NCBI GenBank assembly: GCA_030704615.1
Contig: CM060731.1
Span: 69,254,001 to 69,318,000 of the forward strand
DNA from: Takakia lepidozioides
Lineage: Eukaryota > Plantae > Bryophyta
Length of the DNA stretch: 64,000 bases
Direction of reading: 5' to 3'
Shown here piece after piece: positions 1 through 64,000 of this stretch. Positions within the stretch are counted from its first letter, which is position 1; each line of letters begins with the position of its first letter. The translations under genes were made by a program, and so were the position numbers. The notes beneath the pieces were generated by a model. That model saw only the letters and a program-made list of their open reading frames with translations. It had not been told where the DNA came from and did no database searches.

Positions 1-2
1 CT

Positions 3-444
3 GGCACAAAGGTGGAAGGAATCAGTGATTTGGTGTTTGATAACTGACTCCACAAGGCTACATTTTGGAGTCAGGTGTGTATTCAAATAAGCCGTTTTCT
101 TTTCTTCAATTATGTGATGAGTATCTTATTTGCAATACTGACAAATATACAATTTGCAGCTCAAAAAGCGCGCCGTCATTGTGCTAGATCAGACTTTGAA
201 GGACTTGAACATTTCGATTGTTTTCCCTCCCCAAATGTCATTGGAGGCATACATAAGGCAGTGGAGAGGTCTCACCTGGAGATACTGTTTTTTCCGGGAG
301 TTCTCCAAAGATGGTAACATTTTACGGTCCAACGACTTTGACAGTCAGGTTGGAGGAGAGTGGGCCATGATGCGAGTTGTGTACAGGTGCAATATCATAC
401 TGGAAACTCTACTGCACTTTTTGGGAAATAATTTGGCTTCATGA
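3..444 (+). pseudogene. 3' end of a degenerate spliced ORF of unknown product (possibly TE-derived)
   Basis: Apparent GT-AG intron 75-159 (CAG|gtgtgt ... tttgcag|CTC) joins a frame at 3-74 that contains one in-frame TGA to the 160-444 frame LKKRAVIVLDQTLKDL...NNLAS*. No recognisable domain. Confidence 0.3.
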
Positions 445-1469
445 GGATTGTAATCATAGATCCAAATTGAATGTCGTTGACGACATTCACTTCTTTGTCT
501 GAGTTATTCTTAAGCAAGAATTTGAATTCACCTGGATTATGAGCTTATAGTGTAATTATAGTGTCCTTGATTAGAATTGATAATGTCCCTGAATGGCGTT
601 GACGACATTCACATCCAGAGTTGTTAAGAGGTTGTCAAGTTAAATAAGCACAGTGTGAAACTAACTAGAATAAAGTTAGTTATTTGTATTTAACACTTGG
701 ATTTAGGTCAAGTGTTAAATCAGGTGTCAAGTTTAGTTTTGACACCTGAACCGTCTTATCTTCACGAGTTGTAGCTAAAGTAAGCTGGAATTTTTATTTG
801 TAAGCATGTTATTCAGACTGGTATTGGTTTTGCAAGCACAGTGTAGGGTCCACCTCTTTGCAAATTAAGCCTTATGTGCATGCATACTATGGTGAAGAGA
901 GGGACAGTTTGGGGCTGGTCTAAACAAGTTCCTCTGCTTTCCTGCTTTGCAGAGAATAGCAGTGGCAGAAGAGGTTCTTCCAGCTCCACGAGCTGCAGGA
1001 GAGTCATTTGGAGTGAATGTGCCTGACCACATAAAACAATCAGTCTCTATGTCTTTGTCCAAGGTTGGCCAACCAACCTGTGTAGGCTAGGGGATCTCAG
1101 CACCCACAAATCCTTCAATTGGCTCGGAGGTGCTACTAGGAACGCTTGGCCTGCAGCAATGCCTAACTTTTAAGCACCCTAAGGCTGGTTCAATCAAGAC
1201 ACACTTCAGAGACCTGGATGTACTAATTTCAGTTGCCACTTTCTTCACTGGTTCTGTTTCTGATCTGCTCAGAGAGAAAGGAGGGTGCACAATATATAAC
1301 GGGGTTGTGTACTTGTCATTGATAGGTGGATTGACGCAATCATCTCCAACGTGTATTTTGCAGATTGGACAGTGTCACTGTCCGCTAGTGCATGAACGTG
1401 GCTGTCATTCCAAGTTAGCTTTGCTTGCGAAGGAGAGTCTGCAATTTTGGTAATTTCATTAATTCTCAG

Positions 1470-2357
1470 GCTGGGAGCTCTAGAAAAGGGGAAAGAGGTC
1501 CATGGTGACATTGTCAAAGCTGGATTTGTACCAGATGTCATTCTGAACACTTCCCTGGTGGACATGTATGCCAAATGTGGGTGCATTAAGGATGCTAAGG
1601 GAGTTTTCAACACTATGGCTGAATGAGATGTGGTGTCATGGAACGTGGGGGGGACGTGATGCTTGCAGGGTATGCACAGCGGGGACATGGTATGGAGGCT
1701 TTGGAGACCTATGATCAAATATTGATGGGGGAAGGGGTGAAGTTGCAGCATACTGGTACTTCACAGCCATGGCGGCTCTCTCAGCCCCTCCCTTTTTTTT
1801 TTCTTCTGTTTTATTTTGGCAATGGAAGAGAGCAGCAGCTCTGCTGTGTCCTTCCCTTGCTTATGCCGATCGTTAAAGTGGAAATTGTACCAGTTGTCAT
1901 TCTGAACTCTGCCCTGGTGGACATGTATGCCAAATGTGGGTGCAGCAAGCCTGATGCGAAGGGAGAGTTCGACAATATGGCTGAACGAGACGTGGTATTT
2001 TGGAGTGCCATGATTGCAAGGTATGTGCATTATGATGGGTATGGGATTAAGGCTTTGGAAACCTAAGAGCAAATGATGTGGGAAGGGATGAAGCCAGACC
2101 AGGTCATGTTCATTTGTGTTTGTAATATGCATATGCGAACCTAGCAGCCCTGGGGAGGGGCAAAGAGGTTCATGGTGACATTATCAAAGCTGGAATTGTA
2201 CCAGATGTCATTCTGAACATTCCCTTGGTGTACATCTACATCAAATGTGAGCCTGGCAACCCTAAAAAGGGCACAAAGGTCCATGGTGACATCGTCAAAG
2301 CTGGAGTTGTATCACTAGATGTCACTCTAAACACTGCCTTGGTGGATATGTATCTCA
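1470..2357 (+). pseudogene. Fragmented PLS-class pentatricopeptide repeat (PPR) pseudogene
   Basis: Repeated PLS motifs: LGALEKGKEVHGDIVKAGFVPDVILNTSLVDMYAKCGCIKDAKGVF, DVVFWSAMIARYV...GIKALET and KGTKVHGDIVKAGVVSLDVTLNTALVDMY. Interrupted by stops, frameshifts and unrelated sequence. Confidence 0.88.
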
Positions 2358-2589
2358 AGGCAGCCCTGGAAGTGGATGTCACTTTGGGTGACATGGTAGC
2401 TGGCACCACCATTCTCTGGAACTACAAGTTCCTGAATTCATTCTCGAAATGATTTCTGATTTTCTCTTGACATGTCCACAATAGTGCTGGACCTAGCTGC
2501 ACAGCAGATTTTCCTTACTCAATGACTTCACTTGGGATGGATATGGCAACATGGCCCTCATGTTGGTCATCTGTAGAATGTGACCAAAC

Positions 2590-3456
2590 TTGTTTTATAA
2601 AGCACTCTTGATATAGAGGTTGATGACTCCTATTGCTCCGGCATTGTTGGGCATCAACAGAGTCAATATTTGAACTCTACCTTGCATCCATGTGGAGGAG
2701 GCTATCACCAGGTTGGAGAGAGATGGGCTAACAAAAATAACCGTGCCGCCTCTAGAGTTTTCGATGGTCTGGTTCCAGTGGCTGTGATCAGCTGGCCAAA
2801 GCTGGTCTCCAAGAGCTGTAATCTTGGAAAGCTCAAGTTTATGTTCCTGCAGCACGATGATAGCATCTTGGTGAAGGTATGGAGCAAGCCAGGTTTTAAG
2901 GTTGGCCTTTTTGCTGGAGGTTTGCAGGAGCCAATTCCCCTTATGTTCCATGTGTGTAGTTTAATCAACATTGAACAAGCTTGGCAGGCTTAGAGAGAGA
3001 ATCTCCGAATTTGATGGCCTGGTTTCTTGGAAGAAAATTTTTGCTCTCTTGTCTTTAGGGAGCAATGTTTTGACCCATGTCAATCCTGGTGGAGCTTTGG
3101 AGGAGAAGCTTTTTAATTGAATGAAGAGCCCTATGGGTTTGTGGCTTAGAGTGGCTTGGTTAGATAGGTTTTGGAATGGGTCTTTGGGCAGGCTTTGCAG
3201 AAATGCTTAGTGACTGGGTGGTGGCATTCCAAACCAAAATTTCTTGTAGACAGCGAGGGGAGTTGGACCAACCCTGTCTGGGAATTGTTGTAACCAGCTG
3301 AGTTTGTCTTTGTCTGACCACTCTAATGTTGGCAGGGTCTTGCGATATCTCCACGCTGAGGGTCTCTAATCATGCATGCATAGTAAAAAACTATAGTAGG
3401 TTGGAGCCATACCTCACAATGCCCTTTTGGCTGGATGACAGGTGAAGTCAGTATTG

Positions 3457-3518
<62 letters not shown>

Positions 3519-6500
3519 GCAGGGGGCGGGTTGTCCTTGTTCCCATTGCAGGTGGGCTCCTTGGCTGAGTTTCTTGTTCTTCCATCCCTGCTGGCTGCAG
3601 AAGTTGAAGAGGCTCGTGTGGAATTTCCTCGGAGTCAGTCGCTTTCCAAAATAGCTTGAAGGATTTGGAAGCCATTTGTCAATGTGTCTCTGGCCCTGTA
3701 TTGAGCTTGATTGGAGCACCACGGTGCCGAGTCTGCTGCATCTCTAACCCACAATTCGTTAGAGAGTGGCGGGCCATTACAGATTTTTTCTGCATTCAGT
3801 AATGCCAGGATCTGAGTTGACGGGCCATCGCTTATCCCTGGGTAGTCTTCCACATAGGCTCCCCATGCATTTGGGGCAGTGTCAGAGAGTTTGAATTGGG
3901 GCAGGTAGGCTTTGAAGTAGTCTGCAATTTCCCCCCTAAGAGTTGGAATGGGATTGTTGTCCATGGGATTTTTGGCCACAAACTCTTTGACATCCTTAGT
4001 AATTAGCCATATTGCTTTCATGCTCTTTCTTTCCGGTGAGGTGATAAAAAATTGTTGATGCTTTTCCCGCCAATATATCAGCGGGTTTACCCAGGCAACC
4101 TGCGGTTCACTGTCTGTGTTGAGTTGTGAGCATCCTTGCAGATTTAATGCTGGAAAGGTTTGAAGTCTGAGGCAGATGTTGGCTAACAGAGGGTTCAATG
4201 CAATCCCAATCTTTGCTTTTGGGTCCTGAAAGTCTATAGAACGCATTGGCTGGTTGATTTGAATGCTGGATGGTTCAGCTCCTGGTGTGTAATATTGATC
4301 GTGAGGTCATGTGAAGATTGAGCTTGGTTTCGTGGTGGGTTCCGGACTTTAGTGTTACTTGAGGCCGCAACGACTTCCCTCTCTGTGGGATGTTGATGGT
4401 GGAATATGGCTTGCCGTGAGTCCAGGCATGGAGATGCCTCTCTTCTCTGGGTTATGACTGGTGCGTCAAAGGACGTCCCAGTAGCACGATGTCTAGATTT
4501 TGATTGCAGACAGTGGAAGTGCCTTGGCATTGGAGCATTGTGGGCCTCGGCCTCAAATATCATTGGGTCTGCTGGGCGTCTTGATCTTTTTGGCCACATG
4601 GGGAGACACAGGGACAGCTAGTGATCCTATCATCCTTCTTGAGCTCTGGCCTCTTGATGTGGGACGCTTGTGTTGGAAGGAGGCAGCTGATTGCGAAGAA
4701 TGCCTGGCTGAGGTCCATGAGTCTGTGGAGGCTGGAGGTTGAATGGGGGGGTTGTGTTCTTCTTTGGAGATTGTCTTTTCCTTTTTCCGCGGAGCCGCTA
4801 GAGAAATTATGAAATAACACATAGATGCTAAAGAATATAGCGGAAGCCTAGATATAAGTCATGACTACAGATTCTAGCGACAGTAATGGCAAGAGGGCGG
4901 AGCTCCGCCCTCACGGTGCACGCATCAAGATCCTTCGAATAATGGCTTGTCAAGATCCTTCGAATAATGGCTTGTCAGTAACGCATATAGGATGAATGTT
5001 GATCATTTCTGGGGGGCCTATGTGTCAGAAATAGGTGTCTATGAGTCCAAACTTGGAAAATTATATCAATTTCAAGTTTCAATTATAATTTCATGAAACT
5101 ACTTATATCTTGTTTCTTTTCATATTTGCTAATCCATGAAAATTATGTCCATTTTCCTCCCACTCATTCTACCATGAGCACTAGGTAAACTGTCCTTTAA
5201 GGTTCATCTCCCTTATCTCGTGGTACCGGCCCCACGGACCCATCACGGTCATGACCACGGCCACATCCACGTTGCCCTACGTCCCAAGAACTCCCATGAG
5301 TTCTCATATGTTCCTGGGCGTTCCATGCATTCCTGGATGTTCCTGAGCTCTCCCCGAGCTGGGGTTTGCTACTGCTCCTGGTGTCGTTGAGCTATGGCTT
5401 CTCCAGAGCCATCAGACCCGTCGCCCTGCACTCTTGAGCTCTCATGGCCCACTAGAAGCGCCCCCAACTTAACAAGCAAGCTATTCGCTGCCCAAAAAGC
5501 TCCTTTTCTTCGTGGCATTGAGCTTTCATGTGCCCCTGCATCCCACAGTTGAAGCAGGCTGAGCTGGAGCATCCTCCATTAGCTGATTGTGAGAAGTTAC
5601 CCATGTCGTCAATTGGCAGCCTGACATATTCTGGTATTGTGTCTTCGCTTGGCATCATGATGACCATTTTGGGGCCCCCATTTTCCTTGATTTTTGAGGC
5701 TATCGTGGCATCCTTCCATGCAGGGTCATTTCTCAGAGCGTCCAAGGGCATGTTGGGATCAAAGACTGCCAAACAATCCTAGATAGCATCCAAGAGAGTT
5801 TCCAATGACAGGGAGAAAGAAGAGATACTGGTATGGAATTTGTGAAACCACCACAATTCTAGGGGCCCATATCTTGCCATTTTTGTTGCCCATCATTGGG
5901 GACCACGGGAATATGTTAACATTGTACCCTTTGAGGTGGGGATTGAAATGTAAGGCCTTTTGAGCTGCTTCCCTGCTTTCAAATAGAAATGGAATAAATC
6001 CCCCTCCCCTTGCATGGCAGAAGTGTTGTTGAAGATCACCTTGCCAGATGGGATGTGACCCATTCTCTCACAGAAGAGCGATCCACTTTCTTCCCTGGAA
6101 GTGAATGAGGATGCTTATCTCTTGCATGTCAACAATCTTTTGATTCAAGCTCTGGATGTCCAGTTGAATGGAGAATGGGTCCTTACCCGTGGCCTCTTCA
6201 ATGGAAGCAGTGTCTTCCAGAGGTCCATCCTCCTTTTTTTTGGAGTTTTGGGAGGAGCTTGAATGCGCTGCCGAGCTTGGCCCTCCTGGCTGAAGAGAGT
6301 GTTGCTCCATTACTACATGTTGTTGAGCAGGTCCAATATCCTCTCCAAAAGCTAGAGCCTGGTGAGCAAGGAAAAAACAAGAGCCCGAGTGCATTGGAGG
6401 GCGCTACATAGGATTTCTTGTGATGTCTCGTGGGATTCTGCCTTTGGGATGCCTCCGTTGGCCTTTGTGGAGATAGTTAGGACCCATTGCTGCTGGTGGA

Positions 6501-7040
6501 AGAGGGAGGGGAGGCTCTGCGTTCGCAACAAAAATCTAGTGTAGCTAGATTTGGCTGCCTTTGCTCCAAGCTCAAAGCGAAGAGCTGAGTGAAGAGAACT
6601 TGGCGTTTGGTGCCACGAAGGGAGCGACCTCCTGGGGGTGGATTGGAATGGCTTGAATGCTCAGGGACAGGAGCTAAACTTGGCTACGGTCATTCAATTG
6701 AAAAGTGCCATGGGAGCTGGGTGTAGCATTCCTTTCGGGCTGCCGGCGATGGCTAGAGGTGCCGTGTTTTTGTTAACAGGAGATGCTCTACCTCAAAACC
6801 ATCGTTGTGGATGATGAGGTCATCTGGAGCCTAACTGAGATGCCTTGGGCATAGGGTGATATCGATGGGTAGCTGTAGAGAGCGTGCGTTTGATAGTTTG
6901 GTGATGAAGCAGGGACTGGAGCTTGATGGGTCTCTCCTGAAGAGACGTTGGAGCCGTAGAGACCGTTGAGCTCGCTCGCGAAGTCTCCTTCCGCGTTTTG
7001 CGGAGCTCCATCCCTCCCTCTCTCTCCTGTGTTTTGTTTT
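2590..7040 (-). mobile_element. Decayed L1/Tx1-like non-LTR retrotransposon (ORF1 plus the start of the ORF2 endonuclease; RT missing)
   Basis: ORF1 remnants with a CCHC zinc knuckle CFNCGMQGHMKAQC (~5515-5560) and an upstream RRM/DUF4283-like region (~5800-6140). ORF2 begins KLHTWNIRGIG (~2960) and continues in another frame ...IIVLQEHKL...RGGTVIFVS...GRVQIL...VINLY, typical of an APE endonuclease N-terminus. Confidence 0.82.
3458..3516. repeat. G59 homopolymer inside the LINE ORF1 region
   Basis: 59 consecutive G; this produces the spurious poly-Gly and poly-Pro ORFs in the track. Confidence 0.95.
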
Positions 7041-9878
7041 CAAATGACCACACCTATTTTTTCTAAGATTTATATTTTTAATTATCCAAAATAGACGAGA
7101 GCCAAAGCCCCCCTTGTAACTTTAAAAAAAAAAACCAATATTAATAGTTTGGCATTTCTTAGCTTTTCACTATCATACTTATAATAGATACATATATTTA
7201 TACTATCGTAATACTAGTAAATTGAAACGTGTCGCCTCACCACAAAACCAAAGGACTGAACTTCTGAGGGTTTCAACAAATTGGGCAAACCATTGATTTC
7301 TATCTGGTGATTTTATCATCTAAAAGTGCTGTAACATTTTCATTGAACATGTAAAGAAGAAAAAAAAGTAAAGTAAGAAAAAGTTTGTTTAATGTCCCGT
7401 GCAATTTACAGAGCCCACTGCTCAACAAACAGCCCATCGAGGGCCCAATGGAGGGTAAAAAAGAAAGTAAGTAATATTATACCAGATTTGAACAAAATGA
7501 TCTTATGACTGACAATGATGTGGCAATAATCACATGTTACTATGGCACCCTGCTGGAAACACTAAACAGTCTCTGAGAATTTTGTTCAAATTTTTAGTTT
7601 CCAATTTGTACAGTATTCCACTCGTGCACGGGACGGGTCCGGTCACATGGAAGCGGTGGAACAGGAAATAGCAGGTGAGTTTGAGAGTTGTGTGAGAACA
7701 GGTTGGTGAGGTTGTTGAGAGAGGGACAACTGTTGTGGAGGTCTTCTTGTTTGGAGTTTGGAGTCTGAGTGAGTGGGAGTGAGAAGAGGTGAGGTGGGCA
7801 GAGGAAGAGGGTGGTTGCAAGGAGGGTGGCGGTGATAAGCAGCCTTGTGGGCGATGGAACGGGTGAGGAGAGACACAAGGTGGAGCATGGCACTCGTGGA
7901 TGTAAGGCCAGCAGGAAGCAGACAGGGGGGAACGTTGAGGCGCGTACTTCGGAGAAGAAGGCAAGGGCGAGAGAGGGTTCCAGATGGGTGTGGGCTTGGT
8001 GAGGGAGGTGGAGGAGCAGAGGATCGGCAGAGAGAGTCCCGGGAGAGGAGCAGTGGAATGGGAGAAAGGCTGGAGGAAGAAGACACCATATGGGCAGAGA
8101 GAGTTGCGTAACATTTTGTCAACTTCTCCTCCTGATGTTGAGAAAGTGAAGCTGGATCCACTTTGGCCTTCATCAATCAGTACGTTGCACGGTTGGGTGA
8201 TGTGTGATCTTTGGCACCGTCTTGGTCTCAATTGAATCCTACCTTCAGTACCCTAGCGCCTCCTCTAGGGATGCAGCTTTTGGTTACTAAGCAGGGAGAC
8301 GACTCAGCTTAGTGGGCTTCAACCACGATAGCCCTAGCAAAACTTCAGAGCAGCAGCTTGACAGGTACATCAGAAGTGAGTTAATACACAGGGAGGGGCC
8401 AACCCCTCCTGTAAATAGGAAACGGGAATGGCATTGTTTGGCTTAGGTTTCGAGCTCTGAAGTCCCAGAGGCGAGCACTATAGCAAACTGAACACAGTGA
8501 TGGTGCTGGGACAGGACTGTGCCATGATCCCTAGAAATCTGAATAGATCTTGTGCATAAGGGCCTTGATCAGCCCATCAAAACTCTCACACTCTGTACCA
8601 GGGAAGAGACCACTCTATGGTAGCACATTGTCCTACTTTCTCTTCATATCTATATGGAATGGGGAGAGAGTATATCTGCAATCTGTTTGATGACTCTCTG
8701 TATCAACTTGAGTTTCTCTTTAGGCATACAGTCTATTATACTTCTACCCTCCACATCATGATTAACTCATGTCGAAACTCAAAACCCTAATGGTCATCTT
8801 AAGCTACAGCTTTGTAACCTTCACTGTGATCTGAGGGTGGATAAACAGAATTATGACATTCCAGTGGTATAGTGATTTTGACGTAAGCAAAACATGCCTG
8901 AGAATATTGGTGATGCTTGAGATTTAGAAGTGCTGGACAACAGCACATTCTTGCATTCTCAAATGCAAGAGTTAGAAAAGTGGAGACTTACTTCCGCAGG
9001 GGGTGTTCATCTTCAAGTGTACTTGACCTGCTCACTACTTCATCAACTTGAGACATGTAGATACAGTCCTACTGCTCACTCAGATAAGTGAAAATGAATG
9101 GAATACAAATGCGAGGCGAAGGAAATCAGTTATGTAAATCAAACCTACACTTTTATCTCCCCTCCTTGTCTTCAGCAGGTAGTATCCATCAGAATCACTC
9201 TTCTCGAAAGAGCTCCTGTTCACAAACACTAATACTCAACCCCAATTAATCCAGTTTGGGTGTCTCTGGTCTGCAGTTGTGCACCAAATGAACATGACTG
9301 GACTACCTTTCTAGTGGTACATGGGAACATGACCACAACCAGATTTACATCAACAAATATCTCCTCCCTTCTGGTCCTAACTTACCTTTGCCCATACAAT
9401 ACAAATGCCTACGGGAAGTGTCACAGGCTGCATCAAGCATGTCTGATGATTACATTAGCAGTTCTCACTACAAAGGAGTGATCATATCTTACAGTGTGGA
9501 CCATAGCACTACAGGCTTAAAGGATCCGACAGATTATTGATAATTCAATAAGAACTGCAATATAGCTCGTACCCCTCGCACAATCTTATAGCCAAACACC
9601 TCTACAAGGAGGAGGGGAGAGATGCTAATGTAGCGCTCTAAACTAATGATGGAGACTGCCCTTCATTGAATAATACTATCAGAAACAATGAATCCTGCTA
9701 CTTGCCAATTGTAGTCATTCAAAGCCAGTGACACCTGTTGGAGTGCAGCAGTGACAAAACAATGGTAACACATTTTCCTTTGCTTCAGTGTCCCTTAATT
9801 GAATTTTACAAATGTTTTTTACATTTGTCTTTGTGATTCGAAGATATGGTCTAATCCTAACAGTGAAAAGAATGGGCA

Positions 9879-12800
9879 TCAAAATAGTTGGACGAAGAGG
9901 CTGGTCGAGCCATCACCAAAAGACCGCAGGCCTGCAGATTTGACTACAGCGCGGCACAAAGGGCATGTCCTCTCCCTCTCAAACCTGGACACCCCACCAA
10001 AGCTAGTAGTGAGTAACCAAACAAATTCCCCGGTATTAGTGACTTTGAAAGAACATATATTGGAGAGACAAACAGAAATCAACATATTGAAAACATGGAT
10101 AGGAGGAATGTGAAGATGGATGAACAGGATGCAGACGTTTCTGTGTGCAGTATGGAGAAAGCAAAGGTATCCGATAACTCCATCCATGCAGATACTTTTC
10201 TCTTACAGAGATGACCAGTGCAAGATGGAAGAACACGCCAGACTGAATGTAAAGTAACCAGGCTTACCATTCCGATACACAATCTTCACAAAAAATGTGT
10301 TTACAACGAAGTGAGATTGGGGCATGCATCTTCTCTTGACAGATAGCGCACATGTCCCCTGCTGCAAGCACCTGCATCCGACCATTTCAAGCTCAGACCT
10401 TTCACACCCCTTCTGCTCTCTATCAACCATACATTACAACTCCCTCCCCCTACACCTCACTCTGCAAGGTTAGTATCCAACAGTGACTCTACACTCCAGC
10501 TTTGGGCTGAATACTACTGGCGCTCAATTTCATTCGTTCCCTTCTGCCCTTCCCCCAGATCCCTTTCCTGCTTCATCTGACAGGGAATGAGGTATTTGTC
10601 CAAGACTGCAGCCAGCTAAGCCCAATTTGTGTATTCATCCTCTTAAATTCCCTTCTTTCTTTCACAGGGTCTTTCTTAGACTCAGGAAGTTACATGCATG
10701 TGGCCAACTTGGGGGCCACAGCTGCAGTGCTGGAATCAATACCGATTTCTTGCATGATGTCCGCAGGAGCCACAAAATCCAATTGTTGTTCGCTGTGCAG
10801 AAACACAATGCTCTGATTTTTGGGACGACTTCAATATACCTTGGTGTTGTGAAACCCCACCAGGACACGGTCTCTCTGAGGACAGTCCTTAAGGGTATCT
10901 GTCATGGAACAAAATCCATTGATGGATGTGACTGCTTAGCCATGGCCAGAAGGGTAGAAAGTGAGAGAGATGTCTTCCATATTGGGGTGGACGTTGCCAG
11001 GACCCAGGGAAGAAACTTTATGCACTGGATCAGAGAGGGAGAGGGAGAGGGAGAGAGATCGAGCACAGTATGTCAGTTAACGAGAACTTTCACAGTTGTA
11101 GTGGAGAGGCCTGCAAAACCAGCACACATACCTCCTCACTGGTAGCATAGGCACCATATTGGACTTCCCTACGCGACAATGCTCGAACTGCTGCAATAAA
11201 TGTATGTCCCTGCCATGTCACAAAATGCCACAGGCCACAATCAGGACGTTGACCTGCAAAAATTCAAGATCTGCAGCTTAATGGACAGCCTTGCAGTTTG
11301 CTTCAGTAAATGCAAGGAGAATACTTACTCTGGAAAAAGGTAGGTAGGTAGTCTCTGGGGATTCCCCAAACCCAAGGATTTCAGTTCTCTCAAGCCAAGT
11401 TGCACCAGCTCTTAGCAGTGCCCTTACTTGTGTCCCGCAGGAAAAAGCACTGACAAGGACTTCAAAAGTCAAGAATCATACCTTCTCTACAGTTGAGGTG
11501 AGCTTGAATGTCAAGTATACGCCAGTCGTGAGAGAGGAGAAAAGATTGCCATAATCTTTGTTCAAAAAAAATCGATACCAGACAGGTACCGGTATCACAG
11601 CACGGTACAGTAACAGTATGTACTCAACCAGCGTCAACAGTTGTGCCTGCCACGCCACCACAGTCTTAGACCTGTATCTATCCCTCTCTTTCCCTGAACT
11701 TGTTTCCAGTCTGTGACATGGGGGAGGACATTATGGATGACCTCAAGGGTCTACCACCGAGACTAAAATTTAGACTCGGGGCAGGAAGCCTACTGTTGAA
11801 CAGCAAACAGAAGCAGAGAGGAAAGGGAGAGTGCATTGCCCGTTGTGTGGGCAACCTGAAGACTATATTCATTTTCTGATTCGTTGTCCGGGGTTCTCTC
11901 ACCAGAGAACCGCTCTCTTCAAATCTATCAAGGGAATTGTGCTTGTACCTCTATTTACCACTTTGAAAGTCTCAAGGCTGAGCCAAAAGCCCAGGCCCTT
12001 TTGGGGCCTAGTTATTGGGCAAACCACACACAGCAGGTTGATACTTGTGTAAAGGGATTTCTAGAGGATATCTGGAAAACCCGGATCAATTGTTTATTGC
12101 AAGGTAAGTCTTACTACCGGCGTCAGCCCCTGACAAAGGTAGGTTCTGTCCCTTTGTGTTCCGCTCAAACTGGGCACGGGGTCAATGGCCACAAGGCTAC
12201 GGCAAACAACGTCTTATGAGTACATTCTTTCCCCCATGTATCCGCAACAAGCTGACCCCAAAAAGGAAGTGAACAAATAAGTTTACACAAGACAAACTCA
12301 TGAAATGAAATAACGCACATAGCCAAGGTACCAAAAATAAATAAAACCCTTTGGGAAGGGTGCGGCCTGCCAAACCTGACGGCGGTAGTTCCGACCACGA
12401 CTGTTCTTGTAGTACATGAGAAGCCCACATTTGAGCACCATCACCGACTGCCGCACCATCGTATCTGTACATAAAGAAGGGTCAAGAGGAGAGGAAATCA
12501 GAAAAGGGCCAATGGGCCAGGGTTTGTAAGAAACCTTGTGTGCATGACAAAACAACCTCACAACCCCTTGAGCTCATCAAGACAGCAGGATGAAAAAACA
12601 ACTCCCTAGCGCCATTGGCAGAGTGCCAATTCAAGTAGAAGTGCGCACTTCTGAGGCCTGACACGTATACCTTCCACCTTCTCCGGCTTGGAACAACTTT
12701 GAAGTAGTATGTGTGGTATTCGGGCTATCAGTTGCACTCAATCGCCAATGTTTGACCCTCGACACGTATACGACTACACATTGGAACTCTGGGGGTCCGC

Positions 12801-14933
12801 ATGGGGAGTCTGCCTATGGCTTGAGGAAATTAAGGAAGCTGGGGAATCTGTTTTACTCAGCCCAGATATGAGATGTTGAGGAGGTGACACAGTGAGCCAT
12901 CAGCCCACAAGGGTTGAGACACCAAAGTTTGTGACACAACTTGAAATGTCCAAGGTACAACCCTACCTTGGCAATCGAACTACCATCTTGTTAGTTCCAT
13001 GACAAATCAATTATCATGGGCTCCAGCTTCTGGGAAAGAGCCCAGCACAATATGTTGCACATACCTTAATTTTCTCCAACAGACATTCATCGAGGTTGGT
13101 ACACACGTCATACACTCAGCTTTTATGTGTTAATATGTGAGAATATATAGAAAGAAGAATGAATGGAGTTGAATACCGCCCCTAGGCAAGTGCATCGAAA
13201 AGTGACGTGGGAAGGTATCACCCACCATTGACAACAATGATGAAGATGGCATGCCAAAACTTCGGAATATCACGAGGGGGGGAGAAGGCAAGTGGTCGCC
13301 ACAGTGCATCCGCACTATACCACCAATACACTCCCATCACGTGAAACAACAGGGCTGAGCCAATTGCTACCAATATCAGCGTTCTTCTTTCATTCTGCAA
13401 CAAACAATATGAAATTCATGAAACAAACCGTGGCAACACATACAGTTATCAACACCCATCCGAAGGCCAGAACTTTACCTTCAATGCTGTCTGTTTTCGT
13501 AGTAGATCATTTGCTTTGATCAGTACTCCTGTGACCCAAAATGTTACAAGAAAACCTGAAAGATAGATATACAGATAATCAGTCACAAACGACCATACAA
13601 CAAATTCAATAGCTTCAACCTACATGAACATCACAAATTATAGGTCAAGATTTCAGCAAATGAGTACCAAAGAATTGAGAAGAACTGCAGACAGATCCAC
13701 CCATTCTCAATAAAAGCTGCGTGACTTATGTAGCAAAATTCTTCAATTCTAACTGCTAGCAGAGTTTGTAATTGATGCTACACACAACAAAACAGTCAAT
13801 GCTGGCATTATCCCAAGCACTGCTGGCACCCTTCTTCCAATGCCAAAATATTTACAATTCTAATTGGTGGGAACAGAGAGTCGTCAGTGGAGAACCAAAT
13901 GAGGCCCATGCTCGACACTGGTTAGGAAGACACCAATAGTAGACTAATTCCAAGCTTTCTCGTATCCCATAGCAGTACCAGCCTTAGCCGATAGTGGACT
14001 AATTCCAAGGCTTTCTCATGTCCCAGAGCAGTACCAGTCTTAGCCAATAGCTGCAACGCCTACCGATGGGGAAAGTTCTAGTTAATCATCCGCAGCGACT
14101 ATGGGTCACAATAGAATTCGGACGCGAAGGTTTTGTCAATGACCTCACGTGAGTTGAGGAAGTCACATCACCTTATGCAAAATATCACTGTTCACTATGA
14201 GTACATGGTGCCAACCAACCTATGGTTATGGGTAGATTGGCTTATCAAAGCTTCCCACTGATTGTTCCTCTGAATCTCGAAGTCTCCCTAGACTCCTGAC
14301 CATCCCATGAAAAGACACAGACAGCACATACATACTTCATGGCAGCAAATACAGACCTTGCAGATGTTGTCGAATGAAGACCATCAATAGCAAAATGGTG
14401 AAAGGCAAAGCCTGCTCAATCCATCTAGCCAGCTGCTGGAAGTCATACCGTTGTGACCCAGCCTCCCTCCCATTCCCAGCCCCAGTTTCTGACAACTCCT
14501 CCCTGTCCTCTGTGGACAAGATTGCGGCACCTGTACTGGTCTCGCTTCCTGTTATTCGCATTGGAAGAAGAGATGGCATAGCCTGTGAAGTGCTGGCAGA
14601 TGTATCACTGGCATTCCTCGGATGAGCAGTGTCGGGTGCAGCTGCAACCCTCACTTGCTCAGGTTCTCCAACTCCAAAAATCCTGATAGAGACCTCGGCT
14701 CCTCCATCCCCAATACGGTCAGTCTCACTACTCTGTCCAATTGCTCCAGCCGATGTGTGTCCTGAGTGTTCAATTTCTGTGTATTGGGACCTCCCCCGCA
14801 TTAGTCCTGTAAACTCAAGTAATGCAGAAAGTGGGGCCGGCAGGAAGTTTGCAGGCGTGAGTTGCATTCCATATCTTCTAGAACTGCTACTGATGCTGCG
14901 GTGGACTTCTGAGGGTGACCCCGAGTTCTCCAT
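9879..14933 (-). CDS. RING finger (C3HC4) and transmembrane domain-containing E3 ubiquitin ligase, RNFT1/RNFT2-like; 8 exons, ~454 aa
   Basis: Phase-consistent GT-AG exons (minus): 14933-14357, 13555-13479, 13394-13226, 12464-12376, 11646-11482, 11209-11132, 10371-10268, 9984-9879 (1365 nt). Protein MENSGSPS...[32 protein letters not shown], then TM segments, then [39 protein letters not shown]...[11 protein letters not shown]. Confidence 0.93.
11690..12219 (+). mobile_element. 3' fragment of a LINE (RTE-X/L2-like ORF2 C-terminus) in intron 4 of the RING gene
   Basis: [20 protein letters not shown] is a C-terminal CCHC finger of LINE ORF2. The 5' part (cctgaac.tgttt...tgtgacatgggggaggaca...aagggtctaccac) matches the LINE pieces at 33030-33096 and 33595-33630. 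Confidence 0.7.
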
Positions 14934-17346
14934 GGTTGAGTGCAACCCTGGCAACGAATTTGCTAGAATTCTCTATGGCATGTGAGGTGTTCAGATGCCT
15001 CCTGCTGCAGTGCAATACTGAGAAGAAAATTGGCCCAATTGGAACTGTCTACAACAGCTAGGGTTTCAACACCGATCTCCCTGTGATTTTCCACACATGT
15101 ATCCACAGCTACAACATGTCTCCCTTCTTCCAAAAGAAACCTTTACACCACAGCCTCAGCTTCTAATATATTCCAGTTGTATAGGACCAGAATTTCGGGG
15201 AACTCTTTGCCTGGGGTTCCAACATTGTTTGTAGACGATCTTAGCTACTCCTCAGGAATTTCGTCAAGTTACGTTCACTGATGATCTTCCATCTCTGTCC
15301 TTCCACAAACCCTGAATGCGCCCTAGAATGTTTGAAGCAAATCTCACGTGGCCTGGAATACGACATTGGACAACTCGATTAGCTAAGCTTTGGCATGCCT
15401 GATTCTCCACGACAATCCTCGGTAGGCGGATGATTCAACCACTCATTCTCGTCTACAGGCAGCAAAGCTTGAGCAAACGGATCATACACTGCAGGCAAAA
15501 GTCTTCGTAATCATCGTATTTTACAATCCACAGACACGCTACATATTACGCCGCTGATGATCCAACACGCGTTTCCAAAGCGTCCCTACCCGGAAAATGT
15601 GATGGACTACTCTTCACAAAATAATTGTTCTATGAAGACCTTCGTTTAAGGAGGATTACAAACCTGCAGCCTGGCATTAGGACAGCACGTAAGTAAGCCA
15701 CATTCAAGCAGTGGCTCTATGGTTTGATCCAATTTCAAACTAGCATACCAAACCCCAGCGCTAACACAGAGCGGCACTAACAACAGGTTCAAGACATGAA
15801 CCAAACTGCTCATAAAAAATCTAGATCTCAAGATCAAAAGACATACCATGCACCACAGCTACGCGGAGATGAAAGCTGCCTTAGCAAAGCGCAGTTGCTG
15901 GCGGAGCCACAATTCCTAACAATTGCAGGGGAATCCTCAACGCATGCGCAGGTTTATAATTAGCATACACCAAAGAACCAACGCTTCCAGCCTTCGAGTG
16001 ATCATATGCCTGCCAAGCCTATCAATAGAATACTCCCCAGCGTCTCAGCACTTCACCTGGCCAAGACGAGCGCTGACATGCAGCTCTAAGCCTTAGGAGC
16101 TCCCACCTCCCACCAGTCAACGGAGGTAGGTGCAGAATTTGCAAAGACTCAACAGTAACATCTCTCCAAGACGTGTTGGCAAGAAGCCGACCTCTTGCCC
16201 TTCAATCCACCATAGCTCAGAAACTGAGAGGAAAGCGCAAGAAAGAAGAAGGTGCATGAGGGCTGCCCCCGTTCCCTCCCTCCCATTGGCTCACACCCCT
16301 ACCACTACCCCTGCCACTGGGTCCCATTGGCTAATCACGACCCTCGCCGCTCACTCATTGGATCCCATTAACTCAACCCTATTCCAAGGGTCACACCTGC
16401 CTCAATTTTCCCGAACTTATTTGACCCTTTGCTGGTCAACCTGGATGAATAATGTTCATCCATCCAACCCAACGATAATGTCCGTGGGTACCAAATAACA
16501 AATTGTGTCAACCCCCCGACCCGGTCAGATCTGATCTCCTGCCCGTAGCTAACCCTAGGTAGGTTCGAGTGTGTCAGGAAAGTGTGTCAGAAATTATGGA
16601 GGCTGACCCACTCAGCCAGCCCGTAATGGCCTGGCATGGGCCCACCCAAAGATTCAGGCTGGATGACCCCGCCAAACAAAGGGCCGCTGTGAAATTGGAG
16701 GGGCAGCCCCAATAGGATTTCATTCATGTTTAAGGCCGACTGGACAGGTTTGGCAACAAAACTTAATGTTTTGACTTTATTTAATGACTATGTGCCCAGA
16801 GAAGCCCTAATGATAGGCAGGCAGTTGTGAATTTCATGTCGTTTAGAATTTTATTTTATTTTTAGAATTTTGAGAACTCGATACGCAGGAGTTGTGAAGT
16901 TAATAAGTTAAGTTTAGGGCCTTTACAGTGGTTGGTGAGCATATCCTGTCAGAAGAATGGTATATTCTAAGAATCTTCATGGAAAAACCCCTTCCTTGCA
17001 TGAGAAATCCATCTGGAGGAAAAAAAAGAAAAATCAGAACAAGGTTGAAGGGAAACTAATGTTTTTGGATTCTTATTTTAATCTCATAAACTCACTCAGT
17101 GTTTTTCCTTTTCACTTTTCCAATATCGCCACATGTGAATTCTACCGAGTGCCTATGTGGCAAGAATAACGAGGTGGGGAAAAGTTGCTATATAACAGGT
17201 GGCATGATTAATCGGGTCCACGTAGGAAAGATCCGGCTCCTGGTATTCATGTACTGGCACTATCTGAACGATTTTTTCGGCTCTTACCCCCAATTAATTC
17301 CACAAGGACTAGTTGAACCATTTTCCAGGTCGAAATTTTCACCAAC

Positions 17347-17650
17347 GGTCAGTAGTTCAGTTGGTTAGTGCACTGAGTGCCACCCAGATGATTCTGGGGT
17401 CGAATCCTGCTACTTGACGGGTGCGGTGACGGGTGTGGTATTCTCTTCTCCCCCTTCCCTGGGCGGTGTCCCACTTATACGCCTCCATGGCGCATAAATG
17501 AAAGAGGTTATTTTCTCCTCTCACTATCAAGGGGCCTGATTTTGGAGGCGCATAAATGAAAGAGGTTATTTTCTCCTCTCACTATCAAGGGGCCTGATTT
17601 GTGAGCTGTCGCTCCCAAGTGTTTCCCTTTAATAATAATAATAATAATAA
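17347..17650 (+). mobile_element. tRNA-derived SINE (family A) with an internal 58-bp tandem duplication and a (TAA)n tail
   Basis: A box TAGTTCAGTTGG (17353-17364), B-box-like GGTCGAATCC (17398-17407) and a TGCCAC anticodon-loop-like segment. Body has a 58-bp duplication (17489 and 17547) and a TAA-repeat tail at 17630-17650. Confidence 0.7.
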
Positions 17651-17940
17651 ATTCCAGGTTTTTCGCCAGGAAAAAAAAAGGCCCACTGAACTCAATATAT
17701 GTGGGTATATTTGGGTTCTCCGTACTCAGATCACCCGCCAATGAAATCCTGTCGTGATATTATGATATTTCAATTTTAATTTTAATTCCATAGATAGATC
17801 TCTTGGTTTCTTTGCTCCAATGGTTAGACTCTTGCTACCTGTCCTGGTTCCTCGCTCTAGAATCTCCCTCTGCTCTCTACCCTCCCCTTCGCAGGTCTCG
17901 CTTCCTTAGGTTCTCCGGCCTTCTGACAACCGGCATTACC

Positions 17941-18111
17941 ATGTAGCCCAATGGTAATGGGCACATACCACGTTGGATGTGGTTGTGGGTTCAAACCACG
18001 GTTTGATGTGTCATGAAGGTGTCCACCTTCCAGCTGGAAGGTAGTAGCCATTGTGGTCTAGAGACACCATAATTTACGCTCCCTTCGGGAGGCGTCTATA
18101 TATATATATAT
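17941..18111 (+). mobile_element. tRNA-derived SINE (family B) with a 3' hairpin and (TA)n tail
   Basis: A box TAGCCCAATGG, B box GGTTCAAACC, body tccaccttccagc...gagacaccataatttacgctcccttcgggaggcgtc, then (TA)n. A second copy lies at 42285-42428. Confidence 0.65.
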
Positions 18112-19079
18112 GCTCCGTCCTTCCCTTCTGTCCGCTTGGCTCTTCTGCCCTTGTAAGGGCTGCTCGGCCATTACGGTCTCTTCACCGCTCTAGGGTATTT
18201 TCCAGTGTTAAGAGATTATTATCTTTTGTAAGACCCGTTGGTTCGGGGTGTTGGTGGTGTGAGGTTGTGGACATACCCGCGCTGGAGACCAATAGTCATT
18301 TATTTAAGATGTTACATACCCCGGGGTTATCAATCAAGCCCATTATTGAATTTATTAGACAATATATCAATAACAATCAAACATGGATGATAACCTACTG
18401 TTATCAAACCGGGTTTAAGAAAATTCTTCAACCACTTTTTAAGAGCGCCCTCTCCATGTAAAATTTATACAAACTTATCAAAGTCATGAGGAATACTAAC
18501 TAACTAAATCAAAATATTATCTAATCACTAACTAATACTAATATTAATGTACTTATTTCGGTGGCTAGAGTTGTGAGGTTAGTTAGTATTCCTAAGTACT
18601 TTAAGTAGTTTGTATTTTTAAGATATGTGTGTGTAAATTTGGGCAATGTTCGACAACGTTTAAGTATTAGTATCACTTGCTGGTTTAATATGTTTTAAGG
18701 GGGTAGTAAATCCATGAAGCGATGGGGATAGGTTTCAAAATTAAGATGTGACATTTAATGTAGACGGCATTGAGTTCATGTGAAGAGCTACCCCTGGTTG
18801 CCAATAGTGGGCTGATTTGGGCCAGATTGAGTGTATGGAAGATCAACACGATTGTGCAAAAAATGGCAAAATGTTGCACAATGTTGTTGGCTTGGAAAAG
18901 TTTCAAGAGGACGGTTTATATTGCTAAGAAGATGAACGTCGACTACCAAGTGGAGGTTCAAGAAAGTACCTTGTACGGAGGAAAATTGATGAAGGTATTG
19001 TGCTGCATCCCTGCCTGTTGATAAAAGATGAAGTTAATTAGTGCATAACCAAACGAACAGAAAAGAAAAGAAAGTGGAG

Positions 19080-20230
19080 AAATGATATCGAATAGTACCG
19101 ATGTCGCCTTATTGGAAAGTCTCGCTGGCAGGCTTGGCATCCCAACGGACGTGTTTTGACGAGACCCCGGTATGTCCGAGGTATTCATTTTTTTCCTCGA
19201 GTCTGCTTTGTCTCTGACGAAGGACTTCTCTCCGGTGGAACCGATTTGTAGAAGAGATGGAAATGGTTTGGGGGCCCTATTCCGCTTCCTCGGTGCAGAA
19301 CATTGCACCAACACTGCAGGGTCGGGGAGCTGAGAAGTTGCAATTGAAGTTTCGTCCTTGTCCTTGTCGAAAGGGTTGCAGAGAAGGGGAACAAAATGGA
19401 AATTGTCCATTGAGCACTCCACATCCTGAATGGAATTCACACGTAATGAAGGGATTACCTCGGAACAAATTTCCAATGAAGACGTCGTTTGACAGGAAGG
19501 TCACAATCCGCAGATTTTCTGGCATGGAGTAAAACAAGAACATCAGACCCAGTACTAAGGAAAACAAAAGGACGAGTTAGAATTCAGATATAAGTAATTT
19601 TACCTGACTCCTTCTGATTTGGGCTGTCCAACCGTGCTGGGGAGATAAGGAGGGAAGAGAGGCAACAGTGTGCTGCGGAGCCGCAGCCTCAGCCGCGTCC
19701 TCAATGGATGACATTCTCGTGGTAGATTTCAGACCCTTGACACTTAACATGGAGGGTGAGGATTGTAGAGTGAGGTCCACGAAATCCCCTACACATTTGT
19801 CAAGTTGGCTTCCATCTTCGATATTCAATCCTATCCTAAGACAGAACATCATTTTCAGGAATGGACTGAAGAAGAGGGTCGTGCAATTGAAGGGAAGCCA
19901 AGTGCCTGGATGATGCTTCACCGTCGATGACAGAAATCTCAATAGTAGTATGAATGTTGTCCCTCTATTGACAAATTTCTTATATGAAGGATTCCAATGG
20001 AGGTCCCGACAAGAAGTTGGCATCAGCAACATCTCCATGAACCTGCAGAAACGAACTTACAAGGTCAATGTACAGACACAGGAAAACCTCCACTGCACAG
20101 TGGAGGTTGTCGGATTTGAAAAAACCCCCGAGACGAGTTTCGGAGAAGGCATGTATCTTAGAGGATCGGGATGGTATAGGGTGGAGAAACGCATGGATGA
20201 GACTAGGAGATAGCAAACAATTCCATGTCA
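19080..20230 (-). pseudogene. Degenerate low-complexity spliced exons downstream of (possibly part of) the ParB-MTase-NIF gene
   Basis: Short reading frames bounded by GT/AG-like sites (e.g. HCAVE|gttttc...ctgcag|VHGDVADANF; RRSQ|gtaaaa), with in-frame stops. No domain recognised. Confidence 0.3.
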
Positions 20231-20349
20231 ATTCAGATTGAAAAAGAAATCACAGTAGATAATAGTTTTTATATAAAAACAATACAACCTATAGAAAAAC
20301 CAATCAAAAATATACAATGAATCAAAGACGTGGTTGATCAATAAAATCT

Positions 20350-23300
20350 TTATTTTGAAGCATCGTATCGGAGATTCCCGTAATTAGAATCATCAACATA
20401 ATCCAAGAGAGGCTGAAACTTGGGATCGGTGGAAACATTCTGACAAGGCTTAAGTCCAATCCTCTTTTCCCTGAGATAACTGGAAACGGTGCGAGATTTC
20501 TTCATTTCAAGCAAATATTTCTGGAGAACCTTCTGGAGATAGCAAGAGTCCGTGTCAACGGATTCGAACGATTTTAGAATCAGACAGGATTCAGGCGGGT
20601 TCAACACACACTTAATAGCAGAATCGTCAATGAGTAGAGTGTTACTCCTATTGTACCACCAAATCTTTGCCAGACCGTCATCAATGGCTTCAAAAACAAA
20701 CTCGGTGGGTCATATCCTGATATAAATTGAGGGTGGACAGAAGTAGGCAGGAGATACAATCTTCTTGAGACATAACGAATGTCGGCTGATGAAGACCCCA
20801 AAGCATAAAGTCCAGGACAGGCTACAAGTTCTTGTACATCATGCAGCTCCATATACCTAGAAGGAAATGTTTGTTCAACTCTGTCCACATCTCACGATAT
20901 TTTTCCCGCCTATATATAAGTCGAAATCCAACAAGAACTGGTATCATGTAGTCTGTCTCGGACATTCGGGGGACATTGCAGCTCTTCTGATGCTTCAAGA
21001 CTTTGCACAAAACTCCATTCAGGTTAAAAATTATTAAGCGCAATCCTTTCGCAACTGGAGAAACTGGTGATGCAATCTATGAGAAATTCATACATCCACT
21101 TAGGTGATAATCAAGATAAACCAAGGACAGGATTGATGTTGGGAGCAACGTCCACTGGACAGTCGAGGTTCAGGAAAATCTAGAGCAGCCATCTACGTTT
21201 CAATCTGTTCCAAGGAAGCGTCAGGAAATTTTTGTTTTCTAAGATAAACCTGTCACTGCAAATCCCATAGCAAGAGGCATTTGACCTTTGGATCAGTATA
21301 AGGTCGACATCCTATGGGTTTTTCCACGTTGAATATATCAGTGTCTTTTCCCGATAACCGCAACTCTTCCAGGTGCGGTTTGAGTTCATCCAGAAGAAAC
21401 TTGTCCTTGTATGGGTCGACGAGCGCTTTATATTTTGGAAGGAAGATACCCATCGACTTTGGGTTCAAGTAGGACTTATACATATTTTCTACACGATAAT
21501 AAGTGTATTTGATTTGTACGCTACATTGTCGACTACAGTGAAAAGGTCGTAGAGACGTTTAAGATATATTGGCACTCTCGGATATTTGGGCCATTTGTCA
21601 CTGAAAGTCTGTCTATGCTTCACGCAGTTCTCATTGTTGAATTCCCTGATCTTGTAAAATCTTCTTCCAAACAAAGCCAGCCCGATATCCAGGACATTTT
21701 CTAACGGTCCAGTGTTCCAAAAGTAGACCTTAAAATGCTTAAGGACCCATTTCAGGAAGTCGTCCAATCCATTTCGGACTGCAAGCTTGAATTTTCCAGC
21801 GCACACACAAGGATGGGTTGCGGGAGGGGATCACGGGCCATCTCGGAGGTAAACCTCACCAAGGTAACCGACGTCAAGAACCAGGACGTAGTATCCTGGT
21901 CGACATCCTTTCGGTCCCTTAGAGAGGCGATACTAATCCTGTGGGTTCACAGATTTGTGATAGTCGACTGGAGGGTGAATCATATCATCCTGTGGAATAA
22001 CAAAACAATTAATTTATTTTGAAAACTAGAAGAAGGAAAAAAAAGAACATAGCTATGGTTATGAAGTGTGTACCCGTTTCGGGGAGGGATTCCGAATTTG
22101 TTGCTGTGGCTACTCGCTCTCTTTTCCTTCGCGCTGAGCAACGACCATCTCCGACCCATCTCCTCCATCTTGCAACGTCGACTGGGCAGTGGAGGTTGCG
22201 GATCAGGTGGGCTGACCCTTATTGTTAAGTCCACCAGCCTCCTCACTGTTTGAGTCGCGATGGGTTCTGTCCGGGTTTGTGTGATTTCCTCCAATTTCCG
22301 TTCATGGATCTATACGAATTTTCGTAACCGTCAGTCACATGTAAAGTGGAAGAAGGTTTGAAATATCAAGATACACATTAGATATTGGCAAAAACTCAAC
22401 AAGAACACAACCAGATGCAATACACACAATTTGTTCCATTTATAATACTTAGAGACACCGTAAATCTCCAGGTGTCATTCGTTACCTACATCCAAATTGA
22501 CATGCTGGGAGACACTTTGAGAGTAAGTTGGGCTCTGAGTTCGGCCTCTGCCTTCGCTGTTTTTTCCAGGAGACGGGCTTTTAGTCCGGGCTCTGTCACC
22601 ACTGTCCCGTTTTGCAGGAGACGGGCTCTTAGTCCTCGCTCTTTGTCCGCTGTCTTTTGTGGGACACGGGCTCTTTGACCTCGCTCTCTCTACCCTCTCT
22701 TTTGCGGGAGATGGGGACATTGGCGCAGGCTCGTCCCCATCTACAGGTTTGAACCAGTCTTCTGCACTCCCAACAATATTGTCGCCCACCTCGATTGAAC
22801 TAGCCTCCGCACCCCTTGAGGGTGAAGCACGATTACTCTTAGTTCTCTCGCTTGAACTCGACGAATCCACATCCAGAATCACGACCTTGTGGACCGCAAC
22901 GTCTTGCGTGATGTTCTCAAGTCCATCCAATGACTGAGTTCTGAAGTCCTGAATCACATTTAGGTGTCCAGCCTCCCAACGGTCTGCATTGTCTCCCGCA
23001 TGGCCCTCTTTGTCCTCGTTACCATCGATGCCCTTGTCCTCCTCTCCGTGTTCGGAATGTCCGCCTCCTTCTGCCAAGTCTTCATCTTCCTCCTCCTCAT
23101 CCTCATCATCGTCTCCGCCGTCAAACTCTTCAGCAACATCGTCATTCTCAATTTGAAGCTTCTTAAAATTCGCTTCAACTTTTCCTTTGCAATTTTTTAT
23201 TTTGGTTGAGTGGTTGATGTCAAGCACTCGAATGTTTCTTGCCTGCAGATAAACCCAGTCAGTAAAACAGAGGACATGTTCGATCAAAAATGTAAAAATT

Positions 23301-25446
23301 GTTTTTAAAATGAAAAAAAGTTTTATACTTACATGAAGTGCGTATGTCAACATCACGCCTCCGAAGATCTTGACAGCGGACATCTCGTCTCGACAAAACA
23401 GGGAGGCCAAATAGTCGTATGTATCAACTCGTAGCTCATGATTATAAGTCTTGCACTCTTCTTCAAAAGCTGATGGCTTCTCAGAAGGCCCTTCCAGAAT
23501 CAGCTGAATTGGCTCGATTAAGAGTACGGTGGTGATGTGCTCGTCCGGATTCTGAATCTCCTCAGGTGTCGCTGGAAAAACATAGTCCAGGCACAGTACA
23601 GTCCGAGAGAAAGTCTTCGTGTTGTTTTTGTAAACATTTTCATACTCCCCCGGAACATAAAATCCCTGCCGGACAAGATACGATATTCTTCCGGGACCAT
23701 TTTGGATGTAGGAGACCAGATTGGCCGAGGACGGTTGCGTCGAGAAGAAAACAAAAGCACTCGTGTTCATTTTCTGAGCCACAAAAGCCTCCAGTATGTT
23801 CACATAATCCTTGGACTCAAATACCACAGAGTCATCTTCAAAAATTGTATTGACGAACACCATCGTTATGTTGTCAAACCGTTTCTTCGGTGCAAGTCGC
23901 AGACGGGACTTAGCATCGGTGAATTTTGTTCCCCCCCCCCCCCCATGAGAGCGTAATGAGACTTGAAACTCGCAATAATCGCCATGGCATCCTCTCTATC
24001 CTCATAAGCTTTCTTGATGGATGAGATGTACTTAACAAAAGCGGCCGTGAGTGGTTTTGTCTCCATGTTCATCTTGATCTTGCTTTGGATGTAATCTGTC
24101 CCTAGTTTGTCTTTAAATGTTGAGAACTCTGCCTTATTGAAGTGGTATTTTTTCTTCACTTCACGCCACTCGTCCTTAGTGTACGGTTCCGTGCACTGTT
24201 TGCTCCTCCGAGGCCACCCCAACACTTCCATAACATCGTCGACAATAAACCGGCGCATTTTCATGTCGTCTATGTACTTGTTCATGCCTTGAATTGATTT
24301 GTCTTGTCCTTTGTAATTTCGAATGGTCAATTTCAGGTCCAGGATTTTCTGCGCAACTTTATCTGTTCAACCCTTGCAGCTTTGCGATAGCAGATTTCGT
24401 GAGCTGTTGTTGTTCACCTTATACTGTATCCCAAGCGGGTCGAGTAGCTTTCCCTGCTCCCAGTTTTTGAAAACATCTTCCCAGATCTTCCAAACGTCGT
24501 CGTCACAAAGTACCAGGACCATTGCCTCCTTAATGCTACCCATTTCAAGTATCAAATGACAGGCAAACATGAACTCCTACACATTCATCCACGGAAAAAT
24601 TAGGTGTCACTCTGACAACAGAAGTATTATTTAGCACAAAATGAATGTGAATAGTAGATTTTTATTCCATAAATGCATACCTTCCATTGTTTCGTCTCGG
24701 ACTCGGTGGTGTGATCGTTGTATTTCTTTGGCTTCCCCCTCAGGTTGAATAACATTCGTGCATGCGCAACTTTCTCCGGCATTGTTGTATCAAACTTTTG
24801 CGCCTTATTGGGATCGTTGAGGAGCTTTGACAACTTCAGGAGCCTTTGTTCATCGGTAGACCATACAATCTTTGCAGGCCACTCCCGGTAGTACTCCTTC
24901 AGTTCGCTGTCGGCAAGATCCTCGAGAAGTTCCTGCTACAAATAATGTAAAATGGGTGAGAGAGTTGAAAATGTAGGGACATATCCAATTTTGTTGTTCA
25001 ACACCAACCTCCACTGCCCAGAGGAGGTTCGTTAAAAGAGAGGTCTGGGTGGAAGTGAAGTCCATTACCTTTGCTGCCACGATGGTGTGTTGTCCACCTA
25101 TGACGAAGAACCTGGATACGTCCATTTTCTTCCATTGCTTCGGTCGCGATGAAGTAATCTTCTCGGGATTGGAAGGGTTGATTGGTGCGAGATACACCGG
25201 ATGTTTGGAGTCGAACAAATGAAGCTGGAATAGTCGTGCTTTTACTTCGTCCTTATGCTTGATATTTAACGGCCTGTAAACCATGCTCCTTGGAGCTAGT
25301 TCCATCATGGAAACGTTCACAAGGAATGTACTCTCGAATCCAAATGGAAATACGTCATTGTATTCCTTCGTGAGCCTCTCCTCCATCTTCTCGCATTTTT
25401 TCTTGTCGAAAATTTCCCCAGCTTTAGGTCTCTTATTATCTGACAT
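20350..25446 (-). pseudogene. Decayed multi-exon gene: ParB/Srx-like domain + permuted N6/N4 DNA methyltransferase-like domain + acidic/SP-repeat linker + two FCP1/NIF-like HAD phosphatase domains
   Basis: Phase-0 GT-AG introns at 25068-24933, 24680-24577, 23332-23243, ~22489-22310, ~22073-21990 (after an upstream frameshift) and ~21250-21077 link the ORF-track pieces. ParB-like: RPLNIKHKDEVKARL...FFVIGGQHTIVAAK. MTase-like: FDNITMVFVNTIF ... ELRVDTYDYLASLFCRDEMSAVKIFGGVMLTYALH|ARNIRVLDI. NIF-1: VLVLDVGYLG...VRNGLDDFLKWVLKHFKVYFWN...YLKRL...SNTLII. NIF-2: LIIFNLNGVL...HFLLGIWSC...FLKPL...NTLLIDDSAIKCVLNP. Several stops and frameshifts. Confidence 0.68.
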
Positions 25447-26421
25447 GTTCAATGAATTGTTCAGTTACATTGCAACTTCACAAGCACTTCAATGTCAAAT
25501 TGACATCTTATATGTTACATTTTGAAGCAAGTATGACATCACTTGTAATTTCACAAAGTTCAATCACACATTACTATCCAAGATATTATTAACATTTGAA
25601 TTAATTTTAATTAAATATATATATTAAGTTCGGTCCGGATTTAAGCCAAAAATCCAGAATTAGTTAAAATAGGGTTTGACTTGAACTTGTATGCGAGGTG
25701 AGTTATTTGTGTTTCTATTTATTTCTTTGTGAAATCCTATTGTATATAAGTGGATGCATGTCCATCATAATTTCAAAGTCAAACGCTTGTAATTTGGAAG
25801 GAGAAAGACATATTTTTAGTAGTAGTAGTGGATTGATCAAGCCATCACTTTCAACTACAAATATAGAGAAATAAAAATCAAAAGAACTAGATTCAGTTGT
25901 AGTACCAGTGGGAGGATGTTATATATAGTGTCCCCTGCCATGATTAGTGGTTAATAGAGACTACCATGTGTTGTGCATCTATTTTGTTGTCAACTAGAAG
26001 TAAAAATTTCACATGCACCCTTGCCCCCCAACTTTTTGTGAAAAAACTTATGCAGGGCAGTGCTTTGTCCATATGCTCCTGGCATTTTGTACTGACAGTG
26101 TGTGGATGGGCAAATACAGAAAAGACGCAAAGCGCGGAGCCCGTCACTGTCCGAGCTCGGGGCGGAGCAAAAGAACGCTGCGACTAGCACCCCATCAGAG
26201 TCTGTTTTGAGCCAGGTATGTTTTGAAGTCCAGTTTCCATTCATGAATCTGTTGTTGTAATAAGATTTGGTGGGTATGTGGGGCCCCCACGCATGGTACA
26301 CGAGGGGTGTTATGCCAAACCCAGCCATCTCCGAATGTCTGAAATCCTGCACATTCGGCCTCTTCTTCTGGTTTTTAACAGTACGGGTGGGTGTTTGTAT
26401 GCGTAGGGAGCGGGGAACTCA

Positions 26422-27990
26422 ATGGCAGCCCGCATCGGGGCCCTGGAGAGGCTTGCGGCTCTCTCTGCGGAGCGGGAGAGGGGAATGGAAGCACAACTGA
26501 AGAAGATAGTGGAACTCATGATGGGGCAAAAAAGGGGTGTGACGGGTGGCATTATAGAAGACCCCTTTGCTGCGACCATTGTACCTGACAAGGAGGAAGT
26601 AATTGTAGTGGGTAGGGATGTGACCGAGGTCCAGCCTGTTGTTGATGATATTCATAGTGGGGGGCAGGGTCCACTCGTTGAAGAGGGAGAGGTCCAGCAA
26701 GTTGGTGGGGATGACATGGATGATGGGGGGGTCATTGCTGATGATGGGGGAAAAGGGGAAGCTGTAGGGGGAGAGGGTGGTAGTTTGCCTGGTCCAGGCT
26801 GCAGGGGGACCAAAACTTTGTCCTCCGGGGTGACTGTTGTCTCCCAACCCACTGAAGTGAGACCCTGTGACACCCCTTCAAAAGCTCCTTTCATTGAAAA
26901 GTCGAAACTAATTGTTCTAGACCTGAACGGGATCCTGTGCCACTCTATTCCTAACTTTCAGCCCAACCCGAGGCGTCATTGGCCATGGGTGTTGACCACC
27001 AACAAGTATATTTTTCCAAGGCCCCAGGTCTACGAGTTTTTAAACCTTCTCTTCCGGTATTTCTACGTTGGGATATGGTCATGTGCTTCCAAGGGGAATG
27101 TTGCAGACATCTTGAAAGTGGTAATGCAGGGGGTCAAGGGTTCTCCCTCTTTGTGTGGTCACAAGAGGAGTGTGACCCCTTGATAGAGCCACACCCCACA
27201 AAAAGGCTTGCCGTACAGAACTTACAGAAGAGACTGTCGAGGGTGTGGTCGCAATTTTCTGGATTTAACGAATCCAACACCCTCTTAGTGGATGATTCAC
27301 CACACAAGGGGAGGGGGAACTCCCCTTTGAACATGGTCCATCCATTGTCGTTTGATGTCACTGGCAATGTCAGTGAGGGGCCCGATTCAGACTACCTTTT
27401 AGAAACAGTCTGGCCCTACTGCCAAGATTTGTTTTGCTCCAAGGATTTGCGTGTCTTCACAAGCACGCGGAAGCTGACCCCGACTGGGAGCTTGAATGTG
27501 GGAGAGGATGGGGTCGTTGGGGGAAGTGCTTCTGCGCCCATGCAGGTGAAACTAACCTTACTGTTTGCAACATGACATCGAAGCCAAAAGAGATGTTTGT
27601 TTTGTTCCCCTCGGATGCCCTCTCACACAAGGCTAGCACTATATGTTTTGCAGGGACCACAGGGAGTGGCATTGGGGTCGGATGTGAAGAAGGTGGGTCC
27701 TGCGCCAACGACCATAGTGCTATGGCGCCAGCATTCCGGATCTGCCCCCCGGCATGAGGAGGCAGCGCCCAAGGTATGGTTGTTCCCAGCCCCTCTCCGC
27801 AAACTTACTTGGTTGGTTTCCTTTATGGATACACTTCCTGAAGCGTTGTAATGTGTATTCATTGCAGGTGAGCAAGAGGAGTGGGCTGTCCCCGACACCA
27901 TCATTGCAGCAGGACGTGGTTCCCCAGGCATGCATTCATGGCTCCTTGCTTTGCCTGGTTTCTAGTAGGGTTATTTTTGCCACGAAGTTG
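26422..27990 (+). pseudogene. FCP1/NIF-like (HAD superfamily, DLNG type) phosphatase gene with one frameshift; TE cargo
   Basis: KLIVLDLNGILCH...IFPRPQVYEFLNLLFRYFYVGIWSCA, a frameshift near 27145, then LFVWSQEEC...KRLSRVWSQF...NTLLVDDSPHKGRGNSP...YLLETVWPYC. Further small exons after 27546 (27654-27772, 27868 onward). Confidence 0.85.
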
Positions 27991-28209
27991 TAGTGGGTAG
28001 GGTCTGAGCAGGGTGTTTGTTAGCTTGCTCCGTGGAGGTGTGTTTATACCATTGCAGCCACCAGAGTTCATGTTATTCTTATCCGTCTGACTAAACCTCT
28101 TTACACCGTGAATTTGCAGTATCGTGGCAACCGAGATCATTTCCATGCCCAGCTGCGCTTGACTTTCACCCTGTCATTGCTATGTTTGTTGCTGAGTGGA
28201 CCCTGAAGT

Positions 28210-28274
28210 AAAGCTTCCATACCATAAACTAATTGGAATGGTGTATACTTAGTGGTGACTTTATATGAAGTCCT
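28210..28274 (-). mobile_element. Tiny Ty3/gypsy integrase fragment
   Basis: RTSYKVTTKYTPFQLVYGMEA matches the YRT...TPFxLVYG motif after the integrase core. No flanking pol sequence. Confidence 0.6.
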
Positions 28275-29324
28275 GTTTTTCATGTTTGTAGTCCCTGTTG
28301 GGTGTGTAATGATACTCATAGAAGTGTGTATGATACTCACGTTACCAGTTTTGAACATTTGGGCCATGACAGTTTATGTGATGTCCGGCAACCATGTATG
28401 TTGGCATTTTGTCTTGCTCATACGCAAGTGTGCCGTGACGGTCTCTTATTTGAATGTAATATCACATTTTCCTGACTTGTCGTCGTGTCCGTCCACCTTC
28501 TATGTGTATGCGTGATGGTCTTTGGTCTCCCTGGACTACGTCTATTTGGTTCATTGGCGTGATGTTGTGCATGCATCGTGGTCTGTGTTCTGAGTCTCGC
28601 CCAATATCATTGCTTCTCAATTCCCCCTGCATATGGATGAACCACTAAAACCACTAGAATGCATCAGAACCATACTTTCAGCTTAGAATGCAGGTCATTT
28701 GGACAACTCACACAAACCACTACAAGTGCTCGTTTGCAGTGCTTTCCTACTGTAGTGCAACCAACTAGCACAGTGGCAGTGGAGTTGGCCAAAGCAGTCC
28801 CGAGAGGGCACAAGCACTCTTTCCACTAGTAGTCGTACCCCTCACTGCCATTGCATGGGGACGACGCCACGCGTCGACCCACACACTCTCCACGTGGTCC
28901 CCGTGGATTCGTCTGCCGGCAGTTGTGCGGTCGATTTCGTCAGTCACTGTTGCCACGTGACATGCAGCACTCCAAGTTATGTGGCCGACTGCGATGTGGC
29001 GTCTTGGGCCCGTGGCCACATGGCAGCATTGCCGCTCGTCGCGGCGCCGCCACATCAGCGTCCGCGTCCATGTGTCACCGCGCCCCGGGTGAGTCAGTCC
29101 ACTCATCCGGAGGGAGAAGTCAAAGTCAGCCCAAAAGGTCAGACACACGGGCAGCCGGCCTGGTTACGCCACGTGGTTCTTCAACATTAATCGCATTAAT
29201 CGCTGAGCAGTTGTTCGCGCGTCTGCGTCCTTTACCACTCCAATCATTGGATGTTCAACCCAACTACCACGTCTGTTGTAACTAGTCATTTGTAACTTCC
29301 AGTTGATCCCATTTTTTTTACTTT

Positions 29325-29379
29325 TACGACTCAAAATGAGTCGTTACCCCAGTGGTAAATGACACGAATGCTTCTAGTG
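29325..29379. repeat. CACTA terminus (TIR GACACGAATGCTTCTAGTG = reverse complement of CACTAGAAGCATTCGTGTC) with a subterminal ACGACTC/GAGTCGT hairpin
   Basis: 29361-29379 is identical to 40447-40465, is followed by TGA, and is preceded by tacgactcaaaatgagtcgttacccc, similar to tacgactccggagtcgttgacccc at 40301. Confidence 0.82.
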
Positions 29380-29382
29380 TGA

Positions 29383-29950
29383 TCAAGTCTGGTTGTGGGT
29401 ACACCGGAGGAAGAAGCTGAAATTGGCTTTGTTTGATGATGTTGGTATTTTAACGGAAGAAGGCTGACAAAGTAAACTTACGTGGTACTTGGGAAGAGTA
29501 CAAAACATTGTGAAGGTGGTAGAGAAAGGGAAGCAAATAGATTATATTAGGGTAGTTTCTATGCATGAAAAAAAAATATAGATTCTGTCAAAGGACTATC
29601 AGCATATGAGTGATTGTCAATATGCATATATATGGAGGCCATAGTGGCCACGAAGCTGATTTTGTTGGCATAGTACACATAATATGTATTTATCTTTAAG
29701 TGTTGATGTGGAGCTTGATTATGTACTTTGACACGGAAGGATAAGATGGCTCTAAATGGTTTTTTGAGTAACGAAAAGAAAAAGAGACACAATGGCGCTG
29801 GAAAGTTCATCACTTGACAGGGGACTGGAAAGTCTAATACTGGAAAGGCCAGGATTTATAAGAGTGTTGAATTGTCTTCACATTCAACACACATACACGC
29901 AAATGAGGTTGATCATTCAGCTGTTCAAGTGGTTGCATCAACCAAATGAG
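29383..29950 (+). pseudogene. C-terminal part of a decayed P-element-like transposase (continuation of 40466-41270)
   Basis: SSLVVGTPEEEAEIG/LFDDVGILTEEG*QSKLTWYLGRVQNIVKVVEKGKQIDYIRVVSMHE starts immediately after the TIR+TGA and continues in frame from ...LPLDRLTCVQHKA on the minus strand at 40469. Confidence 0.55.
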
Positions 29951-32299
29951 AGCAAATGTGAGTTGGATTAAAGACTAGAAGTTAGCGAAATGCAACAAGA
30001 TTTGTTCCAGGGTGAGTTATGCTTACTTACATTATTTAAATTCTATGAAATCTTTTTCTGAAATACTTCTCTCAACTCCCTTCATGAAATGTGATTGTAC
30101 TCACGAGTTGAATTTAATGACAGTACTTAAACATTAGTGGTTGATGCAGATAAGGCTTGGAGAGGAACACTACATCCAAGATTACCCCGAGATTCAGCTA
30201 ATTGACATCGATCACCAGCTTGGCAAGGTACTAATTGGGGAAAGAGAAAATATTTATGGGTCTCTCTCAGTAGGCAATCCTTCAAATAATATGAGCTGCA
30301 ATCTATGTATAATAAATTTTATTATAAATCACGGGTCCAGCCCAAAATGTGGATAGCCGTATTACAAGTTATTATATGGTTATATGATAAATAATTCAGC
30401 TTTGGATATAATAATTATGTTGGTGCCCCTGCTGATTATAAGAGAGTTGTTGGCCAAGGGAAGCTCCTTCATAGTCCATGGGTACCACCACTTTCCCCCC
30501 TTCTGATTACTCAATATATTTGATTTGCTTTCAATACAAAGCCTACATATAACAAAATAATGCAACAATATATGAAGAAACACAAAGAAACAAGCAGTAA
30601 AGAAGGTAAAGGCAGAGGCTCCCAATAGCACGCGAAGCATTTTCCCTGACATCGAATTCATTCTATTGGTAGACTATATATTAAGCACGAATATTACTCC
30701 AAATCTGATATTGCGTGGGAACTCACCACACCAATTGTAGCAAAAATTGTGTGCGATCCCGTTGGAACGAGGCGGAAACATGAATAAGACCAAAACTTCA
30801 ACTTTGTAGTGGCTATCAAGACCCTTACTAGGATAGGGCATCATATCGCAACCGTAACCCTCATCCATCTCAAATAGGGTACACGTGGATGTGCGCCAAG
30901 TGGCAGACCACGGTCACACATGCCCCGATTTTTGGGCCATTTGGCCTAGTGTTTAGGAAGATATCTAAGAATAACCATCAGCCAAAGCCCATAACATGCT
31001 TAGTGGGCATTTAGGGACTAAAAACCTTGAAGACAAGTGTATTAAAGATATAGATATGAAAACTTATAATTATCATAGCATAAAATATATTGCTTTCATT
31101 GTGCAATATTTCAGGCATATTAATCCATACACGTTGACATTGCCATGAATCGTAACTTCCGTGGATGAAGTCAATGAATGTGAGGTATGAATGAAAAATT
31201 GTAGGCGTTGTTGTCCTCTATACGCTCCAATAAACCACAATTGTTTTGCAAGGTAGGATTTTATGGTGTAAGGGGTACAAAATTTGGGTGGCCCAAGGGT
31301 GTCCACATAGGTTGACAGCCCACATGGCAGGTTTTGGGTGGCCCAGAGGAATGTCCACATAGGTGGACCGCGCACGTGACAGGCTGGAAGGTGTTTCAAA
31401 TAATGACCCATAAAATGACGTGGCTCTTGGTTATTTCAGCTCTAGGACAAGGGGGGCCTATTCCCGTAAAAATAAGAGAATCAGAATTTGTTTTGGTACT
31501 ATACCTTACATTTGATCAAAACATGATAGACTCACTGTAAGAATTCGGATTCCAAGTAGAATTTACAGACAGTTTAAGAGCTCTAGGCTCAAGAAAAAAA
31601 ATTGGGCAATCATCCCCCCCCCCCCCCCCCCCCAAATTCACATACGAAGCACCATCCCTAAATTTTAGGTCTTTCACTCTGAATTTCTTGGAGAGTACTT
31701 GTGAATCTGGAAGCCATTCACCTAAGATTTTTTTTGGAAATAGGATTATCTATAGGGTTCATTCAACTACGTTCTGAAGCTTGGAAAACTTAGCAGATAT
31801 TAGGTATAGCTTTTTGTAGATGTTCAGAAAGAAGACGAACAAAACTTCTCGATGACTTTGACAACGCATGGGGAGACAGCTTAGATGACTTCCCAAAAAT
31901 AGCGGACACCTTATGAAAATAGTAAATTTTCACGCAACAGTATAGGTTGGCTTTATATCCAAACAAACATTTAACAAACGTCTTGAGCATGCGGCCAGGA
32001 TCCTTTATACAATCACAAATGTATTGTTCTCAAAACCTTCTTAAAGAACGAAAAAATAAATAAAATTGTCATAGATTCATCTTTCTTTCACTATATTGGC
32101 ATGTTGCCTCTTTTCTAATGATTGATCAAAGAGTGACGAGCAATTTTGTATATATAGTGCGTACATATTTATTTTAACTGTAGCACTTAATACTGTAGAA
32201 CTGTATATATACCAAAACCACCACCCATGGGTTTCCCACACACTAACAAGACTGAAGTTCATGGCCTACAGGCACTATCATTATTTTTGTTGCCAGCCA

Positions 32300-33630
32300 G
32301 AGGGATCGGATGTCCTAGCTTGGGAGTTTAATTATGATCAATCATTTGGCCAAGTGCAAATTGACATTTCTGGCTAAGACAAAGTTGTTCTTGGAACAAA
32401 CAAGCTCCATGGCATGAAGCTTTGACAGTGTGAGGTTTATGAGCCAGCCAAGTTGACCAAGAACTTCAGTGAGCAACTTGCCAGGCCTACAGACTGGAAG
32501 GGCAAAGCGCCGAGTCTCACTAAATTGTTCTCGTACAGAGGGATTAACTTTGAGGTCAAGAAAACCTTGCTTTGTCGCGTCATTGGACTTGCCTTGGAGT
32601 ACGCATTTGCTATATGGGTTGATAACTCCAATGAGGCTAGGTCTGCAGAATCCTTCCAAGTGGGGGTGCTTAAGGAGTGGATGTCCGCATGCTCCAAAAC
32701 AGCCAATGTGGCTGTTCGGGGTGGGTGTGGCATCCCTTCCTTAAGCTCTTGCGGAGATTAATTGAAGGTGAGATGGTGGAGTCTGTTGCAACACATGTCT
32801 TCACACCAGAGATCGTAGGTTAATCGACTCTATATCTTGGAAACAGAACCGTCGAGCCAAACAGGCCAAGTCTTGGCAGAAGACAGTAGAATTGACTCTC
32901 AAGGATTTGAATGTGGACCCGCACATCTTCATCCTGCTGGATAAATGCAACTTAGAGACTGTAGTGTCCACGGAAGTGAGTGCTACCAGAGAAAATGTGT
33001 AATGAAAATGAAGTTAGGCAGAAAACATCCCTGAACATGTTTTCAATCTGTGACATGGGGGAGGACATCGTGGAAAAACCGAAGGGTCTACCACTGTGTG
33101 CAGAGGGACTAATTTTAAGGTCAAGGAAATGTTGCTTTGTCACGTCATTGCACCTGCGTTGGAGTACGCATCTTCTATATGCGTTGATAACTCCAACGAG
33201 GCTAGGTCTGCAGTATCCTTCCAAGTGGGGGTGCTTAAGGAGTGGATGTCCGTATGCTCCAAAATAGCCAATGTGGCTGTTCATGATGAGTTTGGCATCC
33301 CTTCCTTAACCGGAAGTGGTGGGAATAGCTGGTGAGATGGTGGAGTCTATTGCAACATATGTCTTTACACCAGATATCGTAAGTTAATCGACTCTATATC
33401 TTGGAAATAGGACCGCCCAGCCAAATAGGCCAAGTCCTGCCAGAAAAGACTAGACGAGACTCTCAAGGATCTGAATGTGGACCGTCAAGTCTTGACCTTG
33501 CTGGAACCATGTGACTTAGAGACTGTAGTATCCAAAGCCATGTGTGCTGCCACAAAATTGTGTAATGACAAAGAAGTTAGGCATAAAACATCCATGAACC
33601 TGTTTCTAGATTGTGACATGGGGGAGGACA
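32300..33630 (+). mobile_element. LINE ORF2 post-RT fragments (RTE-X/L2-like), tandemly duplicated with ~565-bp period
   Basis: KKTLLCRVIGLALEYAFAIW...ESFQVGVLKEWMSACSKTANVAVRGGCGIPSL at 32560-32745, repeated as LLCHVIAPALEYASSIC...KIANVAVHDEFGIPSL at 33130-33310. Confidence 0.7.
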
Positions 33631-33631
33631 G

Positions 33632-33848
33632 ATAATGAAAAGAGAAAGAGCAAAACTGAAAGATAAATGGGCGAAGACTAGTGTGAGGCCAATGAACATT
33701 GAACCTGCCTATTGGGATAAGCTTGTTGCCTACTGGGAGTCCCCTCGTGGACTTGCAAAGGCCGAAGGGATGAAGCAAGCGCGTGCTTGTGTCACGAACC
33801 CCTCGCGTTGGGGCCGGGCAGGAGTTGCAGGCCAAACAGCCCGTTTGG
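33632..33848 (+). pseudogene. CACTA accessory ORF fragment (Ptta/En-Spm, Transposase_24-like)
   Basis: MKRERAKLKDKW...RPMNIEPAYWDKLVAYWESPRGLAKAEGMKQARACVTNPSRWGRAGVAG, followed by a GT-AG intron 33849-33938. The 5' end is abruptly fused to LINE sequence. Confidence 0.72.
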
Positions 33849-35567
33849 TAATCTCCCACCCCCCCTTCTCATTGCTCTTACGTTGTGGCATGTTGTGATG
33901 GAAGAGACACCCACGAGTGGGTTTTATTCCTTGTGCAGAATTAGTTGTTCTCATGCGCAGCGGGTTTGTGCCGTTTGCGCACCTTTTGGAGAGACTCTGC
34001 AGATGGAGGTGCAGTTTCCGCCGAACTGTCCTCTACGTCATCGTCGCCGCCCATGCTATACTCGCTTGTGTCAGAATCCGAACTTGAAGACCGCCCACCG
34101 TGCCGCCTTCCCTCTCACACCGAGGCCATCTTTTGCGGATTCAGTCGAGCCAGGCGGGGGCTCCTTCGCACCGCGGGGCCGGAATGTGCAGAAGTGGGAG
34201 GAGGTGATGCTGCCTCGGCGGTCGAGCGCTTCTTACTAGGCGTGGACATAGACCATGACAAAGATGAAGACAAGCGAGGACATAGACCATGACCAAGACA
34301 AAGACGAGTGAGGAAGACAAAGACGAGTGAGGAAGACCAAGACATGCAAAGGAGGAAAGAAGGACAAGGAGGGGAGTGTGATCACACACCCCCCCGATCT
34401 GTAGTGAAGATCCGGCCGTTGTTGATTTCAAATAGGAACACGTGTCGTGCATCCGACACTATGGCCTTTTCGACTTTGAGACGTTTCAAAATAACCACTT
34501 ACAATCCTCCAGACAACTAGATGTAGTGATTCACACAACTGACATGGATCCGTTAACTTTATTTCGTTCAAAATTAGGCGAAGGAAACACACTGCAATGA
34601 TGTCATGTATGGCTCCGCTTTACATGCATTCTTGGAGAAAATGCGCATGATGTGTGAGAAGTGAACACAGTGCTCTGCCAAATGATTCAGCAAAAACAAA
34701 CTCAACTGTAGTGGTTCTCCCATCGCAGAGAAGGGTCCATTCGACACCCATCGCACCATGTTAGGTTGAGGTCCTCACATACACACCTGCACACCGAGAA
34801 TTTGCGAACCCACATCAGCTGGGAGAACATGGAAATTACCCCGTGGATCACATGCAAGCATGAATGAGAAATGGAAAGAGAATTGCATGGGAGATTTTGG
34901 TGTACCTGCGCGACATGCAACTCTGTCTACATACTCCATAAGTCACTGTCCCAAGACCCAAGTGGACAGGGGAGGCCGGTGAGTCTGTACCACAAATGGT
35001 AATCATACAACTGAGGGTACTGCTACCTAACGTGCAAAAGCCGCCGGCTGCAGGATGCTAGGCATGCGAACTCCGGCACACCACGCCTCCTCTGCACCCC
35101 ACTCCGTCCCAACCAGTGCAAAACAACCGTGCATGCATTGACTGCCGTCTGGCTTTCTCTCCAGGCATTTGGGGGTTTGTGATCTGCTACACGTAAGTGT
35201 CTTTGAAGGTGACGATCAAAGGATCCGGTCACTTGCAGTTGTCGTCTCAAGGGCAGCATTGCAAGAATCACAATTAAGTAAGAAAGATGGTGGAAGAAGC
35301 TGCAAACTGCAAATGAGTGAAGTGGCAGGGTGATGCTCCATTCTTAACATGCTCCCCTTCCCGCCATGGTGATAGAGCCACACAAATGGACTCCCTTCCC
35401 GCCACAGTGCAATTTCAAGGCAACGGAACGGGATTGTCCGCCGAAACGTGATTTGGAGATCACGGCAGAATCCGTGATGGAATTCGACCTTTCCTCAATC
35501 CGTCTCGCTCTTCCGCTGAGGGTGGCATTGGGCAAACTACCCCCTGCTACAAACTTTTGATCGTAAT

Positions 35568-38500
35568 GTGATTTTGAGAGACGAATCGATGCAGCCGGAA
35601 ATTGTGCAGATGATGACCGACGATACAGACAGGCCAGACGAGGACTATGTCATGGGCGCAGGACATGAACCAGGCATGGACGGAGGGGTGGAGATTACTC
35701 GAATGTTGCAGGAAGCATTCCACATCATGGACGATGCTGAAGAGGGGGACGACGCTGCGACAACTGGGGATGGTGATGACGCAGGAAATGAAGGCATTCA
35801 CGTGGGGGAAGGTGTGGAAGGAGGTGGAGATGGAGATGAGAATTCAGCACACATGACACTAGAAGAAGCATGTGTGCCACTGTACGAGGGATGCAAATCC
35901 ACAAAGCTTGCTGCCACCATGCTGTTGATGAACCTGTGCACAAGCCACGGTGTCTCAGACCATTTTGTGGACGAGTTGTTCTCTTTGCTTCGGCTGAACT
36001 TGCTTCCACAACCAAATGAAATGCCAAAAAGCTGTCACATGGCCAACAAAATGATTGGGAAGCTCGGCCTCAACTACGTGAAAATACATGCATGTCCAAA
36101 AGAACATGTACTTTTCAGAAGAGAGTACAAGGACGCTATGGAGTGCCCCAAATGAGGTGCAGCCCGATACCATGATGTGGGCAGGTTACAACAGCCAGCC
36201 AAGGTGTTGAGGCACTTTCCCCTTATCCCCCGTCTATTACGAATGTACAAATGCAAGACCATTAGTGAGCTCATGACTTGGCATTCCAGGAATGCCTCAA
36301 ACGATGGTTTGGTAAGGCATGTCCCAGATTCCCTTGCATGGAAGCATATAGATGCAACTTGGCCCGATTTTGCCGAGGACCCACACAATGTGCGATTGGC
36401 TGTATCTACGGATCGAGTAAACCCATACGGATCAAAGAGCTGCACATGGTCCACATGACCCGTGCAGTTGGTGGCATACAACCTGCCACCATGGTTGACA
36501 ACAAAGAAATTCTTTGTCATGTTGTCTCTCTTGATTCTAGGCAAGGAGTCCGTGACAAATGCAAACATAGATGTGTATTTGCTACCATTGATTGAAGAGC
36601 TACATGAACTATGGATTGGAGTTGAAGCTTACGACATTTGAAACCAGTAGGGCAACGGAGTTTCACCCTCCGTGCCATACTCATGTGGTCAATCCACGAT
36701 TTCCCCGCATATGGCCTTGTTGCGGGTTGCAAGACAAAGGGCTACAAAGGGTGCCCTATTTGTGGGCCCTATGTGGATTCACGGCACTCAAAGCCATTGG
36801 GGAAGACAATATACATGGGGCATCGACGTTACCTTACAAGAAACCACCCCTACCGACGAGCAGGAAGACACTTCAATGGATGTGTTGAAAAGAGAATGGC
36901 ACCAAATGCTGTGACACCGGAGGAGACATTGCAATTTGCAAAGGAGAAAGAGGCGTTCATGGAGATTGGAGGGAGAGAAGGAAGTAGTGCGGATCCAGCC
37001 ATGGAGCACGGGGTGAAGCGCCGGACAATCCTTTGGGATTTGCCATACTGGAAGGTGCATGAATCCCCCCCCCCCAATTCACTCACTTTCTTTCACATTG
37101 TGCTTCCTGGAATTACCTTTACTGTCAGGAGTCCTTCCACCAACTCCTAAGTTAGTGTAACTACTATGCAGTAGATGTTGAAGTCGTACACCTCACTGTA
37201 GAGAGGATCGTGCAGTTGTTGAAAGCAGAATGTAGTAACATGGATAACTTCTGCCACATATTCTACTATTTTTGCCCATAGAACTTGGTCTCATGGGAGG
37301 ACATCTGGCATTTCAGAACCTCTTGCAGCGGTACCTCCTGGACCCCATGCATTGTGAGAAGAACTTCTGCGAGAACATTTTGAAGATGATCTTTGGGGAG
37401 AATGATACGATAAACGTACGAAATGACATGGAGATTGAAGGGATACGGTCACATCTGTGGCTAAGGCTTGATCCAAATAGACCTCGCAAAGTGCTCATGC
37501 CAGCAGCATAATACGTCCTGACCAAATCAGAGCAAGAGCATTTTTTGAAGACATTGGGAGCCATGAAAGTGCCAATCGGATTCTCGGGTGCTTTCCAAAA
37601 GCATGCCATAAACAAGAAATGGTCGGGGATGAAGTCACATGATCTACACGTGATGATGCAGTAGATTTTGCCAGTGTGCATTCGGGGTACGATGGCGCCG
37701 GGTCCTCGAACAGCCATAATGCGTGTAAGTCGAGTGTTTAGGAAGATTTGTGCGAAGGTGTGGGATCCGAGGGACATTACATCGTTGCATGAGGATGTGG
37801 CTATAACCCTATGTTTGCTGGAGAAAGAATTCCCTCCATCATTCTTTGACGTCATGACGCACTTGCTAGTGCATCTTGTAGAGGAGTTGCATGTGTGTGG
37901 GCCCGTAGCCAGCCGTTGGATGTACCCCATGGAGAGGTACATGAAAGATCTGAAGGGGTATGTACGCAACATGGCACAGCCAGAGGGGAGTATGGCGGAG
38001 GGCTACATCCGCGACGAAGCCATGGGCTTCATGACAGAGTATATGTCTTCATTTGATGCAACACAACGACGGGTGTGGGACGAGAACGAGGAAGAAGGAG
38101 TTGTAGGCGAGGTCCTAGAAGGTGGTGGAACAAAGCGTGCCATGAGCCCGCGCCTTCGGGATGTGGCACATGATTATGTGCTGAACAACACAACAACCAT
38201 GACACCATGGAGACAGTGGGTGTAAACTTACATCCCTCTTGTGCTATTCTTAATGGTCTTTGTATGCTGGAATTACATATATATTGTCACAAGTCATTCC
38301 GGCCACTATGGGAGTGGGATCGTGTACTAACAGGGTGCTTCAAACGACTACAAAGGGTGTTTCGTAGTTGGTGTTGTTGCTTGCAAGTGATTATGAAGTA
38401 GGCTGCATCACTACAGTGTGCTTGAAAGGACACAATCTGCATGTGGCATGCATGTACAGTACGGTGTTGGTCAGGGGGACTGAGTTGTAGTTTCTATTTG

Positions 38501-39397
38501 GTTTCTGCCAGAAAGTACGCAGCGGAGAAGGTCCGTCTGAAAACGGAACGGAGTGCATTTGCAAAAGCATGGCGGAGGGGCGGTCGTAGGCGCAGATCCC
38601 CGGTGGAGTACCCCACAACAATGGAGGAGTTGCAGCCCTTTACAGTGTGGGTCAGATCTGCAATTGCAGTGTACGCATCAGAGAACGAGGACCCAAATGA
38701 GGGCATGGTGAGTCTGTCATTCCCCCCAGGGCTGATTGCCACTTCGTACCGGTCAATGAAAGCATATGACAATCATTATAGAGTGGACGATGCCAACACT
38801 AGCCTCCTAGTGACTTATGAAAGCGGAGTGACATCATTTTTTGAACAAGAGAGTAGGAGCTGTGCACGAGATCAGAATCCAATTTCATGCCCTGTGCAAT
38901 ATGTAGGAGTCATCAAAGAGATCCTTAAACTAGACTATGGGCTTGTGAAGCCAATTCTATTCCGTTGTTCTTGGGTAAAAGCCAATATGGTAGGAGAGAA
39001 TGCCACCATGAAACGGGATGAGTACGGGTTCCTCTTTGCTGATTTCAGAAAAATGCTACCACAAGATGAAGAGCCATTCATCTTCCCATCGCAAATTGAA
39101 CAAGTTTTCTTTTCAGATGACACCCATGCGCCGGGATGGAAGGTGGTTCTTCACAAGGACCCCCGGGCCAAACGAGTCGTGGCCGACGTCCATGATCTGG
39201 ACCTAGGGGAGAATGCCGACCATGAGGGTCTGAGGGAACCACAAAATCTACCAGATACGGCCGAACCAGTTTCTTTGGAAGGAGCAGTTACCTTTAATGA
39301 GGAAGACATTCCAGGGTTGGTAATTACCGCAAGACAAATTGCAGATGTGGGCAGTGAAGGGGAAGATTATTTGGATACGGATAGTGAGCCCAGCTGA
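35568..39397 (+). pseudogene. CACTA Tnp2-family transposase (Transposase_21, DUF4218, DUF4216), inactivated by stops and frameshifts
   Basis: KIHACPKEHVLFRREYKDAMECPK; MTWH...RHVPDSLAWKHIDATWPDFAEDPHNVRLAVSTD; LRAILMWSIHDFPAYGLVAGCKTKGYKGCPICG; LDPMHCEKNFCENI; LEKEFPPSFFDVMTHLLVHLVEELHVCGPVASRWMYPMERYMKDLKGYVRNMAQPEGSMAEGY; YVGVIKEILKLDY...EPFIFPSQIEQVFF. Confidence 0.95.
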
Positions 39398-40465
39398 ATC
39401 TTAGTGTCCATTAAGCTGGCAGCTCGTAGACGAGAGCTGTGCTAAGGACTCTTACTGTCCTACCCATTTTGTACAGTCCTGCAAGCGCGCAAGGGCGAGA
39501 CAGTTAATAGTATCGATAATGTCCCGGAATGTGGTCCATACTGTCTTGTGAACAAACCTATATTTACAGTATGATTGTAGTTCAGAACCAAAGGGCATAT
39601 CCTTCAGCCTTGACGTCTTTGCGATCTTCTTCTGTGACGCCTTCTTTATAACTTGAGAAATGGAAAAACAGCTACACCTCAAATTATTGCAAGGCCACTC
39701 AATGGCACTAAGAACGTTTCGAGCATGCTGTCAGAAAACTAGACGGGCAAAAACCCAATTCAGCAACCTCACCTTGCGTGGATACTTGGGAATTGATACC
39801 AGAAGGGCATGCCCGTATGCGCGCTCCATCGTGCCTCCATCCAGCACATTCTATAAATGTTGAATGACCAAGACCCCGATGGTACACCCTTTTGAGAAGC
39901 CACTACGTGCGCTCACAGTATACGAAGGCCTTGCCGTGTCAGGATTCGCATTCCCACGTCCCGCCATGTCCGACGAAGCACTTGCATCCCTGTCTCTGCC
40001 GGATGGAGGCAACACGTATTAAAATATCTATTCCCCCAAGGCCACATTTGGTTTACCTCTTTTTGTGAAAGCCACGTCAGCAAATGTGCTGCCGAATCAT
40101 GGGTGCAATGAATGCGCAGTGGTTCATGGAGTCGTTGAGTCGACTACATATTCACTTTAATGAATAAATATCTTTATTCCATTAATCGAATTAGGAAAGG
40201 AAATTTGTAGTCGCATGTGCAGTAATTACAACCACTTGTAATTTTGGCTTTTTCAAATTTTATGTATTTACGCAATTCGTAAAATAGCCCGGAATTCTGC
40301 TACGACTCCGGAGTCGTTGACCCCACTTCTGTCCGCTGTCTGAAATGCCCCCGTGGGCCCACATTGTCTGTTTCGACTCTCCAGTAGTCCCGTTTACTAC
40401 CAAATGGTTCCCGGAGTGGTCGCGGACATGCAGTCGATTCAGAAAAGACACGAATGCTTCTAGTG

Positions 40466-41270
40466 TCATGCCTTATGTTGCACACATGTTAGCCTATCAA
40501 GAGGCAATTTGGAAAGAGAGTGAATATTCAACTCTGTTATCAATCTCATGTTGTAAATTGAAGCTTTACGTAACACATCAATAGATGATGATACTTGTTA
40601 TGTCGAGTTTTAGTTAGTACATAGTTGGACCGCTCGCATGACCTAACCCTCCACCTTGTTCTGCATCTACGATTGCAGACGTAATCATGAAATCAACCTC
40701 ATTTATGAGCACATCATTATCATCAAGTGAATATTACTCAGCGCAATGCAACTTCCATGGACGTGTATCCACATCATTGTCAGTTTCTAACATATATATA
40801 GTCTTCTTCCTCAACTATGCAAGAAATATGACACAATCATAATCTTGTAGATTAGCACTCATTGAACTAGAGCTCCTTAGCCACCAAATGTTTTCCCTTC
40901 GTCGTGGATTAATAAATAGCGGACCAATATCCCCATTGTGCTTAGTATGTTCTATCCTTCCAATACGTAATGTGCTTTCAGCAGCCTCCCCAACACAAAA
41001 GCTATGTTTGTTTTTCACTTGTTGACCAAACATGGGAAAATAAACCTCACAACAATCAGATCCCAATCTACTCAAAGCCACGGGTAAATGAGGGAAGAAG
41101 TCTCTCATCATCATAATATGTAGATCAAATGAAAAAAAATATCATTTAAACAACATTCATAATCCAAATCTGCTTGTCATTGTATCAAAACAAGCCCCAC
41201 AGTCATCACACTGGTCAAATGAATATGGAATGAATATAAATGCTGGTACTAGTGACATCTATCCAAAGTG
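40466..41270 (-). pseudogene. Decayed P-element-like DDE transposase fragment interrupted by the CACTA insertion
   Basis: MMMRDFFPHLPVALSRLGSDCCEVYFPMFG resembles the RLxQDxxExFFS motif around the last catalytic Glu of P/THAP9-type transposases. Downstream SIYNMRLITELN...KLPLDRLTCVQHKA ends at the CACTA TIR. Confidence 0.55.
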
Positions 41271-41338
41271 GAAGGATTACAATTGAATCTTGGAATTACA
41301 TTACATTACTTTGCAAAAGAATATGGTTGCAGTTGGGC

Positions 41339-41535
41339 TGCGACGCCCAGGGTGTCGCATCAACCACCCGGGGGGGGGGGAATAAAAATAAAATAATAAA
41401 ATAAAAATTCGCATTTTTAATGCGATGCCCAAGGCGTCGCATTTGAGTTTTTTTTTTTACAAGTCATTTTTAGTGACGTCCTGGGTGTCGCTTTTCCGTT
41501 TTTGTTTTTTTATAAGTCATTTGTAGCGACGCCTC
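41339..41535. repeat. Cluster of four imperfect palindromic motifs (GCGACGCCCAGGGTGTCGC-like), probable DNA-transposon subterminal repeats
   Basis: tgcgacgcccagggtgtcgca, tgcgatgcccaaggcgtcgca, gtgacgtcctgggtgtcgc and gcgacgcc, separated by A/T-rich spacers. Confidence 0.55.
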
Positions 41536-42284
41536 AATGACTTGATCATTTTTGGTCACGACGAGCAACTTTCGAATGAACTACCTTATCATTGTACAAT
41601 TAAATCATGAGTTTGTGTGTAAGATCGGTAACTGATATGTTGGTAAATGTCTTACTATGTGTATAATGTAGTGGTCTTGAGTTCAAATTTGTCTAAAAAT
41701 ACATTGAATGAACTGAAATTCGATATGTGTCGGTTACTTGCAAAAACATGTTCAAGGGTTAGGTTTGACACTATGTGACAAGTGTGTGTCCCGCTATTTT
41801 TTGAACCATGTGCAATCCCGCCCCTTTCTTAACCTTGTAATGACACTTGGGATTTCATTTACATTTAGGTTGATCATTCCCAAATTGCCAAGATTTGACC
41901 TCCTACTACTTTGTTGCCAGGGCTGTCTGCAACCACCCAAAAAAAAAGATCAAAGCAAATTAAAACAAGTAATGAGGGTGTGACTGGTCTGTCATCCATC
42001 AAGGGCGGCCATCCCCTGAAGGCGTATTTTCCTTCCATAATGTAATTCCCTCACAGGGAGGGTACAAGAAGTGAGGTCAAGTGATTATCACGGATCGACT
42101 TGGCAAGTCCCGCAGTTCGGCACTATGATTATTTTGATTTTTGAGCTCCATCTCCATAAAAGGGTGTAACTTATCCCCTGAGACAGTCCAGGTACCATCC
42201 ACATGACTCCAAATGCGTTCAACCTCAATCTTGAAGTATGCCAACCGTGAACATCAGCCATTATATGCAAAAATTGTAGCCAAG

Positions 42285-42428
42285 TTGTGGCCCAGTGGGT
42301 AATGGGCATTCAATCCACCGATTGGTGTATCCACCTTCCAGCCGGATTCGGGCTCATCAAGAGACACCATAATTTACGCTTCCTTGCGGAGGCGTCATAT
42401 ATCGTATTATATATATACATATATATAT
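42285..42428 (+). mobile_element. Second, internally deleted copy of SINE family B
   Basis: tgtggcccagtgggtaatgggca...tccaccttccagc...gagacaccataatttacgcttccttgcggaggcgtc followed by a TA-rich tail; matches 17941-18111. Confidence 0.65.
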
Positions 42429-43440
42429 GCAATAATTGCCCCCCGCCATTACCTTAGTAGTTTGAGTCATAACTGGATGGATGAATGGTGGCACGGACTA
42501 CATTTCATTCAGGAAATCCAAGATGGTGAAGTTGACACGCCATCCTGCTGCCACGTGGCTACAAAGCACGCTGTACTATAGTACCTGTTCAAACCAATAA
42601 AATGTTAAAGTTGATGTCTGTTTAACCTAGCAAATTTACAGCCTACTGCTCAACAATGGACGGTTGAAGACACATGTCGACGGACCCGACACAAACCCAA
42701 CGATGGATGGAGTTTTCATCCATCCTTCAAGAATCTACCGGATGTGGTAATTCGGGGAGAATTAGAATCTACTACTTACTTACTAAAACAGCGATGGGAA
42801 CAAGGAAAGGTCATGGGAACATGAGAACATTGGTAACCACGGAGAACTACCTGTGGCCTTCATTGCTCTATCCATGACGTGGCCTACGCCTAGCTCGTCG
42901 GACCGGTGGCAGACAGTCGCCCTGGTTCTGACCGCTCTCGGGAACCGCTTATAGCCGGCCTCCCGGGATTTTATTGGTGAGGTAAGTGGTGAGCGGGCTA
43001 TGTTTCACCCGTGGTGAAGTAGATAAGATATTTACGGACTGTGTCTTCATCAACCAAGGACTATCCACTGCTCTGCCTTCTCTGCACTTTTTGAAGAGTT
43101 GAGAGGGAAAGCAGAGATCACGGAGCATCGCATTCAAAGCACGAGATATTTTGGAAGATTAGAGCAAGGAGAAATTGAGGAAGGGAAATTTATGTTATAT
43201 AAGCTTGCTCACGAGTAGATACGGACTCAGTTTTGTTTGCAGCTTGCTACAGGATTCTGTTTGGTGGACTACAGTGCCAGGAGGGAATCAGGAATATTTT
43301 TATATAATCCAGGTTCGAGGTTGTCGGTGGTTCTTCTCGATCTCTGAATCTTGATAAGCGGGAGCTATGCTCGGGATTGGTATGAAAGCTTGCTAAAGCC
43401 GGAAGAAATTTGGGAAGGCTGGAAGAAATCAGGCAGGCCC

Positions 43441-46400
43441 ATGGAGGCGGGCCGCTTGCAAGCAGTGGCGCTTCCACTCACCAGCTCGCCATGTTCTTGC
43501 GGTGCGCCTGTCTCTTTCGATCAATGCCAGCTGCTGTCATCGCTGGGGTCTCAAAAGCCCTGGCAAAGCCTGGTGCTGCAGCATCATGCACAGGGTCTGG
43601 CTGGCCGATCACGAGGTCGCAAGCGCACTCTGGCCATTTCGGATGGAGGTTTCCCTCATGATTTTGCAGCTGTTGCAGTAGCTGCAGTGGCGGTACTGCC
43701 TATGTGCTGGCTGTATTATATGAGATCACAGACTTCATCATCGTCCTCTTCTCCTTCTACATCCAAAACAGAGTCAACCAATGTCCAGGTGAAATCTAGA
43801 AGTGTTACTGCGTCCGTGCTTTCAGTTTCAGGAGCTAGCGGGTCCAAGAATGCTGCCGTCAATGGTGTCCGTAATGGAGTGAAAAATGAAGGTGTAACCA
43901 GTGGTTCTAATTTCACATCTAGTGGCCTAAATAATGCAAAGTTGCACTTCCGGGTTCCTGTTTCTCACTCTACGGAGGTTTTGGTAGAGGAGTCCAGCTC
44001 AAGTGCATGTAGTGATGCTGAGACAGAGGTGTTGGTAGAGGATTCCAGCTCAAGTGCAAGTAGTGATGCTGAGGCACAGGTGTTGGTAGAGGATTCCAGT
44101 TCAAGTGCAAGTAGTGCTGCTGGGGCAGAGGTGTTGGTAGAAAATTCCAGCTCAAGTGCAAGTAGTGATACTGGAACAGCCACTAGTACCAAGGACGTGG
44201 CAACCATCAGGGGAATTCAAAAGCAGCTGGAGTCTTTACCTGGTGGACAGGAAAGGAAGGATTCGGCTGGACAGACTATTCCACTAAATGTCAAGAAGGG
44301 AAGAAGATGGAAGGGCTACATGGATTTGCCGATCACCATTGCGGAAGTGCTACCTATCAATTCTACAACATCTCCAGAATTGTACCTTACTCTTTATTAT
44401 ATGTTGCTGAAGGTTGGCAGGTATGTTGAGGTTGATACGTTGATTGTCGCCTGCAATGTGCACTGTAACCTTCAGTACGATCACCTGAGTCTTGCTACTA
44501 TGTATTGGCATTGCACAGTGTGGCCCTCAATGCCCCATTGGCAACAGTGGATTTTTCATGCTTCAGCCCTCTAGCAAATTTGGTCAGTGGCTGCTTCAGT
44601 AGGAGAAAGCCTATATAGAGACTGAAGGGGGCATGTGATCCCTCTTCATTACGTACTGGTTTCTCTTGAGGTCACTGAAGGAAGTGAACATGATTTGACA
44701 GGCTTCAAGACTCTGTGGTGCTGCTGGAATCCATGGATAAAGCAGGGATATTGGAGACACAAAAAGTAAGTGTATGAATGAACTATTTTTCATTTGATTG
44801 CTGTAAAGAATGTGCAAGTCCAACAGAGAACTGACAATGTGCTCATTTGCACCGTGCAGATGAATCTCTTCAAGTTTTTTGACGCTTGTAAGAAGCGACG
44901 AGCCGTTAAAGAGGCGTTTAGATTCACACGGCTGATACAGGGTCCATCCATACGAGTTTTCAACATGCTTCTCTCTGTCTGTTCCCATGCAAAAGATGCA
45001 GATGGTAAGCCTCTTCGCAGAAACCCTAAACCCTAAATGCTATATCGACTCGTTTTACAGAAAAAAAAGGGTTCATAGAGAGTCACATCTGGAAGCTATG
45101 AAGGAATTGGAGGTAGTCCGTTTGTTGGGTAATAGACCATCCTGTGTAGGACATGTTGATGGTCTCAACTGTTCAATTTATTCGTTTCCCTGAGATGTTT
45201 CTCCCTAGTTGGATGGAGCACTTTAGTCATCACATATATGCAAGCAGTTGATTGGGCCACTGAATCAATGGAATGAGTTCACTTCATCTCCTTTGTCTCT
45301 TGTTTCAGCTGCATGGCGAGTTTTAGGAATGCTGGAAAAGGCGGGGCTTAAGGCGGATTGCATGTTCTACACCACCTTGATTTCAGCATGCTCCAAGGCT
45401 GGCAATGTCGACCTTGCTTTCAAGGCATGTCTTGAAGGAAGAACTACTGCACCAATAGTGTTGTGAGAGAATAAAGAAAAGAAGCTTTTACACATCCGAG
45501 AGAGAGAGAGGGAGAGAGAGAGGAGGGGGAATGGGTAGGTGCCTCCTGCCTTTGGTTACCTGAGAATCACATCTAGAAAACTGAGACAACAGTTGATATC
45601 ATTTTTGCTAGATCCAACAACTATATTACAATTTTATTGGATGGAATCCTTCAACCAGGGATACAAGAAAATCCAACATTCTAATTATGAACTTAGAAGG
45701 TGGGTCTAGCTATGTATTCGAAAATGCCAGTTCAGAAACAAATGACATTTGCTTTTGGCTGACCTTAGCCAGCTTTTGGCAGGTTTTCAATGAGATGGAG
45801 ACTGCAGGCATAGAGGCAAACGTCCATACCTTTGGAGCTATGATTGATGGGTGTGCACGGGCTGGACATCTGCCAAAATCATTTGGTGTTTATGGAATCA
45901 TGATCTCAAAGGTGGTTCGCTGCACTTCTGTGTTATCAGTTCTCTTCCTGGCTCGTTGGTGGACTATTCTTTATAATTCATTTGTCCTATGACCGTAAAA
46001 CAATGGGTTTGAGCAGACTCATGCCATCGTCGCAGGTATTAGGAATTGTTCACTGGGATTGGATAATTCTTAGCAGTCAGACAGGTCTGAAGCATGAAGT
46101 AAATGCTACTTCGCTTTGTTGCTAAGTAATGGGAATCGTGATTTAAGGCAGAGAACTTCCTCAGCTTGTTGGCACCTTCAATGTCAGATATTAGTTCTCC
46201 TGCCACTTTTTGTTCTCTGCACTATCTGAGATCAACATGTATCGGGAAGCCGATTCTGACTGTCAGATTATGCAACTTAAATGTACAGAAGGTGAAGCCT
46301 GACCGAGTGATATTCAACACCCTGATCAATGCATGTGGTCGCGCTGGAGCTGTTGAGCGCGCATTTGATGTGTTGTCAGATATGAAAGCTGAAGCGACCC

Positions 46401-49400
46401 CTGTCACACCAGATCATGTCACCTTCGGTGCCCTCATTACTGCTTGTGACCGTGCTGGCCAGGTATATCTGTTGCCATTTTCTGTCTGTTCGCTGGAGTC
46501 CTTGAAATTTGCTTTGATGGCGTATGATCTACTCATGTGGGGGACGCAGTAATTTGGTCCTGCACACACAAAGAGAGGACAGCCACACAAAATCTCATCC
46601 ATGTAGTGATGCACAGGTGGACAGAGCCCTTGAAGTCTACAGGACAATGCGAGCAAGCCGAATAAGAGGAACACCGGAGTGTTATACTGCGGCTGTGCAT
46701 GCTTGCAGTCAAAATGGCAGATTGAAGCTTGCTTTTACTGTATTTGAAGATCTTAAGAAGGATGGCATTCGACCAGATGAGGTATTCCTTGCATACAGTT
46801 AATGGTGGTGTCTTGGCCATAAAGTCTAGCTGCAGCTGAGGCCTCCCAGCAGTGACACCAGTTAACCAAGTGCTTAACATTATCAGAGTTAATAGTATCA
46901 AGCAAGATACGGTTATTTGCAGCCCTTTGGTACAGGTTGGAGTAATTGAATAACGGCTAAAGTCGCAACCTTCTGAAACTTGTTCAGCACATGTTGAATG
47001 TGGCTCAGGTGGTGATGTAGTGGTCACAGCTTGACAGCAGGTATGCTTTTGAAAGCATGACACGGTGATGGTGAGGGGGAGAGTCAGTGTAAAGCTACTG
47101 TCGAATTTGACGAGCAAATGCTGGCTTGGCATACCTCTGGCTTCCAGATGGGGTCCGAAGGGTCGTCGTTGTTTCCTCCCTATGTCAACTTCGCCAATAA
47201 CTGTAGTCTCTGGAGTATGAGTGAACTTTCTTCAGTTTTCCTAGGTTCCCCTGTGTTAAGAAGCCATAAGAGCTAGTAATAGCGAACTCGTGAAGAGGGT
47301 CGGCAAGCTAAGGGTCATATTATGCCACTGTGTAAAATGAGCCTGCAATCCACGTCTCCAAGCACTTCATGGTTGCTTCCATGCGATGAACACCTACAGC
47401 AGTTGCATGCCCTGAGGAACTCTTTGGTAAGCTCAGATGAGGCTAAAGAGCATTTGTGTACTTGCAAGGGTTAGCTAAGTTGTAACATCACTGTTGTTTG
47501 TGCTAAGCAGCAGTTGGTTTGTATGGGCACAGGTTTTTTTTAGTGCATTGGTGGATGTTGCGGGTCATGCTGGGCAAATTGATGCAGCCTTCAATGTACT
47601 CCAAGAGATGAAGAGCGTGGGCATGGTGCCAGGAGTCGTGGTGTATAGTTCCCTGATGGGTGTCTGTAGCAATGTAGGTGGCCCAAAATGGTGATCTTAT
47701 GTTTGTGTCCAGTAGCTTCACTTGAAGCTGGGTTCTTCATACCTTCCTGCATTACAGCATACCTTGTTTGGCTAGCTTGGTGAAACTCGTGCCAGTGTTG
47801 TGGGTATGCCTGCACATGCAATTTTTGGGCCTGTGTGTTATGAGACATTAGGCATACACCTAAGTTACATACAATATTCTGCGTACCATGTCTTGAGCAT
47901 TTTCTACACAGTCATGCTTTAAGCTTGAGTTTTGCCTCTCTGTTTGGTTGTCAGTTAAGATACTTGTGGTCTGTTATTACTTCTACGTAGAGCACATACT
48001 GGTGACAGTGTGTTCTTTAGTGTTAAAAGGAGCTGTTCAACTTACTCCTGTGGATCATGCAGTTGGGCAACTGGGAGAGAGCGTTGGTTGTGTATAAGGA
48101 GATAAAAATCTCTGGTTTACGGCCCACTGTATCGACTTTCAATGCCCTTATGACTGCTCTATGTACGTCCTCGAACAGATCCAATGAGAATCCGCTTGAA
48201 TGTACTGTTCACATGTTCAGCACAAACTGAAGATTAAGTGCATGGCCAGTAGCCTTGGAAGTTAGTTGAAGTAGCAGTATCTTTACATCTAAAGGGATGT
48301 ACACATAACTGAACCTCTGACTTGAGGCTTATTCTGAGTTCTTAAGTCTTTTGATTGAATGGAGCAGGTGGCGGAAAGCAGCTGCAGAATGCGTTGGGTG
48401 TATTGCAAGATTTGAGGAAGGCAGGGGTGATCCCAAATGATGTTACCTACAGTGTTTTGCTGAAGGCTTGTGAGAAGTGAGCAACCCCCCCCCCCCCCCA
48501 ACACACCCCCTCACTCCTCTTGGGAACCGCCTTATCCAGTTCTCCACTTTTGTATGACTTCACAAAGTTCAATTCTTCCATTCCTTCTCTGAGATATGTT
48601 TGACCGAGTTCCTTTTGTTCTCACTTGCTGCACTACTGTCCCATAAGCTGTGCGTTCATTCTAGAAGGGTGAATGGAGGAGAGCCAAAATTAGACCTTCT
48701 CAGGAAACATCTTTCTCCGAAACTCTTTGGGCTTTTTGGATATGCTTTGGTTCTTTGTTTCCCGCATATTATGAGATATAAGGCAGATACCACTGTCTCT
48801 TTAGAGACTCATAGGCTTTTGCTGAGACTTTCAGAAGTGCCTGGCAGTTTACCTGCAGGAGGCTTCCTCTTTGGGCAATTTTGATGTGGTTGTATTTGTT
48901 GTTCTACTTTGTCCCATGGGCCCTCAGGGCCCCTTTCACTCTCTTGTTTGTGTTCCATATGCCCTTGGGCCTGCTGTGGACGTTCTTAATTTCCAGAGAA
49001 GTCTGTCGGCATATCTTCATGAGGGTCTCAATTTTAAGAGTATATCTTGATATGAAAGACTGGATTTTGGGCTTGTTCATGGCCCCTTTTCTTCATTTTT
49101 CTTCCATTATTTTATCCTATAAGCTCTTTGAGCTTTTTGCAGTCATAAAGTTTCTTTCTTCCCTTCTCTTGTTCCTTTCTTGCTCTTGCTTCATACCTAT
49201 GTTCTATCCGTGTTTGCAGCATATCTGCACAAGGCGTTAAATCTTAGACAATCCCTTGATCAGTAGTTGTTTTGGTGCTTGTTGGGGGCCCCACTCTCTT
49301 TCTTCTTTCATGCTTTTCTTGTCCCATGAGCTCTTTGAGCTTTCCGCGGACGTTATGAAGTATCATTTCCTTTCATGATATCAGGATGGTAGCATGCTAC

Positions 49401-52400
49401 CAGCTGCTGGGACTTGCAAGGCTTCCTCTGGGTACTCTTTTGAGTGAAAAATACCAAACTAGTAAATCAACTCGCAACTCTGGAAATCTGCATAATCTGT
49501 GAGCTCAAGGACCAGTAGCAAACAGCCGGTGGTGTTTTGACACTTGGTCTGAATGTACAGGGAAGATAAGGCAGAGCTGGCGCTGGAGCTTTATACAAGT
49601 GCAAGGGCAGAGGGCGTGAACCCCAGTCTGGTCATGTGTGACAGTCTCACTGGTGTGTTTCTGACAATGTATTTTGTGCCTAGCCTAAGGAGAAATGAAA
49701 TGAAATGAAATGTTGCTTTATAGAGAAAGGAAGGAGAATGAAAGCAAGCTCTATAACCTCTACAAAGGCCCAAAGAGCTTATGGGATGGTAACAAAGAAC
49801 AATTAAAAAGACAGTAGACCTAATGCAGGAGTTGAAGACATTTTGTCCACTGGAGGCCCAAAGGGCATTGGGACCAAAAGAAAATGTCAGACACGCAAGA
49901 CATTGACTTAGGCTTTTATGTGTACACTGATTGGAATGGATCTCCCGGGAGTACCTAGTGATCTTTTTGTCATGCCATGCCTTAAGCAGCTGACTCCCAT
50001 GTTGTCTCCAGGGAATTGGTGACATGCCGACATATACTTAGTGTGCACTTGAAGAGACATCATCTTACAACCTTGCAATAACTAGTGTATGTGCTACGAC
50101 TGGCAGATGTTGCCAGTTTCAGAATACAAAGTCAGGATTTTGGGCAAGTCTTAGGGAGCACTGGACCATGCTTATGCATGAGAAAGACTAAAGTCCTGTT
50201 CTTATCACTGCTGCTGTGCAGCCTAATAAGATCAAGGTGAACATCACAGGTAAAAGGTAAGATTGTGAGATCAAGGTAAACAGATTTTTGTTAGAAGTCA
50301 ACTTCAATACGTCCATCCAACAGTACTTGGTGGTGGTGGTGGGAATGAGGCAGGCCTGTGTTTGCGGCGTGTCCGAAGCCGTTCGCCTCCCCCCCAGATT
50401 CCATCCCCGCTTGGCCCTTTGCTGTCTAACAACCTCAATGCTCCCCCTCATGAGCAATGGTATGTAAATAGCTCCCCTCTCTATTTTCCTTTTTTATTTC
50501 TTAGGAGGGGCCAGACCCCGTTCTTCTCTCACAGCCATCCTCAATGTGTATTAAGCTTTAGTTTTAGTTGTGAGCCAGTTGACATCGCATCTCATCGTCC
50601 CACACTTTTCTCTGGGTGACAGAGACTGCAGTTGTTCTGCTGAACTAGCAGGCTTTTTTGCCTTGTGTGCAATACACCCTTGCTTTAGAATAGAGTTGTT
50701 TTGTGTTTGCAACTCAGAATTTTGGCACTGTGTGTTGCAGGGTGACCTGGGCCCTGGCTGTATATCGCCAAACAATTGCAGCAGGTGGGATCCCGACAAT
50801 TAAGTCTCTGGCCCGATTGTTGGGTTGCTTGCGCGCAGCAGAAAAACGTCGTGATCCCAGCTTCTTTGATGAAGGGAGCCTCTCCCTTTATGGCCTTTCC
50901 CGGCTGGCGAGTGCAATGGCTGTTGGTGATGGCTGTGGTGTTTATGACCCTCGCGCTCTTGCGCTCTTTGAGGTTGTTTTTTGTGTTGATGCTATTTTAG
51001 TCTTTCAGGAGTGACTGGCTAGTAGTAATCCACGGTCATAACTGGGTTTCAATTCTTGCTCTTGTCGGATTCTTGCTTGTGATACCTCATTGAAGTCCTA
51101 CAGCCATTGGTTGAAAGCAATTAACCATGGTGACAAGTTGCCCTCTGGTGGTGTAATCAAGGAATTGATGTGAAGGAAGAGCCCTTGTAGCTTGCTAGGT
51201 GAGGAAAATTGCAGTAGAAGTGGGCTCTCTTAATACTAAGTCTGATTTGCACAAAATGTCAAGGCCGTCCAACTGCCTTCAGGGGTTTGCTTGCTCTCAT
51301 GTCTCTTTACAGGATGAATGACCCATCTAGGTTCTTTTTCAGGGGGGTTCCAACTCAAGCTCCTGTCCATTAATATTACTTGAGGGATTGCAGTGGAATG
51401 CTCAATTATGGAATCATCATTAAACTAACCAGGTGAAGCATCAAGATGCTCTCTTCAACAAAATTTGCCTCGATGATTGCAGGAGGCAGCTGCTATAGGT
51501 GTTGTTCCACATTTCTCCTACACTGCTGGTCCAATAGTTGTCAATACAGACAATATGGCTGTCTTTGTTGCTGAGGTAACCTCTTTCCACCTTCATCTCC
51601 AGCTAGGCGTTTACATGTGTTGGAGGCAGATAGGCAGAGATAGGGTGTGTACTCTCAGACGTTGTTTGCTGTAGCCTTGTGGCTATAGACCCTGGAGATA
51701 GAGAGAGAGACAGATGGGAGATGTAGGGAGTGTTGCACCTGCAGGAATCGCAGGTGCTTACGTCATAGAGCAAATTCACACAAATTTCCAGAGTGAAACA
51801 AAGTTGATGTGGCCCTGCCGCAGTGTCAAGTTTGTCCATAGCAACTTCTATCTTACTGGGCCAACCCATTGTGATGTTGGAGACATTTTCAGCATAGCAG
51901 TAGCAGATTCATCGATGAGTAAGTTGATGAGATTTCACTATGTGGAAGGTTTTACAAGGTGTCTTTGTTTGTCAAACACTAAGCTTGTGTGCCTTCTTAG
52001 AGAATATCGCACATTGTCACGCTGTCTTGCTGATGCCTGGTGGATTTTGGATTGTTCAGGTTTGCATGCTTACTCTATTAAAAGGTCTGAAACATCGGAA
52101 TGATGCTGGTAAGTAAAGTTGTCTGCGTTGATGCTCTTAGAATTATTAGAGAGATGTCAGTTCATACTCTGCCGGTTCCTGGTTGAGTGCCTGGTTTAGC
52201 CTTCACAGCTCTGGCAGCTCGGCTTCATCCTGAAATTGTTCATACTTCTTAGCTGGTGCTCATCTGACACCCCAGTTCACAGTCAGGTTAACCAGTGACT
52301 ACATGTGTGGTGTGGGATCTGTGCAGGTGCCCGCCTACATTCCGTGTCCATCACCTTCTTGGTACAGAAGAAGGGTGTATTTACTCTCAACAGAGGCTTA

Positions 52401-53391
52401 AGGGGTGTCACCATTGTCGGCAGGTATGGATCGCTCTATGTTCTGTTGCTAGCTTGCAGGTTGTGGTCTTCAAACCATCCCAAATCTGGATTTGTAGAAC
52501 TATGAAACCAGAAGCTGATCTAGGCTGGAGCCCTTCTCAACTCCTCCCGGACGTAAGCTAGAAGTGACTCAATTCTGTCTCCAACAGATGCATGAGGACT
52601 TGTGCTTCAAGTGTCCAATCCTCTGCCATTTTATGTGCAAGCAAATTATCTACACATCATCTTATAAACTCAGGACAAGGAGGCGTCGATTTATTGATAT
52701 CAAGGGATCCCAGCTTACTTTTCACATCCCTCAGTCTGGAATCACAGCTTGGAGACTCTCTTATCACTATTCTGTGACAAGTCCTCCATTCCTTCATGAG
52801 TAAATCTTATGGTTAGAAGTCCTGCTCTTGCAATCTTATTCTATGATCATGTAAGTCTTGACATAATGGCATCTTCTGGGGAGCTCAAACAGGACTGGTC
52901 AGGCAGTGGCTGCCCTGCTGAGGCGTTTGCGGTTGAAGTACCAAGGACACGACAGCTCTGGCAAGATTCGAATCACTGTGGGTGCCATCCGCAGATTGCT
53001 AGAACCCACACCCAGCCCGCAAACACTGAACCCCACTCTCCGGCCGGCAGAAGTCGGGGCTTCCCCATATTCACGGTTAGCGAAAAGCATTGCTGAGCAG
53101 CAGCGTGCGATAAGAATGGGCGAGGTTCCTCCATTCTCTTCAGAAGTGGATCTTCGGTCAGGATTGGGATACAGGGCTGGCCCTGAGAAAGGGGGAGCCG
53201 CGACTTGGAATCAGCGTCCGCAGGGTGGCTGGGAGAACTACCCATCAGAGTCGCATGGTTATGAGCAGGGTGGCTGGGAGAACTACCCATCAGAGTCACG
53301 TGGTTATGAGCGTAACGGATCAAGGAGGCCAAATGGACCTTCAAAAGTAGGGGGCCCACCCATGAGCTGGGAAAGGAAGAAAAGGCCTTAA
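43441..53391 (+). CDS. MRL1: Chloroplast P-class pentatricopeptide repeat protein MRL1 (rbcL mRNA maturation/stabilisation); 17 exons, ~1096 aa
   Basis: Phase-consistent exons: 43441-44420, 44702-44765, 44860-45004, 45309-45424, 45783-45911, 46289-46462, 46617-46781, 47533-47673, 48063-48162, 48368-48476, 49561-49652, 50354-50459, 50741-50972, 51483-51575, 52060-52108, 52327-52423, 52893-53391 (3291 nt). Signature stretches: KFFDACKKRRAVKEAFRF, GLKADCMFYTTLISACSKAG, ANVHTFGAMIDGCARAG, KVKPDRVIFNTLINACGRAGAVERAFDVLSDMKAE, GTPECYTAAVHACSQ, YDPRALALFEEAA, TGQAVAALLRRLRLKYQGHDSSGKIRI, IAEQQRAIR. Confidence 0.93.
43975..44169 (+). repeat. Coding 51-bp minisatellite x~4 in MRL1 exon 1 (EVLVEDSSSSASSDAEx)
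   Basis: Units start at 43975, 44026, 44077 and 44128; in frame. Confidence 0.92.
53221..53310 (+). repeat. Coding 45-bp tandem duplication in the MRL1 C-terminal tail (QGGWENYPSESxGYE x2)
   Basis: cagggtggctgggagaactacccatcagagtc... repeated at 53221 and 53266. Confidence 0.92.
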
Positions 53392-54244
53392 TTCTTTATC
53401 AAATTTTGACTGGAGTTGTCAAGTATCATTCTGCTTCCCATTTCATGGGCACAAATTTATAGATTACAGTGTATTTCATAGCTTAATCTGCTGAGTAAAG
53501 CCGTGGCACAGTTGCAGTACATTAATACTCTATGTACTCTCTGCTTGCTGTCATGAACACCCTGCTGCAAGCTTTGATTGTGGTTCCTAGTTCCATAGTC
53601 GGGGTACTGTGAGGCTGGCATTGCCCTCGGGGGCGCTTGCTTGTTCCCCCCCCCTTGTTCAAAACCCATTCATCTGTAATAACAAGCAAAATGCAAATGG
53701 CGGGAGCTTCTTGGATGCCTTGCATCCTACCCTACATTGCAGGTGTTGTGTTACATAACTTTTGAGTGTATGATACTAAACATGATGTTTTTTTATGAGT
53801 GTTTTACAGAGTCCTTTGTCAAGAGTACTGCTGGAGGCCTGCAAGGTGGAGGCATAGGTAGCAGTGCTGAACTCTCTCAATGAGAAAGCTCTTGCTGCAG
53901 TGTCACAAGTAAGAGAGATGACTCACCCAGACACCTTTGATCACCATAGCCCAGCGTGTCTCCATCCACTCGATGATCTTTGACCAACGACGCAAGCGTT
54001 TCGGTGGGTTGTATCCTGGGTGTCGTAGTGGAGACCAGGAGAGACTGAAAAGTTGATGTTTGTGACTCACAGAAACAAGAACATGCACTCACAAACATTT
54101 CCACACAACATACAGAATAGCAGATTTTTCTATCACCTGCAGCAACAGGAATTTTCCGACCAGAAATGGAACTACCAATATACTTCTGAATAGATCTAAG
54201 CATCTGAATTCTCTAGCATGATCCAGTTATGTAATCGGCATTGC

Positions 54245-54344
54245 CCTAAAAGGAATCTCCAGGTCTGTTGATGCACATTGCTGAGAGGTAGCTCAGTGTC
54301 TCCCCAATAACCGGAAGCCCAGATCAGCCAAGTGGAAGGGGGTA
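54245..54344 (-). pseudogene. Cytochrome P450 (CYP85-clan-like) N-terminal remnant
   Basis: Translates YPLPLG*SGLPVIGETLSYLSAMCINRPGDSF*, matching the LPPGSxGLPxIGETL proline-rich hinge. Contains stops; no intact downstream exons found. Confidence 0.62.
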
Positions 54345-57039
54345 GAAGAGGGCTGTCGATCTCAACCATGGTTATCATACTACCCAGGTAGCCCTCCAAT
54401 ATTCACAATCTACTACAGAGTTCAACACCTGCAGTTTTCCGTCTGTGTCTCTTCACTTGCACTTGTAACTAAAGTGTACAGACAGGTCTGTCATGTACCA
54501 GAGCGTTAAGGAGCGTCCTCCATCACTTGCGCTCTCAAGTGCCCAGAAAGCACGCTTGAATCCCCGGATGATGCAGCTGCTACCTCATGCCTCATGATAA
54601 TCTCTGTGGTAGCCGCAGAGCCTGTTACAAGACAACTTTGTAGACAACCTATCTTGCAATGGAACCACTGAACGGAATTGCCTGCCCACACCTACATTAC
54701 ACACTCGTAGATTGAATCAAAAGTAGCCCTACAGGAAATTCTTGAGGACATTCCAGAAGACTTACCATGAAATAAAAGACCTATAACATAGGAAGGAAAA
54801 TCAGCATTGATGCCCTCTACGCCCTAAATGTGTGCAAACTGTACCAAACTTTACAATCCTCTGATCAGGAAACACACTGATGCATGTTTGTTAAGTAAGG
54901 TCAGGGTGACAGCGGCGGTGATAGGAAGCATTCACTACGTTCTGCCAATGAGCAAAGGGATAAGATGGCTGGGGACCCCTCAGGATATTTTTAAGGATGT
55001 AGATCATACTGTGAAGATGCATGCAAATTTTCAATCTGAAAGTCAAGAGGAAATTGTCCAGACAAGTAGAAATTAGAAGAGAAAACGATAATATTAGGGC
55101 ACTCAACTCTCACAGACAACAGGAAATTAGAAACCAGTCCTGCATGACCCCACAAACCTGCTTCAGTGTCTCTTTCACAGGAGATCGGGCATTCAGTACC
55201 ATAATGTCTGAGCTGCTCATGGTAATGATATGGAAGAGTACCAACAAGTCACGGTGGACTGTAGTGCAGCAGTATTGTGACAGGGAAGTCTTGGGGGGGT
55301 CACTTGTTACACACCAGAAACTGAGAAACAATCAGTATAAGAAACAGTCCTGGCTGGTGAATTAAGACCTACTTAAGAGGAACATGCCTTATCCCCTGGA
55401 TGATTTACTATTGGAACAATCTTAGTTGGGAACAATCTTTGGTTTGGGCCGATTGAGTCCACCATACATGATTCATGGAAAAAGGGACATAATGTTCACT
55501 TGATCGTAGACACTCACTGCACATCTTTGAAGCACCCATAAGTCAATTTACAACAACCGCAAGTCTTAGACTAGATGAACAACATTTTTATTACTTCAAA
55601 AAAAAGGTTTGATGCCATAGTGAAATCATGGTTCTCATGGAGCAGTCTTTAATGAATTTAAACCTCTAGAATTTCAAGCTCCTAAGTGCAGGGTGTACTT
55701 CTGTGAGTGGTTCGTATACTCGGAGCTCTTCTCCGAGCTCTACAACTATCAACTTCATCAGGCTACATTGCCTTGATCTTCTTCGGTCCGACAATATAGG
55801 TGAGGTTTCAAACAAGGCTACACCGTTTGGGACGACTGCAAAAACAAGTTCGTCACTACACGTCGGAGATTGGATACCCACTGTCGTACCTTCATCCCCT
55901 TGTCTATAGCAGACCCATTTCTCTGCTGCAGCCAGCTCAAACCCAAGGTAGGGATCAGAAACTCTGCTACATGTGTTTCCACATGCATCTACAACCGAGC
56001 TTCAAAATTAGGACTATCAGGGGCGGACCCTTGCACACTGAGAACAATCTGCATAGGAGGGCTATGTGTGGGTGTCGGCCGTACCTCTAGGTAAAACAAC
56101 ATAGCAGCTTCACCATTCTCATGATCTCTAACATGGTACCTTGCAACGTCTCCTTGCCATTTGAAGGCTTCGACTGATGCCTTGCCCCCGTCAGTCTCAC
56201 AACTGAGCTTGGCTGCATCTTCTACCCCATTGCAATCGCTGTCCTACTTTATAAAGATTAACTCAACCTGCCTATCATCATAGTCTTGGTAACATATGTT
56301 ACCAAAGACATCTAGCAAGGAGACACTCATGGGAGGGAAGTGCTCTCCAACTGATAAATCTGAATCAATTTGGCAACGCGGTTGCAAAATCCCACATACC
56401 GGACGGTAACGTATGTCGCGTGAAGGCTAGAGGCATGAGCCTGGCCAACTTCCCAGGATACAAACCCACAATCCTACTAAGAACTATGGATGAGCCGGCA
56501 ACCTCTCGTTGTAACATCAAAGAGAGATCCAAATTAAAGACGCAGTCTATACTTCGGACCTGAGACGATTATGCGTGGCATAGCTGGGCCGAAATCGTTT
56601 GTTGTTGGGGTAGTTCTTCTTCTCGAATCTGATGATTTGTCCTTTTGGGGTCCTCGACCTCCATTCACCCAGCTCATCGTCATTGTCAATCCACTCCAAC
56701 TCCAGATTGAGTTGTAACTGATCCACAATACATTCAAGGTATAAAAAGGTCAGCCCTTATGAATATACACCTAGAGCTTATGGCAGATCTAGAGCTTGTG
56801 GCAGATGTCTCCTACCCGTTTATATGATTCTTGACAAAAGAGACGGTAGGATCATGAGCACCTCGGAAAGGGCTGCATGTTAATATAGTAGGAAGGAAAG
56901 AGATTTCGGGCTGCATGTACATGTATAGCAATGAAAGAATATAGAATTGTAATTAGAATGTGTACACAAAAACAAACACTCCTATCCAACCAGGCAATTG
57001 GCAATCAAGGCAAAGTTATCCTCTTTGAAGATTTTCCAG

Positions 57040-57570
57040 AGTGAGGCAGACTGGGGTGACAAGCATATTGAGTGACAACAGACACCAGGGTGACTGGGAA
57101 GGGAGTGTCACTCCAAACTTGACTAAGTATTAGATTTATTCAGAAGAAGTGTCACCCCATGTGTAGGGTGACACAAAACAGAGCCAGGTGACACAGGTGA
57201 CAGTAACCACACCGGGGTGAAGGGTGACTGGCATCCAGAGTGACACCAGACAACAGGGTGACACGGAAGGGAGTGTCACTCCAGGTATTAAAATCAGACC
57301 TGGACCCGGGTGACAGGTGACATCATCCTTATTGACACCAGACAACACCAGGGTGACACAGAAGGGAGTGTCACTCCAAACATGACTAAGTATTAAAGTG
57401 TCACCCCATACAGAGGGTGACACAAACTAGTGGTGACACGGACTCTGGTGAAGAGTGACACCAAGGGACAACTTGACAAAGTATTGAAATATAGTAAGAG
57501 GAGTGTGTCACCCCACGCTGGTGACAATAACCACCACAGGAGCTGGGGTGACACTATCGCCTCCCCCCCT
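57040..57570. mobile_element. Non-autonomous DNA-transposon-like element dense in GGTGACAC/GTGTCACC motifs
   Basis: More than 20 GTGAC/GTCAC cores in both orientations, plus three copies of a unit like gggtgacacggaagggagtgtcactcca (~57088, ~57256, ~57351). Confidence 0.55.
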
Positions 57571-59769
57571 GGAGGAGCAGACGCTGCCTGAGTCTGGCGA
57601 CAATACTGTAAAAAGAGAGAGAGAAATGTAGGTGTAGCTCTAAAGACCTATCTCACATCCCAAATTCCTTACATACAGGTCCAGCTTGTCAAGTTTCAAA
57701 AGATAATGTTTTCTAGATAATTTACATTCTTCTCAATCTCATACGGGAGCTTTGCTCTGAGTTTACTTACATTCTCCAGAATGTCAGAACCGAGATTTTC
57801 TGGTTTCGTGTTGTGGTCTAGAGCAAGGAAGTCCATGATAAAGGTTTCCCCGCAAGTGGTTTGCAGTGGGCGTCCTTGAGCTTACGCGTTGTAGGCCAAG
57901 GCGGCAAGCAACTCCCATTCGCACCTCTACCTGCACCAGACGTGTGACCAGCAGCTAGTTTCATATATATCCATGAGACAGTCTTTGATTGCCAAATTGA
58001 ATCAAGATTGAAAACCGGGATACTGCTAAGCCAGGATGTTGCTGTTCAACAAATGGTGTTGACAAAGGGGAATGTTGGCATCTGGGCTTACTGCTTAGAC
58101 AACAGACTCAAGTGCACATTGATAGCCTGTAACAGAGTGCTCTTACCTGTTTAGTGGGATCTGCTCCCCGCCCCTATCCCCTGCTTCTTTAGAAAATTGA
58201 CGTAAGTAGATAGAGCCCGCTAGGTATCTCCTACCTTGGACCTTCCCTAGAGGGTCCACAATCGAACAGTAAGTTGGCAAATTGTGTTGACAACTTAGAG
58301 AAATCTTGGTAGGAATATTTGGGAATTCATGATCTGTACAAGTTACAATATATCAATGAGAGGACTACAAACCTTGAGATGGATAGCCTTTATGTCCTCA
58401 AAGGTGGAGTGGGAGATCAACCCCTGCCATATGCCTTGTCTCTTAGGCATCGTGGGTATCTCACATCTCCCCTTGACTAGAGGACAATTGATGCGTTCCC
58501 CAGGACAATCCGAGGAAAATCCGAAAGTAGCTGTGGTGAGGTCCATCCGCTGTTGTATCGATTTTCCCATCGCTGTCTACGACTTCCAGGTGCCACGATG
58601 TCATCCAACCTCCTCCCTACGGTACACTTACTTGGGATTGTTTGGACAACCATCCTGATCTCATTAGGCCGGAAGCTGGTAATTGACCCAGAGGCACGTA
58701 CTGTTATTCTGACCGGCCGAGAGACACCAGAGTAGTCTATATTGACCCTGGCAATGGTGCATAGCAAAATGCAATACTGCTGCCCAAGCTCTGGATATGC
58801 ATTTGAGACCTGAACGTGGACATCACTTCTATTTGACATAGCATCCATTCAAGCGCCATCTGCGCTTAGATTAACGTGGAAACTCTCGATCAGTATTTAG
58901 GCATGACTGAAAACGTTCAGCCTAGACTACAGCCTCGGGTATTATCTATTTGACATAGCATCCATTTCCAGAAACACCATCTGTGCTTAAATTGACCTAG
59001 ACACTCTCGATCAGTATTTAAGCATGACGGAAAACTTTCAGCGTAGTGAACCTGCAGGCGAAAGATCCTTTGAAAAAGCATGGACATCCAGGGAAGAAGG
59101 AATTGTTACCACAGAATAGGCTTCACGCGGTAACATCGCTAAGTCCTCCCCCAACCGCTTCATCCTCCTGCAGTTTCCGAATTATCAGGACCTCCAAGGG
59201 GGATCCAAAAGGAGAGAGAGGATCCAAAACTAGAGAGACGGAGGGAGAGAAACTCTCCCAGAGAGACGAGTTGATCATGCACAGCTACCAAAATCCGTGC
59301 ACCACGTTAGCAACGATTTGTGTACCAATGTGCTTCAGATACAATAGCTCAGAGTATATGCACAAAAGCAGGGGAGAATGCGCGTAGTGAAAGCCCACTT
59401 CTGTGGTATGGTAGCGGTGAGCCGGTGCAGAGAGGGACCTTGTGAAAGGTGACAGCCTCGAGCAGCTCCCTACGGCCGACCGTAGGTGTTAACTAGACAG
59501 GCAATTAACAATTAATTGCAATTGTATTCTAATCTCCTCCTCCTCCACTGCATTCATGACAAACACTGTAACCCCAAGAATCCCTTCTGAAGTTCTGATC
59601 AATATTTGAACAACTGCCCCTTCACTTATCGTTTCTCTCATGGATCCATGGGGGTCCTTGTGATTACACATTAAGTATGAGCTCCAACGGGGAGTCCAAA
59701 CTGGATATCAGACGCTCCAACTGGGTCCCATTGCCTGCAATACGTATATAATCGTGATTCAAGGTAGTT

Positions 59770-62700
59770 ACGGTAGGGTTTTTTCCTATGTATATTTAAA
59801 ATGCCGAGATCTCAAGAGGTACATACCAGCGAAGACAAAGTAACTGACACGCCATGTCAGGTATGGCGCTTTTATATTGTGGCCACGCTTGTCTGAAAGG
59901 GACCCAAAGTTTTTTTTTTTCAAAAATCGTGTACATAAATATGCCTCTCAATTTAAGATAATAGGGTCTTCAATGGGCACGTGCGATGTGGCCGGTGGGC
60001 CCCGCGCACGGACGCCTGGCTCCCCAGCACCCCGCCCGCCCCGCCCGCCGCTGCGCGCGGTCGCCCAGTCGCGGGCGCGGCTGCAGCAACCGCGTCCGCG
60101 CCCCCGTCCGCCGCGCGGCCAGTTCCCCACCCATGAGTCCGCTGCCCTCCAGTCTGCCAGTCCGCTGCCCAGCAATCTGCCAGTCCACCAGTCTGCCCGT
60201 CAGTCCGGTGTTGGCCAGTCCGCTGCCCAGCAGTCCGCCAGTCTGCCCGCCAGTCCGCTGGCCAGTCCCCTGCCATCCAGTCCACCGACGGCGCATGATC
60301 GCCACCGTCCATTCCCATAACCCATCCGAACCCTCCATTTTTAGGGCTGCGAAAATGGCAATGATCTTCCCACCAAATCCCGGCCGCTCTCTTTTGACGG
60401 CTGTGTGTTGTCCGATATTGCGGTAGGCGTTTCCATACACGCGACTGTTCCTCTTTTGCACGCGATGTTCATGATGATGATGAAGCGTGTGCTTGAACAT
60501 GAGAAGTCTGTCTAGGCACTACAGCCACCATCGTGCATATGCTTCCACTATTTTTGCCTTCTTGTTGTGCTTTCGGGAACCTTCGTTTTATGGTTTGGTT
60601 CTATGTCATAAATATGGAAAATGCGGACATCTGTCGTCAATAACGTCTTTTGCTTGTGATCCGTCATGATACGTTTAGTCCTTTCATACTGCATCCCTCA
60701 TGAGAGCCGTCACAAGTTTAGTTCGTTAAAGGAACCCATGGGTAACATGGGCGCGAAAATGGTGGAAGCATATGCACATGGGGGCGTGTATTGCAGATTT
60801 CGTATCGGACGATGAGACTGTTTATGTGACCAAGTATAGCGGCTTTCATCCGTCGTGCATAAGTTGTGGAAAAGGGTGGAGAATCTGAAGAAACCCAGCT
60901 TTGTGATGGATCCACATGATATTATATAAGGGATGGCAGCACAAAAAAGCAATTCGAGTCGTCAAGAAACACCATCCAGTCGTAAGGTCCTCAAACATCC
61001 ACACGCACCTGCTGAATATAGATGTCTGAGCCACGACAGGAGTAGGTGCAGAATCGGTACATTGTCGCATTTGCCAGGAGACGGACCAGGCTGAGACAAT
61101 TGCATCTGCAAATGCGATGTTTGAGGTCTGTTGTGTCGCGAGTCTGTTCACAGTGGGTCCGCTGGCCCGTCAGTGCTCCGGATATTCCCCTTATCGCGTG
61201 CATAACAGTCAGTTTGGAGGCGGTCTGCTGGAAGTCCGTCTGTTGGGATATCAGTCTGTCGCACTTGTGAATTTGTCAGTTTGTTGTGTCGGAAGTCTGT
61301 TGCACTAAGTCTGTTTGACTTCTTATTTTCCATCTGGTCAGTCTTTAGGCTTGTTCTCCCGCCAGTCTGCCGAAACGTCCGTCTGCTAGACAGTTCTCCT
61401 CTATGGATATCAGTCTGTTGGACTGTGCATGCATCAGTCTGTTGTGCCGCGAGTCTGGGTGTGTTTGACTTTCCTGTTCTCCCCTTACTCTCTTTTGTCT
61501 TCATTCCGCTGGCAGGGAAGTGCCTCCAATATGAAGCCGCTTCGCCTCAGCAAAGCAAATAGTCCGCTGGACTGGCGGTCCGGTGGACTCTCGGCTCGAT
61601 GGGAAATGAGTCTGCTGCACTTGCGAGGACCGTGGATGAATTTAGTACGATGCGTTCATTCGGTGGACGTATTCAATGCGATGACGGCGGATAGTTGGCG
61701 CCTGTGAAATTGCGGCACGTTGGCAGTGCCATGCCCGCTTTCCCCCTTCTACTTCTACTTTCTTCTCATGTTCCCTGTACGATCGACTCCATTCTCTTCG
61801 CGCCTGTTTCTTCGCACCGTTTTGCACTGTTTTGTCTCTTTGCGTTTCCATCACCGTAACGAAAGACGACCGTTCTTCCCCAGGTGTGGAGAGTCGCGGT
61901 GAGCCGCGAAGCGTCGCAAACACGCTCGTCTTCGTAACAACTTGAAGTTCATCGGCTCGGTGAGGTTTTCACTTGCTGCGGTGTTTCCATTCCATTATGT
62001 GTCTTCTTCTTGCTTAGGGTGAGTCTTTTTATAGGACTTCTATCTGTCGCTCATTGTCCTTGCACCTTCGTTTCATTCTGCAGCGATGGAGGATGCTTGT
62101 GAAAATGGTGGAGCGGACTGGGTGGATTTTGTGCACCAAACCAGACTGAAGAAGGAGCGAAGGTACTAGTACTCACCAGACGAGTTTGATCATAAAATAG
62201 TGGAAGCATTTGTAGACCTCCGCGCCCGGAAGCCCAAAAGCTCGAATTGGCAGAAGGACAAGCTCTTCTGTCCCTTCTGTGAAGAGGTTATTAAGGACAA
62301 AATCCAACTAAATCGGCATTGTGTTGACATGGGTTGCAAGTAGACTGTTGCAATGATTCCACGGGATTTCAAGCCTTGGCCGATACTGAAAGAAATGTTG
62401 ATTGTCAAAGAGGCCACAATGCGCTTGCGCGGATCAGTGCTTGACCCCCGCACTCTGGAATTAGACGAAGTGCGCGCACGGTATGGCGTCCATTGTGGTG
62501 GCCCGTCAATGGAGGATTTGCAAGTGCAGGGAACGCCGGACGTTCCCAGAAAACGTAAACTGAGTGATGGGGCCCAAAAGAAGGAGAGGCAAAAAAAAGG
62601 AGAAGGCTGCAAGGTCTGCTCGCGAGGCAAGGGCAAAATCCACGCAACAGACTGAACCCCGTCCTGGGCGGCAGACCCACACCATCAGTACTGATACTGC

Positions 62701-64000
62701 AAATGAATCTGCTTAGGGCCTGGAAGGGGTGACAAGTCCAGTGGACATTGACTTGCCTGACCAGACTTGGCAGCAGACTCACACAAATATCGCGACCTAT
62801 GCCATCGGTTTAGGGTCAAAACCAAAAACTCAACAGAGCACTGAAGGGCCAGTCTGCCCTGGCACATTGCGCCTCGTTGACTTTGGGCTTTTCCCACCTG
62901 AGTGCCCACCAATTGGGGATCCAGACTTCTTCTGTTATTTCTACAGAGTTGCCCAGTCAGGTCTGCTACGCACATTCATCCGACAGGCGGAACAGAACTG
63001 ATTGAACAGCTTTGAAGATGAAGATGACGATGATGAAGTAGAGGAGGTAATGGTCAGTCTGACCGCCCAGTCTGTTCTCTATGTTGTTTGAGTCCATCAT
63101 CGGGGGGTCACGTTGCCTATTCAGTCTGGTCAGTCCGCTGCGTTCTCTCCTCAGTCCGCTGGCTCACTCCGCTCATCAGTTAGTCTGTTTTATATCGCTG
63201 CATTACTTACTGAGTCCGTTTGTCAATCCGCTGGTCCAGGCCACTGGTATAGTCTACTAGTTGCCTCCACCCTACGTACGCACGTTACAGTCTGCTGGTC
63301 TGTGAGTCCAGTCCGCTGCATGAGGTGAATATAGAGTCCACGTCCATGTTCATGACGTCCAAGTTCTCTGCCGTGTAGCAGGATGAACGTGTTTCTATTC
63401 GTAGGGCCATTCAGGCTTGGTGGATACCTAGCAATGATGCTCATTTACAAGCGACTGCAGTGCGTGCGGAAGTGGACCGCGTGCGAGAGTACATATTATT
63501 GAAGTAACCTGGGTCATCTACTGCTATAGCAGCATTACATATTCAAGACGTGTCGGGGGGGAATGCGTTTGGGACAGCCGAGTCTGCCATCCAGTAGACT
63601 CCCATTCAGCAAGCCGTCATCCAGCAGACTCCCGTTCAGCAGCCTGTCATCCAGCAGACTCCCAACGAGCAGCCTGTCATCCTGCAGACTCCTCTCCAGG
63701 AGCCCATCATGCAGCCAATGCCAATGAGATGTCCTATCATCCAACAGACTGCGGACCAGCAAACTGACCAGCAGATTGCCTTTCTCTTACATAGCACGGC
63801 GCTTTTTGCAGTTTGGCGATCGTCATCACCGGTAATTTGATCCGGAGCTGAAGACCTCACACTTCCCCGGCTTAGGGTGGGAGAAATTAATCCCCATTTG
63901 GATTGGCATAATGAGCTCCACCGGATTGTTGTGGACCGCCGGTGGTCATTTGTACCCTTTCATTATTCCATGGAGTTTTCTATTGAGGAAGCCAACCATG
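59770..64000 (+). mobile_element. Left part of a large decayed DNA-transposon-like element with a GC-rich CAGTC(C/T)G-repeat end and degenerate internal ORFs
   Basis: A very GC-rich 59990-60300 segment and dispersed ccagtccgc/cagtctg motifs through 63320. Broken plus-strand ORF 62086-63046 (MEDACENGG...LFCPFCEEVIKDKIQLNRHC...RKRKLSDG...EDEDDDDEVEE|gt). Runs off the window; no transposase seen. Confidence 0.5.
63588..63717 (+). repeat. 30-bp tandem repeat x~4 encoding (Q)QTPVQQPVI units in a decayed ORF
   Basis: catccagcagactcccgttcagcagcctgt and variants at 30-bp period. Confidence 0.85.

Follow-up and report, generated by a model that had tools for sequence, protein, structure and literature searches.

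A decayed Takakia lepidozioides gene with tandem NIF/FCP1-like domains and a private palindrome, possibly a dead copy of a transposon helper gene

We analysed a 64-kb window of the Takakia lepidozioides genome (the whole stretch of 64,000 nt, to which all positions refer) and found a decayed multi-exon gene on its minus strand, running from 25446 to 20353 with its stop codon at 20352-20350. All open reading frame pieces quoted in an earlier sequence-only reading of this DNA were located on the minus strand where it had placed them, and its proposal that they belong to an intron-bearing, decayed gene is upheld by phase-consistent GT-AG introns together with in-frame stops and frameshifts. The gene and the features around it are the following.

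25069-25446, minus strand: exon 1, 126 aa, proposed ParB/Srx-like; its C-terminal end FFVIGGQHTIVAAK is followed by a GT donor
24936-25068, minus strand: intron 1, 133 nt, GT-AG, with a palindrome copy within it at 25006-25029
24681-24935, minus strand: exon 2, 85 aa, QELLEDL...KQWK
24680-24577, minus strand: intron 2, 104 nt, GT-AG
24418-24576, minus strand: exon 3, 53 aa
23945-24348, minus strand: exon 4, lysine-rich, helical-looking
23931-23944, minus strand: G14 homopolymer with a one-base frame shift
23341-23930, minus strand: exon 5, proposed methyltransferase-like, FDNITMVFVNTIF ... SEKP ... KIFGG..LTYALH
23340-23245, minus strand: in-frame GT-AG intron, 96 nt
22490-23244, minus strand: exon 6, containing the stretch ARNIRVLDI, a tract of acidic residues and SP/RS-type repeats (four, 45 nt each)
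21256-22013, minus strand: NIF-like domain 1 (Pfam NIF, E 3.8e-4, 20.6 bits, profile positions 34-92)
20353-21076, minus strand: NIF-like domain 2 (Pfam NIF, E 1.5e-3, 18.7 bits, profile positions 105-159)
18935-25029, no strand: span of the palindrome, five AACSTCCACTGNNCAGTGGASGTT copies within 6.1 kb
26422-27572, plus strand: neighbouring NIF-like gene, divergent, with LDLNG and LLVDDSP and a frame change near 27140
29361-29379, minus strand: CACTA terminal sequence CACTAGAAGCATTCGTGTC, identical to and in the same orientation as a copy at 40447-40465

Two GT-AG introns, 133 and 104 nt long, link exons 1, 2 and 3, and their lengths account exactly for the frame changes observed between these exons; the reading frame of exon 2 thus follows from an intron 1 of 133 nt. 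Exon 4 is entered either through a 69-nt GT-AG intron (24417-24349), which if used takes out the in-frame TGA at 24369-24367, or by reading across this TGA. The frame shift in the G14 run is either a genuine lesion or an assembly error. Altogether, the frame is kept across four GT-AG introns (133, 104, 96 and 180 nt, the last a frame-compatible intron at 22489-22310) with the 69-nt intron as a possible fifth. The acidic and SP-repeat linker that the sequence-only reading placed ahead of the NIF domains is present in exon 6. Across the gene we count in-frame stops and frameshifts, no fewer than three of each, and one frameshift falls in the G14 run.

Queries for every search were single exons or unbroken open reading frames of the window. 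Both NIF-like domains score slightly below the Pfam cut-off for NIF (PF03031; 21.8 bits) because lesions split them: in domain 1, stop codons at 21935-33 and 21833-31 plus a shifted frame near 21490; in domain 2, one stop codon at 20824-22 plus a shifted frame near 20700. The assignment of two FCP1/NIF HAD domains nevertheless holds, since the Pfam matches are collinear and in the right order (34-92, then 105-159) and domain 2 matches the neighbouring NIF gene (tblastn 2e-6, blastp 1e-6), which itself passes the cut-off (E 4e-8, 33.4 bits; C-terminal part E 0.095). A homologue search with this neighbour in a protein collection gave no match. Like FCP1/SCP CTD phosphatases, these proteins have a recognizable HAD-type NIF domain, and domain 2 (LLIDDS) and the neighbour retain the DD motif; they differ from such phosphatases in their tandem arrangement within the gene, in their transposon setting and in the replacement of DxDxT, which is intact in none of the three domains (DVGY in domain 1, NLNG in domain 2, DLNG in the neighbour). 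Judged from these replaced motifs, normal phosphatase catalysis is unlikely. The locus reads as a spliced minus-strand gene whose 3' third encodes two degenerate NIF/FCP1-type HAD domains without DxDxT.

The gene lies in a transposon-rich stretch, with CACTA and Mutator remains all around. The 19-nt CACTA end CACTAGAAGCATTCGTGTC has two matches in the window, where 0.01 are expected; the copy at 40447-40465 closes a Tnp2-bearing element of 35.5-40.5 kb (Tnp2, DUF4218, DUF4216), and the nearest copy, at 29361-29379, is 4 kb from the gene. No CACTA 5' end to the left of the gene, no inverted repeats or transposase bracketing it and no Sola transposase were found in the window, and a second copy of the gene was found neither in the 64 kb nor in the public collections searched. 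With no second copy and no bracketing transposase or terminal repeats in the window, mobility of the gene is putative. Two candidate boundaries were rejected: CACTAGAAGC at 5450 as the missing CACTA 5' end, because its 3-nt flank GCC mismatches the TGA at 29380-29382, and, as terminal repeats, two inverted 36-nt sequences at 12179/51657.

A 24-nt palindrome, AACSTCCACTGNNCAGTGGASGTT, is concentrated on the gene in five copies, at 18935, 20085 (perfect), 21147, 22174 and 25006, with 0 expected. The copies follow each other in steps of about 1 kb through the gene body and occupy non-coding or inter-domain positions, namely intron 1, gaps between domains and the 3' flank; the copy at 25006 sits in intron 1, between exons 1 and 2 that form the ParB-like pair. 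Mismatch counts are bimodal (≤3 versus ≥7), with no further copy at ≤6 mismatches elsewhere in the 64-kb window, and the sequences flanking the copies are not conserved. Searches of metagenomes with the palindrome gave no match. A second palindrome family of different sequence occurs at 468 and 590, at the window edge. The five AACSTCCACTGNNCAGTGGASGTT copies (18.9-25.0 kb) would be candidate cognate sites of a ParB-type protein encoded by the gene. Such private palindromes fit the transposon-borne chromatin or transcription effector envisaged in the sequence-only reading.

What speaks for the ParB/Srx-like N-terminus of that reading is a short motif together with embedding leads of low strength; profiles and PDB gave no support. 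The motif, GGQHTxxAA, read as VIGGQHTIVAAK, keeps the Gly and His of GGCHR or DGQHR, and Thr replaces the Arg of Box II or the P-motif. Embedding neighbours of exon 1 are DUF6551, DUF3723 and ParB_N at 0.89-0.94 (0.89-0.92 for DUF6551 and ParB_N), DUF6551 accounting for 8 of the 30 matches; the shared-feature count of this DUF6551 lead, 137, is under the level usual for true family members. Neither exon 1 nor exon 2 has a match in Pfam, NCBIfam, PHROGs or PADLOC (E up to 10) or among PDB sequences, and exon 1 matches nothing in a set of 5.8 billion proteins or in viral contigs. AlphaFold on exon 1 as a single sequence without homologues gave a pLDDT of 39, too low for a usable model. In tblastn of gene segments against phages, chance matches alone were returned. 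None of ten IMG/VR methylases with long N-termini contains a ParB domain, and a homologue search for ParB-methylase fusions with E. coli YhdJ found close orthologues only. The ParB/Srx assignment of exon 1 is a weak one.

For the middle of the gene, the sequence-only reading had proposed a beta-class N6A/N4C methyltransferase (PF01555), and here every sequence test was negative. Exon 5 has 0 matches among 1.84 billion representatives, nothing in Pfam, PDB sequences, atlas neighbours, NCBIfam, PHROGs or PADLOC, and no match in metagenomes. Against a custom N6_N4 profile built from 45 phage and YhdJ sequences, it reached -2.1 bits, a score equalled or exceeded by 78 of 317 shuffled versions of exon 5 used as control; hhalign gave a probability of 0.2%. 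The single-sequence AlphaFold model of exon 5, with a pLDDT of 31, is likewise unusable. NTIF and IFGG occupy the positions proposed for motif IV, (D/S)PPY, and motif I, FxGxG, in an alignment that is itself not significant by hhalign. A beta-class DNA methyltransferase may be the origin of this segment; if so, the domain would be catalytically dead. Exon 4 has no family match in Pfam, NCBIfam, PHROGs or PADLOC.

The architecture had been taken as undescribed, a claim overtaken in 2025 by publications on brown, red and green algae, in which Sola1 and other transposons carry accessory genes with ParB and N4/N6 methyltransferase domains (PMC12477816; bioRxiv 10.1101/2025.02.11.637652). Shared with these are the large gene (about 1,100 aa), the DNA-transposon setting, the proposed order of a ParB-like followed by a methylase-like part and a proposed role in which the protein binds and modifies DNA of its own element. 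The Takakia gene differs in that neither domain is detectable by profile, the proposed positions lack the catalytic motifs, a pair of NIF/FCP1-like domains is added, the host is a plant, the copy is dead and the window has no Sola transposase. In PAG3 of Plavaka transposons from Bostrychia, a ParB-like domain is joined to a 2OG oxygenase and adjoins inverted-repeat arrays (bioRxiv 10.1101/2025.02.11.637652). The combination of a ParB-like accessory gene with element-borne inverted repeats as putative own binding sites is common to both; the effector is an oxygenase there and NIF-like here, and tandem arrays beside the gene contrast with single 24-nt palindromes about 1 kb apart inside and behind it. 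Phage ParB folds are often fused to N6_N4 methylases and DUF6551, DUF6551 being fused to ParB-CTPase folds, and the P-motif Arg is required for NTP binding (bioRxiv 10.1101/2025.10.10.680097). With ParB-parS systems and these phage fusions, the locus shares palindromes in or beside the gene of the putative binder and an N-terminal motif of the GxxH/R..AA type, whereas GGQHT lacks the P-motif Arg and neither an HTH nor a dimerisation domain was recognised. The AACSTCCACTGNNCAGTGGASGTT palindrome is unrelated in sequence to bacterial parS. VANC of the VANDAL (Mutator-like) elements of Arabidopsis is a transposon protein that recognises short motifs of its own family and counteracts silencing. 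It serves here as a working analogy only, having no sequence relationship and different domains.

Three other explanations compete for these observations. The parts may form a co-oriented cassette rather than one fusion, in which (i) gene 1 ends at the TGA at 22477-22475, (ii) one or two NIF-like genes follow and (iii) the palindromes at 22174 and 21147 are intergenic. When the 180-nt intron is unused, a stop indeed follows directly after exon 6, the junction from a putative exon 7 to NIF domain 1 cannot splice in phase with the sites seen, and lesions are far more numerous in the NIF parts than upstream. The exact 180-nt GT-AG intron, which joins exon 6 in phase to the open stretch at 22309, speaks against the cassette without being decisive, and we regard this arrangement as quite possible, though short of an even chance.

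Alternatively, the N-terminal and middle parts could be a lineage-specific transposon protein unrelated to ParB or methyltransferases, for example a TnpA-like second protein of CACTA/EnSpm, with the NIF domains as captured host fragments and the palindromes as targets bound by this protein or by a transposase. The absence of a ParB or methylase signal in every sequence test, the identical CACTA end 4 kb away (29361-29379) and published giant EnSpm elements with accessory genes in algae all agree with this; the palindromes, however, are spaced about 1 kb apart through the gene body rather than clustered subterminally, the CACTA 5' end was not found to the left, and the embedding leads favour ParB-associated families. 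On balance, we consider such a protein unlikely. That the host once had here a single-copy gene for a NIF-type phosphatase, novel at its N-terminus and now decayed, which lies by chance in a transposon-rich region among palindromes that are unrelated regulatory or structural elements, appears very improbable: the lack of a second copy in the window and the public collections searched suits it, but the many lesions, the private palindrome concentrated on the gene, the paralogous NIF gene next door and the surrounding CACTA and Mutator remains do not.

The explanation towards which we lean, by a narrow judgement, takes this locus for one dead copy of an accessory ('helper') gene that was carried by a transposon and measured about 1,400 codons, with a putative ParB-type self-recognition. 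The N-terminal domain of this helper would be a diverged ParB/Srx-type module that, in the active ancestor, recognised the AACSTCCACTGNNCAGTGGASGTT palindromes much as ParB recognises parS. Such recognition could have tethered the remaining protein to the element's own DNA, including the acidic/SR-like linker and pseudo-phosphatase modules that might act on the CTD of RNA polymerase II or on factors regulating it. As an outcome, expression of the element would be favoured, or the element would be shielded from silencing.

A more far-reaching hypothesis, which we consider tentative and somewhat doubtful, is that transposons of seed-free plants carry a three-part helper that combines a ParB-type clamp with dead folds of a methylase and of CTD phosphatases. 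This helper would load on family palindromes located within the introns of the gene encoding it and in the flanks of that gene, and so label the element as 'self', either for transcription or to protect it from silencing. If true, eukaryotic transposons would carry an equivalent of ParB-parS that is undescribed for land plants. The dead and divergent copy contributes one data point, in which NIF domains and a private palindrome occur together amid CACTA remains, and palindrome and gene constitute a directly testable protein-DNA pair. Should the ParB reading hold in intact copies, eukaryotic transposons would have put bacterial-type modules for site-specific DNA loading to a new use in self-recognition, coupled here to modules with a possible influence on RNA polymerase II regulation.

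From 25446 to 20353, the minus strand carries a series of open stretches compatible with a single spliced gene, whose conceptual product is ~1,400 aa. This gene is best read as a transposon accessory gene in a dead and divergent copy. The lengths of its first two introns account exactly for the observed frame changes.

Segments of the decayed gene
25446-25069, minus strand: exon 1, 126 aa, terminating in ...FFVIGGQHTIVAAK at a GT donor
between exons 1 and 2, minus strand: intron 1, 133 nt, GT-AG
24935-24681, minus strand: exon 2, reached via the 133-nt intron
between exons 2 and 3, minus strand: intron 2, 104 nt, GT-AG
24576-24418, minus strand: exon 3, reached via the 104-nt intron
24417-24349, minus strand: possible intron, 69 nt, GT-AG, whose splicing would excise an in-frame TGA
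ending at 23341, minus strand: exon 5, proposed to be methylase-like in the sequence-only reading
23340-23245, minus strand: intron, 96 nt, AT-rich, GT-AG, in frame, leading to exon 6
22489-22310, minus strand: possible intron after exon 6, 180 nt, GT-AG, which would keep the phase

Unless the 69-nt intron is spliced, the TGA within it is a lesion. Exon 4 reaches a G14 homopolymer (23944-23931) with a one-base frame slip, which may be a genuine lesion or an assembly error. Exon 6 contains an acidic tract along with four SP/RS-type repeats of 45 nt each (repeat family D7), and its open reading frame ends at the stop 22477-22475 if the 180-nt intron is unused. The 3′ part of the gene is badly damaged, with two in-frame stops and one frameshift in the first NIF domain (NIF-1) and one stop and one frameshift in the second (NIF-2). 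Elsewhere in the window, a poly-G run of >50 nt lies at 3450-3516 and a poly-C run at 48485-48500; together with the G14 tract, they suggest homopolymer-prone sequence or assembly.

Searches were performed with individual segments of the gene. The tandem NIF domains that had been proposed are real: Pfam NIF matches (i) 21492-21830 in NIF-1 (E 3.8e-4, profile positions 34-92) and (ii) 20353-20709 in NIF-2 (E 1.5e-3, profile positions 105-159), and NIF-2 also matches a neighbouring gene on the plus strand (26422-27572), with its N-terminal part by tblastn (2e-6, to the open reading frame 26422-27180) and with its C-terminal part by blastp (1e-6). This plus-strand reading frame itself scores 33.4 bits for Pfam NIF, exceeding the cut-off, and a third NIF domain sits in the divergently oriented neighbour. 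The neighbour is arranged head-to-head with the decayed gene, ~1 kb from the start of the latter, and shows the motifs LDLNG and LLVDDSP. Its N-terminus is long and rich in Gly, Asp and Val, and its frame changes once, near 27140. The DxDxT motif has an established role in HAD phosphatase chemistry. Because DVGY, NLNG and DLNG replace it at the nucleophile position of the three NIF domains, normal phosphatase chemistry is unlikely.

Together with the NIF domains, a palindrome private to the region of the gene is solid. Five sites of the 24-nt palindrome AACSTCCACTGNNCAGTGGASGTT occur in the window.

Copies of AACSTCCACTGNNCAGTGGASGTT
18935: three mismatches
20085: perfect
21147, 22174 and 25006: one mismatch each

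Shuffled sequence yields none, and the next best sites across 64 kb carry at least seven mismatches. The copies lie in intron 1, in the gap between linker and NIF-1, in the gap between NIF-1 and NIF-2, 245 nt past the stop codon and 1.4 kb beyond; four of the five are spaced by 1.03-1.15 kb. Their flanks are mutually unrelated, and the copies are therefore short sites, not parts of a longer repeat. A second, unrelated 22-nt palindrome, TGAATGTCGTTGACGACATTCA, is found at the left window edge (468-489 and 590-611, 122 nt apart; one copy perfect, one with one mismatch).

For exon 1, read as ParB/Srx-like, no match was obtained in Pfam, NCBIfam, PHROGs, PADLOC or PDB sequences, in viral contigs, or among proteins whose length was 0.55 to 1.75 times that of the query ORF (198 aa). 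Its motif GGQHTxxAA is similar to GGCHR and DGQHR but does not contain the arginine, which is required for NTP binding (bioRxiv 10.1101/2025.10.10.680097). Language-model neighbours include DUF6551 (8 of 30 hits), DUF3723 and a cluster with ParB_N; the DUF6551 hit has a shared-feature count of 137, under the usual level for true family members. AlphaFold without alignment gave a pLDDT of 39. The motif resemblance and the embedding neighbours make a ParB domain a plausible but unproven lead, set against the missing arginine and the empty profile and PDB searches. The DUF3723 neighbours of exon 1 (25069-25446, minus strand) are fungal; DUF3723 is conserved as an accessory gene in Starship giant transposons, and we found no link between DUF3723 and ParB in the literature.

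The beta-class methyltransferase assignment of exon 5 is unsupported in this copy. No match was found among 1.84 billion representatives, nor in PDB, Pfam, a protein atlas, phages or metagenomes. Against a custom profile of 45 diverse N6_N4 methylases (IMG/VR loci and YhdJ, with ten IMG/VR loci checked with Pfam), exon 5 scored -2.1 bits, which 78 of 317 shuffles equalled or bettered. The hhalign probability was 0.2%, with a non-significant path placing FDNITM..IFEDD near the siDL..IFADPPY region, and AlphaFold gave a pLDDT of 31. The methylase reading is unproven, and exon 5 could still be a dead, highly diverged methylase fold.

Parts of a CACTA transposase (Tnp2, DUF4218, DUF4216) lie at 36.6-39.4 kb, and the 19-nt CACTA end CACTAGAAGCATTCGTGTC occurs in two identical co-oriented copies (29361-29379 and 40447-40465). 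The short hairpin motif ACGACTC...GAGTCGT precedes each copy (at 29326 and 40302); apart from this motif, the subterminal regions are unrelated. Within the window, we found neither a CACTA 5′ end left of the decayed gene nor inverted repeats bracketing it, and open reading frames of at least 85 aa in 1-20 kb and 26-35.5 kb contained no further transposase domain, a search that Sola transposases may escape because they possibly have no Pfam model. The mobility of the gene is therefore inferred. Further repeats in the window comprise (i) a cluster at 57054-57550 of GGGTGACA and TGTCACCC (seven and three copies within 500 nt, in inverted pairs), which looks like motif-saturated non-coding DNA of another element, (ii) a tandem duplication of ~535-565 nt at 32533-33630 (84% identity), a 67-nt piece of which recurs at 11691-11757, and (iii) a 40-nt direct repeat (18057-18096 and 42357-42396, 90% identity) whose copies are separated by 24.3 kb and which ends in the GC-rich stem CGCTCCCTTCGGGAGGCG.

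Sola1-1_Ec32 of Ectocarpus encodes a 1,104-aa accessory protein combining ParB-like and N4C/N6A methylase domains, and similar proteins occur in green and red algae (PMC12477816). Plavaka elements of Bostrychia carry a ParB-like and 2OG oxygenase gene with adjoining inverted-repeat arrays (bioRxiv 10.1101/2025.02.11.637652). In the literature, we found no description of such accessory genes in land plants. In the most likely working model, the protein would be tethered to the element's own palindromes.
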